From assembly GCA_036785375.1 (NCBI GenBank), contig JAWMAR010000079.1:2170001-2234000 (forward strand): a stretch of 64,000 bases of DNA. Direction: 5' to 3'. Positions 1-64,000 of the stretch are shown here, in pieces. This DNA is from Leucoraja ocellata. Its lineage: Eukaryota. The notes beneath the pieces are model-generated. The model was not told where the DNA came from, did no database searches, and was given only the letters and a program-made list of their open reading frames with translations. Position 1 is the first letter of the stretch. Every line of letters begins with the position of its first letter. The position numbers and the translations under genes were made by a program.

Positions 1-335
1 AAATAGGCAAACCTCAACTGCAGTATATGTGGAAGGATGGAAGTGGAGGAAGAAGGCATGCACTCCCTTCATTTCCAGCCATCAAAAAAATAAACACCAA
101 TCAAAATTGCACATGCTGGAAATCTGAAATAAAGAGAAATCAAGGAGAGAAAGAATTAGCATTTCAGATGAATGGTCTTGTATTACCAAATGAGGCCAAA
201 AATATGTGTGCACATTTCCTCTAAAATTAATATCCTGTACATGTCCTTGGCCTCAATTATGCCAGAGATGGGGGTAATTCTCTATGGCTAAGTTTTGTGT
301 GAGAAAACGGGAAGGGCACGACAACGATTAGTTAC

Positions 336-875
336 CAGATCGCACCAGATCTTCGGACCACATCACACCCATCCTCACTCAGCTCCACTGGCTCCCTGTG
401 CACCACCGGATTAACTACAAGATTTTACTGCTGACCTTCAAAGCCCTACACCACCTTGCTCCCCAATACCTCTCTGACCTGCTGCTACCATACACTCCTT
501 CCCGGTCACTTCGTTCCTCCTCAGCTGCAATTTTAACCGTCCCCACATTTAGACTCAGCACCATGGGTGCCAGAGCCTTCAGCTGCTCTGCCCCACGTCT
601 CTGGAACACTCTTCCACCTCCCATCCATCACCTGGACACTATCGATCAATTCAAATCACAACTCAAAACACACCTGTTTAGATTAGCATACCCGACATAA
701 CTTCCACCATGTTCACCCTGATTTTAATGACTTTAAATGTTTTGTGTTTTTTTTTTGTTTTTTTTGTTTTTAATCAACTTGATTTTAATATTGATATATG
801 TATTGTGATTTTATGTCCTGTGTCCTTGGGTGTCCAGAAAGGCGCCAGCAAATAAAATGCATTATTATTATTATT
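336..875 (+). mobile_element. 5'-truncated L2-clade LINE (ORF2 C-terminus, 3' UTR, (ATT)n tail)
   Basis: Translation HITPILTQLHWLPV..INYKILLLTFKALH..YTPSRSLRSS..GARAFSCSAPRLWNTLP..FKSQLKTHLF is the typical L2 ORF2 end. It finishes in AATAAAATGC(ATT)n and is flanked by the direct repeat ATTAGTTAC at 327-335 and 876-884. Confidence 0.9.
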
Positions 876-899
876 ATTAGTTACATCTCTGAGATAGAA

Positions 900-1280
900 G
901 GTATTTAGTTTAGCGATGCAGCATGGAAAAAGCCCCTTTGGCCCAACGAGTCCGTGCCGACCATCAATCACCCATTCACACTAGCTCAATGTTATCCTAC
1001 TTTTGCATACAATCCCCACAAATCAGAGGCAATGCAGACGCAAACTACAAACCATAGACACAAAAACCTGGAGTAACTCAGCGGGACAGGCAGAGAAAGA
1101 ATGAGTGACATTTCAAGTCGAGACCCTTCTTCAGACTTACAAATCGTACGTCTTTGGTATTTAAGAAGGAACTGCAGAACGTGCAAACACCACACAGACA
1201 GCACCCAAGGTCAGGATAGAACCCGAGTCTCTGGTGTTATGAGGCAGGAGCTCTATCAGCTGCACCATTGTACCATCCAG
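900..1280 (-). mobile_element. tRNA-derived V-SINE (HE1-like), interrupted by a Penelope-derived short repeat at ~1057-1137
   Basis: Similar to the SINE copies at 2645-2929 and 25585-25902. The insert AGACACAAAAACCTGGAGTAACTCAGCGGGACAGGCAG..GAGACCCTTCTTCAGACT matches the copies at 61305 and 62980. Confidence 0.75.
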
Positions 1281-2257
1281 TAGTGCATTTGTGAAAAGTG
1301 TAGTTGCCAGGCCTGAAATAAGACGGCCAGCATTAGGATGGGAAGACTACAAGCAAAGTGCTTAAGACGGAAGGCAAGATGGTGACAAAGATAGAATCGA
1401 TTTTAATGAAATGAGAGAACAGAAAGAGTTGGACACAAAATTGTTAGCATTGTTGATTGATTCTTTATTATCACGACATGTCACAGTGAAATTCGGTTTT
1501 GCGTACCATTCACAAAATATGCAAAGAATCGCCACGTAGTTACAAAGTGTTCAATGTACTCCCCAAAGATCCTTCTTGGTTCTCGAGCTGTCTGGCCTCC
1601 GGCACCCACCATGAGCCTGCCAGGTCCTCTCTTGGAAAGCTCTGCAGCGCTCGCCAGGAACTTCCGGTGGCCTACCTTGCTCCACAATGGACCACCTTGC
1701 TTCTCGACAGTCCAACTCGCTCCTCGACAACCCACCTCAATGTTTGCTCACAGGTCCATACTTGCTCTTGTGGCACGGGTCCTGTCGACGTCTATGCCGA
1801 GCCAGTTCTATCAGATGGGCACGACATCCCCGGCGGGCAATGGAGGGTCTACCCCCACTCACTGGGAACAGTTGATGCCAAATTGTAGACAATATTGATG
1901 ACAAATTCATTTTTACAGAGCTGGAAGATCAAGTCTGAAAGGAAGGCAGTGAGTAGGGTTTAAAGGGTGGTAAACAGAATTGGGAAAAGTCAAAGTACTT
2001 GGATCTCTTATTCAGAAACATAAAGACTGATAATCAAGTCTAGAGAGTCATGTATTTAATTTGAATGCTCATGTGCAATAGAAAAAGTACAATGAAATTC
2101 TTACTGCTACTTTGGGGGCACATTAATGCAACAATACAACAAATAAATATACAATAAACATTAATAGGTGACAGGTCTCTAAAAGGTGAGAGGTAGTGGG
2201 GATACTGTGTATCAACTGTACGATACAGAAGACTTTCCATCTTCCATCTGTAACTAA

Positions 2258-2373
2258 AGGGCCTGTCCCACTAACGCGACTTTTCAGCAACTGTGTTCGA
2301 CCTTCAAGCTCGAGGGCACTCGCCTGAAAAACCTCGAGCTGGATCGACCATCAGCGATGAAACCGCGAGCTGG
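2258..2373. mobile_element. Truncated PIF/Harbinger-type MITE (one terminus only)
   Basis: TAA followed by AGGGCCTGTCCCACT, the same terminus as the elements at 5110, 10660, 11375 and 39468. No matching right TIR found. Confidence 0.6.
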
Positions 2374-2644
2374 TCTTACCTTTGTAAACACGTCGGGACC
2401 TAAACACTTCTGCATGGCCCTATGCCGCCAGCAGACAGTGCAGCCAGCTCAGGTTGGACCAAGCTCGAGGCGGATGAAAGCTTCAAAACAAAGAATCCCT
2501 GATAACTTCATATGGGCCTTCTCTTCTCTTCCCGTGCAAGGACTGTGTGAGGTGTCGAGGGAAGAGGCCAGCAAAGGCCCGGCCGGGCGGGGCGCGCCAA
2601 GGGAAGCACCACGTGCACCACGTGCGCACCCACCGTCCTAACGG

Positions 2645-2929
2645 CCCCAACGGATAAACAGGCCCTTCGGCCCCACCGAGTCCGCGCTGACGAGCAATTT
2701 CCCCGTCCGTCCCTCCCACATTAACACACACGCTTGGGACAATTTTACCAAAGCCCAATTAACCTACAAACCTATAGGTCTTTGGAATGTGGGAGGATGC
2801 CGAAGATCTGGGAGAAAACCCACGCAGGTCGCGAGGAGAACGTACCAACTCCGTGCAGACAGCGCCCGTAGTCGGGATCGAACCCGGGTCTCTGGCGCTG
2901 TGAGGCAGCAGCTCTACCGCTGCGCCACC
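2645..2929 (-). mobile_element. tRNA-derived V-SINE (HE1-like), well preserved
   Basis: Minus strand reads GGTGGCGCAGCGGTAGAGCTGCTGCCTCACAGCGCCAGAGACCCGGGTTCGATCCCG (A and B boxes), then a central conserved domain and a CR1-like tail (GGGCCGAAGGGCCTGTTT). Confidence 0.88.
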
Positions 2930-3360
2930 TCCCTGCCGTCCTGTTAACGGTCGGACATTAACGGAGGCCTCGTCCCTGCCGTCCTCGTCCTTCACGAACC
3001 GAGTAAGTCAGTGCAACCGATGGTCGCTCGGTCAAAGCGCAGCTGCGGCAGGACAGCGCTCCCTCCCTCCCTCAGCCCCAAAGACTACGACTGCCACCGA
3101 GATGGATGAGGTGTGGGTCTGGAGCGGCCTCTGGGACAGCGCTAGACCACGACAAATGGCTTTCGTTCTGAATCCCGTCCTTCAAAAGGGTCTGCTTCCC
3201 TTCCTCGGTTGTGTTCAGGGATTGTGGTGATGTTAAACGTCTCCAAGTGCTGCAGCCAGTAAGTGTTTTTTATTTATTTAGCACGCCCTCCCATCTCCAT
3301 CACTAGTCTCTGCCGAATGTCTCCTCGACATCACCTCGCCCAAGCGGCGAGCAATCGACA
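2930..3360. promoter_or_regulatory. CpG-rich putative promoter (possibly bidirectional)
   Basis: Non-repeat GC/CpG-rich sequence in an AT-rich background, with ACTACGACTGCCA (~3085) resembling the ZNF143/THAP11 ACTACNNNTCCCA motif and GTAAGT donors at 3003 and 3259. Confidence 0.5.
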
Positions 3361-4094
3361 CAGAAATATAGGAACACTTCCAGTCTTATCACAACTCGGA
3401 ATCTTTTGGTTTTTTTCTGGCAAATAAAACATGTAGTTCACGGCACTTTCCTGGTCCATACGTACCTCAGGAAAAGTTTCAAATACCAGAATTTGAAACT
3501 CAAGGGAACTTGAGAGCCAGGGGATTTTGTTAAGACTCCTGGAGTGGGAACTGTAGGCACTAACATACTTACTCAAGTTTTACTAGCTGGGTCAGATAAC
3601 CTGGGTTTAGGCTAGGACCTTTAGGTGTGACAGTAAGACCATTATCAGCAAAAAGTCGATCTGGAAATGTAAACCAGGTTGTGCTGTGGAGCCCCATATA
3701 TATCTGTCTGTAAAGCAAGCTGACAGTTTAATATGCAGCTACACAGAGGGAGTTTAAAGGAGTCTTTGCAGATTCAGCCAATAAAAGGAACATGACTTAA
3801 CTTCCAATAAATTACTTCATCTTGCTTTTTTAGAGTTTGAAATTTAACTATTTACTACATTTAACAATCAGTTTGGTTGAAATGTTAATCTCCCTCATTT
3901 CCATCTCAGAGGTCATTGTGTCTTTGAATGCTGTAATGGGGCTGAAACACACAATCTTAGCTGGAGCTGAGCATATTGTTTTCCAAACATTTCTATGGGC
4001 ACGATTTCCTTCAGATCAACTATAAAATTGTACTCTTTCTGTTCTTGGTTTCTTGACCCTCCAAAATATTCCAAATGGAATTTAAACGAGGTGG

Positions 4095-4690
4095 TGGAGG
4101 GAGGACTTAAGCCAGAAGAGTTATTGGGAAGAAAGAGCTACCTTAAATTTAGTTGCATCTGAGATAGTAGGGTTGAGATTATTCCATGCTTTAATTGTGC
4201 GGGGGGAAGAACAAATTGCTGTACACATCTGTCTTGGTAGCTGAAATCACAAATTGGATCGAATATCCTCGTCTCCTCCTAATTGGTTTGGGTTTGGTGT
4301 AGGTCTTGTAATCTATGTCGAGCTGACCATTTAACATTTTGTAAAAACAGCTTCACGTCTGTCTTGGAGAGGGTTCCACCCCAGAGAATTCAGAAGTTTG
4401 GTAATACTCGCTTCTCTCTCATAGGTGTTAGTAACAAATTGAGCTGCCTGTCTTTGGACACATTCGATGGAAGAATTTTTTTTATTTGTGTATGGGTCCC
4501 ATGCTGCAACTGCGTAATCCAAATGAGGTCTAACGAGGGTGAAGTATAGGTTCTCCTTGACAGACGTTGAACAATAATGAAAGTTGCGCCTCAGAAAATT
4601 TAGGACGCCTGTTACTTTCACCGTTGCATGATGAGTCTGACCATTCCAACGCAGATCATTCTGCAATTTGATGCCAAGATACTTGTTATT
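4095..4690 (-). mobile_element. Non-LTR retrotransposon 3' fragment (CR1/Crack/Daphne-like RT C-terminus)
   Basis: ORF 4331-4666: LNFLRRNF..LYFTLVRPHLDYAVAAWDPYT..IECVQRQAAQFV..SITKLLNSLGWNPLQDRR, a post-RT motif set of CR1-group LINEs. Confidence 0.82.
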
Positions 4691-5109
4691 TTAAGGTACA
4701 TGGAAAGATCCTGTAATTTTACCCCATTCCAAAAAATATGAACCTACAACTGATATTACTTAGAAACGGAACAGACTCTTTGGTAACTTTGACCAGTAAA
4801 AACTGGAGAATAATAAGTGATTTGATTGGTTGCTTAAATGCTGATATCAGGAAATCCTGATTATGCAATGAACTCCACAAATAACATTAAACAAAATGCG
4901 ACAAAAGCACGTAGCATCTGTGGAGAGGGGGAGAAAAACAGTAAATTTTCAGTTCATCAGCAACAGAAAAATGTAAAAATTAAACATATTTTAATTCGAG
5001 GAAAGGTGTAAGAAAGAAGAAAGCAAATGTTGATGATGAGATGAAAAGAAATACTGAATGATACATGTCATGGTGCCTACAGAGAGAGGCCAAACAATTA
5101 AGAAACAAA

Positions 5110-5824
5110 TGGGCCTGTCACTCTTAGGAGTGCAGTCGTCACATGTTTGCGGGCGGTTGCCGGGGAGTCGCCTTCATGGTCGTGAGGTGTTCCCGCATTC
5201 TGGGAACTAGTCGCGGCCTCATTATGACATGTTGAAAAATTAGCGGCGACTAGCATGGAGCCGCCATGGAGAGTAGCGAGAATTCTAGTGCCGTAGGTGG
5301 GTCGCCAGGAGGTTCTAGTGGGTTGCCAGGTCGAAGGTTCTCGCAGGTTGAGGCCGGTGCTGACCGGTGAATTTCATTGGCACATTGGGGGGAAAAAACG
5401 TAAGCAGTAGATTTCAGAACCAAGGGTAACCGACCGGTAATGTTAAATGTCTGCCGAGTTTCACAGTCGTGTACCTCTGGCTTCTTAAAGTTGTCTCCAC
5501 TCCTTCTCCCCCCTCCCCCCTCCCCCCTTTTAAAGGATTTACCATACACTGTGCTCAGCCGTCTTAATTACAGCGCCAACCTTCCTGTTCTTCTCGATGT
5601 GTGTCTGTATCACCTTGGCTTTGCACCGTGTGAATTTCATTGAGACAGTGCCCCCCCCGCCCCCCGCTTGCCCTGTCCCCCGCCTGCATAACGGGCTGAT
5701 AAAGGAAGCGATGTGTGTGTGTGTTCCACTCTGACAGTCGTCGTTCCAGTTGCCAGTTTTTCAGGGGACTGCCGGCAACTTGACAGTCGCCCGCCTGAAA
5801 AATCGCCTAAGCGGGACAGACCCA
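5110..5824. mobile_element. PIF/Harbinger-type MITE, ~715 bp
   Basis: Termini TGGGCCTGTC... and ...GCGGGACAGACCCA followed by TTA. The internal sequence is the reverse complement of the element at 10660-11371. Confidence 0.8.
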
Positions 5825-6996
5825 TTACAATACTCTCAACCCTGCCTTAAAAATATTTAAATCTATTAGGATGGGAAGACTTTCACTGCTCTTTGAATAA
5901 AAGAGTTTCAATTCCTCATTACATGTGAGAGAAAACATTGTTTCAACATTATCTAAATGGGCGAAACTTAATTTCTCATCAGTGACCCTTAGTTTTAAAT
6001 TTTACCACAAGAAGAAACATTCTCTCCACATTCACCCTGCGAAGATGTGTCAGATCTATATTTCTGTCAGATGTGTCCAACAACAGGTTTCTCAACAGAA
6101 ACAAAATGCTTTTCAATAAATCAAATTGCCTGCTGAAGGATACTGAAGTAGAAAATGAAGTAACAGAGTAATACATCTGAATTTTGTTTTTAAATGTTTG
6201 TGTTCATGACAGACACCACCTGAAGTTCAGGAGGGAAAAATGAGCAAATGGAGAAGGGAAATGGTGTTTCTATGTCATTATGAAGACCTACACGTTTGTG
6301 TAAAAGAACCCAAAGGGCAGAAATGGGTGATTCTTCAGTAAGTGTCTACTTTTAAGTTTCTGAAAAAACGATTATAAAACTTAAATTTTTACAATTTTGA
6401 ATGTTGTTTCACACAGATGAACATCTCTATTTGGGAAAAATATTTGGCGCAATCTTTTAGAGAATTTAATTTATTTTTTCCTCTTCTTTTTCCAGGTTGG
6501 CCATTGCATTCAGTCATACCCGTTGCATTTTTATGATGAACAATGCTGTAAAATATAACTGATTTAAGAATATAAAATCACATTTTTGTCCCAGTCTTTC
6601 AAATTATAATCTTCCTCAAATAAACCACCCAAAAAGTACTTTTTCAGTCTAAGGCATTGTAACCATTTACTGCCGAAAAGGTGATTTTCAGCAAGAGTGG
6701 TAACTGTCACATAACTTTTCACCAACTTCCTCTAAAACAATATTAATCAGATGAATAGGCAGAATCATACTATTCATTTATCAATTAGCATTGATAATTA
6801 TGGTCATTGTTGTATTATTTTACACATTATGAGCATAAAATACTCATGTGACGGACATGACTCAGCGTGATGGAGATGATCAAGTTCGGGACTGCCGCAA
6901 GACGGAGATGACTAAGACTATTTTAAGGCTCCAACAGTTTATTAAAGGTTGAGAACAGGAAGCAACGTATGAACAGGGATCAGTGTTTCCTTCACT

Positions 6997-7161
6997 GGAG
7001 ATGGAGCTGTAGCTGAAGATATAAAACAATTAAACAAAAAAAGGATAAGTTGAAGGAGGTAGAGCAGGAGATGGAGCTAGATCTGGAGCTGGAGTTGGAG
7101 ATGGAGCTGAAGATGGAGCTAGAGCTGGAGCTGGAGTTGGAGATGGAGCTGGAGATGGAGC
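6997..7161. repeat. Hexamer-based tandem repeat (GGAGCT/GGAGAT)n
   Basis: Repeated GGAGATGGAGCT(G/A) units, broken by A-rich ATAAAACAA..AAAAAAGGATA blocks that are themselves repeated. Confidence 0.85.
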
Positions 7162-10100
7162 AATAAAACAAATAACCAAAAAAGGATATACCTGGTCTGG
7201 GAGATCGGGGGTTAAGTGACGGAGATGAGCGTTATGGATATGATGGCCTAAACCTGTAGCCCAGCATGGCCTTGCCAGAAGGCGATGCCTGGCGATATTG
7301 TTTGGATGTATAGTGAGACTCCTGGGATCAAGGAATGTGACTATTGATTGGAGACATGATCACATAATCCAGACTGACACAAGGGCAATATCATTAGACG
7401 ATATATGAATGAAGCATTGAACAAAAGCCCCAGCTGACTTTCCAGATAATATAAATTGCATGGCATCATTCTTAACAGTAGCAGGAGAGTTTAATTTAGG
7501 TTTAACAAGGCCAATATATGTATCTCATCCTAACATCACAGGCACATGTTATCTGGCCAACCTTGTGGGAGTTTGCTGTGTGCAGTTTTTGTGCTGATTT
7601 CAGAGAAGTGGAAGTGAAATAAAAGAAACATTTGATTGAGTGCCATCAAGGGGCCCTGGAATACTGAGTAAATGATTGGAATTATACCTGGCACAAAGAA
7701 AGATAGATGTGGTTGCCAGACCAGTGTCCCACCCCAGTGACAGGACAAACTACAGGAGTTCTTCAGGGTGTTCAGTGATGATTAGACAATATTCAATATT
7801 TTTTGTAACTTACAGGCAAATGATGCAGTGCAAGCATGCAGGCAGCAGGACCCAGACAACATTCAGGCATTGGCTGGAAAATGGCATGTAATATTCACAC
7901 TGCGAATATGCCAGGCAATGACCATTTCCAACAAAAGAGACAACCATCTAATGGTGATATCTGCAAGATCAGATCAGCCACAATCTTATTGAAAGACATA
8001 GCAGGCTCAAGGGGCAAATACTTCTAACTTGTGTAATTGAACATGTTCTGTGGCATTACCATCACAAAGTCCTGAACTTTCAGTATTCTGGAATTCAACG
8101 CTCACCAGAAACTCAACTGAACCAGCCACATAAATATTGCAGCAATAAGAGTAGATCAGAGAATGAGTATCATGTATTGAATTGAATTCCTTTATTGTCA
8201 TTCAGACCTTAAGGTCTGAATGAAATTTCGTGCCAAGGAATAAGTGACAAAACGAAAAAAAACAACACAAAAAAGTAAAGACAAACGGACTGCAGGCGAG
8301 CCGCAGCCGTTCACCAGCGCCGCCACTTCCGGAGATGGGAGATGGCTCGCTTCCTGATACCCGAATGTATTTCTACCATTGGAAGGCACTGGTCAGGGAT
8401 TTGATGAAATACTGTCTGCTTGCTTGGTTGATTGCATCTCTAAAAGCTCTAAAAAAAAGTAGCAATCCACGACCAACATCTCTTGACTGTCATCTCATTG
8501 GCCACCTTAATCACTTATTCCTTGCAACATAAATTCACAGTGCCTGCAGTATGTGCCACCTACTGAATGAACAGAAGTTAAACTATTCTGATTTGCAAAC
8601 AGTCCTTCAAGATCTCTGGCTTTAAATCGTTGAGGACATCTTCCCCAGGAATATTTTGAGAGCACATTTACCAGCAAGAATATAACAGTTCAACAAAGTG
8701 GCACCCAATCACCTGTGGAAGGGCATTTAGGGATGGTCAGTAAATGTTGACCCTGCCAGTGACAGCCGGGTCCCAAATGTGAATGGGATTCTACCAATCA
8801 CTTCCGATGGAAAGGTGCATGGCATCACCATTCCATTACAGTCATCTCGCAAAAAATTATATGGACCAGGCTTACTTTAATTCCCCAAAACATAGGAACT
8901 GCAAAGCTTCTCAAAATTCAATAAAACTTTTCCAACTCAGAATATCCCAAAGTATTTCATGGCAAATTAAGCTGTCATATATGTGCACAATAAGATCCCA
9001 CAGACACCAACAAGGGAAATAACAGTGCTTGAGTGACAAAGGTTGGCCAGGACAGCAGCAGAACAGTTGCTCATCAAGTAATAGATGTTAAATCCTGTTG
9101 CGAAGAAGGACCAGAGATCTGCATGTAACCTCATCAATAGGAAACATCCAGAGTAATGCAATACCCACTCACTTGCCCATTTGAGCAGTAGCTTACTCTC
9201 AATGTTAAAGCCTCTGGATTGGGACCTGAATTCACAATTTCATTTTCCGAGGCAGGCATGCTGCCCCTTGGATCCAAGCCTGACATCAATTCCATTGGCC
9301 ATATGTTTTGACTAAATAAAATAGTGCAATCCATAACACCAAGATCAACAACAGATTATTAAGTTGTATTATTAAGGACATAGGAAACGTGGGCAGGCAT
9401 GACCCACTTGGCTCCTTAAGCTTGTTTTGCCATTCAGTGAGGTCATGGCTGATCTTCCACCTCACAGTGTTTCACATCTGATCCACATCTTCCTTAATTT
9501 TCTCACTGTCCATCAATTCATTGAACTCAGCTTTAAATAACTAAGCACCCGTAGTCTTCTGCGACAGCAAATTTCAAAGACTTACAGCCCCCAGAGTGAA
9601 GAATGTGCTCCTCATCTCAGCTCTCAGACCCTGTTATTCTGAGGTGCATGTGCTCTTCTTGCAGTCAATTTGTGGTGGACAGGCAGTATACACATACGCC
9701 TATTTCATTTTATCTATGGCATTTAAATCTCATTTACACTTTGGGCTGAGTGTTACATGTAGGTAAGCACATTTCTAATCAGAATGATAGATTTCTTACC
9801 CTGCCGAGGATTAGTGAACCAGATTGGTTAAATATGTAATCCAAAAGTTATTGAGGTCATGTCAAATGACTTTTTAAATTTGAGATAATGAACTGATCTT
9901 AAATTTCACAGCTGGTGTGGTAGGATTTGGAGGCAAATTTCAAGATTACTGGCCTTAGATTACAACTGTAGTAATTTAACTATGGCAACATCACCCCCAA
10001 TTAAATGGATAGCTACTTTTAAGTATTAGAAATCCAAAGTAAAAATAATGAAAATAATCCTGCCCCTTTAAATGCAGATTCATATTAGTTTATTGTCATA

Positions 10101-10659
10101 TTTACCAGTGTGCAACAAAATCCCTTATTCGCATTAAGCAAATGGAGTACATATGCTAATGGTAGATACAACAATGATAAATATAACAATGATAAACATA
10201 ATCCTGGTTCATGGAATTACTCAGTTTAATTTCCTAATTGTATTATCAGGACCAAAAAAACAATGGAGACACAGGCGGAGGAAGACGTGGACCAATTGGT
10301 GTATTGGGCGGCAGATACTAACTCTCAACCAATTATTGAAAAAGGTAGGTGGGACAGAAATAGTTACACTTTGGCAATTAATCAGCTGAAGTTATGGTCA
10401 TTTCCACCACATTTGTGGACCACACGTTGCAATTCATTACACTGACTGCATAAATTCTTCCATGCATCCACCTGACCCCTTGCCCACAAATGTATATCTG
10501 CATCAACTCCTCATAATGCCAATGCGAGCAGCTTTTCAATGCCTAATTCACTTAAACTTTACTGGCTAACTGCCCTAAATAATTACATTCTTCAACAAGA
10601 CTGGGTGAGAGACAATGTTTTGCTGATATTAAAAAAATAAGTACAGGGTTACAGAGTTA

Positions 10660-11371
10660 TGGGCCTGTCCACGTACGCGATTTTTCAGGCGACTGTCAAG
10701 TTGTAGCAGGTCGCTGAAAAATCGGCGACTGGAACGGCGATGTTCAGAGTGGAACACACACTGCTGCCTTCACCAGCCAGTTATGCAGGCGGGGGACAGT
10801 GCAAGCGGGGGGGGGGGGGGGGGGAGCGCTGTCTGAGTATAATTCACACGGTGCAAAGCCAATGTTATACAGACACACCACGATGGTTGGCACTGTAATT
10901 AAGACGGTGAAAGCACAGTGTACAGGAAGGGTCACTTAAGTCCTTTAAAAGAGGGGCGGCGAGGGGGGAGTTGGGGTGGGGTGAAGTAGTGGTGACAACT
11001 TTTACGAAACCAGGGATATACGACTGCGAAGCTCGGCGGCCATTAGCATTGACGGTCGGTTTCCTTGGTTCTGAAAACTACTGTTTACATTTTTTTTCCC
11101 CAATGAGACAATGAAATTCACCGGTCAGCACCGGCAACAACCTATGACAACCTACGACCTCCTGGCAACCCACTGCCACTGCACCTATGTCACAAGAATT
11201 CTCGTTACTCACCATGGTGTCAAAATTCTGGTCGCCGCTAATTTTTCAACATGTCAAATAAGTTACGAGAATGCGGGAACTACTCACAACTATGCAGGCG
11301 ACACCCCGGCAACGTCCGGCGAACATGTAGCGACCTCATAGTCGCCTAAAAAGTTGCGTACGTGGGCCCTG
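10660..11371. mobile_element. PIF/Harbinger-type MITE, ~710 bp (inverted relative of 5110-5824)
   Basis: TTA|TGGGCCTGTCCACGTACGCGATTTTT ... AAAAAGTTGCGTACGTGGGCCCTG|TTA: TIRs with TTA on both flanks. Confidence 0.82.
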
Positions 11372-11374
11372 TTA

Positions 11375-11562
11375 AGGGCCTGTCCCACTTAGGCAATTTT
11401 TCGGGCGACTGCCGCAAAATTTTCAACATGATGAACATTTTTCGCTGACAGTAGTGACAATTTTTGCTGTCGTAGGTTGTTGCCAGGTGTCGTAGGTGAA
11501 TTCCATTAAAACAGGTCCCTGGCAGTCGCCTAAATACATAAATACTAAGTGGGACAGGCCCT
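11375..11562. mobile_element. Short PIF/Harbinger-type MITE, ~188 bp
   Basis: TIRs AGGGCCTGTCCCACTTAG / CTAAGTGGGACAGGCCCT, flanked by TTA and TGA. Confidence 0.85.
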
Positions 11563-13424
11563 TGAGGCAGTATGTGCAGAAAGAGAAACGTGGTTAATTT
11601 CGCTTCTTCAGACCATTTATCAAGACATCAATCTAAAACAATAACTTCCTCTTTCCACACATGCTGCCTAACCATCAATGTAATTCCAGCATATTCTGTT
11701 TTTCAACCAGAGTTAATTGTAGCCCAGTCTTGTATCTGCAGTTGTCAGCCATCGCAAAAAAAAATGTTTACATTTTATTACAAAGGTACAGTATGTATAT
11801 TTTATTTACTTACAGGATGGAGACATCACTAGCAGAGATTCCATTAATAATTTGCATAGGTCCTTTACCCATCAGAAGCATTAAAGTATTTTGCATGTAC
11901 AGGTATTGCATTACTTTGCAATTTAATAACTTCCTGTCAAAGAAACATAACAGGCAATATTTAAACGGCAAATTCCCAGTAGCAACAATCTTATATTGGC
12001 CAAATTACTGTTTAGGTGATGTTGATCGAGCAGGGCACCAGAATAGTGCCCTGATATCTTCAACATGTAACCTCAGTGTAAAGTATAATCCAGAAGCCAA
12101 TTTCTCTAACAGTACTTCTTAAATACTACAATGAAGTGCCAGTTGGAGCTTTAAGCTAAAGCCTTGGAGTTGAAGTTGAACTTACAACCTTCTACCTTCA
12201 AAATCCAACTGCAAGGACATGTCTCTAAGAATATCACTATTGATTTTGGTTTCATGGTGGATTACTTGCATAAGTTTGCACCTTCCATTCCTCCACCAGA
12301 GTTTGAAGGGAAGGTCTGCCCAGATGCATGTGAAACCAAGAATATCAAAAAATGTAGAACCTTCAGAGCCTATAACTGATAATCATTGCATTTCTATGGT
12401 CCATGAAAGCTATCCGTGGAGCAATACAATCAGCCCCTTTCCCCTGCTCAATACTTGTACCCCTGCATATTTATTTCCCACAAGTGCCAATCTTAATTCC
12501 TTTCAAATCATTGATTATTGGAACTCGTGGACCACATGTTGCGATTCATTATACTCACTGCATACATTCTTTCCTGAGTCCATCTGACCTCTTGCCCAGA
12601 AACTTACATCAACTCCTCTTAATGCCATCAGCCAATGCGAGCAGTTTTTCCATGCCTAAATCACTTAAATTTACCATGATCTTGTGCACTCTGACAAACA
12701 CCCCACACAACCTCTTTCACTCCAAGGGCAGTTATCCCAGCTTCTTCAATCTAACCCCATCCCTGGAACAATTCTGGTAACAACCTCTCAAGGACCTTAA
12801 CATTCTTCCTAAAGTATGGCAACCAGAAGTAGATGCCTATCACACTGCTATGGCAAACACTGCAATCTCAGGAATGCAGTGCCAGTGGAAATTACCCATA
12901 TGCACAGCAAGGATACTTCTCTCAATGTGTCACACCAAGAATAAGAACAGATCATGGTCTTTGTTGGGCTATTACTGATTTAATAGCCAGAATTGGCACA
13001 GCCGCCACCTTAAGAACCATAATACCAAAGTAGGTTTTTTTTAATTCATTTTTTGGATTTGAGTATCACCAATAAAGAGAATGTTTATTGTCCATTATTT
13101 GCCTTTAAGAAGATGGTGGTGAGCTTCACCATTGAACCACTGCCGTCCTTCTAACGAAGCTGGACCCATAATGTTATAGAGTTCCAGGATTTATAACCAT
13201 CCCCGATAAAGGACCAGTAATATCTTTCCAAATTAGGTTAAAAATCTTGGAGAGGAATCTGCAATCCCTCGTTCAAATAGCTTTGATGTGGTAAAGCAGT
13301 ATATCACCACAATTACTTTTGTTGAGTGTGAATGACATAGATTTCATCAGGTGGCCACAATCAATATTTTGAATGCTTAACTGGAAATGATGCGGCCACT
13401 TCTGAATGTGATAGATTCACTTGT

Positions 13425-13742
13425 AGGCAGATTCTTCCCCATCCTGGATCAGTTCAATCGGGGTTGTGTCGTCTGAAAACTTGAGAAGCTTGACAAAGGA
13501 GTGAGTCAGTGGAGGTGCAGTCGTTGGTGTAGAGGAGAGGGAAGAGTACGCAGCCTTGCGGTGCTCCTATGCTGAGGGTCTGCGGATCCGAGATGCGCTT
13601 TCCCAGCCTCACATGCTGCTTCCTGTCTATCAGGAAGCTGGTGAACCACTGACAGAGGGGTTCAGGCACAGTCAACTTGGAAAGTTTGGAGTGTAGTAGC
13701 TCTGGCACAATGGTGTTGAATGCAGAGCTAAAATCAACAAAT
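13425..13742 (-). mobile_element. Rex1/Babar-type LINE reverse transcriptase fragment
   Basis: Minus strand gives VDFSSAFNTIVPELL..LCQWFTSFLIDRKQHVRLG..GAPQGCVL..YTNDC, then after a frameshift LLKFSDDTT..GEESAY (RT core motifs). Confidence 0.88.
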
Positions 13743-16419
13743 GAAAGAGAGCTGGTAATAAGATGTGAGAGTACAGAAAATGATTCCAGAGGAATTATAG
13801 ATTGGTGCAGTAAATTTTAATTGTCCAAAATCGTCAGAAAAAAAAGCTGAATTCTATAAATCTGAAATAAAAATGCTGTTTATCGGAAACTGATGAGCAC
13901 AATTTGTCTGGAAGGCTGTGATGCCCAGTTGGAAAATACAGTGTTTGCATTCATTGAAAAGTGGAAATAGGATGAAGAATTAAGGCAAAAGCAACAAAAA
14001 ACACTGGATCTTATTTGTGGACAGAAGATAAGTGTTCCACAAAGTGGTCATCCAATTGTTGGGGATGAATTGGAAGAAGTACGATTACATTTCTGCTTCA
14101 GCTGGAAAGGAGCACAGTACACAGGGAGGATGTGGAAGACCAGGTGGTGCTGGTGTTTCTTCTGCAATTGCATAGGAAGAGGAGAGAGAGACTAGTTGCA
14201 CTACTGCCTCTTGAGGTACTTGACCTTTTAAAATATAAAATGGGGAAGAAAAGGGGTGGTCTTTGAAATGACAATTGTTGAATATCAAGAGTTGTGGTGG
14301 AAATCAAATCCTGTCTTTGTCCTTGAAGTGAGGAGAAAGAGTTAGCAGAATAACTTATCTTAGAACTATTTACCACTTAACAAACATGGATAATAGCAGT
14401 TAAAGATAATAACTCAGCTCCACCCATTCCAGCAATTAGGTATGGGTAGCAAACTTGAACTTGTCAATGATGCTCAGAACTGAAAGCAAGCAGAGACAAA
14501 GCAGAATAAAAGGATTTAAGGAGGGAGTTCCTACAAAAACCAAAACGAATAAATTCAGGGCTCAATGAATGATACTGGCACGAGAGCATGAAATATATCT
14601 CAGGAATCAAAGGAAGAGTTTAAAGAAGTGGGGTAATGACTGGAAGAAACCCTATAACTGTTCTTTATAGTATCAAATAATTATATTTATTGATGTTTAT
14701 CATGTAATGGGGATATTTCATTAATGTTGGAGCTTGTGTCACCGTAATATTAGGATAAAAACAGCTGTTTGCCTCTGGGAGGCTAACATTCATTAGAACA
14801 TTCAGCAATATAACAGCTAATATTACAATAGAAAGTTATACATTTCCTCTTTTCCATTTTTATTTGTTTTAGTCATCCATAAACGTTAATTATGCAGATT
14901 TTTTGTCAGTAATCAATAGTGTTAATCCCATGTAGCAGATCCAGATGGTAGATTGAAACGTGGGTCCATTGTTAGAAAAATGCCCAGTCATGACACCTCC
15001 TCTACTAACCCACCAGTCGCAATCCATTTAATTTCCATATTTGGATCAACTTCAGATTTTCAATTATTTATCAGACAAGTGGGAACTGGGTGGTGCAGTG
15101 GTGTTGGTGGTCTTTCATCTTTATACCCAAGTTTGAATCCATCACAATTCATAGGATTAAAGTCTCTTCTGCTTGTAGAAAAATAAATTCAGGCTGTTTC
15201 AACACAGACCAACTCCTAGTAAGAAAACATTTGTCACTTTTCAGCATCGCAGTTTTAATCCAGAAATGTATAGGGTGTCGATTATGAGGGATGGATCACA
15301 ATGTTGTTCTGGTGCAGTAGCACATACTTGTCTGAGACGATTGGGGAAGGGGAGGGGGGATTGGGGTAGGGTCAATACTCTGCATTTTCCACTTCCAGAA
15401 ACTTAAACAGTCTGTGTCTGCATCCAGCAAGACCAGGATGTCATCCATTCACAGGTTGATTAGTGACAAATAATATTGAGACTTTTTATATGTGAGAAAA
15501 TGAGTGTGTCCTTACACATTTCCTCTTCACACTCAATCGCATTGCTGTTACACTCCACCACCAACCCTTCCTCCATCCTATCCCAGCACCCTGGGGAGTT
15601 TATCGCTGAACAGAAAGCTACATAAATACTGTAACTGCAAGGACAGATGTGAAGGTGGGTGTTCTGCAGCTACCGATTCTCCATTCTCCAAAGTCTGCCA
15701 CCTACTAGGCTTAAGTAAGAAGTGTGATGCAATGCTGTCCAGCTATCTGGATTAGTGCATTGTACCTTCCAAGAAGATTGGAGGCCAATGGTAGGCTACA
15801 TCATGAATGATTAATATCACATGCACCACCTTAAACATCATTGCTTCTGCCAGCAACATAACAGGGCTACAGCTACCATATGATATCCCTCAGGATATTT
15901 TATTTGATGGTGCACCCCATATTCATCATCCTGAAAACTTAGAAAACAGGGGAAGCAAGTGCATGGAATTACCTACCTCAAATTTCTCCAAGTCAGTCAA
16001 TTGGACATTTACCTATTTTCTTTCCTTATTGTGTAGTGCGTATATTGAATGAGCTGCCAGAGGAAGCGGTAGAGGTAGGTACAATTATAATGTTTAAAAG
16101 ACATTTGTACAGTTTAAGAGGGATATGGGCCAAAAGAAGGGACTGAGACTAGAAAAGGTGAGGGAATCTTAGAAAATAATTTTGTCAGTTTTGTTTATGA
16201 CATCCCAAATGGCTAGATAACTGGGCTACCTGTAGTAGATACAAAATAAGAGATGAAGAACTTTCCATGTTTGCTTCTTTGGAAATTCTTCAATATGCCC
16301 CGCCATCTCACATCCTGGAAGAGGGTAAAGTATTAGGTAGTACAGGTATTAAAAAATTTGCTTCAGCGTGTTCATGGAGATTTCATAATTCCTTGCCTCA
16401 CCCCGAGTACTCTGCTCCA

Positions 16420-16870
16420 ATACCCCAGTTCTCACTCTGACCGATAAGTCAGTAGAGCTGAGAGGTCAACCAGCACTTCAGTCAACAGTTAGCTTTCCAA
16501 CCCCACTACTGAGTTTAGTGCAGTATAAAGGAAGTAGCCGTACTGTCAAAGGCCGAGTGGTCAACTTCTGGTCCTATTTCTTATTTTCTGTCTTTTCTCC
16601 GGGGCATTAAAATATCAGTTGGCGCAATTTCAAAGGGGAGGTATCTTGAGACCAAAATTCACCCTGCAATCAACATCGCCAAACATATTTTTCCCAGGCT
16701 AGGGACGTGAAATGTTTCCTTCTCCAGATACTGCCCGACCTAGTAAATATCGCCAGTAAGTCTGGTTCTTTATCATAATACACATTGTTAATCCATTATC
16801 ACATTTCTGACTTCTGTATTGCAATTACTTCCAAAAAAAAAGTGGTTGCGTGCTTTGGGATGTGAAAGGG
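16420..16870 (+). mobile_element. Degenerate Deu-domain SINE (SacSINE1/AmnSINE-like) remnant
   Basis: Resembles the Deu-SINE layout from memory (..TAAAATATCAGTTGGCGCAATTTCAAAG..CAATCAACATCGCCAAA.. and tail TTACTTCCAAAA..GTGCTTTGGGATG). Related sequences occur at ~46130, ~61800 and ~53850. Highly diverged. Confidence 0.45.
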
Positions 16871-17134
16871 ATGAATCCAATGTTGTAATGGGTTGGACCT
16901 GCGCGGACTGAAGCGGAGTATCCGAGGCTGGAACCTCGGCGCTCAAGGGCGATCAGCGTGTCAGTGAAAACCCGATCCTCCAGTCCAACAGAAGGAGAGG
17001 CTGAAACCGTGCTAATAGGCACTTTGCGGCTTACTTCTTTGTATAATAATTTCTGCTACGCAAAAAAAAAATTGTGGTCAACGTTTGCAAGAAAATCTCT
17101 GGTGCGCTAAGAGTTAAGAAACTGGAAACCTTAT

Positions 17135-17250
17135 TTGCGCAACAATCAGTACAGATCTGAGCCGCGCCAAAATGTCTAGACTACCACATGATTACAGACA
17201 GCCAATGGCTGAGATGTAACCTAGGAGGCCCAGTGTGTTGTAAAGAGAGA
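17135..17250 (+). promoter_or_regulatory. SMAD6: SMAD6 upstream promoter module (Smad1/5 GC element + SBE palindrome + E-box + CCAAT)
   Basis: TTGCGCAA 17135-17142; GCCGCGCC 17161-17168; 5-nt spacer; GTCTAGAC 17174-17181; CACATG 17185-17190; CAGAC 17195-17199; CCAAT 17202-17206. About 850 bp upstream of the ATG in a CpG-enriched region. Confidence 0.7.
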
Positions 17251-18019
17251 GAGTGAGAGAGAAAATCCACACAGTGCAGTCTAACTGTCCGTACAGGGTG
17301 CACGGAGCGGACCCGCTGAATCTACTCTGCAACTCACTCCTGTCTATATTTGATCTTTTTAATAACTTGGGATTCTTGTATACGCCTGTAACTGGCACGT
17401 TGCATTGGTGGTCTGCAGTGTGCATTACTGGAAAGAATCGAAATTACTCAAGATCTCGCTTGCAATTTTTTTGGATCTATTACAGCGGAGGGAAAAGAGC
17501 ATTTGAAGACTGCAGCTTTGAAGAAAAATCAAGAGGTGTTTTGAGAGAGGGGAACGGGGGCCAGTACATTGGATAGGAATTGCAAATCCCGCAGAAGAAT
17601 TTTAAATATATATATTTCTGCCCTTTCTCTGTGCATTGCTTTTCTGGATGTGATAGTTTAGTGCGATTTTTTTGTATTGGTTACTGTTGCAATTTTTGTT
17701 TTGCAGTGGGTACTGTTGCAGATTTTTACTCCAGTACCCTTTGCACAGTACCCTTTTATAGCCGAATGTTGCAGATTGGTGAACTGTGTAGGTGTGATCT
17801 GGTCCCGGAGCTGCCTGGCTGTGCTGGTGCACGGCTCTCTCCCCGGCTTGATGCCGTCTGATCTCCCTTTTTAAAAATCCCCTTCCCTCTTTCCCCCTCC
17901 CACCCCCTCCTCCCAGGAAGAAGGCGAGAGAGAGAGGGGGGAGAGACAGGACAAGGGTGCTTTCTGAAGCTGCGGGGTTATAAATTGCACTCCCCGGATA
18001 TCGCGATTATAATCGTCGC

Positions 18020-18437
18020 ATGTTCAGATCCAAACGTTCGGGCCTTGTACGGCGACTTTGGCGAAGCCGGGTAACGGGGAGCAATGGGCAGGAGACGGAG
18101 GATTGGAGCGACCCGGCCGGATCGTTAAACGAGCTCAAGTCAGTAACGCATTCGCTGCTGAAGAGACTGAAGGAAAAGCCCCTGGAACTGCTGTCTCAGG
18201 CGGTGGAGAGCAGAGGCGGACTGCATACTGCTTGTGTCCTAATGGCTAGGAACGAAGTGAGGGTTGGCAAGCAGACCCTGGCCCCCCAGCTCTTGCTTTG
18301 TAGACTTTTCAGGTGGCCTGACCTCAAGCAGCTCTTCGAACTCAAGAGGCTTTATCCTTGCGAGGGTTTTTCCAGGAGCGCGGACCACGCTACTGTTTGC
18401 TGCAACCCCTATCACTTCAGTCGGCTGTACGGCCCAG
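18020..18437 (+). CDS. SMAD6: SMAD family member 6, coding exon 1 (N-terminus and MH1-like domain)
   Basis: [17 protein letters not shown] start (SMAD7 has MFRTKRSALV); [43 protein letters not shown]. Donor CAG|GTGAAC at 18438, phase 1. Confidence 0.96.
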
Positions 18438-20914
18438 GTGAACTTTTTAATCTTTCTTTCCCCCATCCCCCTCTCCCATTCACACATTTAAAATCCCCGA
18501 GGGATTCACCACCTTTGTGCAGTTGCATTCGTGTTAAGCTCTCTTTTGGAGAGAGCGGCGTGTTGTTGGGTGCCTCGCTTGCCACGGGGTTTCATTTTTT
18601 TTCGGCTAGAAGTTAAACAGCTACAGAACCTATCTTGGGGTTGCAAGTGAAAGGCTCCCATTTGAACCTCCACCACCAGGTTTTGAGAGGCCACGTGAGC
18701 ATCTCAGTGCCTGGGCGCCGAGTCTATTTATTTTTAGCACATGGACCTAGTATGAGCCAGCCCGCCACAAATGTCACATTTCTTTGGAAATGATTCCGAG
18801 CCTACAGTTTAACGTAAATTATGTGTCAGTATATTACCCCCCCCCTTCCGAAAAATACTCTAAGATTTATATGACACTCAGTCTCGAGGATCATATTTTC
18901 CATAGTTTTACAAATGCCATTTTGTGAAGTCAAAATCAAAATGTTTATTAAAAAAAAATAGGAAAAGTGCATCTAACAATATACAGTTTGTAGGAATGTG
19001 CATTTGATTTTGTAAACAGATTAGGATAAATTATTTAACGTACATAAATAAATGGGAATTTATCTCGTTTATAGGCCAGGCTATATTTCATTCACGAGAG
19101 CTGGAGTTTTCATTCATTACAGAGATGTACATTTCAAACCATTTGTAAATTGGTTGTCTGTCTCACTCATTCATCAGGTTTCAACAGATGTATCCCAGAC
19201 AGGTAATGACAGGGCTGGGCAACAGGTGAAACTTGATGTCCTTCGTCTAGATTAGAGGGGTATTTGGGGGGAGGGGGAGATGGAGAATGATATTTCGACA
19301 CTGGGCAATCTATGAAAATCTGATCACTCTGAGTGATTGAAATGAAACGGGGTATGCGGCCCCAGGCGTTTCAATACACTTTTTGTGCATTTTCTTCCCA
19401 CAAGCAACACTAAGACTGAAACCATGAAACTGTCAACAGCATGTCTTAATAAATAAATGTTTTAAAAAAATGTCCCAACAGACGGGATCTGGTGGGCTAC
19501 CTAATTTAATCTATGTCAACGCCTCGTCGGACCAGGCATTGGGTTTGCAGAGGTTTTCACAACACTGGATTAGAGTAGGATTTTGGTTTCAAAGTTTTTT
19601 TTTCCTGTAACCTTTATTTATTGCTTATGTGGAAAGGATTATTTTTATTTTTGTGAACACCCCAATATGCAATGACCTTGGTGAAATTTAATCTGAGTTT
19701 CAAAAAAAAAGAATATATTTAAGTTTAGAATTTAATTACTGACCATTTCATTATTCAAGTCACCATTTTACAGACGCTTTTAATAATATTTAAAAAATAT
19801 ACTTAATTTTCACAAGGCACATTGAGATTAATTCACGGGTGCTCTCCGCAATACTCGAGGATGTAAAGGGGTTCGAGTACTTGGGATATGCATGCCAACT
19901 AACCTGAAGATTGTCTATTCAAAAATGCCCACTCACTATCTCCATCCTTGAGACTCCTTAGTTGGCAGAAGGCGTGTTGGGTTGGAGGGTGGGGGCATGG
20001 CAAAGCGGGTTGCAAACGATTCATTTTTTTTTTAAGTCTCACCTTAAACCGTAACCCAGGAATACCAATAAGACGACCGATATATATATATATATATTGG
20101 GGCAGTTAATAGCGAACATTTATGTTTAAAAATCATGAGTATGTTATATTTTGGCCCAATATAAAGGAACTACTGTCTCTTAATAAAACAGCCTTGTCTC
20201 AAGTTCTGTTGCATTTTTACAAATAGCTAAGAATTACTGATGCGTGACGCGATAACCTTTTTATGTTACCGATTCAAGCTATCGGGCAGTTTGGACTGCA
20301 TTGTTAGGCGAATCGGCCAGTTTTAGGTCCTTGCACTCACATCGTGTACACGCAAATGTCGCTTTTTTTTAATGTGAAAATCCGATCATTTGAGTGGCAG
20401 TTATTTTCGTTTTGTTTCGTCCTTAGTACACTTGGATTTCTTAGTCTGTGAGAAGTGGCTAGGCTCTTTCACCTGGCCGCGCCTTTTCACGTGGTGTTCC
20501 CAGAAGCTCCCTTTTTAAGGAATTCCCCACTGTCTAAACGGTTTGTTTAAAACTCCCAATTGATTACCAGAACCCCAGCGAACGCGACTGAAATATTTCT
20601 CCTCTCCCTCTCTGTCTCTCTGTCCTTGTGGGAGGAGATCAGATCTGGAATCATCCCTTTGAAATGAGATCGATTTCAACTCGTTTTTTTTCTCCTTTTT
20701 TCCCCTAAGAAGTTCCAAAGCTATTTAGGTGAAGGAGTGGCAATAATATGCAGTTTGCATATGCCTGGCGCCAGCCTGGCTCCTCATTCATCTGACGACT
20801 GAATCTGGGCAATTACTGCATGCTCACTCTCCACATTTAAACCTTCAAGACGCAGGCAGGATTTTTTTTTCTCTTCACTTTTTCTTTCTGTAATTCCCAT
20901 GTCCTCGTTTTCAG

Positions 20915-20971
20915 ATTCTCCACCTCCTCCTTACTCCAGATTCTCTCCAAATGACGAAGAAAAGCCATTGG
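20915..20971 (+). CDS. SMAD6: SMAD6 coding exon 2 (57 nt, PY motif)
   Basis: Acceptor TTTTCAG, translation (D)SPPPPYSRFSPNDEEKPL, donor G|GTAAGT. Matches SMAD6 ESPPPPYSRLSPRDEYKPL; phase 1-1. Confidence 0.96.
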
Positions 20972-22013
20972 GTAAGTTTTAATTTATGAAATTAGAACGT
21001 TAAAAAAAGTTAGTGATAGTTTGCAAGGAAGTGAATGTGTCACTGTCCTACAATACAACATTTTTTTTGTTCCTAATGAACATAAAATATTCTCTGACTA
21101 AACATTTTAAATATCTTGTATGAAGTTAAGGATTTGGCATTGCCAGTGGGCACCTGCCATCTCAGAACCAGAGGTTCAGGGAGGGTTACTGGATTTACGA
21201 TGACTTTGTTTTCAGTTGTTTTTAAAACAAGGCTTTTGTTGTTATAGCAGTAATTTGGCTTGGAAAGATTTTAATTGGAATTAAATAAAGCAACTATGCA
21301 TTGGCTAGTTCAGCTGGCCCTTTACCATGACTTGAGAGGAAGCCCGTAGCTATCAGGAGAGCTTGTGAATTCTGCTGCTATTTTACATGGTGGCTTGCCA
21401 AACATTGAAGCTTCAGTGAGGCTGGCTGTGGTTGTGAATGTGTGGTGCTGAGGTTGCAAGCAATCAGTCAGCAGCCAAGCTTCAGTTTGGCCTGGATTAA
21501 ACTCTGACTATTTCATCATGAAAACATTTCCCAATTTGAATATTGTTCAAAGCAAAAACTTCTGATGAACATTTAAAAATGCACCTGAAGGAAAGTAATG
21601 CTCAGAGTGCACTGATATTTCCCCTGATGTTTTCTGCTCCCTGCATTAATCAAATGGTATTGAGGAGGACAATAACTACTTAGAGTTTGACCTTTGCTCA
21701 TACAGCTTTTGATGGCTCAGATCATGCAAGTTATGTTTGATTTTTCTGCTGCTTTACTCTATCTCTGTTCAGTTTGGATACCGTTAGTCTAAAACGAAAA
21801 ATATTATGAACTAAATGTGCGGACTTCCACATCATGGTTCCAACTGAAATTGTAACATAATGAGGGGGATTTGGCTTGTTTTTCATTTTGGTGCAGATGC
21901 TTTATATTATTGTGGGTTTTAAGAAAGGAGTTTCTTTAGAGATCTGCTGAGTACAATACTGTAGATATTTTACATGATGTATTGTTTTAAAATCTGTTAT
22001 TCTATTCCATCAG

Positions 22014-22082
22014 AATGCACAGTGTCCTACACGGAAACAGAAGCCACCGATTCCCCAAATATCACGCCTGGAGATTTCTCAG
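22014..22082 (+). CDS. SMAD6: SMAD6 coding exon 3 (69 nt, linker)
   Basis: Acceptor TTCCATCAG, translation (E)CTVSYTETEATDSPNITPGDFS, donor CAG|GTAGG. Matches SMAD6 STLSYTETEATNS..PGEFS; phase 1-1. Confidence 0.94.
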
Positions 22083-23199
22083 GTAGGCTGGCAGTTTGAC
22101 TTTCAGTTGCCAACATGGTGTGTATATTGTGTTAATGGAACGGGCATTGAGAAGCCTGTATTAAGATTGGTATTGTTGGTAGGGCAGTAATACTGTTGGT
22201 AGTGCTATTTTTCTATCTCCTTTGCAAATACTTGATTGATAATGAAATCTTCCAAAAATATTCACAACATTTCACCTGTATAAGAAGGACTGATATGTTG
22301 TTGACTCCGCATGTTAGCTTGAACTGATGATATGTGAAATCAGTTTAGATCTTGGATTTTAATATTGCGTTGCTTTGTACATGATGGATTGGCTGTTTTA
22401 TGCTTGCAAGGATGGTTAAATTGGGACTTCATACAAAGCTTGTGGATTGCTTTGTCCATATTACATTTTTATGTTTGTGCATTAATCTAATACATACCTG
22501 GAGCATACCTGGATTCACCCTGGATTCTTCTGCCAGCGGCTGACTTTTACCAATTTTATTTTGGGCGTGGCAGGGATGTCGCACTGCATGTCATGCCCTC
22601 CAGGAGAGATGTGCCAATGGAAATGGTGGAATGTGGTTGACTGCTCAGGCTATCACAAAATTGGCAAATCGCCACAAGGAGTAGAGCAAGGCATTTGGGG
22701 AAGAAATTATTACTGCCAAAAATCTGAACGCTGTGTGTTTTGCATTAATTGAAGTGGATGAGAGGAGTTCAAGCCTCAATTAGTTTTTTGATCATCTCCA
22801 AGCTGGCTCTCGGAGGAACCAAATGTGAGACATGCACCAAGGATGTAACAGCTGTGTGGAGGGGTAAACCTCCAATTGTTGCTTGTAGTTTCATTGTGGC
22901 AGTTAAAACGGTGTTGAGATTGATCAGAGGAACTCATTCCTTGACTGATTAAATTGTTTAAACAAAAACAAAAAATGCTGTAAACACAGCAGGCCAGGCA
23001 ATATCTATGGAGGTGGAAACAGAGTTAAGATTTCAATCATTGACCTTTCAGGTATTTTGCTTTGGTAGTTTTGTGTAAATTGGCAGCCAAATAAGTATTT
23101 TCTCCAGTGGGGGAGGAAATACCTCTTCATAAATGTATAAAGCTAATCCCCAGTTATTCACATGGAAAAAGTGGCATACTATGGAACTTTGAGGATAAG

Positions 23200-23825
23200 G
23201 CATCTGCTTTTGGGATTGAGTGAGATCTGGGTGTCCGAGTAAAGAAATATAAAGTTAGCCTGCTGTTATAGTTAGTAATTAGGAAAGTAAATGGAATGTT
23301 GGCCTTTATTACACGGGATGTAGGATACAAGATTAACAGGCCTTGTTGGAACTATGCAAGACTTTTGAGAGCATATCCGAAGCAGTTTGAGCCTCTTAAT
23401 TTGAGGATAGAGGCACTACTGCAAATGTTCACGCGATTGGTTCGACAATGTTATGTCGCCAAGAATTAAGTTTATACTCTGCAGATTATGTTAGAGGTGA
23501 TTTCAATGAAATAAAGTTCTGAGGAAGCTTGATGGGTATGCAATGAGGATATTCAAGAACTAGGGGGCGTAGTTTCATGATTAGGGGCCATCGACAGGAT
23601 GGGGAAGTATCCCCCCACAATGTGTCATAAATCTTTGGAATTCTCCACCCAGAGAGCTGTGGAGGCTGAATCATTAAATATATTCAAAGCAGAGAGGGAG
23701 AGACCTTTGGTCGATAGGAGGGTCAGATTACACTTGGAGCCAAGATTAGATCAACCATGATCTTATTGAATGGCAGAGTAGGTCTGAGAGGCGCTGAATG
23801 GCCTGCTCAGGCTCCCATCTGTTTT
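23200..23825 (+). mobile_element. Degenerate CR1 LINE 3' fragment
   Basis: GTAATTAGGAAAGTAAATGGAATGTTGGCCTTTATT..CTTTGGAATTCTCCACCCAGAGAGCTGTGGAGGCT..TCTTATTGAATGGCAGAG..GGCTCCCAT. Homologous to 59430-60240. Confidence 0.8.
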
Positions 23826-25584
23826 ATTTTTATTTCCCTAGCAGTTGGAGGAGTGCTACACCGAGGTTAATTTGGTGGAATAAATATTTTTATCAAGGTG
23901 CCTAGTTCAGATTACAGTCCAGTGCAGTAACGGCTGCTGGAAGATGTGTGTGGACTTGTGGCTGAATGTCAGATCAATGCTTCGCTTGGCTGTGACGCCC
24001 CTCCTGATGAATTGCTGCCAAACCTCAACGGAAAACAGCCACTTGGCTGAGCTTACAGTAGGACCTCTGGTGCCATTGGAACCATAGCGTGGCCTGAGCT
24101 GGCACATTGTGAAGAGGGTGTGTGAGAGAGAGAGAGAGGCTCTATGCCCTGTACTGTGAACACACTGCATCACTTGGTTTCACCTCTGCAGCAACAACTA
24201 ACATTTAGTGGCATTCATGACGCCACAGAATCATTCCCAAGCAAAATTTCACGCTGAGCTAAATGAGGACATATTGGGACAGCAGTGAATAGCCAGGTCG
24301 TTTTAATAAGAGAAAGCGGGATTTGGGGAAGTAATTCCAGAGTTTGGAACCTTGAAGACATAGCTGCCAGCACTAAAGGGCTGTATATCTGAGTTGCACG
24401 GAGAGAGGTGTTGACTGACTTGTTCTACAAAGAGCAACTATCAGCTGCACTGTAATGATAACAAGGTCATTGTGGTCTTGTTTTCATCCATCCAAGTTCT
24501 GGAGCCTGCCGTTGGCAGGTACTATGGTCCCGGTTTATTCGCTATTGAGAGGTAGCTCAATTGGCAATCACAGAAACGCTCAGGGTCACAGAAGTGTTAG
24601 TGAACCTCAGCTGCAGGTAACATGCAAAATAAAGAGTACAGTTGCTGGAAAACTAAAACGAAAGCAGAGAAGATGGGAACACTCGGGGGTTAGGTAGCAT
24701 AGATGATGCTGCCTAGCCTGCTGAATGTTTCCATAATTTTTCTGTCCTTATCGTTGCAATGAGTAAACATATCGTTTGGTTGCATTTCCCTGGCTTTGTG
24801 GCTGCGCTGAATCTCTTCCATGTTTGAATCCATGCGTGTGCCCCAAAATGTGTTTGAGGAGAACATGGGGCATTCTTGGCCTGCAACTTTGGCGTTACTT
24901 GGTTTTACTGTCCAGATGTAGTTGTGTGTAGACTTCCTGCGATGATTAATTGGTGTGTATAGGGATGGAAATGATTGGACAACACAGAGGAGACCATCTC
25001 AATCATGTACAAATTGCTCATCCATGGAATGCGTGCGCGTATCAATAAGACTACCAGTGATCGGGGAAATTGCCCTATCATTTTCCCATTACTTAATTAT
25101 TAATGATCATCAAAAAATGTAGGCAAATCTGCAGCACGTTTGGAAAGTAACTGCCAAGCCATTCAGCCTTGTGTCGCAGCATCAACTCCTTATTAATGTT
25201 TGGGCCAAGTTTATCGCCAATACAAGCCAGGATCCCAGTAATCCTGTTAGGCAAGTTTATCCTTGAGGGATCACTGTCAGGTGCAAGCTTGCTGCATCGA
25301 TGTGCTGCCTGTGCTGGGTGTTAATGAGTGGTGATACTAGCTGAGATTTTCCCTTGCCCATCATTCTCTATTATGGCCCTGATTCCCTTGGATTAATTCG
25401 ACAACTGATCTTGCACAACTCTTGTTGGACTGGGAATCAGATCTCAGTCCAGCTAGTGCTGCTTGATGGGGTGTTGTCTTCTAACCCTAGTTTGTACCTT
25501 TATTGGCAGCCCACAAAACATTGACTGTCCACCACGGCAGTTCAAAGGAAACTGTATCAATTGCCAGGACTTGAGTCGTTTTTA

Positions 25585-25902
25585 GTTTTTAGTTTGTAGA
25601 TTCAGTGCGGAAACAGGCTCTTCGGCCCACTGAGTCCAAACCGTCCAGCGATCCCTGCACATTAACATAAGCTTACACACACTAGGGACAAATTACACTT
25701 ATGCCAAGTGTACAAACCCAAGCCAATTTTAACTACAAACCTGTACCTCTATGGAGTGTGGGCGGAAACCTAAGATCTCGTAGAAACCCCACGCAGTCAT
25801 GGGAGAACGTACAAACTCCATACAGACAGCACCCGTAGTCGGGATCGAACCCGGGTCTCTTGCGCTGTAAGGCAGCAACTCTACCTCCGTGCCACCATGC
25901 CA
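25585..25902 (-). mobile_element. tRNA-derived V-SINE (HE1-like)
   Basis: High similarity to 2645-2929, with B box GGTTCGATCCC on the minus strand and a (TTTAG/TTTTTAG)-type tail. Confidence 0.88.
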
Positions 25903-28900
25903 ACCTTGTGTTCCAGTAGACTCCAATACAATGCCACAGCAGTCCTGAGATGGTTCCGTTTGTCTTCAAAATCCATGAGATTCGAGGGAAAGGCCCCATC
26001 CAAAGCCTTTTTCCCCTTTCAGTTGCAGTGTAATGACATTGCCGTCGCCTCTTATAGCTCAGCATTCTTCGAGGCAGGGTTCCATGTAGGACTCTGATTC
26101 CCATTCACTTGTTCCCCTGTCTTTTCTCATTTTCTTAGGTTTTGTATCCAGAAGCCCCTGATTACTTTTACTATTTTCACTTAATGTTTCCAAATCCTGC
26201 TTTGGCCTCGTGCCCTTCCTTTCTGTTAACCTCATCCAACCCTAATCTGCTCAATTTTAAGTACATTATTATTGGTGGCCTTGTCTTCAGTTACCTGGGC
26301 CCCAGTTCTGGAATTTCCTCACTAAACTTCTCTGCATTACTTTCCCCCTTTAAACCAAAAACCTTGTCCAGACTTTGTGTCAGTTGTCCTAATTATCCTT
26401 GCATATATTAACAGATTAATTATATTGGTCCAATAATTATTCACTATATTATCATAAAGATGGAATATAAATATGAATTGGAGGAAATTCTGTCCTGGTA
26501 ACCCCCACAAAGTTGTGGACCCCACTGTGGCAAAGCACCTACCTATACACTTCCTACCTAGCTTCTCAAATGGAAATGAGGGCCATGCAGCAGATGTATG
26601 TTGACGCCCTTGGGTGTAAAGTTTGGTGAGAAAACTGATCAGACGTAAAGTTCCCAACCCAGAGAGCATTTTTCTGTTTCATTAACCACATACAGATGTA
26701 ACCGCTTGCTTTGAAATAAATTAGCGAAAGTCCCTGCCAGTGAGCTTTGGTATTGGGACAGGAGTCGGCCAATTCAACAAATGCTAATAAAATATCTGTT
26801 TGCCCATTTCTTTCCTTGATCTTTTAGCCAAGTTTAGTTATAAACCTTTGCAGAGGGAGAGGTGCAAAGAAGGACAAAATCCTTTTGGAGCCGGCCATAA
26901 TTAGAATCATTTTCTATTTGCAATTATATTGCAGCTGAACAGCACTTAACTTTTTCTTACATTTTCGTCCTTTGAACTCGAGTCAAGACTTTTTTTTTCC
27001 TGTTACTAGTCTACCCAAGCCATGTAGAATTTATTACATTTCACAGACCGAGAAATAGTATGTGACTTGTTATCTGCTATGATCTTAAAACAAAAAAATT
27101 GGGAGGTTTTCTGTAATGGAAATGTTTAACAAAAACAATATACCGATTAAAATGGAGTGCAGTCTCCATGAAATCGGATACTTGTCTCCCAACCGTGCAA
27201 GTTCGGATACTGAAACTACTAACAGCAAGGCTGGGTGATTGATGCTCTCCCAGCAGACAGACCCGGTGCACAGGATAGGAGTCTTGAGTTTTCAAACTGA
27301 CCTATTCTGTGCATTAAGCCAGGGGCTCATTTTAACTCTTTGTGTGCAACGGTTTTCTTTCACTCTCTTTTTGTGTTGTTCTCTATTTTCCTTTCCCTGT
27401 TTCTCTCCATTGCATATTTGACACTTTTTTTGTTTCTGTCTCTACTTTTTGCACCCTCCTGTGTATGGTACTCTCTCTCCCTCCTGTGTATATATTTTTT
27501 CTGTCTGTTCTTTGCTTTCATCTATTTGTCTACTCTCATGCCAACTATCCCCACCCCCTAACACTACCACCCAAGTCCTCAGATGAATAGTGTTATTTTC
27601 ATGGAACTGAAATCGCATGCAATCCTTTTAAATGGAATTTGAATTGTTGAATTTGAATTCCACTGATTTTTCATTCCTTTGAGTTGCGGGCAAGGCTGGG
27701 GAAGAGTGGTGAGCTGATGTGTTGTCTTTAGAAGAATTGAGTCTTTTGTTGGGTGGCTTCTGCACCATCCAATTGCTAAATTCCTGCAACGCTGGACATC
27801 CAATGTTTTGTTGCTTCCAAGTACTCTTTCACAATGCTGTGAAATATATACATTTCCATTAAAATATTTCACTGGTTAGTAGGAAACCAGCCAAGCTTTC
27901 CAATTCCACATTTCCTACCCCCTCACCCATTGAAATTACATTGATGTTTCCTGGCTGTTTAGAGGATCTTGCCTTTCACAATGTTGTGATGGAAGAGTAA
28001 GTCATCTGCACATACCAGCACGATACCAAAACATCTATGTCATGCAACTCAAATCAAAGTCTTAAAAATAACTTCAGTAAACTGTTCTCTAACTTAAATT
28101 GTCAAATATATTGCCTTGTATTTAACCCTTGAGGATTTGGTAATATTTCGGTAAATCTGAATTGTTCTCTTTTCAAAAGTTTCTACTTTTCTAAGTTCAA
28201 CAGCCAGAATTGTACACTGAAGTACTTCCAGAATGTTACATAAAAACAACTTTCAATTCCACCTCCATGTTTTAGAAAGGGCTAGAATTAAACTAGTATC
28301 TTTATTTTTTTTGTATTTGTGCTAATGTCCCTTCGTTTATTAAAAGTGTTGATCTCTGTTACCCCACCCATGCAGCAGAGTTTATATACCTTCTCACTTC
28401 TGAGACTTGAGTTATCTACAGGTATTGGAAAAATGCCACCAACACAAGTTCTGCAAAATCCTCCCAATTCACTGGAAGGCCAAGTAAACAACTTCAGTAT
28501 CTTCTCCTAGACTAACATCCCCATCATACTCAGCTGGCCACATTAGACAGGCCATATTGTTTTCTTGTGCAGCACCAGATTCTTGAAACAAATACATTTT
28601 CCCAGTCATGTCATCAGAAGAGATGACCAGATACGTAGACAAAAAATCAAGGATACTCATTGACTCTTGGGAATATCTGAACAGTGGTCACTCAGTGACA
28701 AAGGAGCATTCGAATAAGTATTGTGATAGAGTAACTGCAGGTCATGCATTGGAAGTACAAGAGGAAGGAAGTCACCACCTCGTAGACTATTCAGCTTTAG
28801 ACTATTCTAGCCCTTCATCTGGAAGAATCTGCACTTTCAACATTTGTCTTATTGTTCATCTCTGAACCCACAAAACCAGAGTGATTGATCCCAAGGGACT

Positions 28901-31289
28901 GCTGAGAAAGAAGCATATTATTAATAATGGTCTTATCCTGCTCACAGTGCACCTGCATTTTCTCCAGGAGTCATTAAATAGTATGCACCAGCTGGAGCCT
29001 TGACTATCTCCTTGCTTCTTGCTCAGTAACTGAGCACTAGGAAGGTGTAACTCTGAGCTCAGCACCTGCACCGGCAACTTGGGATTTTCCCAGAGGACGT
29101 GAGGGAATACTACCTAGGCAGTAACTCCAACAAGAAATCATCTTGTTCCCTTTCTGAGTCACTCTTCCACTAATAAGTGCAGCTAAGCATCAGCGAGGAT
29201 GAAAAGGAGGGCAGCAAAGCTGGCACGTCCTAAACCCTTTTCAGCACTGGAGTGGCTGACTGACTCTTGACATTTGGAATTTGATCAGAGATGCATCAGG
29301 CCAGAAGGGTATTTGCTTGGGGGAAAAACTCATAGATAAATGCAAATACTGGTTTCAATGCATATTTATTACACTTTTTAGATAAGTATTTCTACTACCA
29401 AACATGTATTTTCAAATTTAAATGGAAGCTATGAATATGGTCAGTTATAGAAATAACACAAGGAGCAGTGTCAGTAAAAAAAACTGCAGATGCTGGAAAC
29501 CTGAAATAGAGTAGGAATGTCCCCACAGAGCAAGTGCAAAGAAACTTGTTTACCTTGTCTATTTTAGGTCTTTCTGATTGTGTTGTGTTCCACAGAAACG
29601 TTCATTAATGTTAGCTTATACCTTCCTGATGCATCCCTCTCCATCCTTTTGTATTGCAGCCGTCTCCTTTTGCTTGCCCATTCTCCTTGTTCCAATTCCC
29701 CATCTCTGGCATTTTCAGTGTGTGTGTCTGTGTGTGCGTGCGTGTCTCTCGCTCTCTCTCTCTCCTACTCTATCTGTCTCGCATTCTCAATAGATAACAT
29801 CAGGACTGTGAGCTCTGTGCACACTGGGATCTAGGAGGCGTGAGTTATTATGCGATGTTATCAGCAGAGGCCTTTTGACTCTTTGCCCATGGCGTGCTTC
29901 AAAGGAGAAGCTTGAGTTTGCACTGTGATTTACGTTAACTACTTGAGCAAATTCATCATAGTAACCTCTATGAGGCACACCAGTAAACTGGAGCCAGGAA
30001 GGGTAATGGTTATTGAATTCATTCATGAAAACTATTTCTACAAAGATTAGATCTTTTTTTTTCATCATTTGAGATCTTCAACGAGTTTGCAAGCTTTTTC
30101 TTAGTTAATGAATTCCTTAACAGCCTCCAATAAAATACTTCCGCTGAAGGGAACCGCCCCTCCCTAATACTAGTGGTAAACTTTCATGTATACATTGAAG
30201 AGTTAGTTTCCATGTGGATGCAATCGGATGTCGGTGCATTATTACCACTTTTTCACTCTTTGAAATCCATTTTTCTTGTATCTATTTATGAATAAACTAT
30301 ACACTTTGCACCATTCTGCTGTTTATATGTGTGTCTATCACTATGTATGCTGTGTACTCTATGAAGGAATTTCATTGCACCCCTGCTGTATATAACAGTA
30401 AATTGAATCTGAATATGATCCATCAATCTTTTGCGTCTCAAAGATCCAGCTTTAATAATAGGTCCTTGGAACCGTGGTAAATCATTATTGCCGGAATAAA
30501 TCCTATTCAACGGATAGGCATTGAAGGCAGGGTAATGCTTGACATCTACTACTATTCTGGTAGTTGTGGGTAGTAAATTTGATACTGGTTCTCTGAATGC
30601 CAACTATGGCAGTCAAACTTCATGCCCTCTATGCTCTTTGTCTCAGTTGCAGCTTCCTTTACCATGAACTAGGTTAGAATCAAGTAAAATTAATCATTGC
30701 TTTAAATAAAAGGGCAATTTCTTATTCTTGAACACTAGGGGAAGAGATATAATGAAACATTGTGCTGTGATAGACATGTAAATGTGGAGTCCTATCCACA
30801 TTACTGCTGACTTGTGCTAAGGGATTTGAACATTTTAGAAGCAATAGGGACAGTGTTGGGATTATTCAGAGAAGTTTGGCTTCAGTGGAGTAGAGAAATT
30901 GAATTAGAAGATGACGGAGTCTGAAGTTGGGGACAGATCTAGTGTAACTTTTTGCTCTGCCAAGATCTCAACTGCAAAGCACTATGTGTGTCTCTTGATT
31001 ATGCATTTTCCCTGCAGTCTGCAGGCATTCAAAATCTGATCCATAAATGCATGTATTTTTCCCCATCCTCTGATTGGTTTTGGGTATTGTTGGTCTTGGC
31101 TCCACACACAGGCCAAATGACAAAACTAAGAACATTTTTACAATGTTCTGGCTGTTTTGCAGAGTGGAGCCTGAATGTTCCAGCAGCACATGAGGGAGGG
31201 GGGGGGGAAGAGAGCTCGGAGAAAAGATGGGGATTGTGGGGGAGAGGGTGGTATCATGGGGGAGGGGGGCAGAAGCCAGCGAGGGGGTC

Positions 31290-31830
31290 TGGATGGGAAG
31301 GGGCTGGAGCTGACGTTGCGATGGGGACTCACAGCGGGCGGTGATCGTTCTATTCCGTCGGGATCGGAGTCTCCGCTTTCCGTATCGTGATATCGGCGAC
31401 ATCTCCGATGCTGGGTCTCCGACACTGGGCTACTTCGGGTCTGGTCTCTGACCCAATCTCCCTCCAAAAATTGTGTCTGGTTGGAGACGTCCGCTGGCCA
31501 TCCAGAGCCTCCCTCGGCTCCAGTAAAGACGCGATGATGCAGGAAGGGGCAGACTGTCCCATGGAGTGACGGGAGAAAAGACCAGTCGACATGGTGCTGA
31601 ACGACAGGAGAGGAGATTGATCTGCGCACGCGCTGTTTTTAAGATTTTTCATACCTCGCTAACTTTTACATTAGACCACCGATTGGAACGAAACTTGGTA
31701 CAATCGCAGCTCAGGAGAACAGTGTGTAAGCTGGTGAAAAATCGTAGCGCTATCACGTACCGTTTTTGGCCAAATAGAATGACCGCACAAACTGGAAGAT
31801 AACAAGATCAGAGCTTTAGTTATGTATAGA
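31290..31830 (-). mobile_element. Helitron-like non-autonomous fragment (putative 5' end at 31830)
   Basis: Shares ~200 bp with 34940-35149 (TTTTAAGATTTTT..GGTGAAAAATCGTAGCGCTATC..GATAACAAGAT). Minus strand begins A|TCTATA, a Helitron-type 5' end. 3' CTRR end not located. Confidence 0.55.
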
Positions 31831-32269
31831 TACATGCAAGTACCTTGAAGGGACACAGAAGTTGGTGGAGTGGCATGGTGAACGGGAAAGGCAATATTAC
31901 TGACAGAGCTACTTGGTGAACACACAGAACTTGTGCCCTTCCATGTTCCTCCTCATTTCTAAGAAACAAGGTCACATATAATGAGAGTTCCATTTGCACC
32001 TTTCCAGGATACAAATCATTTATTGGCCATGTGTGGCTATCTGGGTTGTCGAAGCTACTAGATGGTGCTAGGACTTAATTTGGTGTTTAGTATCAGCAGT
32101 AGCAGCGCAGGTTCATTTTTTAATCTTGTCCCGGTCATTTAATGAGCTTGTGAACATCAAGACATGATGCACAAGTATAGACTGCACTTGGAAAGCATTT
32201 GCACAGGCTCAATAGACCAAATAAACTCTCGAAGAACTGGCCCTCTTTTTAAGGAGGTGGATTATAGTC

Positions 32270-32700
32270 ATGCATTGTAGAAACCTTCCCTTTGGTCTAA
32301 CATCCATGCCGACCAAGGTGTCCCATCTTGCCTAGTCCTATTTGCCTGCATTTGACCCGTATTCCTCTAAACCTTTCCTAGTCATGGAAGTGTTTAAATA
32401 TATTTTAAAATGCTGCTGCAGTACCTGTTTCAACTACCCCCTCTGACAGCTCATTCCATATACCCATGAAAAAACAGGCCCCTCGGGTTCCTATTAAATT
32501 TTTGCCCTCTCACCTTAAACCTGTCCTCTCCTTGGCTCCTCCACCCTTGGAAAAATAATCTGTGCATTCACCTTATCTATTCCCCTCATGACTGTGAATA
32601 CAATTACTCCTCAGTCTTCTGTCCTTCAAGGAATAAAGTCATAAAATGCCCAATCTCTGGCAACATCCTTGTAAATCTTTTCTGCATTCCTTCCAGATTA
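32270..32700 (-). mobile_element. Degenerate CR1 LINE 3' fragment
   Basis: Reverse-complement CR1 tail (GTCCTATTTGCCTGCATTTGACCCGTATTCCTCTAAACCTTTCC..CTCACCTTAAACCT..CAACATCCTTGTAAATCTTTTCTGCA). Confidence 0.75.
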
Positions 32701-33059
32701 CTGATTCTAAGAAAGTGCAGTCTGGTACCCATTCACTCTCCATGTTCTTCCTTCTTTTTCCCCACTATCAACTCCATTATTGAATTCCCAGTTGCCTGAG
32801 AAAGTTTCATGATAACGGGGTCAGAGTTTTTTCCCAATGCTCTGAGGTGTTCTGGGACATTTTATTAGATTTGATTATAAATGTGAGTTTTTATTGAAAT
32901 GGTGGAACTTGTGTAAAAAGGGTTTTATACCTAATAGGATGAACTCCATTGATAGCATTTCAGATAACACTTTTTGCTGTGCAAGATTTTTCCTTGGGTC
33001 TGTTACAAACCTACCTGATAGCAACAGTAAACTCAAAATAGTTTCAAAGGTTGTTTCAT

Positions 33060-33368
33060 TTTAGTTAAATTTAGAGATACAGCCCGGAAACGGGTCCTTC
33101 GGGCCACTGAGCACCCCAACCATTGATCATCTGTTGACACTTGTTCACTGTTATCCCACTTTCCTACTGCTGACAAACTAGGGGCGATTTATATAGACCA
33201 GTTAAACTAAACATCCATACATCTTTGGGGTGTGGGTGAAACCAGAGCACATGGAGAAAACCCACGCGATCACAGGGAGAATATGCAAACTCCGTACGGA
33301 CAGCATTCAATGTCGTATACGGGTCTCTGGCGCCATGAGGCGGGAGCTCTACCAGCTGCGGCTCTGTG
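33060..33368 (-). mobile_element. tRNA-derived V-SINE (HE1-like)
   Basis: Similarity to the copies at 2645 and 25585 (GGAGAAAACCCACGCGATCACAGGGAGAA..GGGTCTCTGGCGC). Confidence 0.8.
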
Positions 33369-34829
33369 ATTGATCCAGGAAGGTAGGATAATTTAATGAG
33401 GACAAAATTCAAGGCAATTGCCAGAAAGAACTCTTTACTTGAAAAAAGTTTGAATTAATCGGCCTGGGTGTTTCAAGAAAACTATTTCATATTTTTGAAG
33501 ACTCCAAAACCAAAATGCTAAATATAAGATATTCTAGGAGGCTCATTGGTTAGTAAAGCTTCAGTGAGATGAATGGGCTCATCTTCCCAATAACGTTTTG
33601 TTTGCCCTGCTTCTTGGAATGTTTTTCCATGCATTATGTTAATGAGGGAGCAGGAAAGGGAGCGCGAGGGAGAAGTCAATGTCAGCTGCTCAGAATTAAT
33701 ATTGTGGTCTCCTCCCTGTCTGCAGGCAACTCGCCCAGCACAATTATACATTGCAATGGAGCGTTTTTTTTAAGCAGTAAATCTTAAAACTAAGCACCCC
33801 AGGCACAATTAAACACAGCTGCTTACAGCCCTTCAATGGAGTTGCTTTCCCAGAAACACCCAGCGTTAACTATCATAGCATAGGAGCTGTTTTAAAAAAA
33901 AAATCACACAACCATTTGTGTTGTGCTTTTCACATTAAAGGATATCCATGTATGGATGTACAGGACAGTCCTGTTTCAGACTCTATGTGCGTGAGATTTG
34001 CACACTCCAAGGTCAAGCATGCCACAGGTTGCATGCCCATCCCTCTTCTTAACTATGCCTTTGCTCCGCAACCTCAAATTGACTTCCGCAGGGTAATGTT
34101 CCATTCTTTTGCAACCATCTTGGAGGGCATCAGAATTAGATGCTGCTATATTCCCAATAATATTTAAATGTCCAATCACTTGCCAGTATTGATTGGAGAA
34201 TCTGAAAACCCGTAGTGACTCAATATCTAATTGCGTGGAGAGTCCACATAAAGGTTACAATTGGATTTTTGCTTTCTCTTTGCTATTTCCTCTACATAAT
34301 TTGGTTGGTGCTTGTTCATTTTGTACTTTGCATGCTAAATTGAGATTAAAAAGACAATTCCTGCAGTTTTTGGGAAATCGTGTCTAAAGGTTTACTGATT
34401 TCACCTGATTAGTGACCACATAGCATTCAACCTGGCATTCATTGAAATTCCAAGGACCAATGTCCAACATCTTCCTTTGCCTGAAGATTGCATATCGAAG
34501 GATCACCAAACTGGGTTAAGTGATCTCAGCTGCCTCTCACTATCTCAGTCCGTTAACAATTTTCATGAAGTTATGCCCCTAAAGTACAGCTAGGGTACCA
34601 GGCTGGGCATGAAAATAGAAATCGTTGACCAAAAAGCTCTTCTGATTGACTAAGCTTCAGTGCATTGATCACATTTTAGCCTATTTTCGTGCACATATGC
34701 GGGCTCCTCCTCCAATGCTGGGTTAGTGGGCACATGCTGCCTGCCGTGACGAGATCCATTATTGCAAAGCGTTTTCCCTCTCCCTCAATTCACCCACTCT
34801 CCCTCCTCACCTCCACAGGATTTCAAGGT

Positions 34830-35149
34830 TGCCTTGACCAGCGACAGACAGCGAACGCGCCCAATCAGTGCGCCAATGGTGCAGGAAGGGGTGTCGCTGT
34901 CCCGGCCGTGACTGACAGGCGATTGGACCAATCTACGCATGCGCGGTTTTAAAGATTTTTAAACCTTAATAACTTTTAAAATGTACCACCAATCGGAGCA
35001 AAGGTGGTGCATTTGCAGCACAGGACAACGGCGAGTAAGATGGTGAAAAATCGTAGCGCTATCGCGTACTGTTTTTGTGCAAATGTAAAAACAACGTAAG
35101 CCGGAGGATAACAAGATGAGAGTTTTACTTGTGTATATAAATATATAGA
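34830..35149 (-). mobile_element. Helitron-like non-autonomous fragment
   Basis: Homologous to 31620-31830; ends in ATATATAGAT (minus strand A|TCTATATAT). Confidence 0.55.
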
Positions 35150-35849
35150 TAGATCCAAAAGTGATCTCCATTCTGAGGACCATAATCCAATGAGTTATCT
35201 CTGGGAAATACTCACTTGGAGCAATGTAATTACATGTCATATTTCATTATTAAAGATGAGCACAAAATGCTAAACTCAGCAGGTTAGGCAGATCTCTGGA
35301 GAAAATTTATCGGTGAATGGAACCATTCTTCAGACTTCATTATTATATGGCTAAAGTGTAAGATGAAATGAAAGGGGTAATGATAATTGTATCATTGTCT
35401 TGAATGAGTTGCTCATTGATTCTCTATCCAATAGTAATGTATAATGAGCCTGCGCATTTTGCATGTACATATCTTCGGTACATTTCCATGGACAATAAGA
35501 TAGTATGTTTCCCCATTCCCGCCTCAACGAACTATATCCAACTATTAACACGATACTTCAGGCCGAAAAGAATATGTGTGTTTTTACCATCATCTCCTTC
35601 GTGGGACTAAAAGAGCCTTAAAATGTCAAAATGTTCCTTTAATTGGCTGCTGTGTTTGGTTATTCTTGTCGGGTCACACCTGGGTGAGTGAGATCTCACA
35701 CTGGTAATGAGGGTGACTTTTATTCCTAGGGTTGCTGCATTGTAAAAGTTATGTTTTTACCTTCATTCAACTGTGCTGTACCCCATTGTGCTCACAGATC
35801 AGTTTCCAGTATCAATCAAACCTTTATGGAAGCAGAATATATGCACTAA

Positions 35850-36165
35850 ATACCAGATGGGGAGAGGATATTTTCAGTAGCGGGAGAGTCTAAGACATTC
35901 TCAGAATAAAAGGACATACCTTTTAGAATGGATTTGAGGAGGAATTTCTTTAGCGAGAGGGTGATAAACATATGGAATTCATTACCACAGATGGCTGGGG
36001 AGACCCAAGTCATTGGGTATATTTAAAGTGGAGATTGATAAGTTCTTGATTATTAAGGGCATCAAAGGTTATGGGGGGAGGGGGCGGGGGGGGGGAGAGA
36101 ATGCGCTTGAGTGGGGAAAACAGACTCGATGGGCTGAATGGCCTAAATCTGCTCCTATGACATGA
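35850..36165 (+). mobile_element. CR1 LINE 3' end fragment
   Basis: GAGGAGGAATTTCTTTAGC..TGGAATTCATTACCACAG..GATGGGCTGAATGGCCTAAATCTGCTCCTAT, a CR1 3' terminal stem region. Confidence 0.8.
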
Positions 36166-37954
36166 TCTCATGAAATGCTCAGTAAATTAGACAGCATTTC
36201 TGTAGAGATAGAAATTAGAGTTTCGCATCAATGACTCTTTGTTTCTCTTTCCAGTAATGTTGCTTGACCTGAGTATCCACAGAACTTTCTGTTATTATTT
36301 ATTATTTCAGATTTCTTGCATCTGCAAGTTTTGTTCTGTTTGAATGGTTGGGGATGAGGGTAATGAAGGATGGGGATTGTATTCAAATCCTACTTTGGAC
36401 ACGGATACCCATCCACTGGCAATACTGAATCGGGAATCCATGTCACTAAGAAGATGAAGAAACCTGAACTGCTTGATTTGAGAAATGCCCTGCAATGGTA
36501 ATTGATGAGTATGTGTAGCAATAAGGAAAGCATATGCAAGTGTTTGCTGTTTTGTGGGATCTTGCTGTTCGTTTGCTACACTGCGACAGTGACTACTCAA
36601 TTAATGCCCATGTCAGCTGTAACAGTGTTGTGTGGCATCCTGACAGTTTGTATGAGTGCAAATATTTTGCAAGGAATCAAAAGGCCATCTTCTGCTCCTG
36701 TTTTCATTCTTACAATGGGCTAAAAGGCCCTCTGTGCCTTAACAACGCTTGACATCTTGACACTGTAAATCTTTAGGATCACAAAGTGTTCACTCTCTGT
36801 AATTCCCCTTCTCTGGAAGGCATGAAAAGAGAGTCTTCAGCTAGAAGCAGCCCAAATGTAACCATTTGTGTTGATACCACTAGAAAGTGGCCTGTTAATT
36901 GGCTGCTGTTGCATATAGCAGCATGCTGTAGTCTATTAACTTTCTCACTGTGACTTTGTTTACTTTGATACATCTTGTGTGGAGAGTGACCCCACCCCCC
37001 CACCCTTCTTTCCGTTCTTTGAACCCTGCAGTGGTGGGGAGACTGCAGCGTTACTGGCTGAATGCCAGGGCCATTTTCAGTGAAGCAAACCTGAAACAAA
37101 AGAGAATGGAAGCAATTTGCCCTCTTTAAAATAAAAAAAAAATCATTTTTTCTTCAAACCCCCACCCACAGCCTCTCTTTGCAAATAGCTTGATGGATCT
37201 ATGTTGGGGCAAGGAAGCCTGACAGGGGCTTAGCAACCTGTGATTTCTTCTACAGTGCCAATTGCCGGACAGTCTGACGATAGTTCTGTTCGGCTTCCAG
37301 CTCCAGCCTTTTATAGCTGCTTTGTGATAGACTTGAAGAGCGTCTCCCAGGCGAGCTGGATTGATCAAGGTAAGGGATGTGGAAAAAATAAAGGCTTGAG
37401 TACTTCCACTATGGTGCCGTGCACTCTCTGAATTGGTTGTGAATTGTTTACTTGGGGGAAGTATGGGCCTCAATCAGGTTTCCTGCTTTGTTACGGCTAT
37501 TGTTCTAGTATTGCGATAGCTCCAAGTTACTGTGGTTTATAGTTAAACCCTGAACATTTTAGTTTTGCTTTTTCTTATTTAATGGTAATTTATTCTAACT
37601 TTTTGCCACCCCCAAACATAGGCCCCTCCAATGAATCGCAGTAAGCGGCAGGACTTGGATAACCTGAGTGTGCCCACATAACTATCTGTAGGCTCTTGCA
37701 CTGCATAGGCTCTATTAAATTGTCTGATCCGGCCTTTAGACCTGTGCTCCCTTTGCAGCTGATTCTATTTGTATGGAAGCTGAAGGAGAGAACTGCAGTT
37801 TGGCTGCCTTTTCGGATTGTCAGATGGTTTGGCTGAGCAGAAATTCCCTCTGGCTAAATATTGGGAAGTCATTGAGCCATTGCCTCTGAATCTCATTGCG
37901 TTATTGCTCGGACACATATTTCACCCCCGTCCCTGCCAGCTATCTGAAATTAAG

Positions 37955-39240
37955 CCATACAGACGCACTTGATTTCACTTCGACATAACCTCCTCACACC
38001 CCCACCCTGTTTCTTGCAAGGGCACCATCCCATGCTCTCAATTTCTACATCTCTGCCATATCCGCTCCCTCGCGTAAGCTTTCCACCATAGTCCATTCAA
38101 GACGTCCTCTTTCTTCAGCAGGCATGGTCTATCCTCCCAATTGCCCCCCCCCCCCCCCCCCCCATGCTATTATAGCTAGAGCCTACATCCATGCCTCCTG
38201 TGTCCCGCAGTTCTGCTCTTACTACCTCTTTCCCCCTAAACGGAATAAGGATAGACCTCCCCTTGTCATCACCTTTCACCCACCAGCGTCTGCATTCAAC
38301 ACATTATTCCCTCCATTTCTGCCATTTTCAATGTGATCCCACCACTAATCACATCTCCCATCCCCACTCCTTTCCACTTTCTGTAGAGCCCACACCCTCC
38401 ACAACTCCTTGGTTCACCCAGCCCACTCCTTCCCAGGGTTCCTTCCCCTGCAACTGCAAGAGATGTAAAACATGTCCTACAACTCCTCTCTTACTTCCAT
38501 CCAAGGACCCCAGCAGCCCTTCCAGTTGCAATAGAGGTTCATGTGCATCTTATCATCTACTACATTTTGATGCTCTTGATGTAGCCTCCTTAACATTAAC
38601 GAGACCAAGCATAGAGTAGCTGGTCGTTTCGCTGAACACTAGTGCTCTGTCCACCAAGGCCTGCTGGATCTCCTGGTTGCCAACCATTTTAACTCCATCC
38701 CATTTCCATATTGACCTTTCTGTTCTTTGCCTTCTTTACTGCCAGAGTTAGGCCACACGCAAACTGGAGCAACAGTACCTCATATCCCGCTTGGGTAGCT
38801 TACAACCTAACATTATGAACTATGTATTCTCCAACTTCAACTAATACTCCCTTGCCCCCTCTTTCTTCTGTGCCCACACCCCAGTCTGCCTCCATTCTCC
38901 CACCATCTCAAATATTGTCATTCTGCACCTTTCCCCTCCTTGGTACACTCATCTCCTGTCCCACATCCCACCCTCCAGCTTTATATTTTACTACTGCTTC
39001 TTTTCTAACACTTTTCACTTCTAACCTTTGTCACCATCTGCCAATCAACCCCCACAACCCATCTGTATCCATCTATCATTTGCCATGGTTTGTCCTGACC
39101 TACCTTTTCCAGCTATCAGTCTGAAGAAGAGACCCAAGCTTAAATGTCATCTATTTCCTCCGCTGATGCTGTCTGAGCCACAGACTTCCTCCAGCACTTT
39201 GTGTTTTGCTCAAGATTCCGGCCTCTAATGGCTCTAGTGT
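37955..39240 (+). mobile_element. Decayed Penelope-like retroelement (RT C-terminus, GIY-YIG endonuclease, terminal repeat)
   Basis: Frameshifted pieces KRNKDRPPLVITFHP, GSFPCNCKRCKTCP, ETKHR..RFAEH, VANHFNS and ATRKLEQQYLI..LGSLQP. Ends in CTGAAGAAG..CTCCAGCACTTTGTGTTTT, matching the short repeat family seen elsewhere in the window. Confidence 0.88.
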
Positions 39241-39467
39241 CTCCATAGCTATGGTTCATCTGTCTGGAACTCCCTCCTTAAACCTCTATTCCTTTCAACT
39301 CTTTATTATGTTCCTCAAAACCTATATCTTTGAACACATGTAACAGGGCACAAAATATTTGTTTCATAATTACTTCTGTCTTCAAATAATTTTTGTGATA
39401 TGACACAAATTATTGTGGTTTAAAAAATACCTCGGCATTTTGCTCCTGTTCCATGTTGATCTACTTA

Positions 39468-39785
39468 AAGCCCTGTCCCACTGTACGAGTTCATTCAAGA
39501 GTTCTCCCTGAGTTTGCCCTGATTCGAACTCGGAGATTTACGGTAATGGCAGCTCGTAAGTACCGGGGCTCTCGTGGACATTTTTCAACATGTTGAAAAA
39601 TCTTCCCGAGCTTGCCTGCCGTTAGCGAGTCTTCCCGAGTACCTGCCGTTAGCGTTACGAGCCGCTAAGACACGTCCCCGAGCTCCGACGTACCAGCTAC
39701 GTTCATTCTACGTGCTTACCACGCGTTTGATTTATTTAAAACTCGGGAGAGCACTTGAATGAACTCGTACAGTGGGACAGGGCCA
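39468..39785. mobile_element. PIF/Harbinger-type MITE, 318 bp
   Basis: Near-perfect TIR GCCCTGTCCCACTGTACGAGTTCATTCAAG / CTTGAATGAACTCGTACAGTGGGACAGGGC, with TTA target duplication at 39465-39467 and 39786-39788. Confidence 0.9.
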
Positions 39786-40260
39786 TTAACCAAAAGTGAT
39801 TTGCTCTAGAAATGGCATGGTACATTCAGAGATAACTTTCTTTCTGCCTGCTTCTTTGTCAAAAATAAAGCAGCTACAGACAAATAATCTGACTGGTACA
39901 TCACCCTCTCCCTCCCTCACCAGTTGTGGAATGAACTCGCCATTCATTACAGTCTCTGACTAGATTACAGAACATGGCTGAAAATGTGTCCTGTGCCAGG
40001 GTTAATGTCAAACCAGAATAGAAAGTGCACACAACAGGAATGGCTGAGTACTGTATCCCTCGATCCAATTACTATCAAAAGGTTATTTGTAATTAAAGAC
40101 CTGGAATACATGAGAAACTTTTATTTGGATGACTTGAAGTAAGAAAATGTTGAACCTAATTACACAAATATCTTTAAAAATGAACTTTCACTCTGGTTCT
40201 GACTTTTCTTTTGTACTTGATGTGGCAGTAATATGGTTTGGGTTTTCTTGTTCCCTTAGA

Positions 40261-40648
40261 CATGGGGTCGGCAACCTACGGCCCACGGGCCGGATTCGGC
40301 CCGTAACCCGAAATCATCCGGGCAGCAAGCGTATTTTTTTTCATTTCGTTTTCACGACCTGAGAATTATAGCCAGTCCCGGGGACGCAAGCTGATCTGGG
40401 GCTAGCAGCTAGTCCCGGGGCACGCAGGCGACCTGGGCGCTACAGCAAGTCCCGGGGCAGGCGAGCCGACCTGGAAACTGCAGCCGGTCCCGGGGCACGT
40501 GAGGAACCTGGGAACTGCAGAAAACTAATTGGAAAAACCCGTGAAAACTAATGCGAAAAAGTGTCACACTGTAGCGATAGACGTGGACTGCCATCCGCTC
40601 ACGGACATGGGTCCTGGCCCCTATGCAGAACAAGGTTGCCAACCCCTG
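40261..40648. mobile_element. hAT (Charlie-like) non-autonomous element with internal minisatellite
   Basis: TIRs CATGGGGTCGGCAACCT / AGGTTGCCAACCCCTG, subterminal CGGCCC motifs, TAGA-containing flanks, and four ~38-nt GTCCCGGGG..CCTGG units. Confidence 0.82.
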
Positions 40649-40784
40649 TCATAGATTCTCTCCCACCCCACTCTTTCAATTGAGCATACTGGATTGCCTC
40701 CAATACTGTGTGTTTTTGCACCTCAAATAGAAGCAGTTCCATGATGGTGCTCCTTGAAGAAAAATAATCCTTTCTCACCCCCAC

Positions 40785-40922
40785 AATCTGTGTGAAGAAA
40801 GGTCCCAACCCCAAAACATCACCTATCCATTTTTCCTGGGGTGTTGTCTGACCCACTGAGTTACTCCAACACTCTGTGTCTTTGTTTTGTAAACCAACAT
40901 CTGTTGTTCCTTGTTTCTGCAA
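40785..40922 (-). repeat. Penelope-derived short repeat
   Basis: Reverse complement of the family at 62940-63073 (CTGACCCACTGAGTTACTCCAACACTCTGTGTCT). Confidence 0.7.
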
Positions 40923-43900
40923 GAATCCTTTACTACCTGGAATGAGAGTGCGTACATGAGTGTTTTGGATCTTTTCTCTGTCGGGTCTTTTGAATTGTTT
41001 TATTTTACTAAGTTTTGGCAGCATGATTCAAAATATTGTGATAGCTTTGCTGATTAAATGTTGTTGGATTACATTCTGAAAAACTAGATGCCAGAATTTT
41101 CATTAATATTCCTCCTCTTTAACTTTTATTTCATTTTCTTTCTTGGCTTATCTTTCTCTCTTTGTTTATTTCTCCCCAAGCCCCTTCCACAGCGTTAAAT
41201 GGGCACAAATCATGTACCTTTGTTGGCACACAGTTTAACTATTGGCATAAATTTGAGGATATATTTCAGCATAGATGGCACAGAAAATGTCAAAAAATAT
41301 TCAGAAAATTAGTCTGTATCTGTGCAGAGAGAAACTGGGTTAAAGTTTCAGGCAAGTGAACATTTGCTAAGGAGTAGAGACTTGAACATATGACACTAGC
41401 AATACAGTTTAAAACATCTTTAGGAAGTCATTGTTACCCAAGGCAGATAAGATTAAATATTATTGAAAGTGAATATACTGCAGACTTTGCAAATATGCTA
41501 TTTAAAAAAAACCTGAAATATTATCCCTATTTCTCTTTTGATATACGCTGCCTAACCTGCTAAGTGTTTCCAACTTTTTCAATTTTATTTCAGCTTCTCT
41601 GCACAAGTGAGATGTAAAACCCTCTACCATATCCTTTCTGAGCAACAGTGTGATTCCCTAGAGAGATAGTTTAAGATATATTGGAGTTGTTTGTCCAAGT
41701 ACCTCCTCCTTATCAAGCCAGAGTCATAGAATGTCTCATGTTGTCTATTAGAAGCTCTTGGCTCTTGGTACTGGTGGAAGATTATCAGCAAAGCTAGCCC
41801 TAATGAGGTGTTTTTGTTTTGTTTATTGAGAGTTATTAAGGTCAGTGCAGTTGGCACCAGATCAACTGAACAACGCAGCACTAACAAAAGGAAGTTGTGT
41901 ATTTATACAGTGCTTTCAAATATAAGCTGCTATGTGATGGTTCACATTGTGGACAGTATTATTGGTAAAAATGGCAGATACCATTCCTGATAGGAAGATC
42001 CTACAAAGAGGAATATCAGTCTGATTTACTTTTAATGGCATTCACTATGGGCTGAATATTAGCAGTGATTAACTTTCAATAGTTCTTTAAAATCTTTTCT
42101 AATTTCTTTTTTTAATAAAAGGTAGAATTCATTCACTCCATCGAGTTCATGCTGACTCTCAGAGCATTTCTCTCTCTTCCATTTGCCCCACCCCCAACTG
42201 TTTCCCTCTTGCCTATTTTCTTTCACATGTCCATCAGCTATTCACAATTCTCCTGCCAAACACCCACACTTGGGGCAAATCACAATACCCCACCTTTGGG
42301 ATGTGGTAGGAAACAACAGAACACTTGCGAAAACCCACATGGCCATTGAGTGAATGTGTAAGCTTCACAAAAAGCAACACCTCGGGTCATGGCCCCTGAA
42401 GCTAATGAAAAGCATCACTACCTGATACGCTACTATGCATACAAATGAACTATTAGAGCATTCGGATGCGATCTGCATCACTAATAGTGCAGCATGCTTG
42501 CAGTACTGCACTGTTGTGCCAGCCTAGCATATGAGCTCTTGATTGAGGTCTAAGAATTAGATTTTATTCGTTTCTTTTTGCAGCACGGTAAAAAATGTTC
42601 TTCAAAGACTTAAAAGTATCCCTGAACTACTTGGAACGAACGGCTTTAAAAGCTTTGCTGTGTTCAAGAAAAATTCTAATAAAGTTTAGTTGGAAAAAAT
42701 CCAGAACCACTTTAGTTGTTAAAGAGTAAGGAGAAACATTGTTTTTACACAGTGAGTTGTTGTGATTTGGAAAGCTGTGCCTGAGAGGGCAGGAACATGT
42801 GTTCAATAATAACCTCGCAAAGGGTATTAGATTACTTATAAAGGAAGTTCTTGCTCACCTATGTGGGATGAGCAGGAAAACAGAATTATTCAGGTAGCCC
42901 TTCCAAAGGGCCAAATGGTTGACTCTGGTCTATAATATATTGAAATGTGATGGTTACCATAGTAATGGTCCATAGTTGCAATGTAACACCAGATGTGAAA
43001 TGATTTAGCCCAATAGCTTGGATTCATAAAAAAGGGAAGATGGAAGAGTACAGGAGGTCACAAGGTGGGAGGTCTTAAACACTGACATGGACAACTTGGG
43101 CAGAATGGCTTTGGCTGCACTGTGTATTATAACCCAGAGGGCAGACATTACCAAAAGGGTATGTGTTCCATCAGGAATGCTTTGTACATGAGGGGTTAAC
43201 TGAATGGAAAATGGGCTGCCGTCCAGGTTTGAAATTCTGGAGCCTCGGCAGGGGAAGAACTTCACAATGATTAACTGGCCCATTTTTAGTTGTGTGCTGG
43301 CACTGCTGAGCTCCCACAGCTATAGCCATGAAGTGGTTTCATTTGAATAGTGTAGTGTCTGGCTCTATTTCAGCTGCTACCGGAGGTACTTAGAAGTCCT
43401 ATTCCACGAAGGATGGACCAGCAGCTGAAGAGTGTTGCTGACCATTGTCTGACCACAAGCCCTCCCTCCCTACACCTTGGTGTAAGTGCTGGCCTAAGTC
43501 TAATACACACATACTGGCCCAGAAACGGAATCGAAAAATTTGTAAATGCTGAGCATTGCCAGCCCGATTTGTTGCAAGGGCCTCAGCTGGGAGACGGTCT
43601 AGGAAAATAAACCAGGAAAGATTTTGAAATTCAAACTGGAAATATTTCTCCCAATATAGAATAAACAATCCTCCTATTCTGATGGCACTGATTCCAATTG
43701 GGATGTAGGTTTGAAGGATTTGCAATCCAGTCTTCATCTGCTAGCCTTATAGCGGGCTCGAGAACTATTCTTCGCAGAAGGCAGTGCATCTGGATTTCCC
43801 TTAGTTGGCGGTTTTCCCCTGTTTGCTCCTCTGGGGAGATTATAAGGGTTGTACAATGTGGGGTAGGTGAGATGAAGATAAGGAATCGTATGCCTCATGG

Positions 43901-45329
43901 GTTGGAACAGCTGTTTTTTCTGTAGTTTTATATGTCCACCTGTGAACATGCTCTTTTCCACTCCCCCCTCCCCAAACCTGCCACCTTTTGTCCTTTCTCT
44001 TCTTCCTACTGCCCCAAATCCCTTGTTGAATTTGGAATCATCTTCCAGACCCAAGCATAGAATGTATGCTGACAAATTAATAAACCAATAACATGAATTA
44101 TTATTTTATTAACGTGCTGATAAATGTATATAAGAATTGTGGTTCTCAAGGCTCGGTGCAGCCATTTGCTAGATGGGCTTTGGCTGCTGAGATCCCAGTG
44201 TTCTCCGAGCTCCAAGGATAGTGAAGCATTCATAAGAGCTCAAGGTAGCAAAGTTGTTCGCTGTTATAGAACCCTCTTGTTACATGTTGTGATTTCATAT
44301 CACAACCAAGGATATCCCTGGATTACCAACCTCCTGTTGCCAGCAATCAGACTTCCTCCACATGTTCACTCTCATGTCAGCTTGGATCAAGACTGTCAGC
44401 AGGTTATTTGGTAATCGCAAATCGACCTAAATACAGCCACTTCCTCAATGCTAATGAACATTGTTAATAAATTTAAAATGCGGGTAATGAGGTGGGTTAT
44501 ATTTGTATCCCATCTCACTACACACATTAGTTATTTTAGGGATGCAATGATTGTATGTTGATTAACAGAGGCCATCACTGTTGGGGAAAAGTCGGGAGCC
44601 TTTTGGAAACCCTGATCTTCCCAGGACTCTGACTGGCACTGCCCAATGCGACATGGGCTTTACCATGGTCCTACGACTCTATCCTCCCTGCACCCTCTGT
44701 GCCCGCTTCCAGAGCATCTATCAAGACATCCCAAGGTACTTTGCAGTCAGTGATATAGTTACCTTTGTAATGTAAAGAAACAAGGCAATCAGTTTGGACA
44801 CAGCAAGCTCCTGATGCCGAGTAAGCCCTGGTCAAAACCTGAAGGGCTAATGTTGACATGGACACAGTTTAAGTTTGGTCTTTCCATGGAATTGCATGTT
44901 CCAGCATGAAGACTGGTTTGTGCCCCAACCAGCAGGAATGGATCTTGTCTGCTGCGATTCCAGTAGACTCTCATCTTGCAAGGTAATGGGAGTTTCGCAG
45001 GATTCCCCATTCTAATTCCTGTCTCCCTTTTGTCACATTATGGAATGAGGCCATTTGTCCCATTGAGTATGTGCTGGCTTTATGCAAGACCAAGGCCCAT
45101 TACCCTAAGCCTTCCCCTCCCTCCATTGTCCTGCAAATCCCATCCTTCTGGATACTTATCCGGCTCCTTCAAGATGCTAGATATTAATTTGCCTTCACAG
45201 TGATTTAGATAGATAGCCTTTTATTATCATTCAGAAATCTGAACGAAATTGCAGCAGTCATACATATAATACCATACAATAAAACAACAATAAACACGCA
45301 TTTCTTGACACAGATGTAAAAGTTAATAC

Positions 45330-45643
45330 AGAGCACGGAAACAGAATTTGTTGCCCATCATGGTCGCACTGGCATTCAGCGCATGTCTACACTAATGCAC
45401 GTTTGCTTTCCCTCTTCCATCTCTATCAACTCTCCAATGTCCCCCTCACCCACGTACAGTAGGGTAGTTTGGAGCAGCCATTTGACCTACCAACCAGCAT
45501 GTCTGAGAAGTAGGATGAAACCGGTGCATTCCAGGAAACACACAGAGTCATAGGGAAAACACGCAAACTCCACATAGGTGGCACCATGGGACGGTAAACC
45601 TGGGTCCCTGCAGCTGCAAGAAGAGTCATGGGCTGCTGCCACC
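45330..45643 (-). mobile_element. Diverged V-SINE
   Basis: GGAAACACACAGAGTCATAGGGAAAACACGCAAACTCCACATAG.., similar to the other SINE copies. Confidence 0.65.
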
Positions 45644-45864
45644 TTTATGTTTTTGGCAATCGCTTTTATTCTTTGTTATTCAACCCTTCCACCAACATAC
45701 TGCTTCTCTGTTAAGGGCCAGACACATACTGCCATGCTTTGGTGAGTGCAATGCACAGATCCTAGTTGGCCGCACACTGGGTTTGAGAATGACAATTGTA
45801 TAAACTGCCCGCACACAGGCAAGAGGACATTGGGCATTTGATTACTACATGAGGAATACTAAGA

Positions 45865-46113
45865 AGTGGCACAGTGGTAGAGTTTGAGGCCTTGCAGCGC
45901 CAGAAACCTGGGTTCAAACCTTACTACAGCTGCTATTTGTACGGTTTGTACGTAGTCCCTTTGACCGCGTGGGTCTCTGGTTTCCTCCCACATTCCAAAG
46001 ACATACCGGTTTGTAAGTTATTTGCCCCTAGTGTGTAGGATATAACTAGTGTACGGGTGATTGTTGGTCAACGGGGGCCGAAGGGCCTGTTTCCATGAAT
46101 GTGTTTAAACTAA
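45865..46113 (+). mobile_element. tRNA-derived V-SINE (HE1-like)
   Basis: GTGGCACAGTGGTAGAG..CAGCGCCAGAAACCTGGGTTCAAACC..TTTCCTCCCACATTCCAAAGAC..GGGCCGAAGGGCCTGTTTCC..TAAACTAAA. Confidence 0.85.
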
Positions 46114-46129
46114 AGTGAACATTCAACCA

Positions 46130-46330
46130 TGACTCAGTTGGTTATTCTCTTGCCCAGTTCCAGAAGATTTAAGGGTCAACACCCGGGTCAACGCCCAGCT
46201 GACACATTGGTGAAGTTATAGTTTCCGAGATGTGCCTTCAGATGCCAGACCGAGGGCCTTCCCTGTCACTTGGATGTGGTCAACATAACCCAAGGCCCAA
46301 TTTCGAAAGGAATTATTTTATTCTTAAAGT
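46130..46330 (+). mobile_element. Degenerate Deu-domain SINE remnant
   Basis: GACTCAGTTGG head and CCTTCAGATG..ACCGAGGGCC..GGATGTGG..CCCAAGGCCCAATTTCGAAAG resemble the Deu domain from memory. Confidence 0.45.
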
Positions 46331-49300
46331 ACATTTGAACAACATGATCAGCCCATTCTATGCGTGGTCTTCCTTGAGCACCTACTACTCAGTTTCTCAT
46401 GTTGCAGAAGTGACTGCACTTTGCTGTCTCTCCTTTGTGGTAAAGAGTGGTAGGTGTCTTGTGATTGGGATTGATACAGGGAGCCTGCCTGTGATTTGAT
46501 TCCAGTGCCTGTTTGTAGCATTCCACCAAAAGCAGCCGGCGACTTTCAGTTTGGGAACCTTTCGCTGAACTCTAGTGATCATAAGTCACATTGTTCCCAT
46601 GGCGGCTGTGAAACTGGAACTTGGCGTGGCTGCTGGAGTTTGGCGATCTGCTCTCTTCCTGTCACACTGCCTTCAAGAAGTGCGCTGCCCCAGCAGAGTC
46701 AATCAGGAAGACCTCTAGTTCATTATCTCCACCGAACCAGCTAAGCTAGGGCATGGTGGGAATAGGGGCCTTCTTTCTGAGGTCTGAGGTCCTCCAGATT
46801 CTTGCCCGACAAGATGATAGGAATTGGGCAGTATTCTCTGATTGCTGTCTTTTTTCTCCAGTGGAGGGAGGCTATTTGGGTTCAAACCAGCTTTATATCA
46901 GAACAATCCAAGTCCAACTCCTCCTCTGCCACCTGCCAATTCATTCTCCCTTTTGAATGCTGCAATTGGACCCGCCTCTGCTTCCTCCGTGGCTTTATAT
47001 TCCATACCCCAACCACCCTGCATTAAATAAAACTTTCCTATGTCACACTTGGTTCTTTTGTCATTCATTCTATGCCCCCTGGTTCTTGACACCTCCACTC
47101 ATGGGAATTGTTTCTGTCAATTTAAATTCCCCTGTGGGATGCCCTCACAATCTCTGTTGATAACCGAACAACTTTTCCACACAACTAAAAGCCCTCATCC
47201 TAGGAATCATTTTGGAAAATCTTTCTGCATCCTCGCTAAAGCCTTCACACCTTCCTAAAATGTGGCGCACTGAACTTTGCATAGTATTCTAATTGTGGCC
47301 CAACCAGGATTATCATCCTGGCAATCCTGGAATCGCCCCATCACAGCTGTTCCCCTTTTCTTCACCATCCTTGCATCCACCCTCTCCAACTTAAAACAAA
47401 TTAACTGTTCTTTCTTTCCCAGTTCCTCATTCTCATTAAAGCGTAGTAATATTAAAAGCATGGCAGCCTCTGTGTACAGCAAGATTTTGCACACTCCCAC
47501 ATCATGATCATTAACTTAGATTTTAACGCAGTTGCCAATTAAGGAAATATGTGAATGACCAGCAATTGGGCATGATCAAAGAGATGAATACTAAGGAATG
47601 GATGGGACTGCAAAGAGATTGCAGAGCACGGGTGAACATTTAAATGGGCCACACTGGGCATGACATTTTATCTACTGCACAGTTAATTTAAGACGAGTAG
47701 TTAAACTTGTACTCATTGAGTCTATTTAGACAGGCCTCTAAACATCCAAGGAAATGAGAAGCACTGCCCCATTTTACTTTTGACCAATGTATTATCACCG
47801 TTTCATATACATAGCTGTAAAAGGCTCACTGGTATTCATCAAGGTAGGTTGCAGCCAATAAAAACAGGAGAAACTATTCAGTACAAGCAAGAGATCCTGA
47901 TTTATGGACGTCCTAAGCATTGGCATTGTGACCATGACACTAACACAGCTCCATGAGATCCCCAAACCAAATGTTCATTCTAAGCAAGGCCAGATGCCAT
48001 ACGGCCTTCTTTCTTTCTTTTTCTCTCTTGGAGGGTCACAGGGAACAGGGAGACCACATGTCTCATGCTTACATTCCGAGGATCAGCTGCTATACTTGCG
48101 CTTCTTCCCCCAACCCCTTTTCTCCATGTTTTTGGGAGGACACGAGTCCCGAGAGTGACTTCCTCCTGGGTTTCTGGCTATGTGCTGGTCTCGGGATCAC
48201 CATGATCAGCCCATTATATGTGAGGCCAGTCTAATGGTGCATCACATATTAGGCAGTCTAGGTAAGAATGACAGATTTCCTCCCCTAAACTGTATTAATA
48301 AACCAGGTATGTTTTTATGCTGATTTCACGGTTATTGAGGCATACCTTTTATTCCAGATTTATTCAATGACTTGCATTTAAATTTGCCATGATGGGATTT
48401 AGAAGTCACTTGCTTCAGTGGTCCAGATCTTTGCATACAATTCATCAACAACTACCATGTTGCTCAACTAATTTAATTTGAAGCTACATAAACATACGAT
48501 GGAGAAGGGAATCAGAGTTTGCGATGGTGTTAGATGGAGCTACCCGGTCCAATGTCCTGATGCTGCACTGTAAGAAAGAATTTGAATATAGCAGGATTGC
48601 TCAGTGACAGATAAACCCAGCCTCTGGATCTGGGAACCATTTGATTCTGATCAATAACACTAGCTGTGGGTGGGACACGGCTCTGGTCAATGTGTATGAT
48701 AAAGCGGTAAACCTCTCACAATTACACAAAGATTGTTGCTATCCATTCCTCTTGTAAGTGGCTTGACAGGGCCAATGTTAATAACTCTTTCTTTCAGTTT
48801 CTTAGACCGGACAGCCCAGCCAGACAGCAGAAAAAAGGCTTACCACGGCCTTAATGAACTGCCTTCACTTTGTGAGGTGTATTTATTGTACTATAGTGAG
48901 CCTGGAGTCCAGCATGCTTTGTATAAACTGCTCTGGGTCTCCATTAGTGGCTGTTTCCTTTCAGTCAGAGGCCCACTCTGTCAGGGTTATGACACTTGAC
49001 CTTTTGGAGAAAGCCATGTCATCCTCTTTGAAAAATGGGGAGCATTCCTCTCGCTCTCTCTGTTGCTCTTTATCTCTCGCTCTCGCTCACTCTATCCCCC
49101 TCCCCACACATGTTACAGAGGCCTCTTTAACCCTATGCTGTTGGCCCCAAGCAAGCAGATGCTGCGTTTTAATTCCAGTGGGGTAGCTGTTTTTTTGCAA
49201 GTTTATGTTCTCGTGACAGAAAGTCAAATCAGCCCATTGTAATCTCCCATTTCCAAATGAATTGGGTGAAGGAAGCGGTGGGCCCGCTGTTGCCATGGTG

Positions 49301-50299
49301 GCCAACTTAGCTCCCAGCAGCTCGGAATTGAAGATAACAGTAACTTGGTGAAATACAGGCTTTTTTCGGTTTGCTTTCCTGTGGATTTCAGCCATGAGAA
49401 CGTCTTTGTCGACTGTATATTTGGGCTCTGCAGGCATCTTAAAAGAATATAATTTTCATTGTTAAAACCTGGTTTATATTTTTGGCTACTGGGCAATACA
49501 TTGGATGATCAAATTTAGGCCTGGGTTATAAGCTTACCTTTGACATTACAATTCCCATTATTTGGCCAATTTCTCTTGTTTGAAGATATTAATTAGTTCC
49601 TGGCTACATTTAGAGGTACTATGTTACCATCTCCATCTTCTGACCTTAAGACAACCCGACAGCTGGTGGCTCTGGAGGTGATTGTGTAAGTGCTTCCACT
49701 TAAAATATGATGCCAGGTGTGGGGGGCGACCATTGTGCCAGAAATAATCCCCTCGCCCTATCTCCAGTTTTGTCTACCCCAATAAGTTCCTCCATACTCC
49801 GGCAACATTGATGAGTTGGGAAGAGGAAATCTCTCCTTACCTCACTAACCATGCGAGAGAAATTAGATTATTTGACAATAACTGTTAATGAACAAATGGT
49901 GATGGATCTTGTTATGAGAGTTAGGCGCAGACTACACACTACTTTTTCACTGTTAATAACCACTGTTCCTATGGGAGCTGACTTTAATATACATTTTATT
50001 CTGTGTAGAATGATTTTGGGACATTCATTTTCTCAAAACCTTTAGTTCAATCCTTTCCAGAACTGACTGACCATTGTGGCATTCAAGACTAGGGAGGGTA
50101 AGTGCAACAAGGGTTTCCTCAAAGTCAAAAAACTGCAGATGTTGGGAAACAACAGAAGCGACTCTAAACATTCAGCAAGTCCGGCAACGTCTTTAAAGGG
50201 AAAACAGACAATGTTTTGGGTCCCAATTGGTTCTGAGCTCTTAAATAAGTTGGTGTTTGGCTTCTCCGTAAACTGAGCACATGCAATTTACACTAATGA

Positions 50300-50640
50300 T
50301 TCTGTAGTGTAATGGTTGGTGCTGCTACATCACAGTTTCAGCAGCCTTAGTTTGACCTGCCTCTGAGATCAAGGCAGTTTGGAGTTCACGCTTTCTCCTT
50401 GTGACCTTTATGGTTTTTTCTAGGGTGCTCTACTTGCTTCCCACGTTCCAAACGACTGCTGCTAGATTAATAGGGCACTGTAAAGTTCCCCGAGTGCAAG
50501 TGGATGATGGGAGTATCAGGGGAAAATGGTGAACACGTGATACAATAGGTTACAGAGAAATAAATGGCTCACTGAGTCTAATGGGAATTCTCTGGGAGCT
50601 GCCATAGACTCGATGTGCCGAATGGCATCCTCTTTAGCAT
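50300..50640 (+). mobile_element. Diverged V-SINE
   Basis: GGAGTTCACGCTTTCTCCTTGTGACC..CTTCCCACGTTCCAAA..GACTCGATGTGCCGAATGGC. Confidence 0.6.
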
Positions 50641-51284
50641 AAGGAAAATGAGAAATATGAATGTCCACTTATCCACTTTTTTTTGTTTAAGTCTCAGTTC
50701 ATAATATTATGCATGGAACACCTAGGGAGTAAGATACACTCGCTGATGCCACAATTATGTAATGAAATATTAAACTTGGGATCCATTTTGGAAATTTAGG
50801 TGGATGCAAGTGATTCCATGACACTCTTGTAGAACAGATCATTTTTTTCTTGACGTTGTTGGTTAATATTTGGCCGAGAACCAAAAGTAGGTGATGTGGT
50901 CATTATCTCACTGACATCTATGGGAGACTGTTATATGCAAATTAAATTTACCTTCATTGTGACTGATTATATTTCAGAATTTATGTTATTGGCTGTCAAG
51001 ATGCTTTGGATGTCCCAATATTACGAAAGGTGTTATAAGATCTGTCTTCATATAATGTCGTCTGTCTGCAATGTGAAGTGGGAGAAGAAGTCCAATAATA
51101 CAAACTGTCAAGACTTTACCAATGAGAATCCATGAGGAGTGATCTATTACATGTGTGGTGCTCTTCCTTCACCTCTTCAGGTTGATTTCCTCATTGCAGC
51201 CATCAGTCTTTACTTGTGAGACCACAACTCAAATGTTTTCCGATAGGTACAATATTGGCAGTACTGGAAAATTGTAGCTATGAG

Positions 51285-51635
51285 GAAACATAGGTGTTGT
51301 TTTCTCTGGAACAGATGAGGCTAATAGGGGCGGTTGAGGTGTGTAAACTGATGGGATTTAGAAAGTCATTTGAGGGGTCAAAACCTAGAGAACATGGACT
51401 CTCCAAGTAAGTGGTAGAAGGATTAGATGGGAGGTAACAAAAGTTTTTTTTTTTATCCCCAGAGGACGGTGGCAGTTTGAAGCTCGCTCTCCGAAAGGTG
51501 AGAGAGACAGAAATGCTCTTCACATTTGAACAATACTTGGATGTGTACTTGAAGAGCTGTAACTTGCAGGTCTATGGGCCTGGTGCTGGGAGTTTGGATT
51601 GGGCTGGGAGATTTGTTGCTAACTAGCACAAGCAC
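51285..51635 (+). mobile_element. Degenerate CR1 LINE 3' fragment
   Basis: TTGTTTTCTCTGGAACAGATGAGGCT..CCCAGAGGACGGTGGCAGTTTG..TCACATTTGAACAATACTTGGATGTG, a CR1 ORF2 end pattern. Confidence 0.65.
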
Positions 51636-52063
51636 AATTGGCTCCTGCTTTGACCATTTTCTCGCGATTCCTCGATCCAGGTTTAGCAGCAGAATAAGTT
51701 ACAGAAGCATTTTGTTTTCACAGTCCAAGATGCGCGTATTCAGCAACACACCTTACCGAATTAGTGTGGCAGCATTAAAACTTTTTTAAAACAGTAAATT
51801 ATAAACTGCCATAATTTCTCCCCCGGGAAGTAATAAATGACTAAGGTAATCCTGAAACTAAGGGAAACTTGCGTTGCATGAACCTGTAGAGAGATTTAAT
51901 TAGAAGCCTTGACTGCAAAACTAACCCCAGGTCGAAAAGTAGCCAAAATCTTCACTCCCCAGGCTGAGGAATTCCAGGAATTTTCATTATTTTCAGGGGG
52001 AATTTGATAGGCCCGAGTCGCAGAAAAGAGTTAATGCTGGCTTGAAAAGCCTGTGCATGCATG

Positions 52064-53670
52064 CAGTGCTCTCCATAATGTTTGGGATAAAGACCCATCA
52101 TTTATTTATTTGCCTCTGTACTCCACAATTTGAGCTTTGTAATAGAAAACAATTACATGGTTAATGTGCACATTGGTAGATTTTAGTAAAGGCAATTTTT
52201 ATACATTTTGGTTTCACCACGTAGAAATTGCAGCAGTGTTTATACATAGTCCCCACATTTCAGGGCACCATAATGTTTGGGACACAGCAATGTCGTGTAA
52301 ATGAAAGTAGTCATGTTTAGTATTTTGTTGCATATCCTTTGCATGCAATGACTGTTTGAAGTCTGTGATTCATGGACATCACCAGTAGCTCGGTGTCTTC
52401 TCTGGTGATGCTCTGCCAAGCCTGTATTGCAGCCATCTTTAGCATCTGCTTCAGTTTTCTCTTCAGCATATAAAAGCCATGCTCAATTGGGTTCAGATCA
52501 GGTGATTGTCTTGACCACTCAAGAATTTACCATTTTTTTAGCTTTGGAAAAACTCATTTGTTGCTTTAGCAGTATGTTTGGGATCATTGTCTTGCTGTAG
52601 AATAAACCACTGGCCGTTTGTTTGAACTTGAGCAGATAGGATGTGTCTATACACTTCAGAACTCATTATGCTACTACCATCAGCAGTTGTATCAGAAATG
52701 AAGATAAATGAGCCAGTACCTTCAGCAGCCACACATGCCCAGGCCATAACACCCCCACCACTGTGTTTCACAGATGAGGTAGTATGCTTTGGATCTTGGG
52801 CAGTTCCTTCTCTCCTCCATACTTTGCTCTTGCCATCACTCTGATATAAGTTTATCTTCGTCTCATCTGTCCACAAGACCTTTTAACAGAACTGTGGTTG
52901 CTCTTTTAAGTACTTCTTGGCAAACTGTAACCTGGCCATCCTATTTTTGCAGCTAACCAGTGGTTTGCATCTTGCAGTGTAGCCTCTGTATTTCTGTTCA
53001 GGAATTCTTCTGCAGACAGTGGTTATTGACTAATCCACACCTGACTCCTGAAGAGTATTTCTGATCTCTTGGACGGGTGTTTGGGGATTATTCTTTATTA
53101 TAAAGTGAATTCTTCTGTCATCAGCTGTGGAGGTTTTCCTTGACCTGCCAGTCCCTTTGCGATTAGTAAGCTCACCAGTGCTCTCTTTCGTCTTAATGGT
53201 GTTCCAAACAGTTGATTTTGGTAAGCCTAAGGTTTGGCTGATGTCTCTAACAGTTTTATTCTTGTTTCTCAGTCTCCTAATGGCTTCTTTGACTTTAATT
53301 GGCACAACTTTGGTCCTCATTTTGATGAACAGCAATAAAAGTTTCCAAAGGTGATGGAAAGACTAGGTGCTGAGAGCTCTCTTATATCTGCATTTAAGAG
53401 ACAAGTAAACACACCTGAGCAATTACAAACGCTTGTGAAGCCATGTGTCCCAAACATTATGGTGCCCTGAAATGGGGAGCATATGTATAAACACAGCTGT
53501 AATTTCTACATGGTGTAACCAAAATATGTAAAAATGGCCTTTAAAAAGATCCGACAATGTGCACTTTAACCACATGTGATTTTTTTTTCTATTACAAATC
53601 TCAAATTGCGGAGTACAGAGGCAAATAAATTAATGATGGGTCTTTGTCCAAAACATTATGGAGGCCAGGC
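52064..53670 (-). mobile_element. Near full-length Tc1/mariner transposon, IR/DR type (decayed)
   Basis: About 1.6 kb, beginning CAGTG, with ~225-bp inverted repeats each carrying two CATAATGTTT(G/T)GGA direct repeats and disrupted transposase ORFs on the minus strand. Confidence 0.93.
52350..53320 (-). pseudogene. Tc1-family DD34E-type transposase pseudogene
   Basis: HTH region (RDISQTLGLPKSTVW..GTGRSRKT) 53030-53335; WTDETK..VKHSGGGVMAWAC..QQDNDPKH 52538-52876; SPDLNPIEH in another frame near 52480-52510. Stops and frameshifts present. Confidence 0.92.
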
Positions 53671-56600
53671 ACCATAATGTGTGTAATCACACCAGGTGCC
53701 ATCATACACTTGAATTCTAATTCATGCCATGATCTCTCATCAAGGAGTGTTCAGGCAGCCTTTAGAAACACGCAGAACCTGGCTGCAGAGATTGTATTTG
53801 TATTAATGAGAACCTGTGTAATCTCTACCCATCTTCCATTACTGAGGCTTTGGGTCCTTGTGTGCAAATTGGCTGCTCCTCTCGTATTATTACAGTGACG
53901 ACAGTTCAAAAGTATCCAATCAGCTGAAAATCACTCTGGAGATATCTCTTTTGCTAGATATGACTATTTAGCTGTTTTTTAATCCAAGCTAAACGGTTGT
54001 CTTGCATCCTATACATTTTCATTGGATGTGCCTCCAGCCACCTGGATGGAAGAGTTGGAAGTGGGATGGACTTGGATTTATCTTTCTTGCCCTTGCTGCA
54101 TGTCTGGCATTCAACAAGTGAGATCCACCTCATTTAAGGTTTTGTTTTCAGTACAGCAAACAGGAAGATGTTTTCTATGTTCTATGAAGAGTCACAGTGA
54201 TTAATTCAAACTTGAGAAATGGGCATCAAGTTCTGCCAGAAGGCTTTCATGCGTCACTTTAATTTTTGTTTGCTGCATTAAAGAACACCTCATAAATCCG
54301 TTGTTTATTTTGCATTGGATCGATCATCTGTACAGCTTGTTAGTGAAGGAAGCGCGTAGGCTATGAGGATGTGGACTTGGTGGTCAAACTGTTCTCCTCA
54401 GTGAGCTAATGGCTGAAAGGTTGCTGCAGGAAGTTGTACTGATGACTGTGCCCTATTCGGTCTTTGAGATTAACTTGTAATGAAGTCTGGACCAAGCCCA
54501 TCGCAAGGACTGTGAGGGGGTAAAGTGAAAAATGAGGAGCAAAGAAGTGCCATGGGAAGGAAGAGTTTGAGTCTGTTGAGGGTTGAAAGGCAAGAGGAGT
54601 ATGGAAGTGAGTGATTTACTGAGCTGAAATACTATTCCATGGGACTTGTATATTCTTGGCTTCCATTAAGATCACTCAGTGAAGTGCCCTGAACTCAAAG
54701 GACGGTTCTGGCACACAGAGTTGGAAAACGTACACAGGAATTAAAACTTACAAGGTTTTTTTTTGTCGGGGGGGGGGGGGGGGAGAATCTGTTCCAGCCA
54801 AAAAATATAGTAAAAATCAAAAAAAAAAAGTTTTTAAATGGATATTTGGGCATAATTAGAAAAAGTCTGGATTGAGATGAGCTGCTTCCTCTTATAGGTT
54901 TAGCGCTATAAGAGCTGGATTCTTCCCGGAGTCAGAGTCCTTTGTGGAGTTGGATCGGGAAGAATTGTGTTTGTGTCTCCTAGGCCGGAATGCCATGTGC
55001 TGACTGTTGTGCAAGAGCCACTCCCCTTCAGGGGACTTTATTTGGAAAAGAAATAGGGGACAGATTATATTTTTATGAAGGGGAAATGCCACACCCTTTA
55101 CTTTGTTCATTTTCTCCATTTGATCAGGCCTGCCTTGATCAACACTACAAGAATCAGCAGTAAAGTTGCCAGCACCCAGTCCCCCGAGGCTATAGTGCAC
55201 TGGTAGTTTTTCTTTCTCAGAGACTGGAGCTAATGGATGTGCCCCCTGCTCTGGAGTTACAACATGTCCCAGCATGGTACCAAAGGAGTGTTGTGCTGTC
55301 AGAAATGCTGACTTTTGTATGAGATGTTCACCTCTCAGGTACCTTGCCAGCTGGGCAAAGAAATTCCAGAAAGGAAAAGAGCATGTGCTGGGGTGGATGT
55401 GAGGCAGCAAGATACATTATTCACATCATGAGCTTTTGCTAGTGGAGTAAGAGGGAAGGGAGTATTTGAATGGTCATGGCAATGGAAGCATACGGGCAAA
55501 TGGGATTAGCATAGCTGGACAAAAGGGTTAGCATGGGCATGTGGGCCAAAGGGCTCATTTCAGTGTTGCATGACTCTAGCTAAACAAAATCGGAGGGAAA
55601 AATACAACAGCAGAGATAAAATTGACAGAAGGACTGATTTCACCAGCAAATGGTTGGAGAAAAGATAAGCAGGGTCATGACATACATCACTGGGAAATAA
55701 AATGATCTGTTGATCATCACATTGCTCTACGTGGGATGTTCTGTGTGCACCACCTCAGTTTCCCCACATTAGGTGCCCACAGGAACTGCATTTTATAGCA
55801 CTCCATTGACTGATTAGCATGGGGCACCCTGGGGGTGTGAACGGTGCTATAGATATGCAAAATATTTGCTCTCGGGGGCCCTTGTTCTGAGGGGAGTGTG
55901 ATTCACCCCCACAGAGTAGGATTCATTCTTGTTGAGAGACAGACTAAGGAAGCTCGGGCCTAATCAGTATGGATTACATTGGAATGTGTGTGGGTGGCAT
56001 GAAAGGGACTGGCATTTGCATGGGCATAATTCTGGGCGTTATCAATGACATACGATCAATGAAGGTAGGGAACCTGCATAAATATTGGCAAACAATAATA
56101 CAGATTCGCTGATTACATCTCCAGCCAGGATTTATTTCTCAGCTAACTCTAACTGGTTGTGTTCACACACTTGTCTGTGGGATCTAGTGTGCAGAAATAC
56201 TACATTTCCATTGTAGGATCATTGAAAACAATCCAAAGCTTTTCCCAACATCTGTAAGAACTCTCTCTCCCTCTCTCCCTCCCCCCTTGCTCCCCTCCCC
56301 CCCCTCATGACCTTGCAGTGAGGCTTGGTCTTCACTGCATCAATAAGCAAGAACCATGGGCTTTCCTTAATGAAACCCATTTGCCCTGATGAGGCACACT
56401 GGGACAGGAATGGGGAGGGAGAGCTGGTCTGATTCCTCTAGGATCTCTGGGATGGGGATCTGTGAAGCACATTCAAAAGTCTCTGATCAAGTGATCAAAC
56501 ATCAAACCTGAGATGGAATACTGAAGTGGAATCTTGTAACTGGTATAGTCATGGATGGTAACTGGTATAGAACAAGGATGTTTGACAAATAAAACTCTTA

Positions 56601-57309
56601 TAAACGAGGATAGAGTGTGAGTGAGTAACCAGAGAGCCACTCCGCTATTATCTACCTGTCTCCAGAGACGTAACTCGACTCTCTGCTCAACCCACACTGA
56701 GATAAAGGAGGGAGGAGGCTTTGCCATTGGACTTTGGGGAAAAAAGTGGCAGACTCCTGGGGCCTGGGCCTCAAAGTAGGGATAGGGGTGGGGCTATTTG
56801 AAGATTTCTTCTGAAAACAAGAGCTTTCTCTCAGTTCTTTACACCCCATAAGGGACTTCCCATGGTATTTTCTCAAAAGTGAGAATGCCTTTTTTGGAGA
56901 AAAGACATAAGACTGGAAGACGAAAAAGGCTGTTTATCCACTTGTACCTGTTGTACCACTAGATAAGATTGTCACTGATCCTTTATCTCAGCATGACTTT
57001 TGTGGACTTGCCCATATTCCATGATTCCCTTACTATCCAAGGATCCAAGCATTGTCAGCACAGCAGGATCCCATGGATGGCAATGTGATGATGGCCCAGT
57101 AGCCTATTGGTTGATATAAACTTTAGGCAGAGCAGGATCCAAGCTCTGCTGGCAATCTAAAGAATCTAAAGTAGGTGCCACTTTACAGGAACCAGAGGTG
57201 GAACTTGGCATATTTTGATCTATGCAGCCTGCCATCACATCGATGTGACAACCACTGCAACCCTGCCAATTGACTAAATATTTCTTGTTCTTTGACACAC
57301 TACCCTCAG

Positions 57310-57600
57310 AGGTGTATGGCACAGAGTCAACTTTGGCCCAACGTCCATGCCAACTGTAATCCCATTTCCCCTGTATTAAGCCCATATCCCTCTACTTGCC
57401 TATCTGCCCTAATTCCTTTCAAATTGTAATTTTATTTGCCTCCACCACTCATCTGACATCACTCATCTAAATAACCAGTGTGAAAAACTTCCCACTCGGA
57501 TCTCCTTTAAATTTTTCCCTCTCATGCGCGTTCTAGTTTAAGACTCCCTCGCGCCTTGGAAAAGACTATCTGCCTTCTCTAAGCTTCTCATTTTATAAAC
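57310..57600 (-). mobile_element. Degenerate CR1 LINE 3' fragment
   Basis: Similar to 32270-32700 (GGCCCAACGTCCATGCCAAC..CCCATTTCCCCTGTATT..TGTGAAAAACTTCCC). Confidence 0.65.
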
Positions 57601-59429
57601 AAAATCCCAGCGTTCCTCTTGGGTTTTTTTTAAAAATTCCACTCGTGTTTTCAATTTCCACTGTCGTTTGTCCCTTCCCAATCTCTGCCGTCTGCTCCAG
57701 AGATATATAACTTAGAATTCAATCTGCCCTGGCTAATAATGATCTTTTAACTAATATCCCTAAAACTAAACAGATAGTTATTAAATTACTGATTGCGGGA
57801 TCTTTCTATGTGGAAATGTGCTGCTGCTGTTTTTCTTGGATTAAAGTAGTGAAAGACTTAGTGTAAATGCAAAATCTTTGTTTAAGGCAGACATTTCCTG
57901 TGGGTTTTAAGTACAGGGCACCTTTTTTCTCCCCAACTTTAATCAGATCCACCCAAATATTTTGTGGGTTTTTGTTCGTCTTTTCTTGGTCCTTCATATT
58001 TTTAGAAATAATTATTTTGCAGTACACATCTAATTTTTTTTTAAAGCAGTTTTTAATTTCCTCGTCTGTTCGTCTGCCTACAAGAGAGGGGAAATGCTGA
58101 CTGCTTGAAACGGCCCCATATATAAACAAGAGCTCTGTTTCACTGCGTTTGTCTGGCTGATAAGTTGCCTTTCGATGGGAGAGATAGCAGTGTCGCCAGG
58201 CTGAATGTTGCTGTTATAAGTTCTCGTTGTCTCTGTAATAATAGTTGTTCTAAAGTGCTGGAATTGTACCACTTCCTCCAAACAGGGAAGACAGTGGGAG
58301 CCATTATATTAAACCTCTCTAATTCCGAGTCAAAATATTGATCAGGCTTTTGTGGCACACCATTGGACCATGAATTCAAATACTGAATTTTCTTCCCAAT
58401 TTATCTGGCAGTGTTGTTCTGCACTCAAAGCTTTCAGGGCCCCTCCCCCGCTGTCTCCATAATGGCATCACCTAATTGCTTCAGGCAAAAGCTAATAGTT
58501 GGCTACGGATGAGACAGTGCAGGCCCCTTGTATTAGGGGCTGGCTGAGGGAGATCGTGTCTTCAGGGGCACGGCAATCTGCTTTTTGAGGTTTTGTTTAA
58601 AAGAATGTCTGAAAATTTAAAAGTAAAAGGAATTGAGTGGCTGCATTTCAGCAAAGCATTGTTGAAGACTCGTAAAATGTGCATGGGGGAGGCAGAACAC
58701 AATCTCCTATTTACTGCCTAATAGTTTCCTTACGGCACCATCTCTTTATTACCAGCCCCTTTTCTCTCCCCTTTCACCTCTCTCCTGCCTGCTACTCCAT
58801 TTTGCCCCATTACCTCTCACATTCATTCATTGTCTGCATTTTATCAAACCTACCCCCACATACTTGCCCCATGTCACTTATCAGAAAACCTTTTTTCCTT
58901 TAAGCTTTATTTTTCCTTGTGTCTTTCCCTTTCTCCTCTCCCCGTATTGCTCTCCCCCTTTTTCTTCACCTCATTGTGTTTATTTGATGACTTTTCACCC
59001 ACAATTTTTTTTCTTCTGATTTAACACTTTCAGTTCACTTATCTTCCAGTGTGTAATCACTGACTCAGAGTAGGTCGCTGAGTTTGTCAGTGCCTGGAAC
59101 CGCTAAGTCTGTTTGCACACACATTTTAACTGTTTCAATGCTGCACTGATCTGGGGGTTAAAGAAAAGGAGTTGGACAATCAACCCAAAAGCCACTCAAT
59201 TAGAATATGACTGATGTGGGCAATTAATGCCTTGGTTCTGCAACTTGGCGTTTGAAGGTTTCACTTGCCTCTCAACTTCAGCAGATTTTGAGGGGCAGAA
59301 TCCAAGCCATCCGTGCATGACAGTGTTTTCTGACATCACTCACGATGGTCTAGCTCTGTGTGCCTGGGGTAGAGCTCATGACATTGGGGGTAACATATGG
59401 GCATTAATGGAAGATAAACTAGGAGAAAT

Positions 59430-60240
59430 CAGAGACTTAGGATAAATGGGTCATTTTCAGGTTGACGAGTTCTAACTTTAGGGACACTGCAGCAATCAGG
59501 CCTCAACTAATGACTTGGCTGAAGTGGATTGTAGCCAAATTTGCTGAAAATGCTACGATTGATAGTAAAGCAAGCTGTGAGGAGATTGCGAAGAATTATT
59601 AAGGGATAGAAACAGGGTGTGCAAGTGGGGGGAAAAAGTTTGGTAGGTGGAGAATAACATTGGGAATATATAATTTCCACATGGGCAAAAAGATGAGAGA
59701 AACAGAAAATTATCTAAATGGAAAGAGATCTCACAACGCTGATACACAAGAGGGAGCTGGGTGTTCTCAGACATGAACACTGTCAGGTAGTATGCAGGTA
59801 GGGAAATTAATTAGGAAGGCCAATGGAATGTTGACCTTTACTGCGAAGAGGATAAACTATAAAAGTAACAGAGTCTGACTATAAATGCACACGGTGTTGA
59901 TGAGACCACACCCAGAATACTGTAAAGATTTTTTGTTTCCTAACTTAAAGAATGATATACTGTATGGGAATGAATTCAGAGGAGGTTCATAAGATAAATT
60001 GTGAAAGAACATCTGTCCTGGAGATATTCAGAACTAGTTTCTGATATCCATTTAAGACAAATGAGGAATTTCATATCTTAATGAATTTGGAATTATCTGC
60101 CCCAGAGAGCGGTGGAGGCTTATCTATTGAATATATTCAAGAGCAAGGCAAATATTTTAGACTACAGAAGAGTAAAGTGTCATGGGAAATGGATGAAGCG
60201 GAGCTGAGGTCGAGATTGGAATAGCCATGATCTTGGAGGC
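59430..60240 (+). mobile_element. Degenerate CR1 LINE (RT C-terminal half)
   Basis: GCCAAATTTGCTGA (KFAD-like), TTAGGAAGGCCAATGGAATGTTG, TGAGACCACACCCAGAATACTG (RPH.EYC), TGGAATTATCTGCCCAGAGAGCGGTGGAGGC. Confidence 0.8.
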
Positions 60241-61799
60241 ACCAAGAGCTTCAGAAGTTTATTACAGACTAACAATTAACATGCTTGTAGATTGGTTATT
60301 GCATGTGAACCAATCAGAGTAATGTATTAACATTAACTCCACCTTGCTGTACATTTTAAATTAACACTCACTTCCCATATTACGTAGTCACACCGGTCGG
60401 TGGTAGAGATGAACTAACAACGTATTGTAGTACACCACCATGTAAACATGTTAAGAACTGTACAGACACAGTCTGGTGTTCAAAGCCAGCTTTAATCATC
60501 AATCATGGTGGTACAGTAAAATACGTTGTTCGTTCATCCATTGGGTCTTCAGAAGTCTTGATCCGACACTGCATGTTGCACAGTAGCCAGCACCTCCTTT
60601 TCCATTTCGATCTGTTGTCTTCCTCCTTATAACCTTCTCTCACTTGTTCCTGACAGCAACAATGGTGCTTACAACACTTGGGACATTTTGAGCTGATGGA
60701 CGTGGGAAGGAAATGTCTTTCTTTTTATTTAGGATTGTCCTTAAATGCTCAAAATGGTAATGAATAGTTGAATATTTGAATAGTTTTAAAATTCAGTTGA
60801 GTTGTAACATATTATGACCGGTGTGTGTTGTACACTCAGATGAAGTTGGAATGCATCAGTGAGTGTGCTTGGAATGAGAGTAGTTGGAATGTTCGTGAGT
60901 GTGCTTGATAGAGTTATTTTGTTTACTAATTGGATGGTGTGTTCTAGAGTACAGTAACATTGTGGTTCAGTTACTTTGTATGATGGCCTATTGATAAAAT
61001 GATTTCAAATGTCATCATGTAATTAAATAAATCAGGAATTATAAAGCTAACTCCTAGTAATGGTGACCATGACTGTTTAAAGTAATACTCAACTGGCTCA
61101 ATATTGCCCTCGTGGAAAGGAAATCTACTGTTCTTGCCCTATCTGGTCCATGTGTAACTTTAAACACATCAATATTGTTGACTCTAAGCTAACTCTCTAA
61201 AAACACCCCAACATTTGTTTGTTTAAGGGCACGTTGTGTGTACTGGTCTTGTTTGTGATGTTCACATCCTCTGGACAAGTTAGTATGGTCTTTTAAAACT
61301 CAGGTAGACACAAAATGCTGGAGTAACTCAGCGGGACAGGCAGCATCAGGGTGATCCTGTTTAAACCAGCCTCTGCAGTTCTTTCCTATAGTTCTTTTAA
61401 AACAAATTGTGTCCTAGGCCAAGTACAAAAGTAACCACTGTGCTGCGGCAGGGCAGCTAGCCATCCAAGGGCCCAAGAACGTTCGAAGCAGTTGGATCCA
61501 GAAAGTGTATTAAACATTTGGTTACTTTAATGGGGAGGATGGTAAATCGGAGATAGGCTTGAAGTTTCTTCTGTTGCCATTTATCCCAGGGCATCAGGAA
61601 GTAGTCAGCCAGTCCTTTGGATAGCGGGTGTTGGAGCTGGACAGTCGGGGACTTCATTAATGGTTTTGTCAAGGCAGCACTGAGGATGTGCAGCATTGTT
61701 GGAGGTGCCACTTCTGCAACTTTTTTTCCCAGAGCACTGAAGTAATGTTGGAAGCATAGATAGATTCCACAAACTAAAACATCATAAATTATCATTTAA

Positions 61800-62035
61800 C
61801 CCTTTTAAAACTGATATTGATTGGAGAGTAGTTATTACCCCAGAATTTTGCCAAATACCTTGTTGGTCTTTGGAGTGGTACTGTGGGATCAATTTAATTC
61901 CTCCTCGGAGGCAACCACTGGCTCAGTTTGACGTCCCATTTGCAGGACTGTGCCTCGGGAGGTACAGCACCCTATCAGGACAGTCCGTTGAGATTATTTA
62001 CTCAAATGACTAAATTTATGACCTCTAACACTGAG
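61800..62035 (-). mobile_element. Degenerate Deu-domain SINE remnant
   Basis: Reverse-complement similarity to 46130-46330 and 16420-16690 (CTGTGGGATC..GGCTCAGTTTGACGTCCCATTTG..ACAGCACCCT). Confidence 0.45.
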
Positions 62036-62939
62036 CAGGAGCTCTGTCCACTATTTACTCAAGTTTTCCTTAACAAGCATCTATATCGTCTGTCCAGCAT
62101 GGATCTGTGCTCAGTACATTGCAGCGATGGTTTTAGGAGGAGGCTTGAAGCACTTGATGCACAAGATTTGCTCTCTAAAACTCTCCTCTCTCTCTCTCTC
62201 TCTCCTCAGACTCAATGGCCCAGTGTAGATTGAGGGGTCAGGTTTTAAAGGCTCCTGTAATGCATATCTGGACGATTTACCACATTAAGGGCATTATTTA
62301 AATAAAAGTTGCTTATTAAAAGAAAATTAAGCATTTTTATCCGTTGCATATAATCAAGCTTCTCCATAATATGGGAACAGTTACTAAATGTTATATCCCG
62401 AGTTACAACTTGTAGGCGCCGCCTGCTCAGTCTGATTGTGTCTTCGTGTGGACTGGTGGCTATTGCCAGGGCTAGTCTAACTGAGTTCCAGCTCCTGACC
62501 GTTGCTTATGAATTCCTGGGTTTTGTTATCAGTCGATGGAAGTTACTGAAGCAAAGAGCGGTGAACTCTCCTCAATCAACAGTCATATAACTGTTGGGGA
62601 ATCCAGTCTCAGATAAGGAAGGGTGAGTGGAATGAAGCCTTGCAGACCCGAGGGCACCAGCCAGTGGGACAGCTGCAGTCGTCTTCAAAGTTTCTGGCTA
62701 TCTGATAACTTGTGCTTATTAAGTAATTGGGTCACAATTTGTTATTTGCATAGCTTAATTCATTTTATTTTAGTGCACAAAATATGTTGAACTATTGAAC
62801 AAAGGCAGCACAGCAACTGACTGTTGGCAGATTTAGTTTCTATTGGTAATCCTGGAATAGATCTTGAAATGGGATAGGTAGAGGTGAGGAATAGGAGTGG
62901 GGGAAGATAGAGAGATCACTCTGTGTTGACACCACTACA

Positions 62940-63073
62940 TGTGTAGGAAGGATCTGCAGATGCTGATTTACTCCGAAGATACACAAAATGCTGGAGTAAC
63001 TCAGTGGGTCAGGCAGCACCTCTGGAAAGAAGCAATGGGTGATGTTTTGGGTCGAGACCCTTCTTCAGACTGA
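62940..63073 (+). repeat. Penelope-derived short repeat, well preserved
   Basis: TGTGTAGGAAGGATCTGCAGATGCTG..ACACAAAATGCTGGAGTAACTCAGTGGGTCAGGCAGCA..GGGTCGAGACCCTTCTTCAGACTGA. Partial copies at 1057, 35258 and 61305. Confidence 0.8.
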
Positions 63074-64000
63074 AGTCAAGGAATTCCTTATTTCCATCAC
63101 CCAATATTCCTCTGGGAAGAATGTTGAATCACAGAATATCCTAGCACAAGAGGCAATCCTTTCAGATTCAGGAGCAGACAAAGTAGAATAAACATCAGAG
63201 ACTCGGCTAAATTACTTTTGGGGGATACTAATGGGTTACCAGATACATGGAGCTCAACCTATTATTTAATAAGTTAAGAGATGTGGTTGTTGCTGACAAA
63301 GTCACCATTTATTGCCCATCCACATTTATCCTTTGGAGAGTGATAGTGCATCGCCTTTTGGAGTCGCGGCAGTCCTTCTGATACTGGTGCTCTCTGGTAC
63401 TTGTGTTGGATAGGGAGTGTTATGTATTAGACCCAGTCTAAATGAAGAGCCAGCAATGTATTTTCCAAATTGGATGTGTAATTTGAGGAGAGCATGCAGT
63501 GGTTGTTCCTTTTCTGCTTGTCGTCCTCAATGTAGATGTTGTGCATTTGTGAGGTGTTTAAGGGTTAACTATGCTGGCTACAGCTGAAGAGAACAGAGCA
63601 TGTACTTTTCAAACTACTTTGTAAATGGAAACAATTTTAAAGAGCCATCAGAAGAAAGATCTGCTTCTGAGCAGCCCGTAAAAAATCTCCAGAGCTCGTT
63701 TCCCCTCGCCCCCTGCCAAGTCCTCCTCCCTCTACCCACAGGAAGGAGTGGAGAGTTATTGGTGCCACACTGGATTTGTGTAGCTGCTATCATTGTGGCT
63801 GATTCAGATAGGGTGGGTGTTCAATGGATTCTGGGTATTGTGCGGGGACGATGCAACAGTTTCGCAATTTGTGTTCAATACATCGGCACTATTTGTTTTG
63901 ATGGAGAACTGTGTGGTGACAAAGAGACAAGCAATGTTTGACATGGGAGCTGAAAGGAGAGTACACAAGGTATGAGAGATGGTTTGAGATGAAAGATCGA

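What the first reader, a model, noticed from the sequence alone, without database searches (positions are those of the whole stretch)
17135..17206. SMAD6 upstream module with a SMAD7-style SBE palindrome, 3-bp spacer and E-box fused to a BMP element
Seen: within 30 bp, GCCGCGCC-N5-GTCTAGAC-TAC-CACATG, flanked by a perfect C/EBP palindrome (TTGCGCAA), a further CAGAC and CCAAT. Knowledge: a GC element 5 nt from GTCT is the Smad1/5-Smad4 BMP-response geometry. The perfect GTCTAGAC palindrome followed after 3 bp by an E-box is the TGF-beta element described for the mammalian SMAD7 promoter (Smad3/4 with TFE3/USF). Inference: this SMAD6 may retain an ancestral I-Smad feedback module predating the SMAD6/SMAD7 duplication and respond to both BMP and TGF-beta/activin.
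Basis: partly seen in the sequence, partly recalled or inferred. Interest (0 to 1): 0.7.

Follow-up and report, generated by a model that had tools for sequence, protein, structure and literature searches.

The report
Ancient Smad feedback promoter, SMAD6/SMAD7 shared
This short stretch in front of a cartilaginous fish's SMAD6 gene is a promoter element already published as conserved from humans to corals; the same element also lies in front of the sister gene SMAD7, where human and mouse work ties it to TGF-beta, so it likely is the ancestral switch by which TGF-beta/BMP-family signals turn on their own inhibitor.

Summary
The motifs are all present at the stated places. The gene is SMAD6. 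The element is already published: Frith & Ni 2023 (PMC10735318, Fig. S21) show this 'Smad6 promoter' segment in human, chimaera, many bilaterians and two corals, labelled CEBP, E2F, Smad, E-box, CCAAT. So it is not special to this fish, and it is far older than the SMAD6/SMAD7 duplication. My pattern scan found it independently upstream of echinoderm and coral inhibitory Smads (8 of 13 hits). What I did not find in print: the same module, in the same order and spacing, lies upstream of SMAD7 in this genome (75% over 64 nt), and the published human SMAD7 TGF-beta probe fits it. Frith & Ni never mention SMAD7. The GC-site-to-SBE spacer is 5 nt in 16 of 16 readable published rows; the SBE-to-E-box spacer is 3 or 4. 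The GC site fails the strict BMP consensus, and E2F is a rival. Ligand response of this copy is untested.

The parts
17135..17148 (+). C/EBP-type palindrome TTGCGCAA plus conserved CAATCA tail
   Evidence: a TT[AG]C[GT][CT]A[AT]C site lies 39-41 nt before the SBE in 10 of 10 I-Smad copies and 0 of 5 chance hits; labelled CEBP in PMC10735318 Fig. S21
17161..17168 (+). GC-rich site GCCGCGCC (hexamer CGCGCC; reverse strand GGCGC); likely Smad MH1 GC half-site, overlapping an E2F-type site that runs into the spacer
   Evidence: labelled E2F in Fig. S21; GGC as minimal Smad5 GC site in PMC4605309
17169..17173 (+). 5-nt spacer of fixed length and variable letters
   Evidence: 5 nt in 16 of 16 rows of Fig. 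S21 that read contiguously in the extracted text (9 of 25 rows were split by PDF extraction and not counted)
17174..17181 (.). Perfect Smad-binding palindrome GTCTAGAC
   Evidence: invariant in alignment A2 (partly by construction of the search) and in Fig. S21; Smad3/4 SBE per PMC11063908
17185..17191 (+). E-box CACATG(A), 3 nt after the SBE; CACGTG in SMAD7 and corals
17195..17199 (+). Extra CAGAC; not conserved, probably incidental
17200..17208 (+). CCAAT box (AGCCAATGG)
   Evidence: CCAAT 27-29 nt after the SBE start in 10 of 10 I-Smad copies, 0 of 5 chance hits; labelled CCAAT in Fig. S21
17260..17271 (+). 12-mer AGAAAATCCACA shared with ray SMAD7 at a similar place downstream of the module
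   Evidence: one copy in the window, one in the 10 kb SMAD7 stretch
17275..17280 (+). Likely transcription start region (initiator-like TGCAGT; consensus recalled)
   Evidence: contigs of two probable RNA runs from two studies both begin at 17279 with no loose end, a third begins at 17315; weak hint only, contigs cannot show a start
18020..18437 (+). SMAD6 coding part of exon 1
   Evidence: probable RNA contigs of 3 runs leave at 18437 and continue with exon 2 letters
20765..20781 (+). Intron-1 candidate canonical BMP element (TGGCGCC palindrome with 3' flank), with a look-alike in ray SMAD7 intron 1
   Evidence: whole-intron similarity not significant (35 of 200 shuffles reach it)
20915..20971 (+). 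SMAD6 exon 2 (PY-motif region)
22014..22082 (+). SMAD6 exon 3 (limits approximate); the MH2 exon lies beyond the window at G000:C79:2238638-2239183

Best explanation
This is the proximal promoter module of SMAD6, shared with SMAD7 and with echinoderm and coral inhibitory Smads, and it likely works as a negative-feedback switch: signal-activated R-Smad/Smad4 complexes would bind the GTCTAGAC palindrome and the GC site 5 nt before it, helped by a bHLH factor on the E-box and by C/EBP and NF-Y, and so switch on the pathway's own inhibitor. Shown here: the anatomy, the gene identities, the paralogous copy at SMAD7, the invertebrate copies. Shown in the literature for the human SMAD7 copy only: Smad3-dependent binding to a probe of this core and loss of activation on E-box mutation; TFE3 as Smad3 partner on SMAD7 and Smad4-Ski repression of its promoter at rest (review). 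Inferred: that the SMAD6 copy does the same, that the GC site is read by Smad1/5 and adds BMP input, and that the start site lies about 100 nt downstream.
For: Paralogy: 75% identity over 64 nt, at -890..-828 (SMAD6) and -866..-803 (SMAD7) from the ATG, same orientation; local score 41 against 0 of 300 shuffled queries reaching it, max 34. GCG-N7-GTCTAGAC-N3-CACRTG has 2 matches in the 3.44 Gb genome, the two promoters, control 0 (pattern built from both, so it shows only that nothing else matches). A profile built from 6 invertebrate copies (found with that pattern) scores 36.3 at SMAD6 and 32.2 at SMAD7, next best 15.3. Metagenome scan: 8 of 13 hits lie upstream of I-Smad coding sequence; all 8 carry the unsearched C/EBP-type site and CCAAT at matching distances, 0 of the other 5 do. 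Named best hits place them in echinoderms and stony corals. Human SMAD7 probe reads GCG-N7-GTCTAGAC-N3-CACGTG. GC-to-GTCT spacer 5 nt in 16 of 16 readable published rows while strict GCGCCAAA (E2F) is kept in only 8 of 16 (read); 5 nt is the favoured GC-SBE/SBE spacer in Smad1/5 ChIP-seq and in the fly brk silencer, whose GCGAC matches SMAD7's. A related species has 0 listed substitutions in 17120-17300 against 15 in the 420 nt upstream (p=0.008). Zebrafish smad6a and smad7 are both BMP targets.
Against: No functional test of this copy. The GC hexamer fails GRCGNC/GGCGCC at position 1 in 10 of 10 copies. A strict E2F site is present in 6 of 10 copies and is the published label. The mapped mouse Smad6 BMP element starts with the same 8 letters but has no GTCT 5 nt later, and Smad1/5 also binds a -57 kb Smad6 enhancer, so BMP input to SMAD6 has other known routes; a canonical GGCGCC lies in intron 1 here. 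Genes with the 5-bp composite are not always BMP-regulated. In one fibroblast study, deleting the SMAD7 SBE did not affect induction by YAP/TAZ loss, which ran through the adjacent AP-1 site. The substitution deficit is not significant for the 91-nt module alone (p=0.085) or against all other non-coding flank (p=0.064), and 26 of 28 differences were listed. GC+SBE without the E-box is not specific: 18 genome matches, control 35. No smad6/smad7 name was found in the supplements of the sea anemone pSMAD1/5 ChIP paper (may reflect naming).
Confidence: 0.75

Rival explanations
1. Single-branch element: only the SBE palindrome and E-box respond (TGF-beta/activin, Smad3/4, or Smad4-Ski repression), the GC site is an E2F site, and BMP reaches SMAD6 through other elements such as the intron-1 GGCGCC or distal enhancers.
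For: E2F label in Fig. S21; strict E2F site in 6 of 10 copies and 8 of 16 published rows; GC hexamer fails the BMP consensus; other BMP elements known or present.
Against: E2F letters are lost in 4 of 10 copies and 8 of 16 rows while the GC core and the 5-nt distance stay; SMAD7's C-to-A change breaks the E2F consensus (recalled) but falls on the free position of GRCGNC (recalled; brk silencer).
Confidence: 0.3
2. Constitutive core-promoter scaffold (C/EBP, E2F, bHLH, NF-Y) conserved for basal expression; the palindrome matters little for ligand response at SMAD6.
For: Four of five motifs are general promoter sites; the element sits near the likely start site; 12 of the 25 published deep elements are promoters.
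Against: The palindrome is the most invariant part from human to coral, sits before the pathway's own inhibitor, and is functional in human SMAD7.
Confidence: 0.12
3. SMAD6 and SMAD7 copies converged on similar motif sets rather than descending from one element.
For: Only about 64 nt align; both genes face the same selection for feedback.
Against: Same order, orientation and spacing, near-equal distance to the ATG, shared non-motif letters and a shared downstream 12-mer; the single-copy invertebrate genes carry the module, and vertebrate I-Smads form one clade (98/97), so the pre-duplication gene had it.
Confidence: 0.03

Closest known systems
'Smad6 promoter' conserved segment, Frith & Ni 2023 (PMC10735318, Fig. 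S21)
   Same: Same element: CEBP, GC/E2F, Smad palindrome, E-box, CCAAT in the same order; the chimaera row matches this ray through the GC site, spacer and SBE.
   Different: The paper has one human and one chimaera row, no SMAD7 mention in text or supplement, labels the GC site E2F, and does not discuss spacing or ligand response. The ray has a 3-nt SBE-E-box spacer, chimaera 4.
Mammalian SMAD7 promoter TGF-beta response element (SBE + E-box; probe in PMC5889486)
   Same: GCG-N7-GTCTAGAC-N3-CAC[AG]TG-A core; ray SMAD7 carries the whole module.
   Different: SMAD7 has GCGAC and CACGTG where SMAD6 has GCGCC and CACATG; mammalian SMAD7 has an AP-1 site after the E-box that the ray SMAD6 lacks; function is shown for SMAD7 only.
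Bipartite BMP elements GGCGCC/GRCGNC-N5-GTCT (Id2, ID3, fly brk silencer)
   Same: GC-rich site exactly 5 nt before GTCT.
   Different: Hexamer is CGCGCC, not the palindrome; the SBE is a full palindrome and is followed by an E-box.
Mouse Smad6 proximal BMP-responsive element (Ishida 2000, as cited in PMC4605309 supplement)
   Same: Begins with the same GCCGCGCC.
   Different: No GTCT 5 nt later, no palindrome or E-box in the 28 nt; listed at -1906. Probably a separate element; relation not testable here.

Membership tests
SMAD6 orthologue | Protein groups with SMAD6, apart from SMAD7 and the third I-Smad | tested here: met
   Top three hits named SMAD6 (97, 81, 64%); MH2 tree puts it with chondrichthyan SMAD6 (91/88), C370 with paddlefish SMAD7 (100/100), C1979 with shark 'SMAD6-like' (100/99); 26 rows, 3 of 23 named proteins dropped for lack of the anchor motif.
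SMAD6 orthologue | SMAD3 downstream on the same strand (arrangement recalled from human) | tested here: met
   R-Smad 328 kb downstream; its four best PDB hits are SMAD3.
Frith & Ni Smad6 promoter segment | CEBP, GC, GTCTAGAC, E-box, CCAAT in order upstream of a Smad6 homologue | tested here: met
SMAD7-type TGF-beta response element | GTCTAGAC followed after 3 nt by an E-box | tested here: met
   E-box is CACATG, not CACGTG
SMAD7-type TGF-beta response element | Common descent with the SMAD7 element | tested here: met
SMAD7-type TGF-beta response element | Smad3/4 binding and TGF-beta induction | not testable with these tools
   Shown for human SMAD7; no data for this copy.
Bipartite BMP element (GGCGCC/GRCGNC-N5-GTCT) | 5-nt spacer between GC site and GTCT | tested here: met
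   16 of 16 readable rows
Bipartite BMP element (GGCGCC/GRCGNC-N5-GTCT) | Hexamer GGCGCC, GGAGCC or GRCGNC | tested here: not met
   CGCG[CAG]C in 10 of 10 I-Smad copies
Bipartite BMP element (GGCGCC/GRCGNC-N5-GTCT) | Smad1/5-Smad4 binding and BMP induction | not testable with these tools
   No binding data at this site seen.
E2F site (TTTSSCGC, recalled) | Strict consensus on the reverse strand, conserved | tested here: inconclusive
   Present in this copy and 6 of 10 held copies, 8 of 16 published rows; absent from ray SMAD7.
Structured RNA | Rfam match | tested here: not met
   0 matches in 16000-19000

The most novel reading that the evidence does not exclude
The textbook SMAD7 TGF-beta response element is the duplicate of the SMAD6 promoter module and of the coral I-Smad module: a signal-response element older than the cnidarian-bilaterian split, which reads both BMP (GC site, 5-nt spacer) and TGF-beta/activin (palindrome, E-box), with the BMP bias of SMAD6 and TGF-beta bias of SMAD7 tuned partly by single letters (GCC versus GAC, CACATG versus CACGTG). 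The third vertebrate I-Smad may have lost it.
Probability: 0.3. Interest if true: 0.72.

Novelty: new member of a known kind. Interest (0 to 1): 0.45.

Why it matters
The element itself is known as a sequence match without a mechanism. Linking it to the SMAD7 element, one of the best-dissected TGF-beta response elements, gives that deep conserved segment a tested function by proxy and dates Smad negative feedback at the DNA level to before corals and vertebrates split. It makes an old question testable with a 70-nt reporter: which ligand branch drove the ancestral I-Smad, and how SMAD6 and SMAD7 came to differ. It also points to a likely overlooked SBE palindrome in the human SMAD6 promoter.

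Tried and rejected
Third I-Smad (C1979): no module in 30 kb upstream or 10 kb downstream (best scores within shuffles; profile best 7.2; no C1979 hit); its true first exon is unmapped and the contig has frameshift-like indels, so loss is not shown. Its GTCTAGAC at +7213 lacks the flanking motifs. DNA search of the genome with 17110-17290 found only itself (too insensitive for the paralogue). One search used a pattern I mis-spaced, which missed both known sites; uninformative, redone. Intron-1 similarity between SMAD6 and SMAD7 is not significant overall. Five of 13 metagenome hits (L035, L036, L042, L044, L045) have no I-Smad and are treated as chance; L039, L040 and L043 share an identical module and are not independent; no vertebrate hit came from that scan. 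No listed sequencing run is on record as RNA. The SMAD7 start site was not placed. No Rfam match. Earlier scan findings: none. Searches for a printed SMAD6/SMAD7 promoter paralogy (passages) found none; most primary papers on these promoters are in journals not held (not held), and the figures and GitHub files of PMC10735318 could not be seen, so 'not in print' is limited to these searches.

Full report
Observation. Every motif is at the stated place: TTGCGCAA 17135, GCCGCGCC 17161, 5 nt, GTCTAGAC 17174, 3 nt, CACATG 17185, CAGAC 17195, CCAAT 17202. The composite has 1 match in the window against 0.01 expected, though the pattern came from the site. The SBE lies 846 nt before the ATG at 18020.

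Gene identity. The exon-1 protein's top hits are named SMAD6 in a ray (97%), catshark (81%) and chimaera (64%), so the window is from a cartilaginous fish, likely a ray. The genome has three inhibitory Smads. An MH2 tree of 26 rows (3 of 23 named proteins dropped) puts the window gene with chondrichthyan SMAD6 (91/88), C370 with SMAD7 (100/100) and C1979 with shark 'SMAD6-like' (100/99); all vertebrate rows form one clade (98/97). C370's best PDB hit is SMAD7 (E 3e-107). The R-Smad 328 kb downstream best matches SMAD3; SMAD6-SMAD3 adjacency in human is recalled.

Position. Contigs of two probable RNA runs from two studies start at 17279 without a loose end and splice at 18437; a third starts at 17315. 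This is a weak hint that the start lies near an initiator-like TGCAGT at 17275-17280 (consensus recalled), placing the SBE near -100 and CCAAT near -75. A related species shows no listed substitution in 17089-17354 and 15 in 16700-17088. For 17120-17300 against the upstream 420 nt p=0.008, but p=0.085 for the 91-nt module alone and p=0.064 against all other non-coding flank; 26 of 28 differences were listed.

The SMAD7 paralogue. Ray SMAD7 has the same module 821 nt before its ATG: 75% identity over 64 nt, score 41, reached by 0 of 300 shuffled queries. A further 12-mer is shared about 90-100 nt downstream. A core pattern built from the two has just these 2 matches in 3.44 Gb, control 0; without the E-box it has 18 matches, 13 of them one repeated string, control 35. 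The human SMAD7 SBE probe printed in PMC5889486 (passages read) and the mouse/human probes in PMC5918965 (passages) fit the same core, including the GCG seven letters before the palindrome. The third I-Smad shows no module in 40 kb, with the caveat that its first exon is unmapped.

Depth. One scan of metagenome contigs with the core pattern gave 13 loci. Eight lie upstream of I-Smad coding sequence: one whose best named relatives are echinoderms and seven close to a stony coral protein (three share an identical module). All 8 have the unsearched C/EBP-type site 39-41 nt before the SBE, CCAAT 27-29 nt after its start, and C at both ends of the hexamer; the other 5 have neither flanking site (alignment). 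A profile of six of these scores the ray SMAD6 and SMAD7 sites far above anything else in 124 kb.

Prior art. Frith & Ni 2023 (PMC10735318; main text parts 1-4 of 5 read; supplement parts 7-8 of 15 read plus term searches; figures not visible) list a Smad6 promoter segment among 25 deeply conserved elements. Fig. S21 has 25 rows from human and chimaera to two corals, labelled CEBP, E2F, Smad, E-box and CCAAT. It is this element, and human SMAD6 has it. SMAD7, spacer and ligand response are not discussed. In the 16 rows whose text reads contiguously, the GC-to-GTCT spacer is 5 nt in all 16 with varied letters; strict GCGCCAAA survives in 8 of 16; the SBE-E-box spacer is 3 in 8 and 4 in 5 of 13 readable rows (my reading; 9 rows were scrambled by PDF extraction and left out).

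Mechanism. Most likely a feedback switch. GTCTAGAC is the selected Smad3/4 site, TFE3 is listed as Smad3's partner on SMAD7, and Smad4-Ski represses the SMAD7 promoter at rest (review PMC11063908, passages). Endogenous Smad3-dependent binding to the human core and loss of activation on E-box mutation are reported. A GC site 5 nt from GTCT is the favoured Smad1/5-Smad4 geometry, though not sufficient (PMC3203580, passages); GGC and GTCT are the minimal MH1 sites (PMC4605309, passages and supplement file 2; file 1 not searchable). A fixed spacer length with free letters fits two linked MH1 contacts better than one E2F site, and SMAD7's GCGAC equals that of the fly brk silencer. Against a BMP role: the hexamer fails GGCGCC/GRCGNC at position 1 in 10 of 10 copies; the mapped mouse Smad6 BMP element is a different sequence after its first 8 letters (PMC2709561 passages); Smad1/5 binds a -57 kb Smad6 enhancer (PMC3615190, passages); and a canonical GGCGCC lies in intron 1 of both ray genes. 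Zebrafish smad6a and smad7 both answer BMP (PMC7728441, passages), which does not say through which element. No smad6/7 name was found in 9 supplements of the sea anemone pSMAD1/5 paper (PMC10849676, term search only). Ligand response of this copy is inferred, not shown.

Verdict. Real, important and mostly known. The addition is that the SMAD7 TGF-beta element is its paralogue and that the 5-nt spacing suggests a Smad role for the site labelled E2F. I found neither in the library searched (PMC13317027, PMC11034925 and PMC3185416 passages), which lacks most primary papers on these promoters. Interest 0.45.

Noticed in passing
window 20765-20781; G000:C370:1472111-1472127 (-): Both ray SMAD6 and SMAD7 carry a TGGCGCC palindrome with near-identical flanks 150-190 nt before exon 2, resembling the Id1/ID3 BMP elements; a POU-like TTGCATAT (label recalled) lies shortly before each. 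Only these 2 genome matches to the shared pattern (circular); whole-intron similarity not significant.
   Followed up: partly
G000:C1979:139280-156932 (L003, L019); G000:C4796 (L021): A third I-Smad gene, grouping with shark 'SMAD6-like'; exon 1 has frameshift-like indels (assembly error or decay not decided) and no promoter module was found. C4796 holds a near-identical MH2 exon (422 of 423 nt), probably a duplicate assembly.
   Followed up: partly
window 17260-17271; L002 about 2703-2714 (-): 12-mer AGAAAATCCACA shared by SMAD6 and SMAD7 just before the likely SMAD6 start site; unexplained.
   Followed up: no
L037, L038, L043, L046: Coral I-Smad genes have a second GTCTAGAC 135-137 nt after the first.
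   Followed up: no
L034 and coral loci, between the C/EBP site and the GC site: Invertebrate copies have an extra CAGAC there; the ray SMAD6 reads CAGAT and ray SMAD7 lacks it.
   Followed up: no
window 18692-18725 and 20476-20493: Intron 1 has CACGTG followed by GGCGCC-GA-GTCT, and a second GCCGCGCC four letters before a CACGTG.
   Followed up: no
G000, 13 contig places: One 19-nt string with a GC site 5 nt before GTCTAGAC recurs 13 times, probably part of a repeat family.
   Followed up: no
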